Part shown: in pieces, positions 1 to 8,254 of the stretch | Numbering within the stretch: position 1 is the stretch's first letter | Layout of the letters: each line of letters starts with the position of its first letter | From: a virus | Lineage: Duplodnaviria > Heunggongvirae > Uroviricota > Caudoviricetes | Direction: 5' to 3' (one strand) | Length of the DNA: 8,254 bases | Virus record (IMG/VR): IMGVR_UViG_2565956626_000015 | The notes under the pieces: model-generated | Told to the model about the DNA's origin: nothing | The model's database searches: none | The model's input: only the letters and a program-made list of their open reading frames with translations | Made by a program: the position numbers and the translations under genes

Positions 1-34
1 GTTCAGTTGGTTCAGTTGGTTCAATTTGTAAAGA
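1..34. repeat. Left terminal inverted repeat, perfect 34-bp partner of 8221-8254
   Basis: Bases 1-34 (GTTCAGTTGGTTCAGTTGGTTCAATTTGTAAAGA) are the exact reverse complement of 8221-8254, compared by hand. They contain two contiguous GTTGGTTCA units (6-14, 15-23) preceded by a partial unit GTTCA. Confidence 0.9.
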
Positions 35-66
35 TCGTTGTTTTTATTGTGTTTTTTCTGAAATAT

Positions 67-117
67 TGAACCAACATCAACTCATTTTGAACCAACACAG
101 CCCAGCTCTGAACCAAC
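67..117 (+). repeat. Iteron array: three direct TGAACCAAC copies at 67-75, 88-96, 109-117
   Basis: Three exact 9-mers start exactly 21 bp apart (two helical turns), in opposite orientation to the two terminal copies at 6-23. This is typical of arrays of protein-binding sites. Confidence 0.8.
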
Positions 118-164
118 AACACAGCGATAGCTTTGTGATTGGCCCGTTATTTTCTGGCTGATAT

Positions 165-203
165 TTGAGCGTATAACAGTGTTATACAGTGGTATACTGT
201 ATG
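165..203 (+). promoter_or_regulatory. Putative promoter/operator upstream of the Mnt-like gene: three tandem 10-bp repeats
   Basis: 171-180 GTATAACAGT, 181-190 GTTATACAGT, 191-200 GGTATACTGT give ACAGT/ACTGT pentamers at 176, 186, 196. TATAACAGTGTTATA is a dyad, and -10-like hexamers TATAAC (173-178) and TATACT (193-198) lie within it. The -35 element could not be placed confidently. Confidence 0.4.
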
Positions 204-219
204 GATATTACTCACTGAT

Positions 220-663
220 ATGGTCTTTGCAATGAGCAAATCTAATCTGGTCGCGTTCCGCATCCCATCTGAATTGCAGGATGAGTTTAATCGGTCTGTT
301 CTCGCTTCTGGAGGGGATAAAACCTCCTGGCTTGTTGATGCGATTCGCATGAAGCTGGGACAGCCGGAAAAGTCTATTGATTCACGAATGCTTGGGCTGG
401 TGGAGCGCATGGAAAAAGCCGCTGCGTCGCTTATTGCCGGAAAGCCGAACATCCCACCAAAGCCATATAACGAAACGGCAGTTATAAAGATCATTGCCGA
501 TACCATCCGACAGGGGTTTGATAATGGGCGTGTGATAGCGGAACGGCTCAATGAAGCAGGCTATCAAACAAAAGCTGGTAAAGCATGGGATAAAGACATT
601 TACAGCGCGTGGAAGCGTCAGGGAAGCAATGCTGAAAAGTTATCAGTGGCTCTAAGAATGTAG
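220..663 (+). CDS. DNA-binding protein with N-terminal Arc/Mnt-type RHH domain and C-terminal serine-recombinase-type DNA-binding motif (147 aa; alternative start ATG 232)
   Basis: N-terminus (LVAFRIPSELQDEF...GGDKTSWLVDAIRMKL) fits the RHH pattern beta-strand/helix/G-x-S-T/helix seen in P22 Arc and Mnt (FNFRMPMEV...GRSMNSELL). C-terminus (VIAERLNEAGYQTKAGKAWDKDIYSAWKRQG) resembles the conserved motif of the recombinase domain of large serine recombinases. No clear Shine-Dalgarno, so the start is uncertain. Confidence 0.65.
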   Translation: MVFAMSKSNLVAFRIPSELQDEFNRSVLASGGDKTSWLVDAIRMKLGQPEKSIDSRMLGLVERMEKAAASLIAGKPNIPPKPYNETAVIKIIADTIRQGFDNGRVIAERLNEAGYQTKAGKAWDKDIYSAWKRQGSNAEKLSVALRM

Positions 664-679
664 CCCTATATTTTGATTT

Positions 680-1057
680 TTAGACGTGCTTGGAGAACAG
701 GTAGCGTGCCATCACTAAAACAATGCCAAAGACTTCAGCGAGGGTTCCCCCCATAAATAGGTTTATAACGAAATCACTAAAATGGAGCAGTTTTGCTCCA
801 ATAAGGACAAAAATCCCATTCATAACTAATAGCTGGCCTATCAGAATGCCGATAAACCACCGAGCAAACATTTTTTTCAGTTTTGTGTCTGTTTTTAAAT
901 CTTTTGTTTTTGCACGCTGATGGGCTTTGGCTGGATCCTCATCATTTAGATGTGTGAGGGTTTTTGCTGATGGTGATGAGCCAGAGGCTGGTTCACCTCT
1001 GGCTTGTCTTGCCGCTTGCTTTAGTTTTTCAGATATAGCGTAAGATCTAGACGTCAT
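680..1057 (-). CDS. Small membrane protein, 125 aa: charged Lys/Pro/Ala-rich cytoplasmic N-terminal tail plus two predicted TM helices
   Basis: Hydrophobic segments WFIGILIGQLLVMNGIFVLIGA and INLFMGGTLAEVFGIVLVMARYLF follow a roughly 60-aa hydrophilic N-terminus. Its ATG lies 3 nt after the stop of the upstream peptidase gene (TGA-GTA-ATG), indicating translational coupling. Confidence 0.7.
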   Translation of the reverse strand: MTSRSYAISEKLKQAARQARGEPASGSSPSAKTLTHLNDEDPAKAHQRAKTKDLKTDTKLKKMFARWFIGILIGQLLVMNGIFVLIGAKLLHFSDFVINLFMGGTLAEVFGIVLVMARYLFSKHV

Positions 1058-1060
1058 TAC

Positions 1061-1549
1061 TCATCGAAGCCCTAAATTCTTTAGGCGATAACGTATAGCA
1101 TCATCGGATACACCAAAATAGGAAGCCATCATTACTGGTGCATATCCTGCATTGTTGAGGCGTCGAACCTCTTTTTCTGGCATGAGAAGACATGCTGCAA
1201 AGTTATTGGCGAATATTTCTTCGCTGTCTACACCTTGGCTTGCCAGTTTTCCGCGGTAATCAACAAACTCATATTCAAGTGGCTGACCGTTCTCAGTTCG
1301 TTTGACGTAATGCCCTAACTCATGCGCACACGTAAATCGTTTGCGCACGTTACTATCATTACGATTGAGTATGATTACTGGATCTTGTTCTGGCTCTTTC
1401 AGCAATGCGCCTGAAACATCATCATCAAGCGTGGTTTCAACAACATCCAACCCTAACTCATTGGCAATCCATACTGGATCAACCGGGAATTTCCTATCGC
1501 CCCAGATATCTTTCAAGAGGGCATGTGCAGATGTATTCGACATGTTCAC
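1061..1549 (-). CDS. ImmA/IrrE-family zinc metallopeptidase (Peptidase_M78/DUF955-like), 162 aa, standalone without HTH domain
   Basis: HExxH motif in CAHELGHYV with downstream FANNFAACLLMPEKEV, characteristic of ImmA/IrrE peptidases. Strong Shine-Dalgarno (AAGGAGGTGA) sits 5 nt upstream of the ATG at 1549. Confidence 0.85.
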   Translation of the reverse strand: MNMSNTSAHALLKDIWGDRKFPVDPVWIANELGLDVVETTLDDDVSGALLKEPEQDPVIILNRNDSNVRKRFTCAHELGHYVKRTENGQPLEYEFVDYRGKLASQGVDSEEIFANNFAACLLMPEKEVRRLNNAGYAPVMMASYFGVSDDAIRYRLKNLGLR

Positions 1550-1630
1550 CTCCTTTGATTATGGTTAAATAGTCGAAATTTTCACCACTTCCCTTGTGGA
1601 TATATTTACATATAAAAGGTAACTAGTCAC

Positions 1631-1642
1631 TAACCAACACAA
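1631..1642 (+). promoter_or_regulatory. Internal iteron-like site TAACCAACACAA in the peptidase operon upstream region
   Basis: AACCAACACAA (11 nt) exactly matches the terminal iteron copy read as the reverse complement of 8144-8154. It lies in the intergenic region between the peptidase start (1549) and the divergent mini-ORF (1725). Confidence 0.3.
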
Positions 1643-1724
1643 ATCTTTTTGAAGACAGATGGGGGGTGTTGAACGGTTTTTAAATGATTTCTTTGATTTT
1701 TAACAGCAATAAGGAGCATTTTTA

Positions 1725-1778
1725 ATGAAATTAGACGTTGATAATAACTTTTTGAGCAATCTTTACATATCATGGTAG
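1725..1778 (+). CDS. Mini-ORF, 17 aa (MKLDVDNNFLSNLYISW), with strong RBS; possible leader peptide or relic N-terminus
   Basis: AAGGAG at 1711-1716 lies 8 nt upstream of the ATG at 1725. It is divergent from the peptidase operon, and no long ORF follows. Confidence 0.2.
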   Translation: MKLDVDNNFLSNLYISW

Positions 1779-2000
1779 CCTTCTATGCTGTTTTTCCAAC
1801 TAAAAGATTGGCACATTTATCCGCTGGTAGTGGCGTTTTTTCGCCGCCAGCGCCTCTCTGGTTCCATTCCTTACATCTGTTCAAATTCAGCAACCCTTGC
1901 CGCGATCTTGCCGTTATCGAGAAGCTCTTTCGCTTTTCGGTTAATACTATCGGTCTTCATATTGCCAGCAGCATACGCCATCCGATAATTTCGATGCTAC

Positions 2001-2380
2001 GCGCGCGTACTTGTCGCAAAATATCAGGCAAAGGCCAGATTCAGAAAGTCGTGATAACCACCAGCACAACATGAGAGGTCATGTAACGCGATTTATCACA
2101 CCAGATACATGTGATTGGTGTACCCGCATAAAACATCGTCATAGCGCGTCCTGTGCGCATATACGCCGATAATCAACACATCACCACCACTCTGTCTTAT
2201 GTAGAGAACAGTTTTATGGTGCTCCCCGCCATCGTGTGCGTACTGGTCGGACGCAGTTCAAAAAATTTTGCAACTGATACCCCTCGCGCGCGTACTGGTC
2301 ACGAAATTGGTGTTTTGCTGTGGCAGTGATATCAGAAAAATCTTCCTGTTTCACATAAAGCGGATATGCGCGTACTGTAA
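2001..2380. repeat. Dispersed repeat family with core GCGCGTACTGG, four copies
   Basis: GCGCGCGTACTTGTC at 2001-2015, GTGCGTACTGGTC at 2236-2248, GCGCGCGTACTGGTC at 2286-2300 and GCGCGTACTG at 2368-2377, all in a stretch lacking a convincing ORF. Confidence 0.5.
2096..2310 (-). pseudogene. Possible frameshifted remnant of a RelE/ParE-family toxin gene
   Basis: Minus-strand translation gives ...TVLYIRQSGGDVLIIGVYAHRTRYDD..., resembling the conserved RelE/ParE C-terminus (Y-R-x-x-x-x-V-x-I-L-x-V-x-H-R-x-x-Y). The upstream part is in another frame with no intact start. Hand translation only. Confidence 0.2.
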
Positions 2381-2493
2381 CGGCCCCATCAACGGGGATC
2401 GGATTTGAAATCCTGACCCAAGCTATGTACCAAATGCCATGTCTTGGATATATGATGATTGCCATTCTAAACAAAGCTAAAGGGAGGGTTGGT

Positions 2494-2844
2494 GTGAATG
2501 CTCAGGCTGTCATCATGGTTTTCCTTGGTCTGATTGTCGCAAAACTATATCCAGACTGGTGGAAAGGGGCATTAGCAACTGTCGCCATCTATTTGCTTTT
2601 ATCCGTCGTTAAGCGATCGTTCGTTAAGACCGTAAATCAAGCAAAACGTTTCTCATTTAAGAATTTAATAAACTATATTACTGGGCTTATTTTTTGCCTT
2701 TCAATTTTGATCGCTTCAGCTTTTTTGCCCGTATCAATAGCTAATTTTTTTGGCGCACCATATGAGGTAGGTTATCTATTCTCTGTTTTTTGTCTTGTTC
2801 TTTCCCTTCTTTACCTATGGATGAGAGCAAAGAACAAAAATTAG
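2494..2844 (+). CDS. Small polytopic membrane protein, about 4 TM helices (116 aa from GTG 2494; 139 aa if ATG 2425)
   Basis: Strong Shine-Dalgarno (AAAGGGAGGG, 2478-2487) precedes the in-frame GTG at 2494, whereas the ATG at 2425 has none. Four hydrophobic segments are present. It is convergent with the 701-aa gene, in the position P22-like phages use for superinfection-exclusion morons. Confidence 0.6.
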   Translation: MNAQAVIMVFLGLIVAKLYPDWWKGALATVAIYLLLSVVKRSFVKTVNQAKRFSFKNLINYITGLIFCLSILIASAFLPVSIANFFGAPYEVGYLFSVFCLVLSLLYLWMRAKNKN

Positions 2845-2858
2845 CCATCCGTGGCTAA
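2829..2858 (-). terminator. Putative intrinsic terminator after the 701-aa gene (minus strand), in the convergent gap
   Basis: Inverted repeat TTAGCCA-tccg-TGGCTAA (2841-2858) is followed on the minus strand by TTTTTGTTCTTT. The stem is short and GC-poor, so strength is doubtful. Confidence 0.3.
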
Positions 2859-2862
2859 CCAG

Positions 2863-4968
2863 TTATTGAGCTTCTTTTTGTGATGCCTGTGCGACTCTGG
2901 TGAGCGATTGTGTGACCGTACTGATCGCTCTGTCATATGCTGTGCTACCTTTTGGTGTATTTGCCAGACGTAACAAGGCATTTCGTATAACAGGGCTTTC
3001 GTATGCCTTCGCTGCTCCGCCTACGGCACCAGCAGCAGGAACAACAAACGCAGCTGTTTTTAGCATCCCCGCTAATACTGCTGCGTTTATGATGCCACCA
3101 CCAACTAACAATCCATAAAGCTGCTGACCATTTAAGTTTTGAACGTTCGCTTTTGCCGCGTGTCTTGTATCGTTGAGGTATTTAATAACGCCGTCCAGTT
3201 CCTTTCCATGTACGCCTTTAAAGAAAGTTGCTGATTGCTTCCTGTTCCGGTGTAACGCATTAATAAACTTCTCAACACTGATATTTCCAGACGGATCAGT
3301 CGCCTTATCTACAGCATTCTGAACTATGGCTGCTCGTGCGTTTTGCCTACCATTGTCATCCAGAAGCCTGTAAAGCTGAGAACGTTCTGATGGGCTTTGG
3401 CTAAAAACGAGTTTTGTTACATCCTCAGGCGTGGCCTTGCCGCTGGCTATTGCCTTTTGAACGCGCGTTCTTCCCATCATGTCATTGAATTTAGACCATG
3501 AGCGATCAACCCTTGCCATATTAATGGCTTCGTCTGCTCCAAGATTTTTGGCTACGGCTTTTTTCATATCCGCCGTATATGCCTTGTAGATAATATCGCT
3601 GGCTTTCTGGAGCGTATCTTTATCAACAGTGTCAGATGACGCCATAAATCGCTTTCGAAGATCGGTTCTGTTTTCCCTCGCCAGACGCAGGTCATTTGGT
3701 CCGCTGGTGATATCGTCTTTAAATTGCTGCAAGACTTTTACCGCGGCTCTATCCTGAGATTTGCCCGGGCGGCTTAACACGGCAATCTGATTGTCGATAG
3801 CTTTTACCGTGTTTGAGAGATCGACAGGGGTATCCCCCATAGCGTCAATTATGCGGTTATATCGCTTTCCTGCTGCCTCAATGAATTTTTGTTGCCCTTT
3901 AGTCGCAGATTCATAAAGCTGTTTATCAGAAATGCCACCCAGACCATCGCTAAATGTTCTGACTAAATTTTCTCGTGCTTGTTGTTGATTCAGCCGATTC
4001 TTACCGGTTCCAAAAAAAGGAACTCTTTCGCCTAATGTCTGAGCCTGACTCTGCATAAAGGTTTTATCTTTCAGCATGTCACTGGTCATTAACGGCAGAT
4101 TTCTTTCCGATGCAAAGTCGACAGCAGCCTTTGCTTCAGGCGACATATCACCACGAACAGCCCTCGAAACCGCACTCGCTGTATTTTCCAGCCCCTTACC
4201 AATACCACCAATGCCAGCAGAAATTACCGTTTGTAACGGATCAATATCTTCTCCACCAGCAAGGCTGGTGGCTCCCTGTAGTGCTAAATCTGTAGCTGCT
4301 GATTTTCCTATGGCACCAAGCACCGTTCCAGCCCTGCCCGCTGGTGTAAACGCCAACGCATTAGCAAGAAACGAAGTCAGGTCTTGCGGTGATAAACCCG
4401 GTTTGTTTAGGGCATAATCACCTGATGGCAGAGAAACGATAGTATTCCCCTTCTCATCCTGCCTTAATGTCGCCCCCATTCCCTGGAGAATCTTTTCCTG
4501 AGACGCGTCAGAGCCGAAAAGTTGAGACCATCCAGCCTTTAGGGCATCCATGCTTAGTGAGTTCAATTCTGGGGCAGAGGCGACATTTTGCAGTCTCTCC
4601 ATCTCTGGAGTCATTCGGCTTTCGCCTGTTATAGCATCCCGCATCGCAGCCCCAAGACTGGCTCCCTGTTCTGCTGAACGCTCAAGCCCCTCTCTTTGCT
4701 GAGTAGCTAACTTTGCATACCCTGACGCAAGAGAATTATCAGATGATGTATGTTGAATATTTTGAGTTGCTGATTGGGATCGGTCTATTTCATTCGTTGA
4801 TGGTAGTGGATAGGCAGCATAAAAAGCCTGCTTAGCCTGCTCTACACTTTCTCCGGCTTGCGGGGCCACGACTTCATTGAAGTATTGCTCCTGAGCCTGC
4901 GCTTTTTGTTCTGGTGCTAACGCCTGATACTGTGGAGAGGCGATAACATCTTTCCATGCTTTAGCCAT
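2863..4968 (-). CDS. Phage internal/ejection protein-like, 701 aa (P22 gp16-like by position and composition)
   Basis: Last gene of a four-gene coupled operon. Gln/Ala-rich with a Gly/Ala-rich hydrophobic C-terminal segment (LVGGGIINAAVLAGMLKTAAFVVPAAGAVGGAAKA). Its start overlaps the upstream stop (TAATG). Confidence 0.5.
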   Translation of the reverse strand: MAKAWKDVIASPQYQALAPEQKAQAQEQYFNEVVAPQAGESVEQAKQAFYAAYPLPSTNEIDRSQSATQNIQHTSSDNSLASGYAKLATQQREGLERSAEQGASLGAAMRDAITGESRMTPEMERLQNVASAPELNSLSMDALKAGWSQLFGSDASQEKILQGMGATLRQDEKGNTIVSLPSGDYALNKPGLSPQDLTSFLANALAFTPAGRAGTVLGAIGKSAATDLALQGATSLAGGEDIDPLQTVISAGIGGIGKGLENTASAVSRAVRGDMSPEAKAAVDFASERNLPLMTSDMLKDKTFMQSQAQTLGERVPFFGTGKNRLNQQQARENLVRTFSDGLGGISDKQLYESATKGQQKFIEAAGKRYNRIIDAMGDTPVDLSNTVKAIDNQIAVLSRPGKSQDRAAVKVLQQFKDDITSGPNDLRLARENRTDLRKRFMASSDTVDKDTLQKASDIIYKAYTADMKKAVAKNLGADEAINMARVDRSWSKFNDMMGRTRVQKAIASGKATPEDVTKLVFSQSPSERSQLYRLLDDNGRQNARAAIVQNAVDKATDPSGNISVEKFINALHRNRKQSATFFKGVHGKELDGVIKYLNDTRHAAKANVQNLNGQQLYGLLVGGGIINAAVLAGMLKTAAFVVPAAGAVGGAAKAYESPVIRNALLRLANTPKGSTAYDRAISTVTQSLTRVAQASQKEAQ

Positions 4969-6389
4969 TAATCACCCCATAGTGAAGAAAAGTTACTGCT
5001 GGCTGCTGGCTGTGATACCTGCTCAGATTGCGGCAATGTCTGCGACGAAGAAGAAGTTCCTCTGTCAACTGCTGAAATAACCCGCAAAGCATCATAAGCT
5101 CGACCAGAAGCAGCTTTCAGCGAATTGAACTGGTTTTCCATCTTCCGGCGCTTGGTATCAATGGTTTTTGTGGAGTCGCCAGGCTGAGGGAAATACATTT
5201 GATAATATTTTGACATTTCAGCAGGTACGATAGCTGCCCCTGTTTCCTGACGGAGTATTGCCATTATTGCGTCATTAGCATTAACAACGTATTGCTGCTC
5301 TGTTGGGCTGAGCGTTAAGTTAGCCAGCGTCCCATTACCCAAAGCATTATTAATGACCGCCACTCGCTGTGGGCTAAGCTGGTCTTTCAGTGTATCTATT
5401 GAATCAAGAGCATCCCTAACCCTGTATGCAAATCCAGCAGCTTTTTTAGCCCCTTCTGGCGACTTTTCCATGATCTTTTGGGCTGTTGGCAAAGCTATTG
5501 GACGAAATCCATCTCCAGATATTGGCTGGTTTAGTTTTCCCTGCTCTTCACTTCCGTCTGTGTAGTATTTTGTGACAGTGCCATCATCGTTTTCTCTAAC
5601 ACTCATTAATTTTTTGGCGTTTGTATTAATTCCAGCCGCTGCCGCAAATGCCGCCGCCCCCTCTGGATCCGCCTTTAACATTTGAGCGTACTGATTGTAA
5701 TTCTGCATTGCTGCTGTTGGTGCATATGCTGACGTTAACGCATTTGCTCGGCTAATATCCTGCCCTCTCGCCTGAAGTGCTTCGCCAGCCTGATTGCTGC
5801 GGATTGTCTCTGCCAACTTGCCACGCTCAATATCCCGACCTTCCATTTGATCTTTGATATCGAAATACTTCTCATGACCGAGAGAAAACAGTGCCATACT
5901 ACCAGCAAGCCGCTGGAACCACTGTGGATCATTAACATGCATTTCGGCAACAGACTCAGGAGAAATTCCCAAGCGACGCATTTCATCTTCGTTATCTGCT
6001 ATGAATTTTCCAAATGCCCCAGTTCCGAGCGAAGATGCGATTTGAGCACTAGTCGCAAGATGACCAATAGAATTTCTCTGGTCGTCATCAATAAAGCCCA
6101 TCCCTTTCTGAACGCTTTCAAATTCTTCTGGATACTCAGAAATAAGACTGCGCATTTTGTTTCTGTCTCCAGACTCAAAAGCCCCGGCATATGCTTTCTG
6201 AAACTCTGCTTTACGCTGTTGTTGACGTGCCTGCTGATTAATCTCAGCAACGCCTCTTAGCCCCTGTAGCGCCATTAAACCTACGTTTGGCTGCTGCTGA
6301 TACTGCACAGGCTGAGGAACGGAAGAACGAGGAGCATTATCATTTTGCGGTGCCATGCTAGGCAGCCCGCCAAGTTGCCATGTCGCCAT
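4968..6389 (-). CDS. Phage internal/ejection protein-like, 473 aa (P22 gp20-like by size and position)
   Basis: Overlaps both neighbours by TAATG start/stop. Gln-rich and largely helical in composition. Size is close to P22 gp20 as I recall it (about 471 aa). Confidence 0.5.
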   Translation of the reverse strand: MATWQLGGLPSMAPQNDNAPRSSVPQPVQYQQQPNVGLMALQGLRGVAEINQQARQQQRKAEFQKAYAGAFESGDRNKMRSLISEYPEEFESVQKGMGFIDDDQRNSIGHLATSAQIASSLGTGAFGKFIADNEDEMRRLGISPESVAEMHVNDPQWFQRLAGSMALFSLGHEKYFDIKDQMEGRDIERGKLAETIRSNQAGEALQARGQDISRANALTSAYAPTAAMQNYNQYAQMLKADPEGAAAFAAAAGINTNAKKLMSVRENDDGTVTKYYTDGSEEQGKLNQPISGDGFRPIALPTAQKIMEKSPEGAKKAAGFAYRVRDALDSIDTLKDQLSPQRVAVINNALGNGTLANLTLSPTEQQYVVNANDAIMAILRQETGAAIVPAEMSKYYQMYFPQPGDSTKTIDTKRRKMENQFNSLKAASGRAYDALRVISAVDRGTSSSSQTLPQSEQVSQPAASSNFSSLWGD

Positions 6390-7066
6390 TAGAATCCAAG
6401 CCCCCCAACAAGACCAATAAGCCCACCACCAATAGCGCCGGCCGCAGTACCTATTCCAGGAACAACGGAACCAAGTTGCGCACCCGCTAAAGCGCCTGAT
6501 GCTGCCCCACCAATACCACGCGCAAGACTGGATGGCTGCTGCGCCTGACCTGCACGAATAGCGCCAAGCCCCTGCAAGAGTTGCCCGGTATTATTGGCGT
6601 AGTTTTGCCCTGCTGTTGCCTGCCCTGATGCCGCATTCATCCCGACATTTAGCAGGTTTCCATAATTTTGCATTTGCCCACTAAGCCAATTGTTATAAAG
6701 CATGGGCGCAATGGAAGATAACTGGTTACTGGTAGCTGTTGAGCCAAGCCCCCCGGTAGCTTCTGCTGAGACAAGGTTCTGATAACGGGCCTGATCTGCC
6801 TGTGTTTTATATAAACCAGAACCAAAGAAATCATTCGCGGCTTTATTCTGCCCTTCCAGAGTCATCAGTCCTTGTAGTTGTTGTAAAGCAGGCAATCCGA
6901 CTTCTGCATACGGCTTGAGATTATTCATCACCGTATTCCACTGCTCGCGCTGCAAATCAATTGCCTGCTGCTGGGCCTTCGCCTGAGCTTTAGAGGCACC
7001 ACCATCACCGCCTTTTTCGTATACGGCACGATTGAGATGTTTATGAGCTATATGGGTAATTAACAT
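6389..7066 (-). CDS. Phage internal/ejection protein-like, 225 aa (P22 gp7-like by size and position), with Gly-zipper C-terminus
   Basis: C-terminus GGAASGALAGAQLGSVVPGIGTAAGAIGGGLIGLVGGLGF is a glycine-zipper-like membrane-active segment. Its start overlaps the stop of the upstream gene (ATGTTAA). Confidence 0.5.
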   Translation of the reverse strand: MLITHIAHKHLNRAVYEKGGDGGASKAQAKAQQQAIDLQREQWNTVMNNLKPYAEVGLPALQQLQGLMTLEGQNKAANDFFGSGLYKTQADQARYQNLVSAEATGGLGSTATSNQLSSIAPMLYNNWLSGQMQNYGNLLNVGMNAASGQATAGQNYANNTGQLLQGLGAIRAGQAQQPSSLARGIGGAASGALAGAQLGSVVPGIGTAAGAIGGGLIGLVGGLGF

Positions 7067-7521
7067 TCGCTGAGTTCCTTATATTGTTGCCGAGTTAACT
7101 GATAAAGCGTTACGCCAACTGGCTTACCACATCTGATATATGCATCGGCCAGGTGACCAACACGGGTAGCGCCAAGCAAACGGATAATTGCCCGTCCGTA
7201 TTTGGTGGTGTCAGGAACCATGGTAATGCTGTTAAGGAATGGTGAGTTTTCGAGAAGCCATTTGCAGAATAATCGATGCCCTTGCAGTGCATATTCACCA
7301 CGGAATCCGGGGTCGTACACCGCATGGCATTCAACAACGCTATGCCAGAAGTTACGCACTTCATGAACGCCAGCCAGCACTAATCCTTCGTAGATGCCGA
7401 GATATACCGCATCAGGCTTGATGTAGTACGTGTGCCCCGGCTCAACAATATTTTCGGTATTGCCTGGCTCGTTAAGAAAGGCCTGTAATCGCACAGGGTT
7501 ATCAATAAATTTTAGTTCCAT
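7060..7521 (-). CDS. Hypothetical protein, 153 aa; positional equivalent of P22 gene 14, or alternatively an SOS-controlled antirepressor-like protein
   Basis: ORF is translationally coupled to the downstream 225-aa gene and starts 16 bp after the Arc-like ORF. No recognisable catalytic motif. Confidence 0.6.
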   Translation of the reverse strand: MELKFIDNPVRLQAFLNEPGNTENIVEPGHTYYIKPDAVYLGIYEGLVLAGVHEVRNFWHSVVECHAVYDPGFRGEYALQGHRLFCKWLLENSPFLNSITMVPDTTKYGRAIIRLLGATRVGHLADAYIRCGKPVGVTLYQLTRQQYKELSEC

Positions 7522-7537
7522 GCGATGCCATCCATTT

Positions 7538-7699
7538 TCACATACAGCCTGCCAGCGCCTTATCTATTAACCCTCGTGCAATTTCATGCAGAGTTGGCGC
7601 TACTCCAATTCCTGATTTTTTACGCTGCTCTTCCTGAATTTTCTTTATCGCTTCCATTTGCTTCTCACTTATCAATACCGGCTTTACTGAAATAGCCAT
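7538..7699 (-). CDS. Small Arc/CopG-type RHH DNA-binding protein, 53 aa (MAISVKPVLISEKQMEAIKKIQEEQRKKSGIGVAPTLHEIARGLIDKALAGCM)
   Basis: Not in the supplied ORF track (below its length cutoff); found by hand translation of the minus strand. Shine-Dalgarno AAGGGGG lies 4 nt before the ATG. The beta-strand/helix/G-x-x/helix layout is typical of RHH repressors. Confidence 0.55.
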   Translation of the reverse strand: MAISVKPVLISEKQMEAIKKIQEEQRKKSGIGVAPTLHEIARGLIDKALAGCM

Positions 7700-7712
7700 A
7701 ACGCCCCCTTAG

Positions 7713-7738
7713 AACTGTATAAAACAACAGTTATTATA
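7713..7738 (-). promoter_or_regulatory. LexA (SOS) box-like site CTGT-N8-ACAG abutting a perfect -10 TATAAT, upstream of the Arc-like ORF
   Basis: AACTGTATAAAACAACAGTT (7713-7732) matches the CTGT-N8-ACAG core of the E. coli LexA box consensus TACTGTATATATATACAGTA. The minus-strand TATAAT (complement of 7733-7738) is adjacent, so the box would cover the transcription start. Confidence 0.5.
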
Positions 7739-7790
7739 GTTTCACAAATCGCAATATTCATCATCGTAATTGCAAAATATGAAACAAATA

Positions 7791-7827
7791 GCACAAAAAA
7801 ATGCCACCGCTCAGTAGCTGGTGGCAT
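7791..7827 (-). terminator. Intrinsic terminator (minus strand) upstream of the Arc-like promoter
   Basis: Stem ATGCCACCGCT (7801-7811) pairs with AGC(t)GGTGGCAT (7816-7827) around loop CAGT with one bulge. On the minus strand it is followed by TTTTTTGTGC (complement of 7791-7800). Confidence 0.6.
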
Positions 7828-8020
7828 CGTTCTGTGTGTCAGGTTTTGACAGGTTTTTTATGGACTCTAAAAACTATATTTATGGTGTCGCATTACTCTT
7901 CACGGCAGGCGCTTTTCAGTTCTGCCCTTGCTTCTGGCTCCATTGGTAATTTGATTCGCGATCAGCTATGCGGATGGTTTGCTGAACAGGCATAACAACT
8001 TCTCAGAGGCTGTTTTCTGA

Positions 8021-8039
8021 ACTACGAAAATTTCGTAGT
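8021..8039. promoter_or_regulatory. Perfect 19-bp palindrome ACTACGAAA-A-TTTCGTAGT, operator-like
   Basis: Two 9-bp arms are exact reverse complements. It shares TACGAAA/TTTCGTA half-sites with the second palindrome at 8077-8097. Confidence 0.45.
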
Positions 8040-8076
8040 GCTCACTTTCAAAAACGTCACGCCCTTGTACACAGGA

Positions 8077-8097
8077 TTTTACGAAAGTCTCGTAAAA
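8077..8097. promoter_or_regulatory. Inverted repeat TTTTACGA-aagtc-TCGTAAAA, operator-like
   Basis: Two 8-bp arms are exact reverse complements around a 5-bp spacer, with the same TACGAAA half-site family as 8021-8039. Confidence 0.4.
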
Positions 8098-8147
8098 CAC
8101 TCTCTGATGCCAGCCAGGTGTTGTGCGCATCAATTCAGTCACATTGT

Positions 8148-8188
8148 GTTGGTTCAAAATACCGTGTTGTTGGTTCAGTGTTGGTTCA
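8148..8188 (-). repeat. Iteron array, right end: GTTGGTTCA at 8148-8156, 8169-8177, 8180-8188
   Basis: Three exact copies of the reverse-complement iteron. Copy 8180-8188 mirrors left copy 67-75 exactly; the other two are shifted by about one helical turn relative to the left arm. Confidence 0.8.
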
Positions 8189-8220
8189 ATAAAAAGAATA
8201 AAATCCTTATAAAACAATAC

Positions 8221-8254
8221 TCTTTACAAATTGAACCAACTGAACCAACTGAAC
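8221..8254. repeat. Right terminal inverted repeat, perfect 34-bp partner of 1-34
   Basis: 8221-8254 (TCTTTACAAATTGAACCAACTGAACCAACTGAAC) is the reverse complement of 1-34, with two contiguous TGAACCAAC units (8232-8240, 8241-8249) plus a partial TGAAC. Confidence 0.9.

Follow-up and report, generated by a model that had tools for sequence, protein, structure and literature searches.

A chromosomal island of Escherichia coli carries two mirror-image iteron arms that probably form a PICI-type satellite origin split by 8 kb of cargo

The window analysed in this study is the whole 8,254-nucleotide stretch of the viral record IMGVR_UViG_2565956626_000015. It is found in E. coli chromosomes with 100% coverage and 99.8% identity, as part of a chromosomal island of approximately 15.8 kb with the order int, alpA, antA/B, DUF4222, the TOPRIM-DUF927 pri-rep gene, the window, and perC. 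The island occupies the dinD-yicC site, which is empty in most E. coli genomes, and its tyrosine integrase adjoins yicC. In locus L001, the window is located between perC and the TOPRIM-DUF927 gene, int, alpA, and pri-rep all lie on one strand, and a candidate 12-bp direct repeat is present at 19224 and 34844. The AlpA regulator matches Pfam family PF05930 (Phage_AlpA, E 2e-8), and the pri-rep product is a primase-helicase composed of Toprim_3 and DUF927 according to Pfam. It had been stated originally that no transposase or integrase is encoded between the terminal repeats of the window; this is true, and the island encodes its tyrosine integrase outside the window, about 5.3 kb past the right end. 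The features of the window are as follows:

1..23, minus strand: left (distal) arm, outer tandem iterons, exact TGAACCAAC at 15-23 and 6-14
1-5, minus strand: left arm, third tandem copy, last 5 nt only, cut by the window end
24..66, no strand: left arm, AT-rich spacer of 43 bp, candidate melting region
67..117, plus strand: left arm, inner iterons, three exact TGAACCAAC (67-75, 88-96, 109-117)
170..205, no strand: palindrome GTATAAC-AGT-GTTATAC followed by GGTATAC, upstream of the 147-aa protein gene
220..663, plus strand: 147-aa protein gene, reading inward from the distal arm
680-1057, minus strand: 125-aa protein, cargo (phrog_5346)
1061-1549, minus strand: ImmA/IrrE M78 peptidase, cargo
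2425..2844, plus strand: 139-aa hydrophobic protein, cargo, no family match
2863..7699, minus strand: cargo operon of five genes, listed in the next five lines
2863-4968, minus strand: gp16-type DNA transfer protein (PF26808, Phage_P22_gp16)
4968-6389, minus strand: gp20 Inj_translocase
6389-7066, minus strand: P22 gp7
7060-7521, minus strand: DUF2824/P22 gp14
7538-7699, minus strand: 53-aa protein
7804..7819, minus strand: intrinsic terminator-like hairpin with T-run, between the right arm and the cargo operon
8148..8188, minus strand: right (proximal) arm, inner iterons, exact TGAACCAAC at 8148-8156, 8169-8177, and 8180-8188
8189..8231, no strand: right arm, AT-rich spacer of 43 bp (81% AT in L001), candidate melting site
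8232..8254, plus strand: right arm, outer tandem iterons, exact TGAACCAAC at 8232-8240 and 8241-8249, and the first 5 nt of a third copy

The perfect 34-bp inverted repeat claimed by the original prediction was recovered, i.e., positions 1-34 are the reverse complement of 8221-8254 with the match broken at base 35, so that the left repeat ends within the 24..66 spacer; a repeat search of the window stretched the pair to 44 nt at 93% identity. Closed genomes add 11 bp to the repeat outside either window end, which makes it a perfect repeat of 45 bp (left ...AAAAGGTGTTG|GTTCAG; right CTGAAC|CAACACCTTTT). The claim of five iterons per arm holds for the window, which contains ten exact copies of TGAACCAAC (0.06 expected); the closed genomes show six per arm, and the third left tandem copy is whole at L001 19997-20005. 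The complete arms consequently carry 6+6 = 12 iterons, and none is present elsewhere in 48 kb. When up to one mismatch is allowed, 13 copies are found in the window versus 1.9 in shuffled sequences, a number reached by 0 of 200 shuffles. Both arms share one layout, namely three tandem iterons, a 43-bp AT-rich spacer (75-84% AT), and three iterons in the opposite orientation, and in the left spacer the tandem iterons are adjoined by a conserved TTTGTAAAG. The inner iterons of the left arm are phased at 21 and 21 bp, as had been noted before, and those of the right arm at 21 and 11 bp, which means that the arms are not strictly symmetrical. In L001, approximately 26 bp separate the pri-rep stop from the first (outermost) iteron of the right arm.

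Gram-negative phage-inducible islands (PICIs) are recognized by an integrase at one end, a dedicated integration site, and co-directional AlpA and pri-rep genes, and they are induced by helper phages and packaged in helper virions (Fillol-Salom 2018). The island described here has its integrase at the island end, a dedicated chromosomal site, and AlpA and pri-rep genes co-oriented with int. It resembles EcCICFT073 and EcCIO42 in its int, alpA, pri-rep, and ori, in the perC variants, in its size of around 15 kb, and in its dedicated site. It differs from the E. coli PICIs by its P22-type ejection-protein genes, which are absent from the account of Fillol-Salom et al. 2018; these genes may hint at a P22-like helper.

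The origins of staphylococcal pathogenicity islands (SaPIs) consist of 6-12 iterons just downstream of rep, in opposed sets around an AT-rich centre, and the iterons are bound by the C-terminal winged helix of Rep (PMC9371898). Opposed iteron sets around an AT-rich region serve to recognize such origins (PMC6092414, PMC9371898), and both window arms have this arrangement. As in SaPI1, SaPIbov1, and the pri-rep-ori of EcCICFT073, for which a pri-rep-dependent plasmid replication assay was used, the iterons follow right after the rep or pri-rep stop; of the two arms, the right one has this position, and the left one does not adjoin rep. The helicase region of the primase matches a chain of 8tch, deposited as 'Pathogenicity island protein' (E 1e-11), as well as the SCCmec Cch family; by sequence, this chain and a helicase of the Cch family rank closest among the solved structures. 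The iterons are 9 bp long, compared to penta- or hexanucleotides in SaPIs. In contrast to the SaPI/PICI origins, the origin of the window lineage would be a double mirror-image unit of 12 iterons whose units enclose cargo at a distance of 8 kb. The PICI/SaPI origin descriptions that were consulted are confined to the stretch 3' of pri-rep and do not mention a distal unit.

The comparison set comprised 64 related loci in Enterobacterales that were found with the primase. In nearly all of these, an iteron cluster begins 25-50 bp past the primase stop, and the iteron word varies jointly with the last ~45 primase residues: GAACCAAC is paired with RGYQRKSPRI and AGACAACA with RGYQGRVRED on a primase backbone that is approximately 83% identical, and six or more further pairs of word and C-terminal motif bring the overall number to eight or more. 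This co-variation may reflect a specificity that resides in the initiator C-terminus, as in the SaPIs and PICIs. In Limnobaculum (L054), a variant word, GGTCGGTT, is common to both arms of a split origin. Approximately 26 loci have the contiguous form, with both halves in a single ~260-bp origin of 12 iterons, and the two window arms, once joined, can be aligned over their full length with such origins from Erwinia (L020) and Pantoea (L047, L048). The split form is found in 11 loci plus E. coli, with halves 0.16-9.4 kb apart (0.16-8.8 kb in the 11 loci, and up to 9.4 kb in E. coli KP63), and roughly 5-6% of complete E. coli genomes carry separated arms. Another 15 related loci showed a single arm within the 10-kb flank. 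Some islands at related sites are annotated with a 'phage/plasmid primase, P4 family'.

The distal-arm iterons and their 21-bp spacing are invariant across genera, CTTTACAAAT is nearly invariant in 10 distal arms from seven genera, and the inter-iteron and flanking bases have diverged; similarly, the inner iterons and their spacing are invariant in 12 proximal arms with diverged spacers. The spacer of the second unit is GC-rich and 34 bp long in many contiguous origins, which means that melting at this unit is not plausible in every case.

Taken together, the PICI/SaPI anatomy, the arm abutting the pri-rep stop, and the co-variation of iteron and primase C-terminus favour the iteron-based origin, which the original prediction had offered as one of several options. 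On these sequence grounds, we consider it probable that the arms are two mirror-image units of a Gram-negative PICI-type satellite origin with 8 kb of cargo between them. The TOPRIM-DUF927 Pri-Rep, encoded immediately outside the right end, would recognize the iterons via its C-terminal segment, assemble on both sides of the AT-rich stretch, melt it, and load itself, as has been shown for SaPI Rep proteins. The majority of relatives have both units next to each other in the ~260-bp origin, and in the window lineage and at least 11 other species-level loci 0.16-9.4 kb of DNA separates them. We infer binding of Pri-Rep to both arms, firing from the right arm, and, for the left arm, a role either as a second origin or as a cis-acting helper. 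The left arm lies in the divergent intergenic region between perC and the 147-aa protein gene and may have a transcriptional role as well.

PICI/SaPI origins are known as one compact iteron block beside rep; in the present loci, the block would be a two-unit mirror structure whose halves are conserved in several genera, though up to ~9 kb apart. If both halves work, satellite origins tolerate or exploit large central inserts, origin prediction that is limited to the region 3' of rep misses half of the cis-acting DNA, and short-read assemblies systematically split satellites into 'ITR-bounded' contigs, which could pass for complete small viral genomes. The table of C-terminal motifs and iteron words offers a natural candidate specificity code that is suited to residue swaps.

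Among the alternative roles for the left arm, one refines the split-origin model and is not exclusive with it: the arm may be a cis-acting partner rather than a second origin, required for or strongly stimulating initiation at the right arm, with Pri-Rep at both arms looping out the 8 kb. We regard this as possible, albeit not probable. Same-iteron clusters that are kept kilobases apart across genera, the variant word common to both arms in Limnobaculum, and the two iteron sets that likewise occur in islands with a DUF5906 primase are in line with it, but either arm by itself displays the complete published origin anatomy, and some islands show a single arm within the flank covered. Precedents for communication between distant clusters are available. 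In satellite phage P4, a short iteron is clustered at two sites several kb from each other, one of which adjoins the end of the initiator gene, and the alpha protein loops the DNA between ori and crr; the alpha primase-helicase reportedly binds this ori/crr pair. The crr consists of direct 120-bp repeats. The present island shares with P4 its satellite nature, a fused primase-helicase-initiator, and two distant iteron clusters (here both conserved and 8.0 kb apart), one of which is beside the initiator gene end. However, the initiator is a Toprim_3 + DUF927 protein and not a member of the P4 alpha family, and the arms are mirror images, each with an AT-rich centre, whereas crr has direct repeats. 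In plasmid R6K, pi-mediated looping from the gamma origin activates the distant alpha and beta origins. The likeness, initiator-binding sites (predicted ones here) kilobases apart on one replicon, is an analogy only, and R6K differs in its unrelated initiator family, its 22-bp iterons, and its lack of mirror symmetry. P4 and PICIs are treated as separate lineages (Fillol-Salom 2018).

A stricter version, in which the distal arm is an obligatory Pri-Rep-bound partner, with the cargo looped out or with convergent/divergent forks from two origins, appears rather unlikely. If it were true, the P22-type ejection operon would be nested in a functional split origin, the cargo would be selectively amplified or co-regulated with replication upon induction, and origin centres would be a general cargo-insertion site in PICI satellites.

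The iteron arrays could also serve mainly as transcriptional operators for the two inward cargo operons and perC, with the 147-aa protein, the 53-aa protein, PerC, or Pri-Rep acting as the regulator, the latter as a repressor. Both arms are indeed upstream of inward-reading genes, the left arm fills the intergenic region between perC and the 147-aa protein gene, and it persists in islands without the cognate primase. This reading is nevertheless improbable, since the iteron word follows the primase C-terminus, contiguous-origin islands place the 147-aa protein gene kilobases from any iteron, neither arm region yielded a sigma-70-like promoter, and approximately 450 bp and a terminator lie between the right arm and the 53-aa protein gene. 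The 147-aa protein gene has, moreover, its own separate upstream palindrome at 170..205, which is likely the operator of the 147-aa protein and outside the origin; a motif akin to it is present at the corresponding position in Serratia (L060), and L019, L024, L034, and L067 have GTAAGAC repeats there. The gene reads inward from the distal arm in E. coli and in these five loci, the split-origin loci in which it was detected. The 'RHH' label under which the protein had been put forward for an iteron-binding assay could not be confirmed: no Pfam, NCBIfam, or PDB match was found, and a single-sequence AF2 model reached a pLDDT of only 41.6. For such an assay, it would be the wrong protein.

It is just as improbable that the left arm is a duplicate without function, left behind by an inverted duplication or by recombination, and that the right arm alone is of importance. 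Single-arm loci exist, and in E. coli islands with a DUF5906 primase the left arm is kept without its cognate primase, indicating that it can be an orphan; there, it could be dispensable or have another role. In locus L002, the DUF5906 primase takes the place of the primase module and the right arm is swapped for different iterons, with homology to the window stopping near base 8098. The module exchange must be recent, as the DUF5906-primase islands are ~99% identical to the window. These islands also have two iteron sets, located around two small genes. What would be unexpected for a relic is that the iterons, the 21-bp spacing, and CTTTACAAAT were conserved in seven genera while the neighbouring bases diverged.

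The original prediction also considered the repeat as the boundaries of a non-autonomous mobile or invertible segment, which a perfect terminal inverted repeat around variable cargo would fit. This is very improbable, given that none of 5,426 E. coli genomes contains the inverted junction and 255 contain the native one, that all loci in which both marker genes were detected share one cargo orientation, that no target-site duplication was found at the repeat flanks, and that neither the window nor the island gene content examined includes a transposase or invertase. In addition, the same repeat borders the cargo-free ~260-bp origins of other genera, and the cargo swap in L002 breaks inside the right arm boundary, in the manner of homologous recombination.

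Even though the window starts and stops exactly within the repeat, it is extremely improbable that it is a complete circular (68-bp palindrome) or linear hairpin-ended replicon or that the repeat is a fold-back artefact, as 65 closed genomes carry the window in colinear order with both flanks, the DNA continues past the repeat instead of ending there, the window lacks a replication gene, and hundreds of independent closed genomes contain the repeat. The 8.25-kb free molecule is thereby refuted, and an assembly artefact does not account for the repeat itself but probably explains why the window stops there. Both window ends cut an iteron at the same point, and since the repeat continues 11 bp beyond them, the ends are technical, most likely contig breaks at the repeat. 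In assemblies with the 147-aa protein gene, the longest contigs are in excess in the class of 5-10 kb, with 570 blocks compared to 145 at 10-20 kb.

The repeat at the ends of the window is strongly non-random and real. The first 34 bases and bases 8221-8254 are exact reverse complements of each other, the match being broken at the 35th base, and a repeat search of the window extended the pair to 44 nt at 93%. The two arms, i.e., the iteron-bearing repeat regions at either end, each contain five exact copies of TGAACCAAC, ten in total:

6-14 and 15-23, minus strand: outer pair of the left arm
67-75, 88-96 and 109-117, plus strand: inner copies of the left arm, 21 bp apart
starts at 8148, 8169 and 8180, minus strand: inner copies of the right arm, 21 and 11 bp apart
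starts at 8232 and 8241, plus strand: outer pair of the right arm

About 0.06 exact copies would be expected in the window by chance. When one mismatch was allowed, 13 matches were found, a number reached by 0 of 200 shuffles. The original prediction had described the 34-bp exact reverse complements and the ten exact iterons correctly.

Over its full length the window is 99.8% identical to E. coli chromosomal sequence, and at least 80% of it is present in 65 E. coli genomes. In E. coli B4103-1 (locus L001) it occupies 20001-28255, inside an island of approximately 15.8 kb with dinD and yicC on either side; this site is empty in most E. coli genomes. The island carries, in order:

gene 1: tyrosine integrase
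gene 2: 321-aa protein
gene 3: AlpA-family regulator (PF05930)
gene 4: 143-aa protein, named 'PM1773 family' by NCBI in related islands
next genes: AntA/AntB and DUF4222
directly before the window: 805-aa Toprim_3 + DUF927 primase-helicase (hereafter the primase)
after the window: PerC-family gene

The Gram-negative PICI phage satellites have this gene set, and PerC variants have been reported in some of them (PMC6092414). In L001 the repeat runs 11 bp past both window ends, giving a perfect repeat of 45 bp; a third tandem iteron is halved by each window end, and a complete arm has six iterons. The 12 iterons of the two arms are the only copies within 48 kb. The window ends are not biological: both break the repeat at one and the same position, as a graph assembler does when an inverted repeat flanks a segment, and their coincidence with the repeat is technical. 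In line with an assembler break at the repeat, blocks with the gene for the 147-aa protein (encoded inward of the left arm) show an excess of short contigs, the longest being 5-10 kb in 570 blocks versus 10-20 kb in 145. A 29-mer of the repeat is present in 34 IMG/VR contigs.

As judged from sequence comparison, the end repeat is very probably the inverted repeat that bounds a PICI origin made of two units, here enclosing 8 kb of cargo. An iteron-based origin was one option of the original prediction, and it is supported by the arm anatomy, the adjacency to the primase, and the co-variation of iteron word and primase C-terminus. From the primase onwards, the proximal (right) arm consists of:

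the stop codon of the primase gene, followed by some 26 bp up to the first iteron
three tandem GTTGGTTCA
a 43-bp spacer, 81% AT
three TGAACCAAC in the opposite orientation

The distal (left) arm is the mirror image of the proximal arm, and perC comes next after it. With iterons 3' of the primase gene, an AT-rich centre, and opposed iteron sets, this anatomy fits the published definition of PICI origins (PMC6092414) and likewise matches the origins of SaPIs (also phage-satellite islands), where 6-12 opposed iterons with an AT-rich centre lie just downstream of rep and the C-terminal domain of Rep reads them with a winged helix (PMC9371898). In its helicase part, the primase matches the SCCmec Cch family and, with E 1e-11, the solved chain 8tch, whose deposited name is 'Pathogenicity island protein'.

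A primase-based scan with one genome per species yielded 64 loci across Enterobacterales (L numbers). In nearly all of them the iteron cluster begins 25-50 bp past the primase stop, and the iteron word varies by lineage in step with the last ~45 primase residues:

GAACCAAC: primase motif RGYQRKSPRI(D/Q)GRQ
AGACAACA: primase motif RGYQGRVRE(D/G)GRQ, the backbone still being ~83% identical
TAACCCGT, GAACCGAC, TACCCGAC, GGTCGGTT, TAACCCAC and TTATCCCA: a C-terminal motif of its own for each

Of the evidence for the proposed reading of the iterons by the primase, this co-variation is the strongest.

Two forms of the origin were found in these relatives. The contiguous form (~26 analysable loci) is one ~260-bp cluster of 12 iterons in a fixed orientation pattern, and comprises eight iteron specificities. 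The split form (11 analysable loci) has a proximal arm of six iterons and a farther distal arm of 5-7, with the following gaps:

L047 0.16 kb, L054 0.4 kb, L060 2.1 kb, L028 4.6 kb
L016 5.8 kb, L036 6.1 kb, L067 6.7 kb, L019 7.1 kb
L066 8.3 kb, L024 8.6 kb, L034 8.8 kb
in addition to these 11, E. coli: L001 8.0 kb, KP63 (L003) 9.4 kb

Within the available sequence (10-kb flank), 15 loci have one arm only. When joined, the window arms can be aligned over their whole length with the contiguous origins found in Erwinia L020, Pantoea L048, and L047, the outer 'AAGGTGTTGGTTCAGTTGGTTCAGTTGGTTCAATTTGTAAAGA' and its mirror included. Alignments of 10 distal and 12 proximal arms show invariant iterons and spacing and diverged bases between them, and in L054 an identical variant iteron word occurs in both split arms. 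Distal spacers are AT-rich in split and some contiguous loci, and GC-rich in many contiguous loci. Yersinia pekkanenii L030 has three separate iteron clusters (7512-7772, 12094-12354, and 13275-13565) around an interrupted primase match and may represent tandem or rearranged satellites.

The sequence is compatible with the distal arm being either a second origin or a helper site, the latter by analogy with P4 crr or the distant R6K origins. It is unlikely that the main function of the iterons is that of operators for the 147-aa protein and the 53-aa protein encoded inward of the right arm: iteron words vary with the primase, contiguous-origin islands have the 147-aa gene kilobases away from any iteron, this gene has its own palindrome (window 170-205), and neither arm has a sigma-70-like promoter score, promoter scans of both arm regions returning nothing but one terminator-like site. 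This palindrome, GTATAAC-AGT-GTTATAC followed by GGTATAC just upstream of the gene, is likely an autoregulatory operator; a like motif occurs at the equivalent place in Serratia L060, and GTAAGAC direct repeats occur there in four other genera. The ribbon-helix-helix label of both small proteins is unconfirmed: neither had a sequence match in Pfam, NCBIfam, or PDB, and the AF2 single-sequence model of the 147-aa protein was unusable (pLDDT 41.6).

That the distal arm is a relic is very doubtful, given its conservation across seven genera. Orphan distal arms do exist. In E. coli ETEC1721 (L002), a DUF5906 primase takes the place of the Toprim_3 + DUF927 module, the right arm was lost along with that module, GGTACAGGT-type iterons are present instead, and homology to the window ends near base 8098. 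A distal arm of six TGAACCAAC persists beside perC (L002 3009-3129), as also in L104-L106 and L110; in these islands the primase and proximal iterons are from a different family than the distal arm, which is evidence of recent replication-module exchange between satellites at the same site. Given the ~99% identity between the DUF5906 E. coli islands and the window, a recent module swap is the simplest explanation of the orphan arm, but the arm may also be dispensable or act independently of the primase. DUF5906-primase islands carry iterons of their own, GGTACAGGT / GGTATAGGT, grouped in two sets ~1.1 kb apart with two small genes between them (L002 11480-11595 and 12590-12710), so a split iteron arrangement also occurs outside the DUF927 primase lineage.

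The original prediction also listed an invertible segment, which is contradicted by the complete E. coli genomes: a constructed query for the inversion-made junction matched 0 of them at ≥80% coverage, and the native left and right junctions are present in 255 and 328. Cargo orientation is constant wherever both marker genes were detected: the 53-aa gene comes after the proximal arm, on the same strand as the primase, and the 147-aa gene points inward from the opposite side. The best partial match to the inversion junction, in SFE8, comes from a normal island whose distal arm differs slightly. A mobile segment is countered by the finding of no target-site duplication at the window flanks and no transposase or invertase gene, and a free palindromic replicon is ruled out by continuity with the chromosome.

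Between the arms of the proposed two-unit origin, the following regions were distinguished:

680-1549, minus strand: ImmA/IrrE M78 metallopeptidase gene, then a 125-aa protein (phrog_5346) whose C-terminal half is hydrophobic
~1560-2420: ~850 bp without a convincing gene
2863-7699, minus strand: apparently intact P22-type ejection operon (53-aa protein, DUF2824/gp14, gp7, gp20, gp16)
7700-8147: ~450 bp without a credible ORF, between the 53-aa gene and the right arm
7804-7819, minus strand: terminator-like hairpin within the preceding region

Genes for capsid, portal, terminase, tail, or lysis are absent from the PICI-type island with the ejection operon, and the operon suggests that the helper is P22-like and that the satellite provides the proteins for its own DNA delivery; a literature search brought up no description of ejection proteins encoded by a satellite. 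Variant ejection operons are present in other E. coli islands of this family, e.g., with an SLT-domain gp16 of 906 aa, and gp14 and gp7 are also present in Leclercia L039. Ejection-gene matches in O157, considered as a possible EcCICFT073/OI-51 relative, belong to a P22-like prophage remnant at argW/intS and not to a PICI. An Abi-family gene lies at the position of the 680-1549 pair in ETEC1721, so this region is apparently a variable slot for accessory or defence genes. The 7700-8147 region is conserved to about base 8098 in islands of either primase type, and may be a leader or small RNA. Lastly, fragments (CGCGCGCGTACTGGTC..., families D6 and D8) recur within the ~1560-2420 region; like a related fragment left of perC and outside the window (L001 19320-19400), they look like decayed copies of one gene.

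Follow-up and report, generated by a model that had tools for sequence, protein, structure and literature searches.

A putative RHH regulator gene and its conserved two-box upstream site on an EcCIMP1-like PICI of Escherichia coli

The window analysed here is the whole 8,254-nucleotide stretch of DNA in IMG/VR record IMGVR_UViG_2565956626_000015, with an iteron cluster at each end (cluster A, 1..126; cluster B, 8149..8254) and the gene under study, RHH143, close to cluster A; the gene and all features of its protein and promoter are given on the plus strand. The ORF listing of the window confirmed a plus-strand ORF at 220-663. In an alignment of 35 homologues, the conserved N-terminus MSKS maps to the ATG at 232, which is also the start in RefSeq (WP_024180635.1, labelled 'hypothetical protein'). 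Because this N-terminus is common to the whole family, the coding sequence was set at 232..663 (143 aa, stop codon at 661-663), so that the stop at 663 in the initial annotation was retained and the start at 220 was replaced. With 143 aa against about 82 aa, the protein is 1.7 times as long as Mnt, in rough agreement with the earlier description of it as about twice the Mnt length. No obvious Shine-Dalgarno sequence was seen before 232 in E. coli. The dN/dS ratio was 0.07-0.14 with synonymous sites saturated, and RHH143 is therefore a real gene under purifying selection; the minus-strand ORFs that overlap it (147-551 and 382-567) have no homologue or dN/dS support of this kind.

Homologues of RHH143 were grouped into 374 clusters at 90% identity, all from Enterobacterales and with 59-80% identity between genera, and a profile search with distant relatives left the family at about 412 clusters. 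A HMMER scan of 1.84 billion representatives returned 65 matches only, fragments for the most part, and a tblastn search of 50,697 phage records returned no homologue. Of 5426 complete E. coli genomes, 361 carried the gene, always with the annotation 'hypothetical protein'; across the family the label was 'hypothetical' as well, apart from one wrong 'integrase'. No match above threshold was found in Pfam or NCBIfam, and the match in PHROGs was to phrog_30270 (E = 2.6e-4), which is listed with function unknown. By these comparisons RHH143 is a real, conserved and previously unannotated family, predicted to bind DNA, and its carrier is a phage satellite of a known kind. No Pfam or NCBIfam model covers the family, yet about 25 Enterobacterales genera have satellites with such a gene.

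A stretch with 99.8% identity to the window was present in 65 complete E. coli chromosomes. The copy in NZ_CP024245 is part of an island of roughly 15 kb between yicC and dinD, with genes on the yicC side, in window orientation, for a tyrosine integrase, a hypothetical protein, an AlpA-like HTH protein, a second hypothetical protein, AntA/B, DUF4222, and a TOPRIM/DUF927 primase, and with a PerC-family gene just past the left edge of the window. The island has the hallmarks of a Gram-negative PICI: it is small, encodes an integrase and an AlpA-family regulator, has an iteron origin after its primase gene, and lacks genes for capsid, tail, or lysis. It is of the EcCIMP1 type, and the window, which is not an element by itself, represents an internal part of it. 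EcCIMP1, a PICI of E. coli MP1, was shown by Pick et al. 2025 (PMC11773190) to be excised and transduced by Kapi1, a P22-like phage. Mobilisation by a helper phage has been demonstrated experimentally only for EcCIMP1 with Kapi1; the present island is assigned to the same kind by sequence likeness. The two islands share the primase (99.6% over 688 aa), AntA/B (97%), DUF4222 (100%), a 53-aa protein (100%), DUF2824 (98%), a gp7-like protein (99%), the PerC-family gene, and two inverted origin copies. Most of the window consists of DUF2824 and gp7-, gp20-, and gp16-like 'DNA transfer' genes that are common to EcCIMP1 and also match Kapi1 and other Lederbergvirus genomes. EcCIMP1 is integrated at tRNA-Thr, whereas the island here lies beside yicC. 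EcCIMP1 also differs in having no RHH143 homologue; the corresponding slot on the right side of cluster A is taken there by alpA_1, which is on the strand opposite to the other genes and encodes a Xis-like protein reported to assist helper excision (PMC11773190). The genes downstream of RHH143 differ from locus to locus, with no conserved neighbour, and a scan of the whole window with Rfam at gathering thresholds returned nothing. In another satellite, a relative of RHH143 with 38% identity is encoded next to genes for SSB and a D5-type primase. Because of alpA_1 in EcCIMP1 and this relative near a D5-type primase, it may be speculated that the slot houses factors with effects outside the island.

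The N-terminal part of the protein (aa 1-45, 232..366) can be read as a beta-strand at aa 4-11 (SNLVAFRI), helix A at 13-26, a G27-x-D29 turn, and helix B at 30-42. A profile of 20 N-termini was compared using hhalign with an Arc/Mnt profile built from the Kapi1 Arc-family proteins, taken from the record, and from the P22 Arc and Mnt sequences. The two aligned in register over 45 columns with P = 2.7e-4, at a probability of only 42% and 18% identity, and L6/A8/R10 were placed on Arc Q9/N11/R13 and G27-G28-D29 on Arc G30-R31-S32. Arc Q9, N11, and R13 are base-contacting residues. In the 35-sequence alignment, V7 and F9, which face inward, and R10, which faces outward, are invariant. An AF2 monomer model made on the same alignment had a mean pLDDT of 74, with 52-73 in the N-terminal half, and contained the helix pair of an RHH domain at 13-26 and 30-42 with moderate confidence, as expected because this is a monomer model of an obligate dimer. 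Both checks, the in-register alignment and the two RHH-type helices of the monomer model, bear out the Mnt/Arc-like N-terminus that had been proposed by eye, at a level below the thresholds of curated profiles. Pfam and NCBIfam RHH models gave no match at E <= 1 to the E. coli protein; distant relatives matched RHH_1 and NikA-like models at about 1e-3, the best RHH_1 score being 19.1 bits against a cut-off of 20.5. Foldseek searches of the PDB and BFVD with the RHH143 model gave no match at E <= 0.001, and Arc, CopG, NikA, and the RHH antitoxins AtaR, TacA, and VapB were listed with non-significant E-values. Sequence and model together support an Arc/MetJ/CopG-type RHH domain at the N-terminus. 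The domain is followed by a conserved, amphipathic central helix (aa 52-68, RMLGLVERMEKAAASLI, 385..435) in which R52, L56, V57, E58, R59, M60, E61, A63, A64, and L67 are invariant in the 35 sequences. AF2 also places a helix at 52-68, with a low pLDDT that is as expected because such a helix would be packed in the oligomer only. By analogy with Mnt, whose C-terminal helix pairs dimers, this helix after the RHH domain could likewise pair two dimers.

The likeness to RHH proteins that work with a partner raises the alternative that RHH143 is a type II antitoxin, a ParG/omega centromere binder, a NikA/TraY relaxosome factor, or a CopG copy-number repressor. AtaR, TacA, VapB, and NikA are among its best Foldseek matches, two Pfam models, NikA-like and TacA1, match its distant relatives with E-values from 5e-4 (NikA-like) to 7e-3, and the gene often adjoins an origin. 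However, these matches cover the shared RHH fold and not the partner-binding parts, no toxin, ParA-type ATPase, or relaxase is a conserved neighbour, and RHH143 lies outside the primase operon, with its operator absent on the primase side. This family of roles is therefore considered very unlikely.

The region upstream of RHH143 was compared among loci collected by protein similarity with one genome per species, which gave 48 loci, and the 42 with an intact N-terminus were analysed. Two 7-bp boxes with starts 10 bp apart were found 57-63 nt before the ATG in 42/42 loci, from about 25 Enterobacterales genera, and this layout was kept throughout despite the saturated synonymous sites in RHH143. 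In the window, box 1 (GTATAAC, 171..177) is one arm of a perfect 8+8 palindrome found at 171-187 by repeat search, GTATAACA-g-TGTTATAC, and lies at the -35 position of the predicted RHH143 promoter; box 2 (GTTATAC, 181..187), 10 bp from box 1, lies inside the promoter spacer. Directly 3' of the boxes and about 30 nt before the ATG, a TGnTAnAAT-like element was present in nearly all of the 42 loci, and a putative extended -10 promoter for RHH143 is placed on it at 190..198 (TGgTATACT; hexamer TATACT at 193-198 with TG upstream). A sigma-70 consensus scan called no promoter at the RHH143 operator, because the -35 is poor. Extended -10 promoters need no good -35. As judged from the 42 alignments, the boxes would cover the -35 and the spacer at every locus, and the assignment of an operator to the promoter region of RHH143 was sustained.

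The three tandem 10-bp operator repeats of the initial annotation became two. The pentamers were where they had been placed (ACAGT at 176, ACAGT at 186, and ACTGT at 196), and TRF reported an array at 171-197 with period 10, 2.6 copies, and a score of 38. There are nine TRF arrays with a score of 30 or more in the window, so that the array at 171-197 is unremarkable by itself; the repeats carry weight because they are conserved across loci and not because of their score inside the window. Two boxes are conserved, and the third unit (191-200) is the -10 region, because the TGnTAnAAT-like element occupies that place. A degenerate third site over the -10 (GTATACT, 192..198, 11 bp from box 2) is possible, since the third base of the hexamer tracks the operator class described below, being T or C in 22/22 class A loci and A in 20/20 class B loci. 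The 18-bp operator site is present as a single copy both in the window (expected 0.07) and in the whole island (L001). No further operator besides that at the RHH143 promoter was found in the window or, with up to 3 mismatches, in the island, and a scan of the helper-type phage Kapi1 with the same tolerance of up to 3 mismatches also found none. Of 80 exact operator matches in IMG/VR, 48 were followed by the RHH143 gene, and by rough estimate the others are about chance level. A look-alike at 7715-7738, before the gene for the 53-aa protein (s53), was rejected as an operator, as its conserved motif is constant across operator classes; it looks like a LexA-type CTGT-N8-ACAG box.

The boxes fall into two classes that follow the predicted beta-strand. 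In the 22 class A loci, the operator GTATAACAnnGTTATAC (GTATAAC..GTTATAC) is paired with the strand S-[N/T]-L-[V/I]-A-F-R (22/22), and in the 20 class B loci, the operator GTCTTACnnnGTCTTAC (GTCTTAC..GTCTTAC) goes with S-[L/I]-S-V-T-F-R (20/20), with exceptions in 0 of 42 loci. Box 1 is an invariant GTATAAC in all class A loci and GTCTTAC instead in all class B loci, and the class B operator is a direct repeat where that of class A is a palindrome. In 42/42 loci, residues 5, 6, and 8 change in step with the inner bases of the two boxes. A neighbour-joining tree was built on residues 13-130, leaving out the strand. Class B was nested in a paraphyletic class A, and one class A locus (L009) was placed within class B beside L028; the operator and the strand must therefore have switched jointly at least twice. 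The same pairing was seen in a 40%-identical relative, P0170, with the strand SNFIAFR, where the upstream sequence GATAACAGTGTTATC contains the class A core ATAACAGTGTTAT. This co-variation is indirect evidence that the outward-facing residues of the N-terminal strand read DNA, as in the RHH superfamily.

The arrangement has counterparts in known repressors. P22 Mnt and Arc have a strand, helix, G-x-(N-cap) turn, and helix in the register of RHH143, and their short operator boxes lie about one helical turn apart over a promoter, as they do here. RHH143 is also found just past P22-type ejection-protein genes, and immI of P22 lies in the same general region. Unlike Mnt and Arc, to which its identity is 18%, RHH143 has no Pfam Arc/RHH match, carries an extra 68-residue HTH-like domain, and is on a satellite without the adjacent arc or ant genes of P22; its operator appears unrelated in sequence to that of Mnt and, in class B, is a direct repeat instead of a palindrome. 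RHH143 as the orthologue of P22 Mnt was rejected on the 18% profile identity and the lack of an adjacent arc or ant gene, and the Arc-family genes of Kapi1 encode proteins different from RHH143. CopG/RepA-type autorepressors are, like RHH143, RHH proteins on repeats over their own -35 region beside a replicon, and they are small; RHH143 differs from CopG in being three times longer, in not being co-transcribed with a replication gene, and in the absence of its operator on the primase side.

The HTH-like domain makes up the C-terminal part of the protein (aa 76-143, 457..660) and has the near-invariant core DNGR-IAER-NEAGYQTK-GKAWDKDIYSAWKR. AF2 gave a pLDDT of 89-95 for aa 76-143, and the fold matches were generic HTH domains. 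The initial annotation had seen at this end of the protein a motif typical of the recombinase domain of large serine recombinases. A likeness in motif does exist, as I-A-x-x-L-N-x-x-G-x-x-T-x-x-G-x-x-W falls in a helix, hairpin, helix element, but membership of the recombinase domain was not upheld. In Pfam, aa 81-126 matched HTH_62 (PF20552) at E = 0.04 and Recombinase (PF07508) at E = 0.08, both below the cut-offs, with recombinase-type profile scores in the range of 13-17 bits (13.7 bits against a cut-off of 21.1, 14.4 against 27). The same weak matches recur in the family, with HTH_62 in 27/35 and Recombinase in 14/35 members, and the three-part architecture is shared by distant relatives at 30-38% identity, which keep I102, N107, and W119 and score slightly better for Recombinase (E = 0.006 and 0.014). 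Sequence searches of the PDB with full-length and C-terminal profiles returned nothing meaningful (no match at E <= 10), and hhalign of the C-terminal profile with Bxb1 integrase gave no match (P = 0.22). RHH143 as a large serine recombinase itself was rejected: it shares the PF07508/HTH_62 motif with these proteins but has no resolvase catalytic domain, zinc ribbon, or coiled coil, and the profile scores are sub-threshold. The C-terminal domain is nearly invariant across operator classes, primase types, and host genera and would therefore contact something common to all these loci, likely options being extra operator DNA or a conserved host or helper-phage protein.

The protein had also been proposed to bind the iteron DNA. 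Each cluster is roughly 130 bp long, with three copies of GTTGGTTC spaced 9 bp apart, then an AT-rich stretch, then three copies of GAACCAAC spaced 21 bp apart; cluster A starts about 15 nt before the window. In published PICI origins, which directly follow the primase gene on its 3' side, two iteron sets surround an AT-rich stretch (PMC6092414). Cluster B sits exactly at this place, immediately 3' of the TOPRIM/DUF927 primase gene, and is the reverse complement of cluster A, the first roughly 45 nt being identical. By sequence and position, the flanking repeats are two inverted copies of the PICI origin, cluster A being the second, and not element ends. The iteron sequence co-varies with the primase allele, with four iterons (GAACCAAC, GACACACT, CCGTTATC, and TTATCCCA) for four alleles, and loci with GACACACT, CCGTTATC, or TTATCCCA at this place have diverged primases of 45-53% identity. 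The C-terminal core of RHH143 is near-invariant across loci with different iterons; L036 and L038, which have different iterons, are identical over the 56 residues compared. From the co-variation with the primase and the constancy of the core, it follows that the iterons belong to the primase and not to RHH143.

These results bear on the reading in which RHH143 binds its operator via the RHH domain and the iterons via the recombinase-like C-terminus, which would make it a marker for the ends of a mobile element. In favour are the HTH-like nature of the C-terminal domain and the distance of 45 nt between the operator and the iteron cluster upstream of it in the window; 18/42 loci, from several genera, have such a cluster in the 700 nt upstream of the gene. 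However, 24/42 loci are without a nearby cluster, the clusters are inverted origin duplicates near the primase and not ends, the iterons change where the C-terminal core does not, and EcCIMP1 carries both clusters without RHH143. This reading is considered extremely improbable, and RHH143 as the recognition factor for 'terminal iterons' was abandoned. The picture of the locus is corrected accordingly to duplicated PICI origins that bracket variable cargo, with no new mobile element.

A wider role in the island was also considered, in which RHH143 is the master repressor and sensor of the satellite, analogous to Stl of SaPI, with the RHH domain keeping island promoters silent and the C-terminus as the docking site for a derepressing helper-phage protein. 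According to PMC6092414, it is unclear whether a global repressor exists in Gram-negative PICIs. RHH143 runs against the rest of the island in transcription, its promoter looks constitutive and self-limited, its C-terminal domain is near-invariant whatever the element type, and the distant relative beside the D5-type primase is comparably placed in its satellite. Against this, the only operator in the island, with up to 3 mismatches allowed, is that before RHH143 itself, and there is none before s53; RHH143 is far from alpA and int; and EcCIMP1, the prototype mobilised experimentally, does without the gene. A master repressor is therefore judged unlikely, if less so than the antitoxin-type roles.

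The reading that we consider probable is that RHH143 is a solitary, negatively autoregulated RHH repressor of an EcCIMP1-like PICI. A negative autoregulator of the Arc/Mnt/CopG type is the best reading because of the conserved two-box layout and the co-variation of operator and strand, and RHH143 is not taken as one half of a toxin, ParA, or relaxase pair because no neighbouring gene is conserved. Two monomers would pair their N-terminal beta-strands, and the resulting two-stranded sheet would read one 7-bp GT-nnn-AC box, its outer G:C pairs through the invariant Arg10 of each strand and its inner triplet through residues 5, 6, and 8. Two dimers would sit on 171-177 and 181-187, one helical turn apart and on the same face of the DNA, and the central helix would probably join them into a tetramer as the C-terminal helix does in Mnt. 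As the boxes lie over the -35 and the spacer, their occupancy would keep RNA polymerase off and fix the level of the protein in the integrated island. The C-terminal domain may add operator contacts or bind a conserved host or helper-phage partner and would not bind the island iterons. The comparisons establish the gene, its domain layout, the conserved two-box operator with its place relative to the -10, and the co-variation of operator and strand; the assembly into dimers and tetramers, the sign of regulation as repression and not activation, and any C-terminal role are what we infer here. A point against the autoregulator is that control of itself only leaves the gain for the island unexplained. 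The pairing of strand and operator (N-L-x-A with GTATAAC/GTTATAC, L-S-x-T with GTCTTAC) offers a testable natural RHH recognition code, and the two classes could supply an orthogonal repressor-operator pair for engineering.

The PICI (phage-inducible chromosomal island) replication origin is present in two inverted copies at window 1-126 and 8149-8254, corresponding to 11985-12125 and 20149-20262 of the whole E. coli island (L001). These copies, which consist of iteron clusters, bracket the window; the copy at 8149-8254 immediately follows the 3' end of the primase gene, the copy at 1-126 is 8 kb off, and the variable cargo of the island lies between them. An inverted origin pair was also found in EcCIMP1, the PICI of E. 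coli MP1, and in Serratia, Rosenbergiella, Cedecea, Pantoea, and Chimaeribacter loci; in locus L132, the pair is located at 3036-3149 and 11576-11689. In L007, L027, L031, L033, and L042, both copies sit side by side, adjoining the primase gene. Phage P4 has two sites bound by its alpha protein, ori and crr, and the two PICI origin copies are reminiscent of this arrangement. In Pantoea coffeiphila (L006), a tandem repeat of the origin iteron cluster, the operator, and the gene for RHH143, the 143-aa ribbon-helix-helix (RHH) protein, was observed at 9712-12305 with a period of 1251 bp, containing the RHH143 gene twice in full and the iteron cluster three times.

In the regions downstream of the primase genes of L019, L026, L036, L038, and L043, a change of primase allele is accompanied by a change of iteron sequence. 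In L019 the iteron is CCGTTATC, an 8-bp unit repeated eight times in tandem; L026 and L038 carry GACACACT, and L036 and L043 carry TTATCCCA. The primase alleles and their iterons are a natural set of matched initiator/origin pairs.

The primase-side origin is adjoined by a gene for a 53-aa protein (window 7541-7699, minus strand), which is kept at this position across many genera; EcCIMP1 encodes an identical protein. The protein matched no family and looks RHH-like by eye. On the minus strand, its promoter reads TATAAT (window 7733-7738, reverse-complemented), followed by the LexA-box-like sequence CTGT-N8-ACAG (window 7715-7730); the corresponding site in most other genera is CTG-N9-CAG.

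The P22-type ejection ("DNA transfer") genes, DUF2824 (gp14-like) and gp7-, gp20-, and gp16-like, occupy window 2863-7521 on the minus strand, yet the satellite has no capsid or tail genes, as previously noted for EcCIMP1 (PMC11773190). The gp16-like gene is a pseudogene according to RefSeq, although a 701-aa ORF is open in the window.

Convergent on the 3' end of RHH143 are minus-strand genes (window 680-1549) for a 162-aa metallopeptidase of the M78 ImmA/IrrE family (E = 1e-19 in Pfam) and for a membrane protein of 125 aa (phrog_5346). No Xre-type partner was seen for the metallopeptidase. Outside the E. coli island, the loci examined contained neither gene, except for an M78 match in L004. 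Both are candidates for an accessory or defence function. The adjacent ~0.9 kb (window 1550-2424) lacks a convincing ORF and matched nothing in Rfam; it may be what is left of a degraded minus-strand gene.

P0170, a distant, 40%-identical relative of RHH143, is encoded beside tail genes (tape-measure protein) in a phage-like element (L134). Many GATAAC/GTTATC boxes were observed upstream of it at 7800-7930; with three direct copies spaced 10-11 bp and two palindromes, this operator array is larger than that of the E. coli family.

What the first reader, a model, noticed from the sequence alone, without database searches (positions are those of the whole stretch)
680..1549. Standalone ImmA/IrrE metallopeptidase coupled to a 2-TM membrane protein: candidate undescribed exclusion/abortive-infection module
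ImmA/IrrE (M78) peptidases normally pair with an HTH repressor they cleave. Here the peptidase has an intact HExxH but no HTH domain or HTH partner, and is instead coupled (3-nt gap) to a small protein with a long Lys/Pro-rich cytoplasmic tail and two TM helices. The pair sits in cargo space downstream of the phage-like structural operon, where P22-like phages carry exclusion genes. One hypothesis is that the peptidase processes the membrane protein tail, or a phage protein, to trigger membrane damage or block DNA entry. I cannot tell from sequence whether this pairing is already catalogued.
Basis: partly seen in the sequence, partly recalled or inferred. Interest (0 to 1): 0.8.

Follow-up and report, generated by a model that had tools for sequence, protein, structure and literature searches.

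The report
RosmerTA-type peptidase and membrane-toxin pair
The two genes are real and form an always-paired cassette, but they are an unannotated E. coli relative of the RosmerTA toxin-antitoxin phage-defence system already tested in Gordonia phage Kita, so this is a new member of a known kind.

Summary
Both ORFs exist as described. One is a 160-aa M78 (ImmA/IrrE) zinc peptidase with an intact HELGH and no HTH. The other is a 125-aa protein with a Lys-rich N-tail and two TM helices. They are joined by TGA-GTA-ATG.

In 51 of 51 loci that carry a TM homologue, a close peptidase homologue sits immediately upstream. These loci come from several bacterial phyla and from viral contigs. No neighbouring gene recurs, and no HTH partner was found.

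The pair is not undescribed. The peptidase is 43% identical over its full length to RmrA of Gordonia phage Kita. The TM family matches Kita RmrT by profile comparison (98% probability, E 3e-13). That system has the same gene order, and its peptidase also lacks an HTH. In published experiments its toxin depolarises the membrane, the peptidase counteracts it, and the pair defends against phages.

In E. coli the cassette fills a variable cargo slot of an integrase-primase island. This island is not a P22 prophage. A sister island carries AbiD in the same slot. PADLOC 2.0 has no model for the toxin, and RefSeq calls it hypothetical.

Verdict: a RosmerTA-type toxin-antitoxin and abortive-infection cassette, and a new member of a known kind. 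How the peptidase neutralises the toxin remains unknown.

The parts
1061..1543 (-). RmrA-like antitoxin: a single-domain M78 (ImmA/IrrE) zinc metallopeptidase of 160 aa. The longest ORF starts at the GTG at 1549.
   Evidence: Pfam PF06114 at 9.6e-20. It is 43% identical over its full length to Kita RmrA, E 2e-44. HExxH, the third-ligand Glu and the ANxFAAxLLMP motif are conserved. The AlphaFold2 model has pLDDT 89, and the best solved matches are CapP 7t5t and IrrE/PprI, covering their peptidase part only.
680..1057 (-). RmrT(D5)-like putative pore-forming toxin of 125 aa. It has a variable Lys-rich cytoplasmic tail, a conserved juxtamembrane motif D..TD..LKK.(Y/F)A, and two TM helices with invariant Q75 and E108 and near-invariant N80. 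The C-terminal end reads YLFSK.
   Evidence: Family alignment A1. hhalign of A1 against the Kita gp33 group gives 98% probability and E 3e-13. An HMM built from A1 finds Kita gp33, ThankyouJordi gp34 and c-st CST123 but not other small membrane proteins. Predicted as a helical hairpin. 1458 cluster representatives match at E<=1e-3.
1549..1555 (-). Shine-Dalgarno sequence AAGGAGG, 5 nt upstream of the ATG at 1543.
   Evidence: Read directly from the sequence. The RefSeq start agrees.
1055..1063 (-). Junction TGA-GTA-ATG. No strong SD precedes the second gene, so translational coupling is inferred.
   Evidence: Sequence. Spacing is -4 to +15 nt in 50 of 51 family loci.
1556..1808 (-). AT-rich upstream part of the cassette (37-39% GC), presumed to hold the promoter. 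This is inferred and not mapped.
   Evidence: Composition profile. This stretch is exchanged together with the two genes relative to sister islands. The consensus scan found no convincing sigma-70 site.
623..1808 (.). The exchangeable cargo cassette as a whole. The left junction is at about 622. The right junction is at about 1809 relative to ABU 83972, or about 1930 relative to O26 RM10386.
   Evidence: blastn of the window against sister islands L066 and L068. The same slot holds AbiD in L068.

Best explanation
This is a self-contained two-gene toxin-antitoxin and abortive-infection cassette of the RosmerTA kind, of the subtype called RmrA_D25:RmrT_D5 in NetFlax.

The downstream 125-aa protein inserts into the inner membrane as an N-in/C-in helical hairpin. 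When unchecked, it oligomerises into a pore that depolarises and permeabilises the membrane. The upstream cytoplasmic M78 zinc peptidase is translated just before it and keeps it harmless. It probably does so by acting on the toxin's conserved cytoplasmic juxtamembrane or C-terminal motifs. Whether it works by cleaving the toxin or simply by binding it is not known.

Phage infection is then proposed to lift this control, so the infected cell loses membrane potential before the phage completes its cycle.

What is shown here:
- Both genes are homologous to the tested Kita system.
- The pairing is obligate.
- There is no HTH partner.
- The catalytic motif is conserved.
- The cassette sits in a defence-type cargo hotspot.

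What is inferred:
- Toxicity, neutralisation and anti-phage activity of this E. coli copy.
- The membrane topology.
- The trigger.
For: Homology of the peptidase:
- It is 43% identical over its full length to Kita gp32 / RmrA.

Homology of the TM protein:
- The family matches the Kita gp33 / RmrT group at hhalign probability 98%, E 3e-13, over 80 columns that span the juxtamembrane segment and both TM helices. Both groups share the TxxxE(V/I)xG...LF motif.
- An HMM built from A1 finds Kita gp33 (23.8 bits), ThankyouJordi gp34 and c-st CST123. It does not find control membrane proteins.

Shared architecture with Kita:
- An HTH-less peptidase comes first and the TM gene second, overlapping or nearly so, located after the virion-protein genes.

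Published experiments on the Kita pair (PMC10440598):
- The toxin abolishes macromolecular synthesis and depolarises and permeabilises the membrane.
- RmrA partly neutralises it.
- The operon protects E. coli against the BASEL phages Bas54 and Bas59.
- For RosmerTA in general, deletion of rmrA could not be transformed.

Behaviour as an autonomous module:
- The pairing holds in 51 of 51 loci.
- Neighbourhoods are unrelated. They include an insertion between cysD and cysN in Methylococcaceae, prophages, and a DUF927-primase island in Plesiomonas.

Hotspot evidence:
- The pair is in 69 of 5426 complete E. coli genomes, while the flanking backbone is in 527.
- A sister island has AbiD (PADLOC 7e-58) in exactly this slot.
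Against: - No experiment exists for this E. coli copy or for any proteobacterial member.
- Similarity of the toxin to Kita RmrT is low at the pairwise level (25% identity, E 2e-5). It rests mainly on the profile comparison and on synteny.
- In Kita, neutralisation was incomplete, and the published AlphaFold attempt could not model a complex there.
- The near-universal conservation of the catalytic site is not explained by a simple binding antitoxin. Conversely, one MAG locus (L032) has lost HExxH while keeping an intact TM partner. The role of catalysis is therefore unresolved.
- PADLOC matches the peptidase best to CapP. It matches only the peptidase half of the longer RmrA models, whose remaining N-terminal part is presumably the HTH region. 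The validated Kita RmrA behaves identically.
Confidence: 0.78

Rival explanations
1. Addiction-only module. The pair is a toxin-antitoxin cassette that merely stabilises itself and the island it sits in, with no useful anti-phage activity in E. coli.
For: It behaves as a selfish cassette, for example by inserting between cysD and cysN in Methylococcaceae. In the Kita system the defence spectrum was very narrow: two of the BASEL phages.
Against: It occupies the slot that holds AbiD in a sister island. It also recurs in prophage and satellite cargo regions. The tested homologue does defend. Addiction and defence are not mutually exclusive.
Confidence: 0.12
2. Classical ImmA-type anti-repressor. 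The peptidase cleaves a repressor encoded elsewhere in the island to induce excision or replication, and the TM protein is an unrelated passenger.
For: This is the canonical job of ImmA, IrrE and CapP. The island does encode an HTH regulator near its integrase, and an RHH-like (by eye) 147-aa ORF lies next to the pair.
Against: No HTH gene recurs next to the pair in about 33 diverse loci. The pair occurs in non-mobile contexts. The 147-aa ORF is 92% identical in a sister island that carries AbiD instead of the pair, so it belongs to the backbone. The TM gene is never found apart from the peptidase in the 51 loci.
Confidence: 0.04
3. The peptidase is a sensor that processes the tail of the TM protein, or a phage protein, to switch on membrane damage or to block DNA entry. 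This would be protease-activated exclusion.
For: The catalytic site is strictly conserved. The N-terminal tail varies in length and sequence, like a removable pro-segment. Relatives such as CapP and IrrE are signal-activated proteases (for the fold; their activation is from my own knowledge).
Against: In the Kita homologue the TM protein is toxic without the peptidase, and the peptidase relieves the toxicity. For RosmerTA, loss of rmrA appears lethal. The peptidase lacks the C-terminal GAF-like sensor domain of CapP and IrrE: it aligns to positions 5-150 of the 242-position CapP profile, and TM-scores normalised to target length are about 0.42.
Confidence: 0.06

Closest known systems
RosmerTA of Gordonia phage Kita (RmrA_D25 = YP_009301393.1, RmrT_D5 = YP_009301394.1; Ernits et al. 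2023, PMC10440598)
   Same: Both genes are homologous. The peptidase is 43% identical over its full length, and the toxin profile match is 98% probability, E 3e-13. Both have the same order and coupling, with the peptidase first. Both peptidases lack an HTH. Both toxins have a hydrophilic tail of about 50-60 aa followed by 2 TM helices. Both sit in mobile-element cargo next to virion-protein genes.
   Different: The host phylum differs (Pseudomonadota versus an actinobacteriophage). Toxin identity is only about 25%. The proteobacterial toxins have their own strongly conserved motifs (WFIGILIGQL..MN, GGTLAEVFG). This copy is untested. It is carried by an integrase-primase island rather than a temperate phage.
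Canonical RosmerTA (Millman et al. 2022; PADLOC RmrA/RmrT models)
   Same: A two-gene toxin-antitoxin defence system whose antitoxin carries a Zn-peptidase (COG2856/M78) domain and whose toxins are diverse. The peptidase hits 13 RmrA models.
   Different: The PADLOC RmrA models are 357-400 positions long. I take them to combine an N-terminal HTH with the peptidase, as NetFlax says many D25 proteins do. Here only the peptidase half is present, matching for example positions 165-292 of 380. No PADLOC model matches this toxin or the Kita toxin, so PADLOC 2.0 would not call the system.
ImmR/ImmA (ICEBs1), DdrO/IrrE (Deinococcus), CapH/CapP (CBASS regulation)
   Same: The same M78 peptidase fold and catalytic motif. 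CapP 7t5t and IrrE/PprI are the best solved-structure matches.
   Different: Those proteases cleave an adjacent XRE-type HTH repressor, and none is associated with the pair here. CapP and IrrE have an extra C-terminal domain that is absent here. The conserved partner here is a membrane protein.
HTH-less M78 peptidases paired with other small membrane proteins in phages (P2-like OU784750 and Salmonella MET_P1_103_31, Burkholderia Carl1, mycobacteriophage Che9c gp32/33, a Helicobacter prophage)
   Same: The peptidases are related (30-48% identity) and are followed by a small protein with hydrophobic segments, usually overlapping by 4 nt, in phage cargo regions.
   Different: Their downstream proteins are not detectably related to the D5-type toxin (A1 HMM E >= 0.008 in a 12-sequence test). 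This suggests partner swapping within the clade. None of these pairs has been tested, as far as I found.

Membership tests
RosmerTA, Kita subtype (RmrA_D25:RmrT_D5) | The antitoxin is an M78/COG2856 Zn-peptidase homologous to Kita RmrA | tested here: met
   Pfam PF06114 at 9.6e-20. BLASTP against Kita gp32 gives 43% identity over 162 aa, E 2e-44. PADLOC hits are the same as for Kita RmrA.
RosmerTA, Kita subtype (RmrA_D25:RmrT_D5) | The toxin is a small membrane protein homologous to Kita RmrT_D5 | tested here: met
   hhalign of A1 against A4 gives probability 98%, E 3e-13, over 80 columns. The A1 HMM scores Kita gp33 at 23.8 bits while control membrane proteins are negative. The pairwise comparison alone is weak: 25% identity, E 2e-5.
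RosmerTA, Kita subtype (RmrA_D25:RmrT_D5) | A bicistronic operon, peptidase first, with tightly coupled genes | tested here: met
   The gap here is 3 nt. Spacing is -4 to +15 nt in 50 of 51 loci. In Kita the genes overlap by 4 nt.
RosmerTA, Kita subtype (RmrA_D25:RmrT_D5) | The toxin is toxic by membrane depolarisation and is neutralised by the peptidase | not testable with these tools
   Shown only for the Kita proteins.
RosmerTA, Kita subtype (RmrA_D25:RmrT_D5) | Protection against phage infection | not testable with these tools
   Shown for Kita RmrTA against Bas54 and Bas59. Here the only support is location in a cargo slot that holds AbiD in a sister island.
Canonical RosmerTA (as modelled in PADLOC) | RmrA with the full length of the PADLOC models (taken to be an N-terminal XRE-type HTH fused to the peptidase) | tested here: not met
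   M78 is the only domain found. The match covers only the peptidase half of the RmrA models. None of the 120 closest homologues has any domain other than PF06114. The validated Kita RmrA shows the same partial match.
ImmR/ImmA-type repressor/anti-repressor switch | An adjacent HTH repressor gene that is the protease substrate | tested here: not met
   No family recurs among the two genes on either side in about 33 loci. Ten small ORFs immediately upstream gave no XRE-type repressor hit; the single hit was a Sigma70_r4 fragment. The neighbouring 147-aa ORF belongs to the island backbone.
CapH/CapP regulators of defence operons | A CapP-type two-domain protease plus a CapH HTH, next to CBASS or another defence operon | tested here: not met
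   Only positions 5-150 of the 242-position CapP profile are matched. Foldseek gives TMq 0.69 but TMt 0.42 against 7t5t. There is no HTH gene or CBASS gene nearby.
P22-type superinfection exclusion (SieA/SieB) or immI genes | Homology to known Sie or immI proteins, within a P22-like prophage | tested here: not met
   The TM protein hits only PHROGs of unknown function. The element lacks capsid, tail and lysis genes and carries an integrase plus a TOPRIM/DUF927 primase. A true P22-like prophage (L067) has a different gene set after gp16.

The most novel reading that the evidence does not exclude
The strictly conserved active site may mean that the peptidase is a catalytic antitoxin. In that case it would continuously clip the toxin's conserved cytoplasmic juxtamembrane segment rather than sequester it, and a phage product or a phage-induced signal would inhibit or divert the protease. 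That would be a protease-gated membrane pore with no HTH substrate at all, a mode of toxin control not yet demonstrated for M78 peptidases. The family is widespread and has no Pfam entry (1458 cluster representatives).
Probability: 0.25. Interest if true: 0.55.

Novelty: new member of a known kind. Interest (0 to 1): 0.3.

Why it matters
- It gives a name and a testable function to a gene pair that is annotated only as 'ImmA/IrrE family metallo-endopeptidase' plus 'hypothetical protein'. The pair is present in about 1.3% of complete E. coli genomes, and the exact proteins are also recorded in Salmonella.
- PADLOC 2.0 has no model for this Rosmer toxin type, so this subtype would go uncounted in surveys that rely on it.
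- The toxin family is large and has no Pfam entry. A native E. coli member is a convenient model for the open question of how an HTH-less M78 peptidase controls a membrane toxin.
- It also marks a cargo hotspot in a common E. coli integrase-primase island, one that carries AbiD in a sister island.

Tried and rejected
- Megablast of window 1-2900 against the phage collection gave no match.
- tblastn of the TM protein against phages gave no match even at E 10, probably because of the low-complexity filter. The link to Kita came through the peptidase instead.
- A word-indexed homologue search with Kita gp33 gave only 3 hits. I therefore built the Kita-side profile from phage partners fetched individually.
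- The NetFlax supplementary tables contained neither E. coli accession, but the largest file is truncated, so this says nothing either way.
- Two literature searches for mechanistic work on Rosmer or ClpP essentiality gave nothing more specific.
- The promoter scan found no convincing minus-strand sigma-70 site upstream of the operon, and the counts equalled those of shuffled sequence.
- Rfam found nothing in the window, and no tRNA gene lies in the 27-kb locus.
- I considered the 147-aa ORF at 220-663 as a hidden DNA-binding partner. I rejected it because it is part of the island backbone.
- I considered PD-Lambda-2 and PDC-M69. Both gave only weak matches confined to the peptidase domain.

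Full report
**1. Observation**

The window has two minus-strand ORFs at 1061-1549 and 680-1057.

- The upstream ORF is a Peptidase_M78 (IrrE/ImmA) domain protein. Pfam gives E 9.6e-20 over residues 30-157, and no other domain is found.
- An AAGGAGG at 1549-1555 lies 5 nt before an ATG at 1543, and RefSeq starts the protein there. The product is therefore most likely 160 aa.
- The junction reads TGA-GTA-ATG, with no strong ribosome-binding site for the second gene. This points to translational coupling.
- The second product has no Pfam, NCBIfam or PADLOC hit and matches only PHROG 5346, of unknown function.
- Hydropathy and an AlphaFold2 model (pLDDT 67) give a short N-terminal helix, a disordered stretch, then a helical hairpin at residues 42-87 and 95-122.
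- The tail is Lys-rich (10 of 62 residues) but has only 3 prolines.

**2. The pairing is obligate and autonomous**

I collected relatives of the TM protein from three sources: protein searches, one genome per species, and viral contigs.

- In every locus that holds a true homologue (51 of 51, counting the E. coli source record L001), a close homologue of the window peptidase lies immediately upstream on the same strand. phmmer E-values are 1e-21 to 1e-110, the weakest being a copy cut off by a contig end.
- The spacing is -4 to +15 nt in 50 of the 51 loci.
- The hosts include Enterobacterales, Pseudoalteromonas, Methylococcaceae, Microbulbifer, Betaproteobacteria, Nitrospirota, Desulfobacteraceae, Balneola and a Bacillota MAG. 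Fourteen of the loci are IMG/VR viral contigs.
- The two genes on either side of the pair share no recurrent Pfam family. The commonest families match only 2-3 of about 60 proteins, and these are cysD and cysN in Methylococcaceae, where the pair is inserted between them.
- Ten small ORFs immediately upstream gave no XRE-type repressor hit. The only hit was a Sigma70_r4 fragment.
- All 120 closest peptidase homologues are 96-200 aa and carry PF06114 only.
- A more distant TM relative, taken from the exhaustive search, again had an M78 gene overlapping it upstream. A second, weaker one on a 1.4-kb contig did not.

**3. Identity**

A tblastn of the peptidase against deposited phage genomes returned Gordonia phage Kita and its relatives as full-length matches. 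By BLASTP the identity is 43% over 162 aa, E 2e-44.

Kita gp32 and gp33 are the RmrA_D25 and RmrT_D5 pair studied by Ernits et al. 2023 (PMC10440598). The paper reports the following:

- RmrA is listed with Peptidase_M78 as its only domain.
- RmrT is listed as 'Transmembrane'.
- The native gene order is antitoxin then toxin.
- The toxin shuts down translation, transcription and replication at once, and it depolarises and permeabilises the membrane.
- RmrA neutralises it, though incompletely.
- The operon protects E. coli against the BASEL phages Bas54 and Bas59.

Kita gp33 (119 aa) resembles the window TM protein only weakly in a pairwise comparison: 25% identity, E 2e-5. I therefore built a small profile from Kita gp33, two actinobacterial homologues, ThankyouJordi gp34 and Clostridium phage c-st CST123.

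- This profile matches the proteobacterial family profile with hhalign probability 98%, E 3e-13. The match covers 80 columns spanning the juxtamembrane segment and both TM helices.
- Both groups share the TM2 motif T-x-x-x-E-(V/I)-x-G ... L-F.
- As a control, an HMM of the proteobacterial family finds those three phage proteins. It does not find another membrane protein of the window, or the membrane partners of related peptidases in P2-like phages, Che9c or Carl1.

The pair is thus a homologue, gene for gene and in the same order, of a tested RosmerTA system.

**4. What the sequences say about mechanism**

Peptidase:
- H-E-x-x-H, the Glu about 30 residues downstream (the third zinc ligand by analogy with IrrE) and the ANxFAAxLLMP motif are 92-100% conserved in 52 sequences. 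Catalysis is evidently under selection.
- The AlphaFold2 model (pLDDT 89) matches CapP 7t5t, IrrE/PprI and a Mycobacterium tuberculosis transcriptional regulator (6cz6). It covers only their peptidase part (TMq 0.6-0.7, TMt about 0.4). The C-terminal sensor-type domain of CapP and IrrE is absent.

Toxin:
- The N-tail varies freely in length and sequence.
- The segment D..TD..LKK.(Y/F)A before TM1, polar residues inside the helices (Q75, N80, T105, E108) and the C-terminal YLF(S/P)K are invariant or nearly so.
- By the positive-inside rule, both conserved non-membrane motifs face the cytoplasm, where the peptidase is. This is an inference.

One MAG locus (L032) has a peptidase that has lost HExxH next to an intact toxin. 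This is a single hint that binding alone could be enough to neutralise the toxin. It may equally be a decaying locus or an assembly error.

The published AlphaFold attempt for Kita also failed.

**5. Genomic setting**

The window is 99.9% identical to E. coli chromosomes such as NZ_CP024245. In that record the gene order, starting at dinD, is:

- PerC
- the 147-aa ORF
- the TM gene and the peptidase gene
- about 900 nt with no annotated gene
- a 139-aa membrane protein
- P22-type gp16, gp20, gp7 and gp14
- a TOPRIM/DUF927 primase
- DUF4222
- AntA/B
- a helix-turn-helix regulator (AlpA-like position)
- an integrase

This is an integrase-primase island, like a phage satellite in outline, and not a P22-like prophage.

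- The pair occurs once per genome in 69 of 5426 complete E. coli genomes. The adjacent backbone occurs in 527.
- Alignment to sister islands places the exchange junctions at about 622 on the left and about 1809 or 1930 on the right.
- The same slot holds AbiD (PADLOC 7e-58) in O26 RM10386 and two unknown proteins in ABU 83972.
- The 147-aa ORF is 92% identical in the AbiD-bearing island, so it belongs to the backbone and is not a partner of the peptidase.

Elsewhere the pair also sits in mobile-element cargo: after the tail genes and before the integrase in Kita, in a DUF927-primase island in Plesiomonas, and in viral contigs.

**6. Comparison and verdict**

By homology of both genes, their order and their coupling, this is a member of the Kita subtype of RosmerTA.

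- It differs from canonical RosmerTA as modelled in PADLOC. It matches only the peptidase half of those 357-400-position RmrA models, and its toxin has no model there. The validated Kita proteins behave identically against PADLOC.
- It is not an ImmR/ImmA or CapH/CapP switch, because the HTH partner, a defining feature of those systems, was looked for and not found.
- Related HTH-less peptidases in P2-like phages, Che9c, Carl1 and a Helicobacter prophage are followed by small membrane proteins of unrelated sequence. This suggests partner swapping within this peptidase clade.
- The toxin family is large, with 1458 representatives at 50% identity and E<=1e-3, and it has no Pfam entry.

The finding is therefore real and correctly read as a defence-type module. 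The question that remains open is how an M78 peptidase with no repressor substrate controls a membrane toxin.

Noticed in passing
window 1-122 and 8145-8254: The window is bounded by long inverted repeats: 1-44 against 8211-8254 (44 nt, 93% complementary), plus 62-99 against 8145-8182 and 102-122 against 8164-8184. They are built from a 9-nt iteron, TGAACCAAC. There are 10 exact copies, five at each end in mirror order, where 0.04 are expected by chance. The left array lies between the PerC gene and the 147-aa ORF. The right array lies just 3' of the primase gene. The sister island L068 has the same arrangement. They could be origin iterons, regulator binding sites, or the ends of a mobilisable or invertible segment.
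   Followed up: partly
window 2863-7699; L001 15154-26786: The element is an integrase / AlpA-like HTH / AntA-B / DUF4222 / TOPRIM-DUF927 primase island. The only P22-type virion genes it carries are those for the ejection proteins gp16, gp20 and gp7 and for gp14 (DUF2824). It has no capsid, tail or lysis genes. It looks like a satellite-type island that supplies its own ejection proteins. Its backbone is present in about 10% of complete E. coli genomes.
   Followed up: partly
window 1780-2480, minus strand: This stretch of about 700 nt is unannotated and holds frameshifted coding remnants. One fragment resembles a ParE/RelE-type toxin by eye (...GGDVLIIGVYAHRTRYDD). Another reads MAYAAGNMKTDSINRKAKELLDNGKIAARVAEFEQM. 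No Pfam hit was obtained for the 86-aa piece. Part of the stretch (1809/1930-2497) is shared with sister islands.
   Followed up: partly
window 2425-2844 (+): A 139-aa protein with about four hydrophobic segments lies directly beside the gp16 gene, convergent with it, in the position where P22 carries sieA (the P22 gene order is from my own knowledge). It has no family hit. It is conserved in the island family and, in part, in a true P22-like prophage (L067).
   Followed up: no
window 220-663 (+): This 147-aa ORF has an N-terminus that looks ribbon-helix-helix-like by eye (SNLVAFRIPSELQDEFNRSVL...SWLVDAIRMKL), but it has no significant Pfam hit. It is 92% identical in a sister island with different cargo and diverges only in its last ~10 residues, at the cassette junction. 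It may be the protein that reads the nearby iterons; this is speculation.
   Followed up: partly
L032 3618-4477: In a Methylococcaceae MAG contig the peptidase of the pair has lost its catalytic residues (HELGH has become RELGR, and the downstream Glu motif is degraded). The TM partner keeps every invariant residue. This is either a pseudo-peptidase antitoxin or a decaying or misassembled locus.
   Followed up: partly
L002, L007, L014 (about 5500-6350 in L002 and L007; 1786-2622 in L014): In three Methylococcaceae lineages the pair is inserted between a cysD-type (PAPS_reduct, 302 aa) gene and a cysN-type (GTP_EFTU, 541 aa) gene, on the same strand with short gaps. It appears to sit inside a housekeeping sulfate-activation operon.
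   Followed up: no
L058, L060, L062, L063, L065: Related HTH-less M78 peptidases occur in P2-like phages (OU784750, Salmonella MET_P1_103_31), Che9c (gp32), Burkholderia Carl1 and a Helicobacter prophage. Each is followed by a small protein with hydrophobic segments that shows no detectable similarity to the D5-type toxin. This suggests a wider and untested set of peptidase plus membrane-protein modules.
   Followed up: partly
L066 3832-5238: In E. coli ABU 83972 the same cargo slot holds two co-oriented hypothetical proteins (318 and 145 aa) with no PADLOC hit. Given that the slot holds AbiD or the Rosmer-type pair in other islands, these are candidates for another defence cassette.
   Followed up: no

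Follow-up and report, generated by a model that had tools for sequence, protein, structure and literature searches.

A P22-type ejection-protein operon between two predicted replication origins of an EcCIMP1-like satellite island

Introduction

The phage satellites described so far interfere with capsid size, with packaging specificity or with the use of tails, and none that we know of has been shown to bring its own DNA-injection apparatus. Satellite P4 replicates from a two-site origin (ori and crr), with a primase-helicase initiator and iterons at two separated sites.

The closest described system is EcCIMP1, a phage-inducible chromosomal island (PICI) of E. coli MP1 for which the P22-like phage Kapi1 acts as mobilising helper (Pick, Stadel & Raivio, ISME J 2025; PMC11773190). 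Its excision, circularisation and transfer depend on this helper; transduction by Kapi1 is low, and a Kapi1-like prophage is present in 2 of the 21 EcCIMP1 strains (PMC11773190). The paper mentions "DNA transfer-like" genes without interpreting them, and a P22 ejection-protein set, a LexA box and a duplicated origin are absent from its description of the island (PMC11773190). In Gram-negative PICIs, the pri-rep gene is followed by an origin consisting of two iteron sets that flank an AT-rich region (PMC6092414, Fig. 2). In P22, foreign ejection proteins (E-proteins) assemble into virions and work, on condition that gp20 is paired with its cognate gp16.

Results

An ejection-protein operon within an integrative island

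The window analysed here is the whole 8,254-nt stretch of the virus record IMGVR_UViG_2565956626_000015, with the operon region at 2863–7699. It runs from one predicted origin to the other within a ~16-kb integrative island inserted between yicC and dinD, in which the integrase, AlpA, AntA, DUF4222 and Toprim-DUF927 primase genes are followed by the window and PerC, with host genes on both sides. The tyrosine integrase (Arm-DNA-bind_3 and Phage_integrase) is located at one island end, adjoining yicC, where insertion into the chromosome is site-specific; the AlpA-family regulator (PF05930, 2.2e-08) comes after it, and the primase gene, with its Toprim and DUF927 domains, lies outside the window. 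Related islands of the same type occupy a second att site, tRNA-Thr. From dinD to yicC the E-genes are the only virion-related content: no capsid, tail or lysis genes were found in the island, and none of the P4-like satellite genes sid, psu, delta and epsilon was annotated or detected there. The original prediction had offered two readings, an unusual podovirus late region or genes captured by a different element, and the second proved correct. The capturing element is an EcCIMP1-like PICI and not a phage. The island is probably a satellite of P22-like (Lederbergvirus) phages belonging to the EcCIMP1 lineage, and the window its origin-bracketed 'virion-hijack plus accessory' half.

The likeness to EcCIMP1 extends over the entire order of int, AlpA, AntA, (Ash), Toprim-DUF927, ori, 53-aa gene, gp14-gp7-gp20-gp16, accessory genes, ori' and PerC, with two inverted ori copies in both islands, an identical 53-aa protein, and gp14 and gp7 at 97% and 99% identity. 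The islands differ in their att sites (tRNA-Thr in EcCIMP1, yicC/dinD here), in the accessory slot, which here holds an ImmA/IrrE pair, and in the sizes of gp20 and gp16 (439 and 906 aa in EcCIMP1, 473 and 701 aa here). The two gp20 proteins share 48% N-terminal identity, and the gp16 proteins show no detectable similarity. Since EcCIMP1 gp20 and gp16 are only 26% and 24% identical to those of Kapi1, EcCIMP1 brings a different conduit pair rather than an extra dose of the helper's own.

Four intact E-genes

Four translationally coupled genes run along the minus strand from 7521 to 2863 in the 14-7-20-16 order of P22 and Kapi1:

7060–7521, minus strand: gp14-like protein (DUF2824), 153 aa; PF11039, 2.5e-60; phrog_651
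6389–7066, minus strand: gp7-like protein, 225 aa, Gly-zipper C-terminus; PF25688 (P22_gp7), 6.6e-73, residues 16–223; phrog_598
4968–6389, minus strand: gp20-like protein, 473 aa; PF16928 (Inj_translocase, N-terminal domain), 3.8e-58; phrog_917, 2.9e-111, end to end
2863–4968, minus strand: gp16-like protein, 701 aa; phrog_770, 2.4e-163, end to end

The overlapping stop/start codons (ATGTTAA, TAATG, TAATG) are exactly as had been claimed, and the predicted P22-type identity is borne out by strong homology to gp14, gp7, gp20 and gp16 in Pfam, PHROG and BLASTP comparisons. By BLASTP, the gp14-like protein is 84% identical to Kapi1_055 and 24% to P22 gp14, the gp7-like protein 56% to P22 gp7 and 58% to that of Kapi1, the gp20-like protein 38% to P22 gp20 within the N-terminal 239 aa, and the gp16-like protein 30% to P22 gp16 over 482 aa (E 4e-53); the last is also 67.6% identical to that of phage N7 in an alignment reaching the last residue. 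At the nucleotide level, the C-terminal half of the gp20-like gene is 93% identical to phages Gally, 683R2 and VSe13, and patches of 86–96% identity are common to the operon and Kapi1, Louie, 720R6 and Gally. Judged from these matches, the E-genes are mosaic with phage alleles, a pattern of recent exchange with real phages. The dN/dS ratios are 0.18–0.21 for the gp14-like, 0.13 for the gp7-like, 0.33–0.40 for the gp20-like and 0.10–0.14 for the gp16-like gene, lying within 0.04–0.40 over the E-genes, and internal stops are absent. By homology and substitution pattern, the four genes are intact homologues of P22 gp14, gp7, gp20 and gp16 under purifying selection.

The operon resembles the P22/Kapi1 (Lederbergvirus) cluster in its homologous proteins, their order and tight coupling, and in a mosaic pattern with gp7 conserved and gp20/gp16 hypervariable. 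Its context is atypical, as had been proposed: genes 4-10-26 do not precede it, the upstream region being occupied by a 53-aa gene, a promoter, an ori and the primase gene, and immI and the tailspike gene do not follow it. Whereas the phage cluster is read through from the phage late promoter, the operon here has its own LexA-box promoter and a small regulator gene, and resides in a satellite.

A predicted LexA-controlled promoter at the operon head

The region ahead of the E-genes contains the following features:

7538–7699, minus strand: 53-aa putative ribbon-helix-helix (RHH)-like regulator, first gene of the operon and family marker
7715–7730: LexA box CTGTATAAAACAACAG, a perfect CTGT-N8-ACAG between the −10 hexamer and the RBS
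7733–7738, minus strand: consensus −10 hexamer TATAAT with a poor −35, read from sequence
7740–7783: imperfect operator-like palindrome TTTCATATTTTGCAAT-N12-ATTGCGATTTGTGAAA, overlapping the −35 region and conserved across genera
About 7795–7825, minus strand: terminator-like hairpin GCCACC...GGTGGC followed by T7, conserved in relatives

The 53-aa protein is 100% identical in EcCIMP1 and in the loci L003 and L004. Its AlphaFold model (pLDDT 86) consists of an extended N-terminus and helices at residues 12–29 and 37–52, a topology that fits RHH; the best Foldseek match is not significant (E 4.7), and neither Pfam nor PHROG gave a match. The perfect LexA box (1 observed in the window against 0.06 expected) lies 2 nt after TATAAT and is retained in 26 loci, in which the N8 spacer takes five different forms; these loci comprise 23 of 24 P22-type and 3 of 4 TMP-type operons. 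In most relatives TATAAT recurs at this offset, and a consensus scan called no full sigma-70 promoter. The promoter fits the pattern of the LexA (SOS) regulon, with a predicted operator overlapping the core promoter, and the hairpin is a putative insulator against the primase/ori region upstream. The PICI master regulator alpA answers to the helper rather than to SOS (PMC11773190; PMC6092414), which makes a separate LexA-controlled operon unusual. The small gene, LexA box and terminator of the original prediction are all in place; of its 'operator-rich non-coding DNA', the palindromic operator-like site stands, and the rest consists of ori iterons.

Delivery proteins differ in one slot among relatives

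We compared 68 related loci, which come from at least eight genera and all have a homologue of the 53-aa gene at the head of the operon. P22 E-proteins were found in ~30 loci, TMP-like/SLT genes with or without a hub in 16, internal-virion-protein sets (T7-gp14-like) in 13, hub-first (baseplate-hub) arrangements in 8 and a lone tape measure protein in 4. This family-wide variation of delivery proteins in one slot appears to be undescribed. In some relatives (Klebsiella) the operon additionally includes TerS-like genes, which mark it as a morphogenesis/packaging operon. The minimal variants (L005, L014–16, L032 and L035–38) keep exactly gp20 and gp16, gp14 and gp7 having been lost in L005-type islands; gp20 and gp16 have to be cognate to each other and are the targets of SieA (PMC10883804).

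Hijack modules of PICIs/SaPIs and P4 (capsid-size redirection, TerS/Ppi/Rpp, cf-PICI capsids) share with this operon a location downstream of pri-rep/ori, proteins for helper virion morphogenesis and, in some relatives, co-operonic TerS-like genes. They differ in that the cargo here is a DNA-delivery/ejection apparatus, with no homologues of sid/psu/delta, cpm or ppi.

A proposed DNA-delivery conduit of the satellite

We consider it reasonably likely that the module re-equips helper virions with the satellite's own DNA-delivery conduit, the island being an EcCIMP1-like PICI of P22-like phages. SOS induction, which would also induce a temperate helper, would lead to LexA cleavage and de-repression of the operon, and the satellite E-proteins would be loaded into helper procapsids with the assistance of gp14. 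In the next infection they would be ejected and build a conduit across the envelope by which the packaged DNA gets into the cell, so that the satellite would supply its own DNA-entry apparatus instead of the helper's. The most likely pay-off, and the least certain step of the proposal, is possibly a changed entry specificity, notably escape from SieA-type injection-blocking superinfection exclusion in helper-lysogenic cells.

Some observations run against this proposal. E-proteins are loaded before DNA packaging, so that they would not be targeted specifically to satellite-containing particles, and non-cognate mixing of gp16/gp20 with those of the helper could impair particles (PMC10883804). 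The SieA proteins of P22 and HS1 exclude phages with very divergent E-proteins, with partial escape by the HK620 set only; E-protein divergence alone is therefore no guarantee of bypass. No sieA is annotated in Kapi1. The low transduction of EcCIMP1 and the scarcity of Kapi1-like prophages among its strains (PMC11773190) also count against the proposal, as do the helper-responsive alpA and the lack of a called full sigma-70 promoter.

If the island E-proteins do enter helper virions, this would explain the role of the EcCIMP1 "DNA transfer-like" genes, provide a natural system for E-protein interchangeability and SieA-type exclusion, and reveal a modular slot in which delivery proteins are swapped by helper type. 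The lineage is common in E. coli and includes EcCIMP1, which is experimentally tractable and whose helper, Kapi1, is known. More tentatively, the widespread enterobacterial satellite family with a Toprim-DUF927 primase, an iteron ori and the 53-aa gene at the operon head might as a whole practise 'conduit piracy', in which the delivery proteins of each lineage match the helper type and replace or supplement the helper's in the virion. Control over the injection of its DNA, in both manner and choice of recipient cell, would then lie with the satellite, which might for instance get past SieA-, Ltp- or gp15-type blocks in helper lysogens; LexA control would be confined to cases with a temperate, SOS-inducible helper. 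This hijacking strategy would differ from the redirection of capsid size or terminase and from capsid formation.

Interference or defence is an unlikely role for the operon. Its E-proteins would spoil phage particles by co-assembling with non-cognate gp16/gp20 of the helper or an invader, or add to the superinfection immunity of the carrier, in line with the findings that mismatched gp16/gp20 pairs assemble but give non-infectious particles (PMC10883804) and that lysogens gain further superinfection immunity against Kapi1 from EcCIMP1 (PMC11773190). Defence/TA genes adjoin the operon, and a PICI defence hotspot lies downstream of pri (PMC11364771). However, EcCIMP1 does not lower Kapi1 titres (PMC11773190), and particles of the satellite itself would suffer just as much from a poison. 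One dominant-negative fragment would do for such a role, whereas full-length cognate gp20 and gp16 plus gp14 and gp7 are maintained under purifying selection; the E-proteins have no PADLOC matches, and the TerS-like genes of the Klebsiella relatives point to packaging.

It is very improbable that the E-genes are an inert remnant, a functionless fragment of a P22-like prophage recombined into the island. The loss of gp14 and gp7 in L005-type islands would agree with decay, as would the pseudogene flag that PGAP places on the gp16-like gene in many genomes, but this flag conflicts with the end-to-end phrog_770 and N7 matches. All ORFs are intact at the low dN/dS ratios given above, and the conserved promoter with its LexA box is retained. 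Moreover, the RHH-gp14 junction occurs in 258 of 5,426 complete E. coli genomes (about 5%; the 53-aa gene in about 9%), and Leclercia, Citrobacter-type and Serratia islands conserve the module at 79–89% protein identity. Prophage finders and PGAP wrongly report such islands as P22-like prophages that are incomplete, and call the gp16-like gene a pseudogene although it is intact.

The inverted repeats are copies of a predicted replication origin

Inverted repeats occupy 1–44 and 8211–8254 and belong to two larger elements:

1–122: ori copy B, the inverted copy of 8130–8254, continuing ~11 nt to the left of the window; two GTTGGTTCA iterons (three with the flank), an AT-rich spacer and three TGAACCAAC iterons
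8130–8254: ori copy A, ~30 bp 3' of the primase gene, continuing ~11 nt to the right of the window; three GTTGGTTCA iterons, an AT-rich spacer and three TGAACCAAC iterons

The repeats continue ~11 nt past both window ends (55 nt in L003 and L004), and the window edges therefore cut through the repeat. In the 48-kb L001 locus 12 iterons were counted against 0.36 expected, and they are arranged like the Gram-negative PICI ori shown in PMC6092414 (Fig. 2). Iteron cluster A follows the primase gene in 61 of 68 loci, and in L005 the iteron type switches along with the primase type. By this layout the inverted repeats represent a predicted PICI replication origin, present twice in inverted orientation, and not transposon ends. 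As in P4 ori/crr, the initiator is a primase-helicase and the iterons are split between two separate sites; unlike in P4, both predicted sites are complete inverted copies, 8–11 kb apart, that bracket the cargo.

The repeats had been viewed as enclosing the captured genes. They are indeed present, but the capturing element does not end in them: it reaches ~7 kb beyond the right end of the window. A transposon-like element bounded by 44-nt terminal inverted repeats, suggested by their position at the exact window ends, is scarcely credible: the repeats extend beyond those ends as iterons in the PICI ori layout, one copy abuts the primase gene whose type the iterons follow, no transposase was found in the window (ORFs and Pfam), and the bracketed content varies among relatives while the flanks are constant. 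The chance that the operon is an oddly arranged late region of a P22-like prophage, to which its gene order would correspond, is negligible, because the 20-kb flanks consist of host genes and the integrase, AlpA, AntA and primase genes, with no coat, portal, terminase, gp4/10/26 or tailspike genes found on either side, and tblastn with Kapi1 coat, portal and TerL gave no match in any of the 68 loci.

Other features of the window

The remainder of the window carries four further features:

2425–2844, plus strand: hydrophobic protein of 139 aa, encoded convergently to the gp16-like gene where P22 has sieA
1550–2424: ORF-poor stretch with degenerate copies of the repeat GACCAGTACGCGCGCG and related units
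220–663, plus strand: 147-aa protein, conserved in the island family and adjoining ori copy B; annotated in L001, L002, L004 and L005
680–1549, minus strand: variable accessory slot, with an ImmA/IrrE M78 peptidase (1549–1061) and a 125-aa protein (1057–680)

The 139-aa protein showed no similarity to P22 SieA (type A; BLASTP E 0.95) and lacks the SieA motif FxRYPxEAxxFNK; no phage homologue of it was found. The ORF-poor stretch gave no Rfam match and no TRF array, and the GACCAGTACGCGCGCG-type repeat forms a 9-copy array in relatives. Pfam matches of the 147-aa protein were all sub-threshold. In the accessory slot, the peptidase matches Peptidase_M78 (9.6e-20) and PADLOC capP (4.9e-25) and the 125-aa protein has a hydrophobic C-terminus; in relatives the slot is occupied by Abi, RnlAB, SLFN or Fic.

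The P22-type ejection operon and its upstream region

Four minus-strand open reading frames are chained through overlapping stop and start codons (ATGTTAA, TAATG, TAATG), just as the original prediction had read them, and its assignment of the four as P22-type ejection proteins (E-proteins) was borne out by Pfam, PHROGs and direct BLASTP to phage P22. The gp14-like and gp7-like products are 24% and 56% identical to those of P22, the gp20-like product is 38% identical over the N-terminal 239 aa, and the gp16-like product is 30% identical over 482 aa (E 4e-53). The small gene, LexA-box promoter and terminator said to precede the operon are all present, as a 53-aa ORF, a perfect box with a TATAAT and a hairpin. 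With the ORFs, homology, upstream elements and inverted repeats as described, the earlier observation is therefore real.

Features of the operon and its upstream region
7521..7060, minus: gp14-like ORF, 153 aa; Pfam DUF2824, 2.5e-60; phrog_651
7066..6389, minus: gp7-like ORF, 225 aa; Pfam P22_gp7, 6.6e-73; phrog 598
6389..4968, minus: gp20-like ORF, 473 aa; Pfam Inj_translocase, 3.8e-58; phrog 917
4968..2863, minus: gp16-like ORF, 701 aa; phrog_770 'DNA transfer protein', 2.4e-163, end to end
7699..7538: 53-aa ORF upstream of the gp14-like gene
7715-7730: predicted LexA box, a single perfect CTGT-N8-ACAG; 0.06 expected by chance
7733-7738: consensus TATAAT
7740-7783: imperfect palindrome
~7795-7825: terminator-like hairpin with T-run

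Read from the sequence, the LexA box lies 2 nt after the TATAAT. A sigma-70 consensus scan of 7400-8254 found no full promoter, and none was called because the -35 is poor. A predicted model of the 53-aa protein has a topology compatible with an RHH-like regulator; a Foldseek search with this model returned no significant match. Upstream of the terminator and promoter lies the motif GAGTCCATAAAAA (7855-7867, minus strand), which in relatives occurs as a tandem duplicate and again after the E-operon (L022, 9790-9848 and 16886-16910); a regulator may bind it.

A DNA-delivery slot in EcCIMP1-type islands

The island that contains the window is ordered as tyrosine integrase, hypothetical, AlpA, hypothetical, AntA, DUF4222, (Ash), Toprim-DUF927 primase, the window and PerC. 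This is the architecture of EcCIMP1 (L006), a 19,963-bp phage-inducible chromosomal island (PICI) of E. coli MP1 whose excision, circularisation and transfer all require Kapi1, a P22-like helper phage (Pick et al., PMC11773190). The island adds a new member to the EcCIMP1-type lineage and in that sense is ordinary. The 53-aa protein of EcCIMP1 is identical to that of the window, and its gp14 and gp7 are 97% and 99% identical, but the two elements differ in the gp20/gp16 pair, which measures 439/906 aa in EcCIMP1 and is just 26%/24% identical to that of its own helper Kapi1. The word 'ejection' is absent from the EcCIMP1 paper (PMC11773190).

With the 53-aa protein as family marker, 68 loci (L009-L076) were drawn from species-representative genomes, public assemblies and IMG/VR. 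The DUF927 primase lies upstream in 61 of them, the flanks of the other 7 being too short to judge, and none of the 68 carries P22-like coat, portal or TerL genes.

Cargo following the 53-aa gene
P22-type E-proteins, ~30 loci: gp14-7-20-16 or gp20-16 alone
Internal-virion-protein sets, 13 loci: T7_gp14-like, SLT-containing ~890 aa, phrog_3003/1145, phrog_684
Lone tape measure protein, 4 loci: PF20155, 4e-53; in L013 the last island gene ahead of host DNA
TMP-like/transglycosylase proteins with or without phrog_817 and baseplate hub, 16 loci
Hub-first sets, 8 loci
Major head protein, 1 locus
Unclassified cargo, 2 loci

These cargo groups across the 68 loci led us to read the position as a DNA-delivery slot; it overwhelmingly encodes the envelope-penetrating, DNA-delivering part of the virion type that is presumably hijacked. 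A perfect LexA box, with five different N8 spacers, accompanies 23 of 24 P22-type and 3 of 4 tape-measure-type operons, its site in relatives lying ~30-45 nt upstream of the 53-aa gene, and is absent from all internal-virion-protein, TMP-SLT and hub-type operons among these loci. This distribution would fit temperate, SOS-inducible helpers for the P22-type and TMP-type operons. In some relatives, extra cassettes between the primase/ori and the 53-aa gene (L012, 4953-9242, minus; L017, 7228-9802, minus; L022, 7822-9741, plus) hold unknown minus-strand genes or SSB-ProQ-329 aa, and match what has been reported for PICIs as an 'accessory region downstream of pri'.

Proposed mechanism

P22 virions accept foreign E-protein sets, which assemble into them and work; gp7 is interchangeable, and gp16 and gp20 need cognate pairing, mismatched pairs assembling into non-infectious particles (PMC10883804). 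SieA, a prophage-encoded inner-membrane exclusion protein, blocks injection; changes in gp16 and gp20 allow escape, as the HK620 E-protein set does in part, and tape measure changes overcome the analogous exclusion proteins of long-tailed phages (PMC10883804). Against this background, the low identity of the EcCIMP1 gp20/gp16 pair to that of Kapi1 makes sense, as do, functionally, the minimal islands in which gp14 and gp7 are lost and gp20 and gp16 alone follow the 53-aa gene (L005, 12356-14000; L014-L016, 10001-14357; L032; L035-L038). The retained pair is exactly the one reported as needing a cognate match and as the SieA target.

In the mechanism that we propose, SOS induction would de-repress the operon together with the helper, the products would be loaded into helper procapsids, and the loaded proteins would build a conduit at the next infection, all of which is plausible. 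The benefit would be a change in entry specificity, the most attractive form being entry into helper lysogens that express injection blocks. This last step is the weakest link: most divergent E-protein sets remain subject to SieA exclusion, no sieA is annotated in Kapi1, and specific sorting of E-proteins into satellite-containing heads is not possible. The island alleles are too divergent in alignment to be read at the SieA-escape positions (gp16 G532/P546, gp20 338-350).

The island E-proteins might instead act against phages, given that non-cognate gp16/gp20 pairs poison particles, that EcCIMP1 increases the superinfection immunity of lysogens (PMC11773190) and that a defence hotspot is known downstream of pri (PMC11364771). 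Such interference is weakened as an explanation by the Kapi1 titres, which EcCIMP1 leaves unchanged (PMC11773190), by the conservation of complete cognate sets and by the harm that poisoning would also do to the satellite itself. Moreover, Klebsiella variants carry TerS-like genes in the same operon, which mark it as a morphogenesis/packaging operon, not a defence slot. Among all window proteins, PADLOC matched only an ImmA/IrrE peptidase (capP/RmrA) and none of the E-proteins.

Integrity and maintenance of the genes

No copy of the five genes examined contains an internal stop, and pairwise dN/dS values for all five range from 0.04 to 0.40. The junction between the 53-aa gene and gp14 is found in 258 of 5,426 complete E. 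coli genomes and the 53-aa gene in 498. The idea of an inert remnant of phage genes is contradicted by selection, prevalence and conservation across genera, and the operon genes are, on sequence criteria, functional and not relics. PGAP labels the 701-aa gp16-like gene 'injection protein, incomplete, missing C-terminus' (pseudogene; L001, 23154-24969; L002, 18154-19969), which is probably an annotation artefact because the ORF is full length against phrog_770 and aligns up to the very end of the phage N7 homologue. A few E. coli genomes (matches H30, H38 and H45) have the element, the gp16-like gene included, broken by IS66- or IS3-family insertions.

Nucleotide patches 86-96% identical to Kapi1, Louie, vB_EcoP-720R6, Gally and others show ongoing exchange between the islands and the phage gene pool. 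Among islands, gp14 and gp7 are near-invariant and gp20 and gp16 come as very different alleles, the same mosaic pattern as is reported for P22-like phages (PMC10883804).

Flanks and predicted paired inverted origins

Full-length copies of the window (at least 99% identity) occur in 65 complete E. coli genomes, within a ~16-kb island between dinD and yicC. Both flanks are ordinary host genes, and the 20 kb on each side of the window contain no coat, portal, terminase, gp4/10/26 or tailspike genes. An unusual podovirus (prophage) late region, the first alternative of the original prediction, is refuted by these flanks; the second, capture by a different element, proved correct, the flanks and the EcCIMP1 architecture placing that element in a recently published lineage. 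A search for the exact att core of the yicC/dinD island found only a shared word of 12 nt. Related islands lie at tRNA-Thr, beside proA.

The genes do lie inside inverted repeats, 44 nt at the window ends, but these run ~11 nt beyond both ends (55 nt in the related islands L003/L004). From the outside inwards, each end consists of GTTGGTTCA x3, a ~45-nt AT-rich spacer and TGAACCAAC x3, the right copy beginning ~30 bp past the primase stop codon. Such iterons number 12 in the 48 kb of L001, against 0.36 expected; across the family this primase-side cluster generally follows the DUF927 primase, and a DUF5906-primase island has different iterons, CTGTACCAC. The terminal repeats are predicted replication origins of the island. 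A second, inverted copy at the far cargo end is also found in EcCIMP1 and in Serratia, Citrobacter-type, Klebsiella and Pectobacterium relatives.

Paired inverted ori copies
Window: 1-122 and 8130-8254
L006 (EcCIMP1): 7736-7856 and 16276-16396
L014: 9598-9716 and 19010-19130
L022: 7671-7785 and 18672-18775

Two complete inverted PICI ori copies thus enclose the E-operon and the accessory slot, a layout kept across genera; candidate reasons are a two-site origin as in P4 ori/crr, in-situ amplification, or inversion. A transposon is refuted by the nature of the repeats, which are ori iterons, extend past the window and have no accompanying transposase. An Rfam scan of the whole window (E<=1) gave just a chance miRNA-model match over the iterons, which are also overlapped by an unannotated, probably spurious 83-aa ORF (7966-8217, minus, TTG start) without family matches.

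Beyond the EcCIMP1 paper, no published satellite encoding ejection, internal virion or tape measure proteins was found in a search that mostly did not cover subscription journals, so that absence is not proof. Within the searchable literature, explicit identification of a complete, selected P22 ejection-protein set with a predicted SOS box in a satellite appears undescribed, as do the duplicated inverted origin and the swapping of DNA-delivery modules across the family. Together these form a testable hypothesis of a new satellite strategy.

Other content of the window

Accessory features
2425-2844, plus: 139-aa hydrophobic protein, convergent with the gp16-like gene
680-1549, minus: ImmA/IrrE M78 peptidase (capP-like in PADLOC) and 125-aa protein
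1550-2424: ORF-poor stretch with degenerate repeat units GACCAGTACGCGCGCG and GAAGATTTTT..ATCACT

The gene for the 139-aa protein is placed and oriented as sieA is in P22; identity of the protein with SieA was rejected, as there is no similarity, and the phage collection contained no homologue. The protein is a candidate for an island-specific exclusion or membrane factor. The partner of the ImmA/IrrE peptidase is the 125-aa protein, with a hydrophobic C-terminus, and not the usual HTH partner. Its occupants in relatives are Abi, Abi_2, RnlA/RnlB, SLFN_AlbA_2 or Fic/Abi_C, which makes the slot a defence/TA hotspot. For the ORF-poor stretch, Rfam and Tandem Repeats Finder (run on 1500-2500) returned nothing. 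In Citrobacter-type and Leclercia relatives, at least 9 copies of the same repeat units are arrayed downstream of the E-operon (L022, 16341-16851; L010, 16173-16710). The repeat stretch could be a protein landing pad, for example a pac-like site.

Follow-up and report, generated by a model that had tools for sequence, protein, structure and literature searches.

The locus described here raises the question of why a palindrome resembling an Escherichia coli LexA (SOS) box should lie on the promoter of a small gene in phage-like DNA, and which functions would come under control of the host's DNA damage response if LexA did bind there. The window, by which we mean the whole stretch of 8,254 nucleotides that was analysed (viral record IMGVR_UViG_2565956626_000015), contains the motif CTGT-N8-ACAG a single time, as the core CTGTATAAAACAACAG at 7715-7730. 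The predicted LexA box is the 20-mer AACTGTATAAAACAACAGTT at 7713-7732, whose perfect arms of 6 nt are AACTGT (7713-7718) and ACAGTT (7727-7732). Along the minus strand, TATAAT (7738-7733) is followed by AACTGTTGTTTTATACAGTT (7732-7713), ctAAGGGGGcgtt and then the ATG (7699) of a gene for a 53-aa protein; the 20-mer adjoins the perfect -10 hexamer directly, and 13 nt separate its end from the ATG. The CTGT/ACAG core at 7715-7730 abutting a perfect TATAAT at 7738-7733 ahead of the small ORF is as the initial annotation of this DNA had described it. Based on the collective evidence, we consider the palindrome to be probably a functional LexA operator, present in some lineages, on the promoter of a 'virion-protein' operon that belongs to a phage-inducible chromosomal island (PICI) of the EcCIMP1 type.

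The architecture around the box supports its placement where LexA, if bound, would block the promoter. The -10 hexamer (7733-7738, minus strand) is invariant in the 24 distinct promoters of the Escherichia-type clade and kept in nearly all genera, and from its location the transcription start of the operon is expected downstream of TATAAT. A putative weak -35, ATGAAT (7756-7761, minus strand), is set off by a 17-nt spacer and matches TTGACA at 3/6 positions, and it is because of this weakness that a consensus scan called no promoter here. The Shine-Dalgarno sequence AAGGGGG (7704-7710, minus strand) stands 4 nt ahead of ATG 7699. On the upstream side, a terminator scan revealed an intrinsic terminator composed of a hairpin and U7 (7795-7836, minus strand; arms at 7801-7808 and 7820-7827), with a folding energy of -26.2 kcal/mol (z -6.2) that none of 200 shuffles equalled; a similar hairpin with T-run is found at the terminator position in other genera. 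The terminator is predicted to insulate the operon promoter from transcription of the upstream primase/ori region, and with so strong a terminator just upstream, the operon needs a promoter of its own. Adjoining the -10 is a dyad (7739-7785; 17-nt arms, 76% complementary, 13-nt gap) identified by dyad search and a 16-genus alignment. It holds TTTCA and TTGCAAT motifs that this alignment shows to be conserved across genera, and it is a candidate operator for a regulator of the island or of its helper. Further upstream, direct and inverted GTTGGTTCA iterons flank an AT-rich stretch at 8146-8249, next to the primase gene, which is the spot expected for the ori that this region probably represents.

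The strength of the match was assessed with a symmetrised LexA matrix. The 20-mer scores 21.06 bits. The 29 reference sites, of which 17 score lower, span 12.8-27.0 bits; they are E. coli sites after Lewis 1994 and Fernandez de Henestrosa 2000, of which dinD alone was checked against real sequence. The heterology index (HI), re-derived on a matrix from these sites and not from the original Lewis table, is 4.3. The scoring by matrix and heterology index that had been proposed as a check of the initial annotation thus places the box within the range of known sites. For validated SOS boxes of Salmonella, HI values of ~1.5-13 and distances to the ATG of 8-70 bp have been published, and overlap with the start site is typical of the boxes that depend strongly on LexA (PMC8072944). 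For E. coli K-12, sites of the LexA-binding class have their HI peak at ~7.3, compared to 22.3 for background (PMC12527982). Both the score and the position of the predicted box agree with these published scales. As a positive control, the 33-kb sequence L002 was scanned with the same matrix, and the sole further site of at least 11 bits was the known dinD SOS box (27.0 bits). Two other LexA-like sites were considered as SOS operators and rejected. One of them, within gp20 (5420-5439; 16.0 bits, P ~0.015 per window), is intragenic and missing from the gp20 allele of L002, hence probably fortuitous. The other, a weak CTG-N10-CAG immediately 3' of int (11.3-14.3 bits) that might have served alpA, is contained in the published alpA-lux reporter, which mitomycin C did not induce in a non-lysogen (PMC11773190).

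The simplest explanation to be set against LexA binding is chance, in that an AT-rich 5' leader could have happened to form CTGT-N8-ACAG without any function attached to it. Of 200 shuffles of the window, 12 do contain the bare 16-mer core, and comparison with relatives (see below) indicates that the left half-site and the AT-rich spacer are inherited features of the family in which a one-base indel suffices to interconvert an N9 and an N10 arrangement. The full site is another matter: a score of 21.06 bits was attained in 0/2000 first-order Markov simulations of the window and in 0/200,000 simulated promoter-proximal stretches of 60 nt having intergenic composition. Moreover, the critical bases stay constant amid changing neighbours, several lineages have a box with a spacer of their own, and its right half in Escherichia is independent of the Shine-Dalgarno sequence. 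Coincidence is thus considered very improbable.

What LexA would control at this site is defined by the five genes that follow the promoter, all encoded on the minus strand. The 53-aa gene comes first (7538-7699) and probably specifies a ribbon-helix-helix (RHH) protein, as judged from an AF2 model and Foldseek. It is followed by genes for a DUF2824 or P22 gp14-type head-morphogenesis protein of 153 aa (7060-7521; PF11039, E=2.5e-60; phrog_651, E=7e-66), a P22 gp7-type DNA ejection protein of 225 aa (6389-7066; PF25688 P22_gp7, E=6.6e-73), a P22 gp20-type ejection protein of 473 aa (4968-6389; PF16928 Inj_translocase, E=3.8e-58) and, last of the operon, a gp16-type DNA transfer protein of 701 aa (2863-4968; phrog_770 'DNA transfer protein', E=2.4e-163). 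The homologous junction in phage ST104 is annotated as genes 16 and 20, and the DUF2824 gene shares 88-98% nucleotide identity with its counterparts in the phages Louie, Kapi1 and 720R6. The genes are tightly packed, with a gap of 16 nt after the 53-aa gene and overlapping stops and starts from there on, so that a single transcript is the simplest reading. The arrangement therefore fits the earlier proposal that E-protein genes could be co-expressed with the small gene, and combined with a box placed to block the promoter, it makes SOS co-expression of the ejection-protein genes a natural prediction.

Other elements of the initial annotation have to be revised in light of these assignments. 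It had pointed to an antirepressor or induction-coupling function as usual behind such a box, yet Pfam and PHROGs give virion-protein matches for the operon genes, which are an RHH-like gene and homologues of gp14, gp7, gp20 and gp16; the antA/antB-family gene of the island sits in a distant early operon and not behind the box. The 153-aa partner, for which a regulatory role had been suggested, is instead the DUF2824/phrog_651 head-morphogenesis protein that occupies the gp14 position of P22-like phages. Nor do the 53-aa and 153-aa proteins form a tied regulatory pair: other genes follow the small gene in 16 of 16 loci from outside Escherichia, in some E. coli islands the small gene is followed directly by gp20 with no DUF2824 gene between them, and phages carry DUF2824 without the 53-aa RHH-like gene. 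As the gp14 homologue and the RHH gene each occur without the other, their co-occurrence is not obligate in islands, phages or other genera, and a reading of the two as a toxin-antitoxin pair is unsupported; a search of PDB sequences with the DUF2824 protein returned noise only. In phage Louie, the gp14-gp7-gp20-gp16 block comes directly after the tail-needle gene, with the DUF2824 gene between tail needle and gp7, and it shows no small gene, no promoter and no LexA-type site above 7.5 bits on the same matrix. Small gene, promoter and box are in this comparison specific to the satellite as opposed to the true phage.

The 53-aa protein itself is tentatively assigned by structure. In its AF2 monomer model (pLDDT 85.5), an extended stretch of residues 1-11 precedes two helices (12-28 and 37-52), and the best Foldseek matches are the PutA RHH, a TCP domain and VapB12, at E values of 1-5 and TM scores of ~0.5 that are not significant. 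Searches for the protein in Pfam, PHROGs and PADLOC gave no match, and neither did a 13-sequence profile of the family against PDB sequences at E<=10. We consider the protein to be probably of the ribbon-helix-helix type from the modelled fold. The name 'Arc-like' given in the initial annotation is plausible as regards the fold, which resembles the RHH type, but sequence profiles lend it nothing and the Foldseek E values are near 1. Only Enterobacterales contain members of this small family, which show almost no change in VKPVL, the putative DNA-contacting N-terminal strand; none of 50,697 phage records encodes the protein. A P22 immI-like prophage region (arc/mnt/ant) was rejected as the source of the locus on account of this absence and of the PICI genes at the flanks.

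Those flanks also decide the nature of the element, which had been taken for a prophage module. They consist of a PICI primase with its ori on one side and accessory genes on the other, and judged from gene content, the element is a PICI satellite of the EcCIMP1 type, the helper for this type being the P22-like phage Kapi1. In complete E. coli genomes, the block sits in an island of ~19-20 kb that starts with integrase, an AlpA-type HTH gene, an antA/antB-family gene, DUF4222, ash, several small genes and a TOPRIM/DUF927 primase; the intergenic region comes after the primase and is followed by the 53-aa gene, the ejection genes, accessory genes and PerC. The insertion site is tRNA-Thr or lies between yicC and dinD, and the small gene with its promoter is carried by 482 complete E. 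coli genomes. Integrase, AlpA-type regulator, primase followed by ori, a size of ~12-20 kb and a specific att site, as found in RefSeq sequences L001, L002 and L104, are all marks of a PICI. The islands depart from the rule that PICIs have no phage structural genes (PMC6092414) by encoding gp7-, gp20- and gp16-type ejection proteins together with gp14; in the island annotation, there are no capsid, terminase, tail or lysis genes.

EcCIMP1 was described by Pick, Stadel and Raivio (2025, PMC11773190) as an element of 19,963 bp located between proA and yagU in E. coli MP1. Experiments on the MP1 island showed that excision and transduction require the P22-like temperate phage Kapi1; it adds superinfection immunity and represses LEE virulence genes, and its master regulator alpA is turned on by the helper rather than by DNA damage as such (PMC11773190). 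The two elements share int, alpA, antA/B, ash, the TOPRIM/DUF927 primase, the small gene, DUF2824, DNA-transfer genes and PerC. The 53-aa protein and the box are identical between them and the promoter region agrees at 291/293 nt, whereas the window's copy differs in its gp16 allele (701 aa) and in its accessory genes. No structural genes were reported for EcCIMP1 in that paper, which proposed EcCIMP1_017-019 for packaging and mentions LexA nowhere (PMC11773190). Pfam and PHROGs, in contrast, identify homologues of P22 gp14, gp7, gp20 and gp16 in these genes.

Whether the box is under selection was examined in a comparative set of ~100 loci of the 53-aa gene, taken from species-representative genomes and metagenomes. 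In the Escherichia-type clade (24 distinct promoters from 40 loci; 53-aa protein identity 85-100%), the eight CTGT/ACAG positions and the six positions of the -10 are all constant, as compared to variation at 4/8 positions of the spacer and in 34/54 of the other promoter-proximal columns (Fisher p=9e-4, kinship ignored). Much of the variation in the clade stems from two divergent sequences, L039 and L045, whose variant CTGTATCGTTATACAG has four spacer bases and the flanks changed with every critical base intact; the sister sequences of these two from Leclercia have the box decayed to TTGTATCGATATAGAG. Outside the Escherichia clade, full CTG-N10-CAG boxes are present in at least three to four lineages at the same offset from the -10 and with different spacers, with scores of 19.8 bits (Pantoea sp. 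1.19 and Lonsdalea), 20.5 bits (P. coffeiphila) and 18.0 bits (Photorhabdus). The Photorhabdus box is still present next to an RHH-like protein that is only 46% identical. On a tree of the 53-aa protein, which is itself weak, the box-bearing lineages fall apart from one another.

Most relatives have a different arrangement, TATAAT-NN-CTGTATAAATATCAGG, which amounts to CTG-N9-CAGG; it is one base shorter, scores below 9 bits and has its CAG within the Shine-Dalgarno sequence. Carriers of the N9 form are Klebsiella, Raoultella, Serratia, Rahnella, Cedecea, Chimaeribacter and some Pantoea. Zhang, Pigli and Rice are said to have found in 2010 that LexA is strict on the spacing of the half-sites, in which case the CTG-N9-CAG forms should not bind it. 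Since CTG-N9-CAGG is the form in most family members, LexA control is evidently dispensable for the promoter, and it would be a lineage-specific feature rather than a family-wide one. The left half, (C/T)TGTAT after the -10, is kept even in the N9 lineages; part of the box may therefore serve constraints of the start site or leader, or another protein, and this reduces the independent information contained in the E. coli site. In Escherichia, the right half stands apart from the Shine-Dalgarno sequence, in a leader that is ~8 nt longer, and CAG is preceded by the consensus A in three N10 lineages outside Escherichia and always by T in the N9 relatives. Taken together, the separate right half-site and the consensus A suggest that LexA binding is selected for in lineages that have the box.

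The same comparison bears on the idea that the palindrome is the operator of another protein, be it the 53-aa RHH-like protein regulating itself or a regulator of the island or helper, and that its likeness to a LexA box is incidental. Autoregulation is common among RHH DNA-binding proteins, one of which the first gene probably encodes; (C/T)TGTAT is conserved family-wide even where LexA cannot bind, and with the VKPVL strand nearly invariant, the operator it contacts is expected to be conserved as well. However, the family-wide conservation of the RHH strand is not matched by the full dyad, for the N9/N10 spacing, the spacer and the right half all differ, and the TTTCA/TTGCAAT repeats and dyad at 7739-7785 provide a better family-wide candidate upstream. 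Furthermore, the Escherichia variants keep exactly the eight bases read by LexA as the spacer drifts, and the match reaches the LexA consensus at positions outside the CTG and CAG triplets. An operator for a protein other than LexA is hence regarded as unlikely.

Given LexA as the probable ligand of the box, regulation of the operon could proceed as follows. In an undamaged cell, a LexA dimer would occupy 7713-7732, covering the expected start site and reaching to the edge of the -10, and RNA polymerase would, we propose, be unable to form or clear the open complex; read-in from the primase/ori region would be blocked by the upstream terminator. On DNA damage, RecA would become active, LexA would cleave itself and the operon would be derepressed, giving the 53-aa RHH-like protein and then the homologues of gp14, gp7, gp20 and gp16. 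In P22, the E-proteins are incorporated during procapsid assembly. The ejection proteins of the satellite would thus be present while helper procapsids assemble, which we infer to be the purpose of the timing. The same damage signal would induce the P22-like helper prophage, Kapi1 being mitomycin-inducible in a recA-dependent manner (PMC8787464). Excision and replication of the island would be governed separately by helper-induced AlpA, and with one control exerted by the helper through AlpA and the other by LexA, the island would integrate two inputs, as SaPIs do.

LexA could also bind with little consequence, in a promoter that depends on an activator (AlpA or a late factor of the helper) and has the box only to trim basal leakage. 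With a -35 matching at 3/6 positions, the promoter may indeed need an activator, and LexA release alone may then yield little expression; the conserved upstream motifs suggest another regulator, the induction of EcCIMP1 needs helper and AlpA and not DNA damage alone (PMC11773190), and many relatives function without the box. Against this, a perfect -10, together with critical bases that persist in considerably diverged promoters, argues that LexA binding is under selection, and the box was repeatedly gained or retained in separate lineages. On balance, a box of such minor effect seems quite unlikely to us, and a LexA operator that matters for expression of the operon is preferred.

A side observation concerns the genes found behind the small gene in loci from outside Escherichia. 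According to PHROG and Pfam matches, this cargo is mostly made up of virion proteins that serve DNA delivery. Podovirus internal virion proteins, including an SLT-transglycosylase of ~900 aa, are found in Klebsiella, Leclercia, Pectobacterium, Cedecea and Raoultella; tape-measure proteins, often after a 108-aa ORF, in Pantoea, Chimaeribacter, Lonsdalea and Serratia; and a set of tape-measure-with-lysin, tail-fibre-like and baseplate-hub proteins in the L088 group, Rahnella and L070. Exceptions are a protein of ~190-240 aa with an HEAGH motif and the Photorhabdus proteins, which are outside these virion classes. The primase that precedes the cargo is the same throughout (44-83% identity), and none of these loci has a complete tail or head module. 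The idea of an anti-phage defence hotspot was discarded, there being no PADLOC matches to the variable cargo and PHROG/Pfam matches to virion proteins instead. In the open-access literature, EcCIMP1 is the one satellite with tape-measure or ejection proteins that we found, and the DNA-delivery cargo across the family is put forward as a lead, not as a claim of priority.

From these observations a wider proposal can be formulated, which we advance tentatively and rate somewhat short of an even chance. EcCIMP1-like satellites in at least 12 Enterobacterales genera may swap helper-matched DNA-delivery cassettes (P22 E-proteins, internal virion proteins with transglycosylase, tape-measure proteins, baseplate hubs) at the place where other PICIs carry genes for capsid remodelling or packaging. 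The cassettes would be placed behind one RHH-led promoter that repeatedly gained or kept a LexA operator, and on SOS induction, the satellite would load its own ejection proteins into helper particles. If this is true, the hijacking is aimed at genome delivery, not at capsid size or packaging, and it might serve to get round superinfection exclusion or to spoil the helper progeny. Should the family-wide cargo represent a genuine satellite strategy, it may matter more than the box.

The importance of the locus lies in several directions. EcCIMP1-type islands are present in hundreds of complete E. coli genomes, and a LexA operator on the operon downstream of the primase offers a concrete regulatory model for the published MP1/Kapi1 system. 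If the model holds, antibiotics that induce the SOS response would directly switch on satellite genes, with no need of a helper. The ejection homologues, together with the cargo in other genera, shift the question from how the island is packaged to why a satellite brings DNA-delivery proteins of its own. An SOS box on an operon of a mobile element is of a known kind, and the island type is already described; the site itself is unreported.

Among known LexA-controlled systems, the E. coli SOS operators that overlap the -10/+1 region (for example umuDC, sulA, yebG, polB, dinD) resemble the present site in their CTGT-N8-ACAG motif, AT-rich spacer and range of scores, and also in the location between -10 and ATG, with a predicted steric block of RNA polymerase (PMC8072944). 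They serve chromosomal repair genes, whereas the site described here belongs to a mobile satellite, is found in some lineages only and is known from sequence. LexA-controlled antirepressors (tum of coliphage 186; Gifsy, PMC3121763) provide the analogy of a LexA box in a mobile element that couples it to SOS without cleavage of a repressor. Different from tum and the Gifsy antirepressors, the genes here are those for a small RHH-like protein and virion ejection proteins. The dinJ-yafQ operon has a LexA box and an RHH protein as its first gene. It is alike in the box ahead of a small, RHH-first operon and unlike in its second gene, which is a phage gp14 homologue in our case. The closest analogy is with the SaPIs. 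For these, PMC3152322 describes a cycle controlled by the derepression of Stl by a helper protein and, citing Ubeda 2007, a six-gene operon I (terS and the capsid-size genes cp1 and cp2) that is LexA-regulated. LexA control of operon I is experimentally proven and that of the present operon predicted; the two have no sequence homology, the host is Gram-negative here with a box of the E. coli type, and the terS and capsid-size cargo of the SaPI is replaced by the ejection proteins gp14/7/20/16. What the systems have in common is an operon related to satellite morphogenesis downstream of the replication module, and a two-input logic of host LexA (predicted for the island) combined with a signal from the helper. 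In the open-access literature searched, no earlier Gram-negative parallel to the LexA-regulated SaPI operon I was found, and the island operon would, if the prediction is true, be the first.

Cargo comparison among the loci bearing homologues of the 53-aa gene, the probable ribbon-helix-helix gene that follows the predicted LexA-boxed promoter, suggests that the island belongs to a family of satellites carrying DNA-delivery proteins matched to the helper. A primase gene, the small gene and the promoter upstream of a variable slot are common to the other genera (L004-L019, L059-L100), and the slot directly 3' of the 53-aa gene holds virion-type genes there, not P22 E-proteins. These encode tape-measure proteins, podovirus internal virion or SLT-transglycosylase proteins, and baseplate-hub and tail-fibre-like proteins (e.g., L012:6498-9635, L007:6457-9075, L009:6498-9905 and L011:6153-7244). 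PADLOC gave zero matches among the cargo genes of these other-genus loci.

The promoter itself varies among relatives. In L005-L009, L011, L014, L017, L018 and many metagenome loci, TATAAT-NN-CTGTATAAATATCAGG precedes the small gene by ∼40 nt. The CTGTATAAATATCAGG element is CTG-N9-CAG, its spacing one base below the LexA requirement, and its CAG falls within the Shine-Dalgarno sequence; the left half (C/T)TGTAT is conserved in these N9 loci despite there being no usable right half. Abutting the -10 in the window is a dyad with 17-nt arms (GTTTCACAAATCGCAAT and ATTGCAAAATATGAAAC) and a 13-nt gap (7739-7785), containing TTTCA/TTGCAAT motifs conserved across genera; this dyad may be an operator bound by AlpA, by a factor from the helper or by the RHH-like protein.

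Two further LexA-like sites were considered, scored on an E. coli LexA matrix. The site CCCTGTATGCAAATCCAGCA (5420-5439; 16.0 bits; P ∼0.015 per window in simulation) is situated inside the gp20 coding sequence. It occurs in E. coli ABU 83972, is missing from the AR_0085 gp20 allele and is probably fortuitous. Islands of EcCIMP1 type, the phage satellite of E. coli MP1, have a weak CTG-N10-CAG (11.3-14.3 bits; L104 19262-19281, L001 29125-29144) between int and alpA, just 3' of int and ∼405 nt upstream of alpA. Since the published alpA-lux reporter contains this site and was not induced by mitomycin in the absence of helper (PMC11773190), the site is unlikely to act as an SOS operator.

The region 8146-8249, adjoining the primase gene end, is probably the island replication origin. 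Three direct copies of the iteron GTTGGTTCA (at 8148, 8169 and 8180) are separated by an AT-rich stretch from inverted copies (8231-8249); palindromes occur at 8021-8039 and 8077-8097.

The accessory region beyond gp16 encodes, on the minus strand, a 162-aa M78/ImmA-IrrE-type metallopeptidase (1061-1549; PADLOC CapP match, E=5e-25) and, downstream of it, a 125-aa membrane protein (680-1057). The CapP family comprises DNA-damage-activated regulator proteases, and the pair could represent a second DNA-damage-responsive module; no HTH partner gene adjoining the metallopeptidase gene was identified. Two plus-strand genes of the same region, encoding a 147-aa protein (220-663) with an RHH-like-looking N-terminus (VAFRIPSELQDEF...) and a 139-aa multi-pass membrane protein (2425-2844), gave no informative family match.

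Downstream of this LexA-boxed promoter, E. coli islands differ in cargo (L020 and L021, from OkiPb01696 and W60; L046/L051/L055/L056). Some lack gp14 and gp7, with promoter and small gene leading directly to a 488-aa gp20 allele; others have a 223-aa HEAGH-motif protein, a putative metalloprotease devoid of a PHROG match, followed by dinD. Compared with known P22-like phages at the nucleotide level, the ejection block of the window is mosaic: only 5-13% of it is matched, at 86-96% identity. Phage structural genes were not reported in EcCIMP1, and EcCIMP1_017-019 were proposed for packaging (PMC11773190); by contrast, Pfam and PHROGs assign the window 2863-7521 genes to P22 gp14-, gp7-, gp20- and gp16-type proteins, and these homologues of EcCIMP1 genes are, as judged from sequence, virion ejection proteins of the P22 type.

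Follow-up and report, generated by a model that had tools for sequence, protein, structure and literature searches.

The window analysed here is a stretch of 8,254 nucleotides from a Caudoviricetes record (IMG/VR IMGVR_UViG_2565956626_000015), which in the cq9 strain lies inside a chromosomal island flanked by yicC and dinD. E. coli genomes that match its final 755 bases number 337; the matches span most of this length and many are at 100% identity. This part of the window is ~99% identical to an already published phage-inducible chromosomal island (PICI), EcCIMP1 of E. coli MP1, which is reported to be induced and transferred by the P22-like phage Kapi1 (PMC11773190). The genes of the island run in the order integrase, HTH regulator (AlpA-type), AntA/B, Ash and TOPRIM-DUF927 primase (919 codons); the segment of interest, 7791-8150, follows, and beyond it lie a 53-codon gene, DUF2824, three genes for P22-type ejection proteins and PerC, every one of them on the minus strand. 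EcCIMP1 has the same order of genes, which together with the high DNA identity places the island in the EcCIMP1 family of PICIs, a satellite family already known to be mobilised by a P22-like phage. The interval between the primase gene and the gene for the 53-aa protein is near-identical in EcCIMP1, including both palindromes, the terminator and the iterons described below; the two islands differ in that EcCIMP1 is integrated at tRNA-Thr near proA and that its iteron array carries one additional 10-bp stretch. Segment 7791-8150 is bounded by the primase gene, whose stop codon lies near 8284, ~30 bp outside the window, and by the 53-codon gene, and RefSeq has no annotated gene here in any of the listed E. 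coli genomes. An initial annotation had called the segment non-coding, which is correct in that it holds no intact gene, but part of it is decayed coding sequence. We read it as an ordinary, if unannotated, end part of the replication operon in an island family that is already known. The features within and beside it are as follows.

7700-7790, minus strand: promoter region of the next operon, outside 7791-8150 (sequence, motif and conservation checks).
7794-7827, minus strand: intrinsic terminator, assigned to the primase (replication) operon (terminator scan and fold).
7840-7859, no strand assigned: tandem CAGGTTTTGA / CAGGTTTTTT, the last 20 bp of a conserved terminator-and-promoter module.
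8127-7880, minus strand: decayed fragment of a P1-Ant2 / phrog_1726-type anti-repressor gene (BLASTP, blastn, alignment).
7966-8127, minus strand: first open frame of this fragment (53 codons, MRTTPGWHQRVFYETFVKSCVQGRDVFESEHYEIFVVQKTASEKLLCLFSKPSA), which holds both palindromes (BLASTP).
7997-8004, minus strand: 1-nt deletion, TCTG-AGAAG compared with TCTGAAAAAG in intact genes (alignment).
7880-7993, minus strand: continuation of the fragment in the shifted frame, where MPVQQTIRIADRES corresponds to MSIKQALRVAARES of the intact genes.
8021-8039, no strand assigned: palindrome 1, ACTACGAAA-A-TTTCGTAGT, perfect, with 9-bp arms, reading H-Y-E-I-F-V-V on the minus strand.
8077-8097, no strand assigned: palindrome 2, TTTTACGA-AAGTC-TCGTAAAA, with perfect 8-bp arms, reading F-Y-E-T-F-V-K on the minus strand.
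8148-8254, no strand assigned: replication-origin-like iteron array (repeat counts and comparison of islands).

The minus-strand terminator that had been noted at 7791-7827 was recovered by our terminator scan as a GC-rich, extendable stem of 8 bp (7801-7808 / 7820-7827) with a loop of 11 nt (7809-7819), followed by a tract of 7 U on the minus strand (7794-7800). Its fold (-23.2 kcal/mol, z = -5.5) was equalled in 0 of 200 shuffles, and among the island copies the stem is invariant and the loop variable. The terminator had seemed to end a transcript with no convincing ORF upstream, an appearance that arises because the 919-codon primase gene ends just past the window; the primase stop lies on the same strand ~460 nt 5' of the terminator, and the scan found no other minus-strand terminator between the two. 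Thus both the stem-loop with its U-tract and a co-oriented upstream transcription unit, as expected of an intrinsic terminator, are present, and the terminator is predicted to be reached by read-through from the primase operon. In such a transcript the polymerase would cross the origin iterons and then ~245 bp of dead gene fragment before stopping at 7827-7794, and the terminator would insulate the LexA-controlled promoter of the operon that follows.

That promoter is evident in the window. It comprises an inverted repeat (7739-7755 / 7769-7785), a -10 element TATAAT at 7733-7738 and, abutting it, a LexA box, CTGTATAAAACAACAG, at 7715-7730, which occurs once in the window, followed by a Shine-Dalgarno GGGGG and an ATG at 7699. 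In diverged relatives a LexA box stands at the same distance and has a different interior. The next operon probably starts at this promoter and would encode a small ribbon-helix-helix-like protein together with the P22-type DNA-ejection proteins. With these assignments the EcCIMP1 family gains a first map of this region, comprising a likely origin, an operon boundary and a putative SOS-controlled promoter for the ejection-protein operon.

On the primase side, the segment runs into an array of 9-bp iterons arranged as three plus three inverted copies: GTTGGTTCA occurs at 8148-8156, 8169-8177 and 8180-8188, an AT-rich spacer of 43 bp occupies 8189-8231, and three copies of TGAACCAAC extend from 8232 to ~8258, past the end of the window, so that the first iteron alone falls within 7791-8150. 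The island contains 12 exact copies of the iteron where 0.26 are expected, and a second inverted array lies 8.1 kb away. The array lies directly downstream of the TOPRIM-DUF927 primase gene. A DUF927 relative has the same iterons, and islands of the DUF5906 and P4-primase types have other iterons in the same place. The iterons differ with the replication gene, and we read 8148 onward as a putative replication origin. The origins of SaPIs and PICIs consist of iterons around an AT-rich stretch just 3' of the primase-replication gene, and the array resembles them in having gene-specific iterons and an AT-rich spacer after a primase gene; the second inverted array recalls the ori and crr of P4. 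The palindromes of the window do not move with the replication module. A term search of the EcCIMP1 paper's text returned no mention of a replication origin (PMC11773190).

We compared four island types that have the 53-codon gene in common and differ in their replication genes. The stretch 7700-7859, with the promoter region, the terminator and the CAGGTTTT repeat, is kept in all four. The middle segment, 7860-8101, which contains both palindromes, is present in two types, replaced in the third (where a 153-codon ORF takes the place of 7905-8090) and absent from the fourth, which keeps 7700-7859 alone. To judge by this comparison, segment 7860-8101 is dispensable, since related island types replace it or do without it. 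The homology breakpoints of two island types fall within ~10 bp of palindrome 2, so that the island palindromes appear to coincide with recombination joints.

The palindromes themselves are real. The initial annotation had listed a perfect 19-bp palindrome at 8021-8039 and a second dyad at 8077-8097 with the same half-site, and both stand, the first with 9-bp arms. One perfect palindrome is not rare, as arms of at least 8 bp occur about once per 8-kb shuffle and 9-bp arms in 21% of shuffles, but two with a common half-site TACGAAA..TCGTA (TACGAAANNNTCGTA) are well beyond chance, giving 4 strand-matches against 0.01 expected and arising in 0 of 200 shuffles. The core TAC GAA nnn TTC GTA is self-complementary. 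Less can be made of the tandem 10-bp repeat reported at 7840-7859: it is present, with 9 of 10 bases identical at a period of 10, but is not significant alone, as ~21% of shuffled windows have an equal one, and its local fold is unremarkable (z = -0.8). The repeat is kept, with variants (CAAGTTTTGACAAGTTT), in islands of three other replication modules.

The origin of the palindromes became apparent from homology. By blastn, 102 nt at 7950-8051 are 75% identical to a gene that a P22-like prophage carries in its immI region, and the intact 242-aa product of this gene matches the phrog_1726 'anti-repressor' family at 1.4e-100 and is related to P1 Ant2. The minus-strand translation reads ..RDVFESEHYEIFVVQKTASEK and then, after the 1-nt deletion, continues as VVMPVQQTIRIADRES in another frame, the counterpart being KDELEGEHYEIFVVQKSNKTTSEKVVMSIKQALRVAARES; once this frameshift is repaired, BLASTP gives 63% identity over 40 aa (E = 3e-14) against an intact 242-aa phrog_1726 protein. 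The frameshift is common to all island copies examined, and the predicted products all end in ..EKLLCLFSKPSA. Matching residues ~49-88 of the family proteins, the fragment retains ~50 homologous codons and lacks the first ~40 and last ~150 codons of the intact gene of ~240 aa. It is thus homologous to the P1 Ant2 / phrog_1726 family, whose members occur in P22-like, Stx, Klebsiella, Acinetobacter and Vibrio phages, and has the same palindrome as they do, but by its broken frame it classes as a pseudogene fragment and not as a member gene. From those genes the island copy differs in being cut at both ends and frameshifted, in carrying a second palindrome of another allele type and in having an unrelated tail. 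This tail (..NYQWSQKQGQN-stop-KAPAVKSNATP-stop) is common to the 153-aa ORF found at the same site in another island type, which suggests that a second lost gene has left its 3' end joined to the dead fragment. A protein database search with the repaired fragment returned 6 matches, each of them an ORF called from this pseudogene in E. coli.

Palindrome 1 has exactly the sequence found in intact anti-repressor genes of P22-like prophages; around it 33 consecutive bases are identical in an alignment that is otherwise at 75%, and it occupies the fixed codon position that follows the D-E-L-x-G-E motif in the family, DVFESE being the island's counterpart of DELEGE. Palindrome 2 belongs to the 'TTTTAC..GTAAAA' allele type known from intact genes and has no counterpart at its position in the intact gene. 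The island therefore seems to hold two partial gene copies, with palindromes of different allele types.

Whether the open frame still serves as a gene bears on how this fragment is read. If it did, either the 8127-7966 ORF (53 aa) or an ORF of 25-39 aa from 7993 would make a functional small protein; the first frame stays open, and ends in one and the same C-terminus, in every copy, and a few submitters annotate it as 'hypothetical protein'. Across ~10 island copies, however, the 8127-7966 frame has accumulated 8 non-synonymous and 2 synonymous differences, with 2 of 10 at third codon positions, as against 12 of 22 in the neighbouring 53-codon gene, the pattern of a real gene. Moreover, the ATG at 8127 has no Shine-Dalgarno sequence, the N-terminus is wholly different between island types, the stop of the second frame (7916-7918) is polymorphic between TGA and TGG among the copies, and RefSeq calls no protein for a frame that spans only about residues 40-90 of a 242-aa protein. 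We regard a functional small protein as extremely unlikely. The initial annotation had held out translation and protein-level conservation of this ORF as the result that would change its reading; homology to real proteins was indeed found, but in a frame that is shifted and has changed neutrally. Because the fragment is missing or replaced in related islands and its open frame changes neutrally, the island copy is most likely a relic. It has 15 variable sites in 242 nt among the ~10 island copies, a level not above that of its neighbours; these copies are too alike to prove the neutrality of the fragment DNA as such.

The initial annotation had offered, as one reading of the same segment, a small regulatory RNA terminated at 7791. 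Such an RNA would end at the terminator (7794-7827), would be transcribed from its own promoter or cut from the 3' UTR of the primase mRNA, and would have the palindromes as its stem-loops. The terminator is strong, 7785-8150 folds on the minus strand somewhat more stably than shuffled sequences do (z = -2.6), both palindromes form hairpins (-8.6 and -9.9 kcal/mol), and in two island variants the C to T changes retain G.U pairs in the minus-strand RNA. Those changes, however, are also synonymous and of the commonest mutation kind, wobble pairs across the gene family show no sense-strand preference, and the segment is missing or replaced in related islands that retain the terminator, which the predicted primase read-through would in any case reach. 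A strict scan for sigma-70-like promoters on either strand found none, which is weak evidence because the same scan misses the evident promoter of the next operon. Rfam gives no match in 7791-8150 up to E = 1, and its sole match at that threshold over the whole window is a spurious microRNA on the inverted iterons of the putative origin; on the P22, P1 and Erwinia phage loci it finds sar and C4, and nothing at the palindrome. Taken together, these observations make a regulatory RNA very unlikely. The island copies are too similar to one another to show covariation in an RNA structure.

The other initial proposal, a multi-operator control region, fares little better for the island. The repeated half-site of an operator array is there, but no promoter adjoins it: the palindromes, which are 57 bp apart, lie ~285-360 bp upstream of the -10 element of the next promoter with the terminator in between, the module that carries them is lacking or replaced in relatives, and they were inherited with a gene fragment. 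Palindrome 1 is invariant in most of the ~10 island copies. The palindromes of island copies nevertheless show decay, with a C to T change in one arm, an uncompensated swap in the left arm and recombination at the centre. Since copies are beginning to decay or recombine at the centre, we treat the island palindromes, with moderate confidence, as inherited relics and not as island operators. Segment 7791-8150 would then be the untranslated 3' end of an EcCIMP1-family primase operon with relic palindromes, an explanation that as a whole we consider probable. What looked like a regulatory-RNA gene or an operator array would thereby resolve into the edge of an origin, a dead gene fragment and an operon terminator. 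Two adjacent palindromes of different allele types, both perfect, are more than one random remnant would leave, and the remnants found in P22-like phages are centred on the palindrome, as though a function might outlive the loss of the gene.

The palindrome was then followed across the anti-repressor gene family. We compared 90 distinct intact genes, taken from phages that infect E. coli, Citrobacter, Erwinia, Klebsiella and Acinetobacter: 81 have perfect arms of at least 8 bp at the same position, where resampled synonymous codons yield arms averaging 5.1 bp. Further homologues, checked singly, showed weaker, 7-bp versions in one Vibrio phage and in an E. coli Drexlerviridae phage, and none in a second Vibrio phage and a Pseudomonas phage; P1 and a few others have lost the palindrome. 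In 23 ungapped genes, 7 of 10 pairs have changed on both sides, 91.7% of cells are paired (74% when shuffled and 29-50% when slid), and the covariation score is 0.488 (0.16 shuffled, 0.02-0.10 slid). The two arms vary together, in codon pairs that are reverse complements (H/V, T/G, F/K, G/T, N/V, E/F, K/F and T/S), and the turnover of palindrome sequence is complete, as in GACCTACAAAATTTTTGTAGGTC, GTTTTACACTAAAAGTGTAAAAC, AACCGGAAAAAAATTCCGGTT and AGCGGTAAAAAGTTTTTACCGCT. The exact 23-mer turns up in IMG/VR not only in intact genes and in the islands but also in P22-like phages, in non-coding remnants that lie between ant and the tailspike gene. By these comparisons the palindrome marks one fixed codon position, at which intact genes maintain it with compensating changes in both arms. 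A literature search on the palindrome sequence found no description of it, and a family-wide palindrome within the coding sequence appears to be previously undescribed. The operator idea survives to this extent, that the same palindrome is under constraint in the intact genes of the family.

The form of the palindrome narrows what it could be. Of 31 distinct versions, 18 are symmetric to the very centre, and the internal non-Watson-Crick pairs (A.C 5, G.T 2) show no sense-strand wobble bias; this central symmetry and lack of bias suit a dimer site in double-stranded DNA, or else templated mutation of a quasi-palindrome, more than they suit a hairpin in RNA. Under the second of these, the palindrome would be a functionless, self-perpetuating quasi-palindrome in which template switching copies changes from arm to arm, within a protein loop that tolerates nearly any residues. 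Symmetry that reaches the centre, where a hairpin could not pair, is as expected from such a process; so are the facts that no part of the protein varies more than the segment encoded here, that remnants outside genes are also perfect and that recombination and mosaic joints cluster at palindromes. That it has stayed in a single place in phages that infect E. coli, Klebsiella, Erwinia, Acinetobacter and Vibrio, despite complete sequence turnover and protein identity as low as ~45%, would however need very long maintenance, and P1 and a few others did lose it. We rate this as possible but on balance unlikely. It concerns the gene family and is compatible with the preferred explanation of the window as an operon tail.

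If the first alternative applied, the palindrome would be a DNA-level element of anti-repressor-type coding sequences that the satellite island has put to use. In the genes it would act as an auto-operator or as the target of a partner protein, with half-sites that co-evolve and so force reverse-complement changes in codon pairs; the island would keep two sites, of two specificities, beside its origin to bind or sense helper-phage proteins. As a whole we hold this only tentatively, and think it improbable.

For the island itself, a working site would mean that its palindromes are decoy or sensor sites for a helper Ant2-type protein or for the island's ribbon-helix-helix-like protein, linking helper infection to island replication or to transcription near the origin; the helper protein would bind the palindrome in its own gene. 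Roi of HK022, reportedly described by Clerget and Boccard in 1996 as binding a site within its own gene, would be a precedent. Several observations agree with it, namely the nucleic-acid-level constraint on the palindrome in intact genes, the 18 centrally symmetric versions and the absent wobble bias, which favour recognition of double-stranded DNA over an RNA hairpin, the placement of two sites 57 bp apart beside the origin, and the palindrome-centred remnants retained by P22-like phages. Yet the 11 phage loci searched have no second copy within 2.5 kb and hence no looping pair, islands related to this one work although they have lost the module or retain one half of a palindrome, and the island copies show the decay described above (a C to T arm change and an uncompensated left-arm swap). 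HK022 Roi, moreover, shows no homology in the domain concerned and no strong palindrome occurs in its gene, and searches of Pfam, NCBIfam and PDB sequences with the family and with the 53-aa and 153-aa proteins gave nothing significant and no DNA-binding domain. A working site in the island is, in our view, quite unlikely, and we keep to the relic reading there.

Several more specific candidates for the family palindrome were rejected. A terminator role is out, as no allele has a rightly placed U- or A-tract, and a looping-operator pair found no second copy within 2.5 kb in 11 phage loci. The palindrome does not precede an internal Ant2 start in P1: it lies well inside Ant2, because the 242-aa protein is the counterpart of the whole of Ant2. 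HK022 Roi is not a direct homologue, its N-terminal half being unrelated and its gene having no palindrome arms >6 bp, and core sites for an invertase (hix/gix-like) or a tyrosine recombinase were dropped because neither the half-sites nor a central spacer of 1-5 bp fits them. Among known systems, the intragenic operators (lacO2 and the Roi site in roi) and the antisense RNAs that control anti-repressors (sar of P22 and C4 of P1) offer parallels in dyad symmetry and in a cis-element placed in or next to a gene of the anti-repressor type. They differ in that no partner operator lies near the palindrome, that Roi is not homologous in this domain and that Rfam, which finds sar and C4, sees nothing at the palindrome.

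The family palindrome is the point that might surprise a phage specialist, and it mainly concerns genes outside the window: it is kept in ~90% of intact genes, survives in P22 remnants and sits at recombination joints. If functional, it would give phage immunity-bypass genes a control or recombination element that has so far gone unrecognised; if functionless, it would be a clear natural case of a self-maintaining quasi-palindrome that shapes protein sequence.

A scan of species-representative genomes with the N-terminal domain of the family yielded 4 loci. In CUS-3-type phages the site between ant and tailspike gene 9 is empty and annotated 'boundary sequence'. In P22 relatives the remnants at this site are 78-110 nt long and non-coding, with the same palindrome at the centre in four covarying versions; unlike the island fragment, they stand between direct repeats of ~25-40 nt, upstream of where the tailspike gene starts, and contain a single palindrome. 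P22 itself carries one such remnant, in which the palindrome has diverged yet is still perfect.

Upstream of the ejection-protein operon of the satellite, the following features were located in the window, with the genes that follow them on the minus strand:

7715-7738, minus strand: LexA box CTGTATAAAACAACAG with the -10 element TATAAT
7739-7755 and 7769-7785: 17-nt inverted repeat GTTTCACAAATCGCAAT / ATTGCAAAATATGAAAC, its arms 76% complementary
7538-7699, minus strand: gene for a 53-aa product (MAISVKPVLISEKQMEAIKKIQEEQRKK..TLHEIARGLIDKAL)
2863-7521, minus strand: homologues of P22 genes 14 (DUF2824), 7, 20 and 16 (ejection proteins)

The LexA box lies immediately downstream of a perfect -10 on the minus strand, and the two together precede the ejection-protein operon and its 53-codon neighbour. 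Diverged relatives carry a box at equal distance with a different interior (CTGTATCGTTATACAG), which suggests that the ejection-protein operon of this satellite is under SOS control. The 17-nt inverted repeat covers the -35 region of this promoter and is a candidate operator. The 53-aa protein had no match in Pfam, PHROG or NCBIfam; judged by eye from its sequence, it looks like a ribbon-helix-helix protein (Arc/CopG-like), and its gene moves together with the terminator-and-promoter module in four island types. In the window's copy of the island, the annotation gives the homologue of gene 16 as truncated. For these P22-type homologues, the paper on the EcCIMP1 island suggests a role in packaging (PMC11773190).

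The dead fragment of an anti-repressor-type gene that lies upstream of this promoter is replaced in one island type, and a remnant of the same gene is found in phage P22 itself:

L003 (strain FCI23), 6181-6642: intact 153-aa ORF in place of the dead fragment
L055 (phage P22), 1605-1772: remnant of that anti-repressor-type gene, lying between ant and gene 9

The 153-aa ORF had no family match and has only its last ~14 codons (..KSNATP) in common with the window. In one island copy, the IMG/VR record L018, the sequence is wholly divergent directly past the TAA in the tail of the dead fragment (equivalent to ~7880 in the window), probably owing to an insertion sequence. In P22 and many of its relatives (L010, L066, L121 and others), a remnant of 78-110 nt lies upstream of the tailspike start, with direct repeats of ~25-40 nt (CACCGTAGCCAYGCTGCGGCGAT..) on both sides. 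In CUS-3-type phages the site is empty and is labelled 'boundary sequence' in the annotation.

Within the dead fragment, palindrome 1 is altered in one island copy, the IMG/VR record L361, where, at the equivalent of 8036-8044, the left arm has been swapped for the GAGACCTAC allele and the right arm is unaltered; this has the appearance of a recombination joint in the middle of the palindrome. Elsewhere in the window, such extra palindromes occur about as often as expected by chance:

171-187 and 4253-4271: two more palindromes, both perfect, with arms of 8 bp

Both ends of the window carry iterons:

1-122 and 8145-8254 (to ~8258 in L001): GTTGGTTCA iteron array of ~125 bp, in two inverted copies

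The inverted arrays are spaced 8.1 kb apart, enclosing the ejection-protein and accessory genes, and both are present in EcCIMP1 as well. As a pair they look similar to the P4 ori plus crr; alternatively, the arrangement resembles a segment with inverted repeats at its flanks. In the related island of strain 19AR0656 (L257, 2153-4753), an SSB gene is present in three tandem partial copies, which sit downstream of a putative origin of the same type as the window's iteron array.
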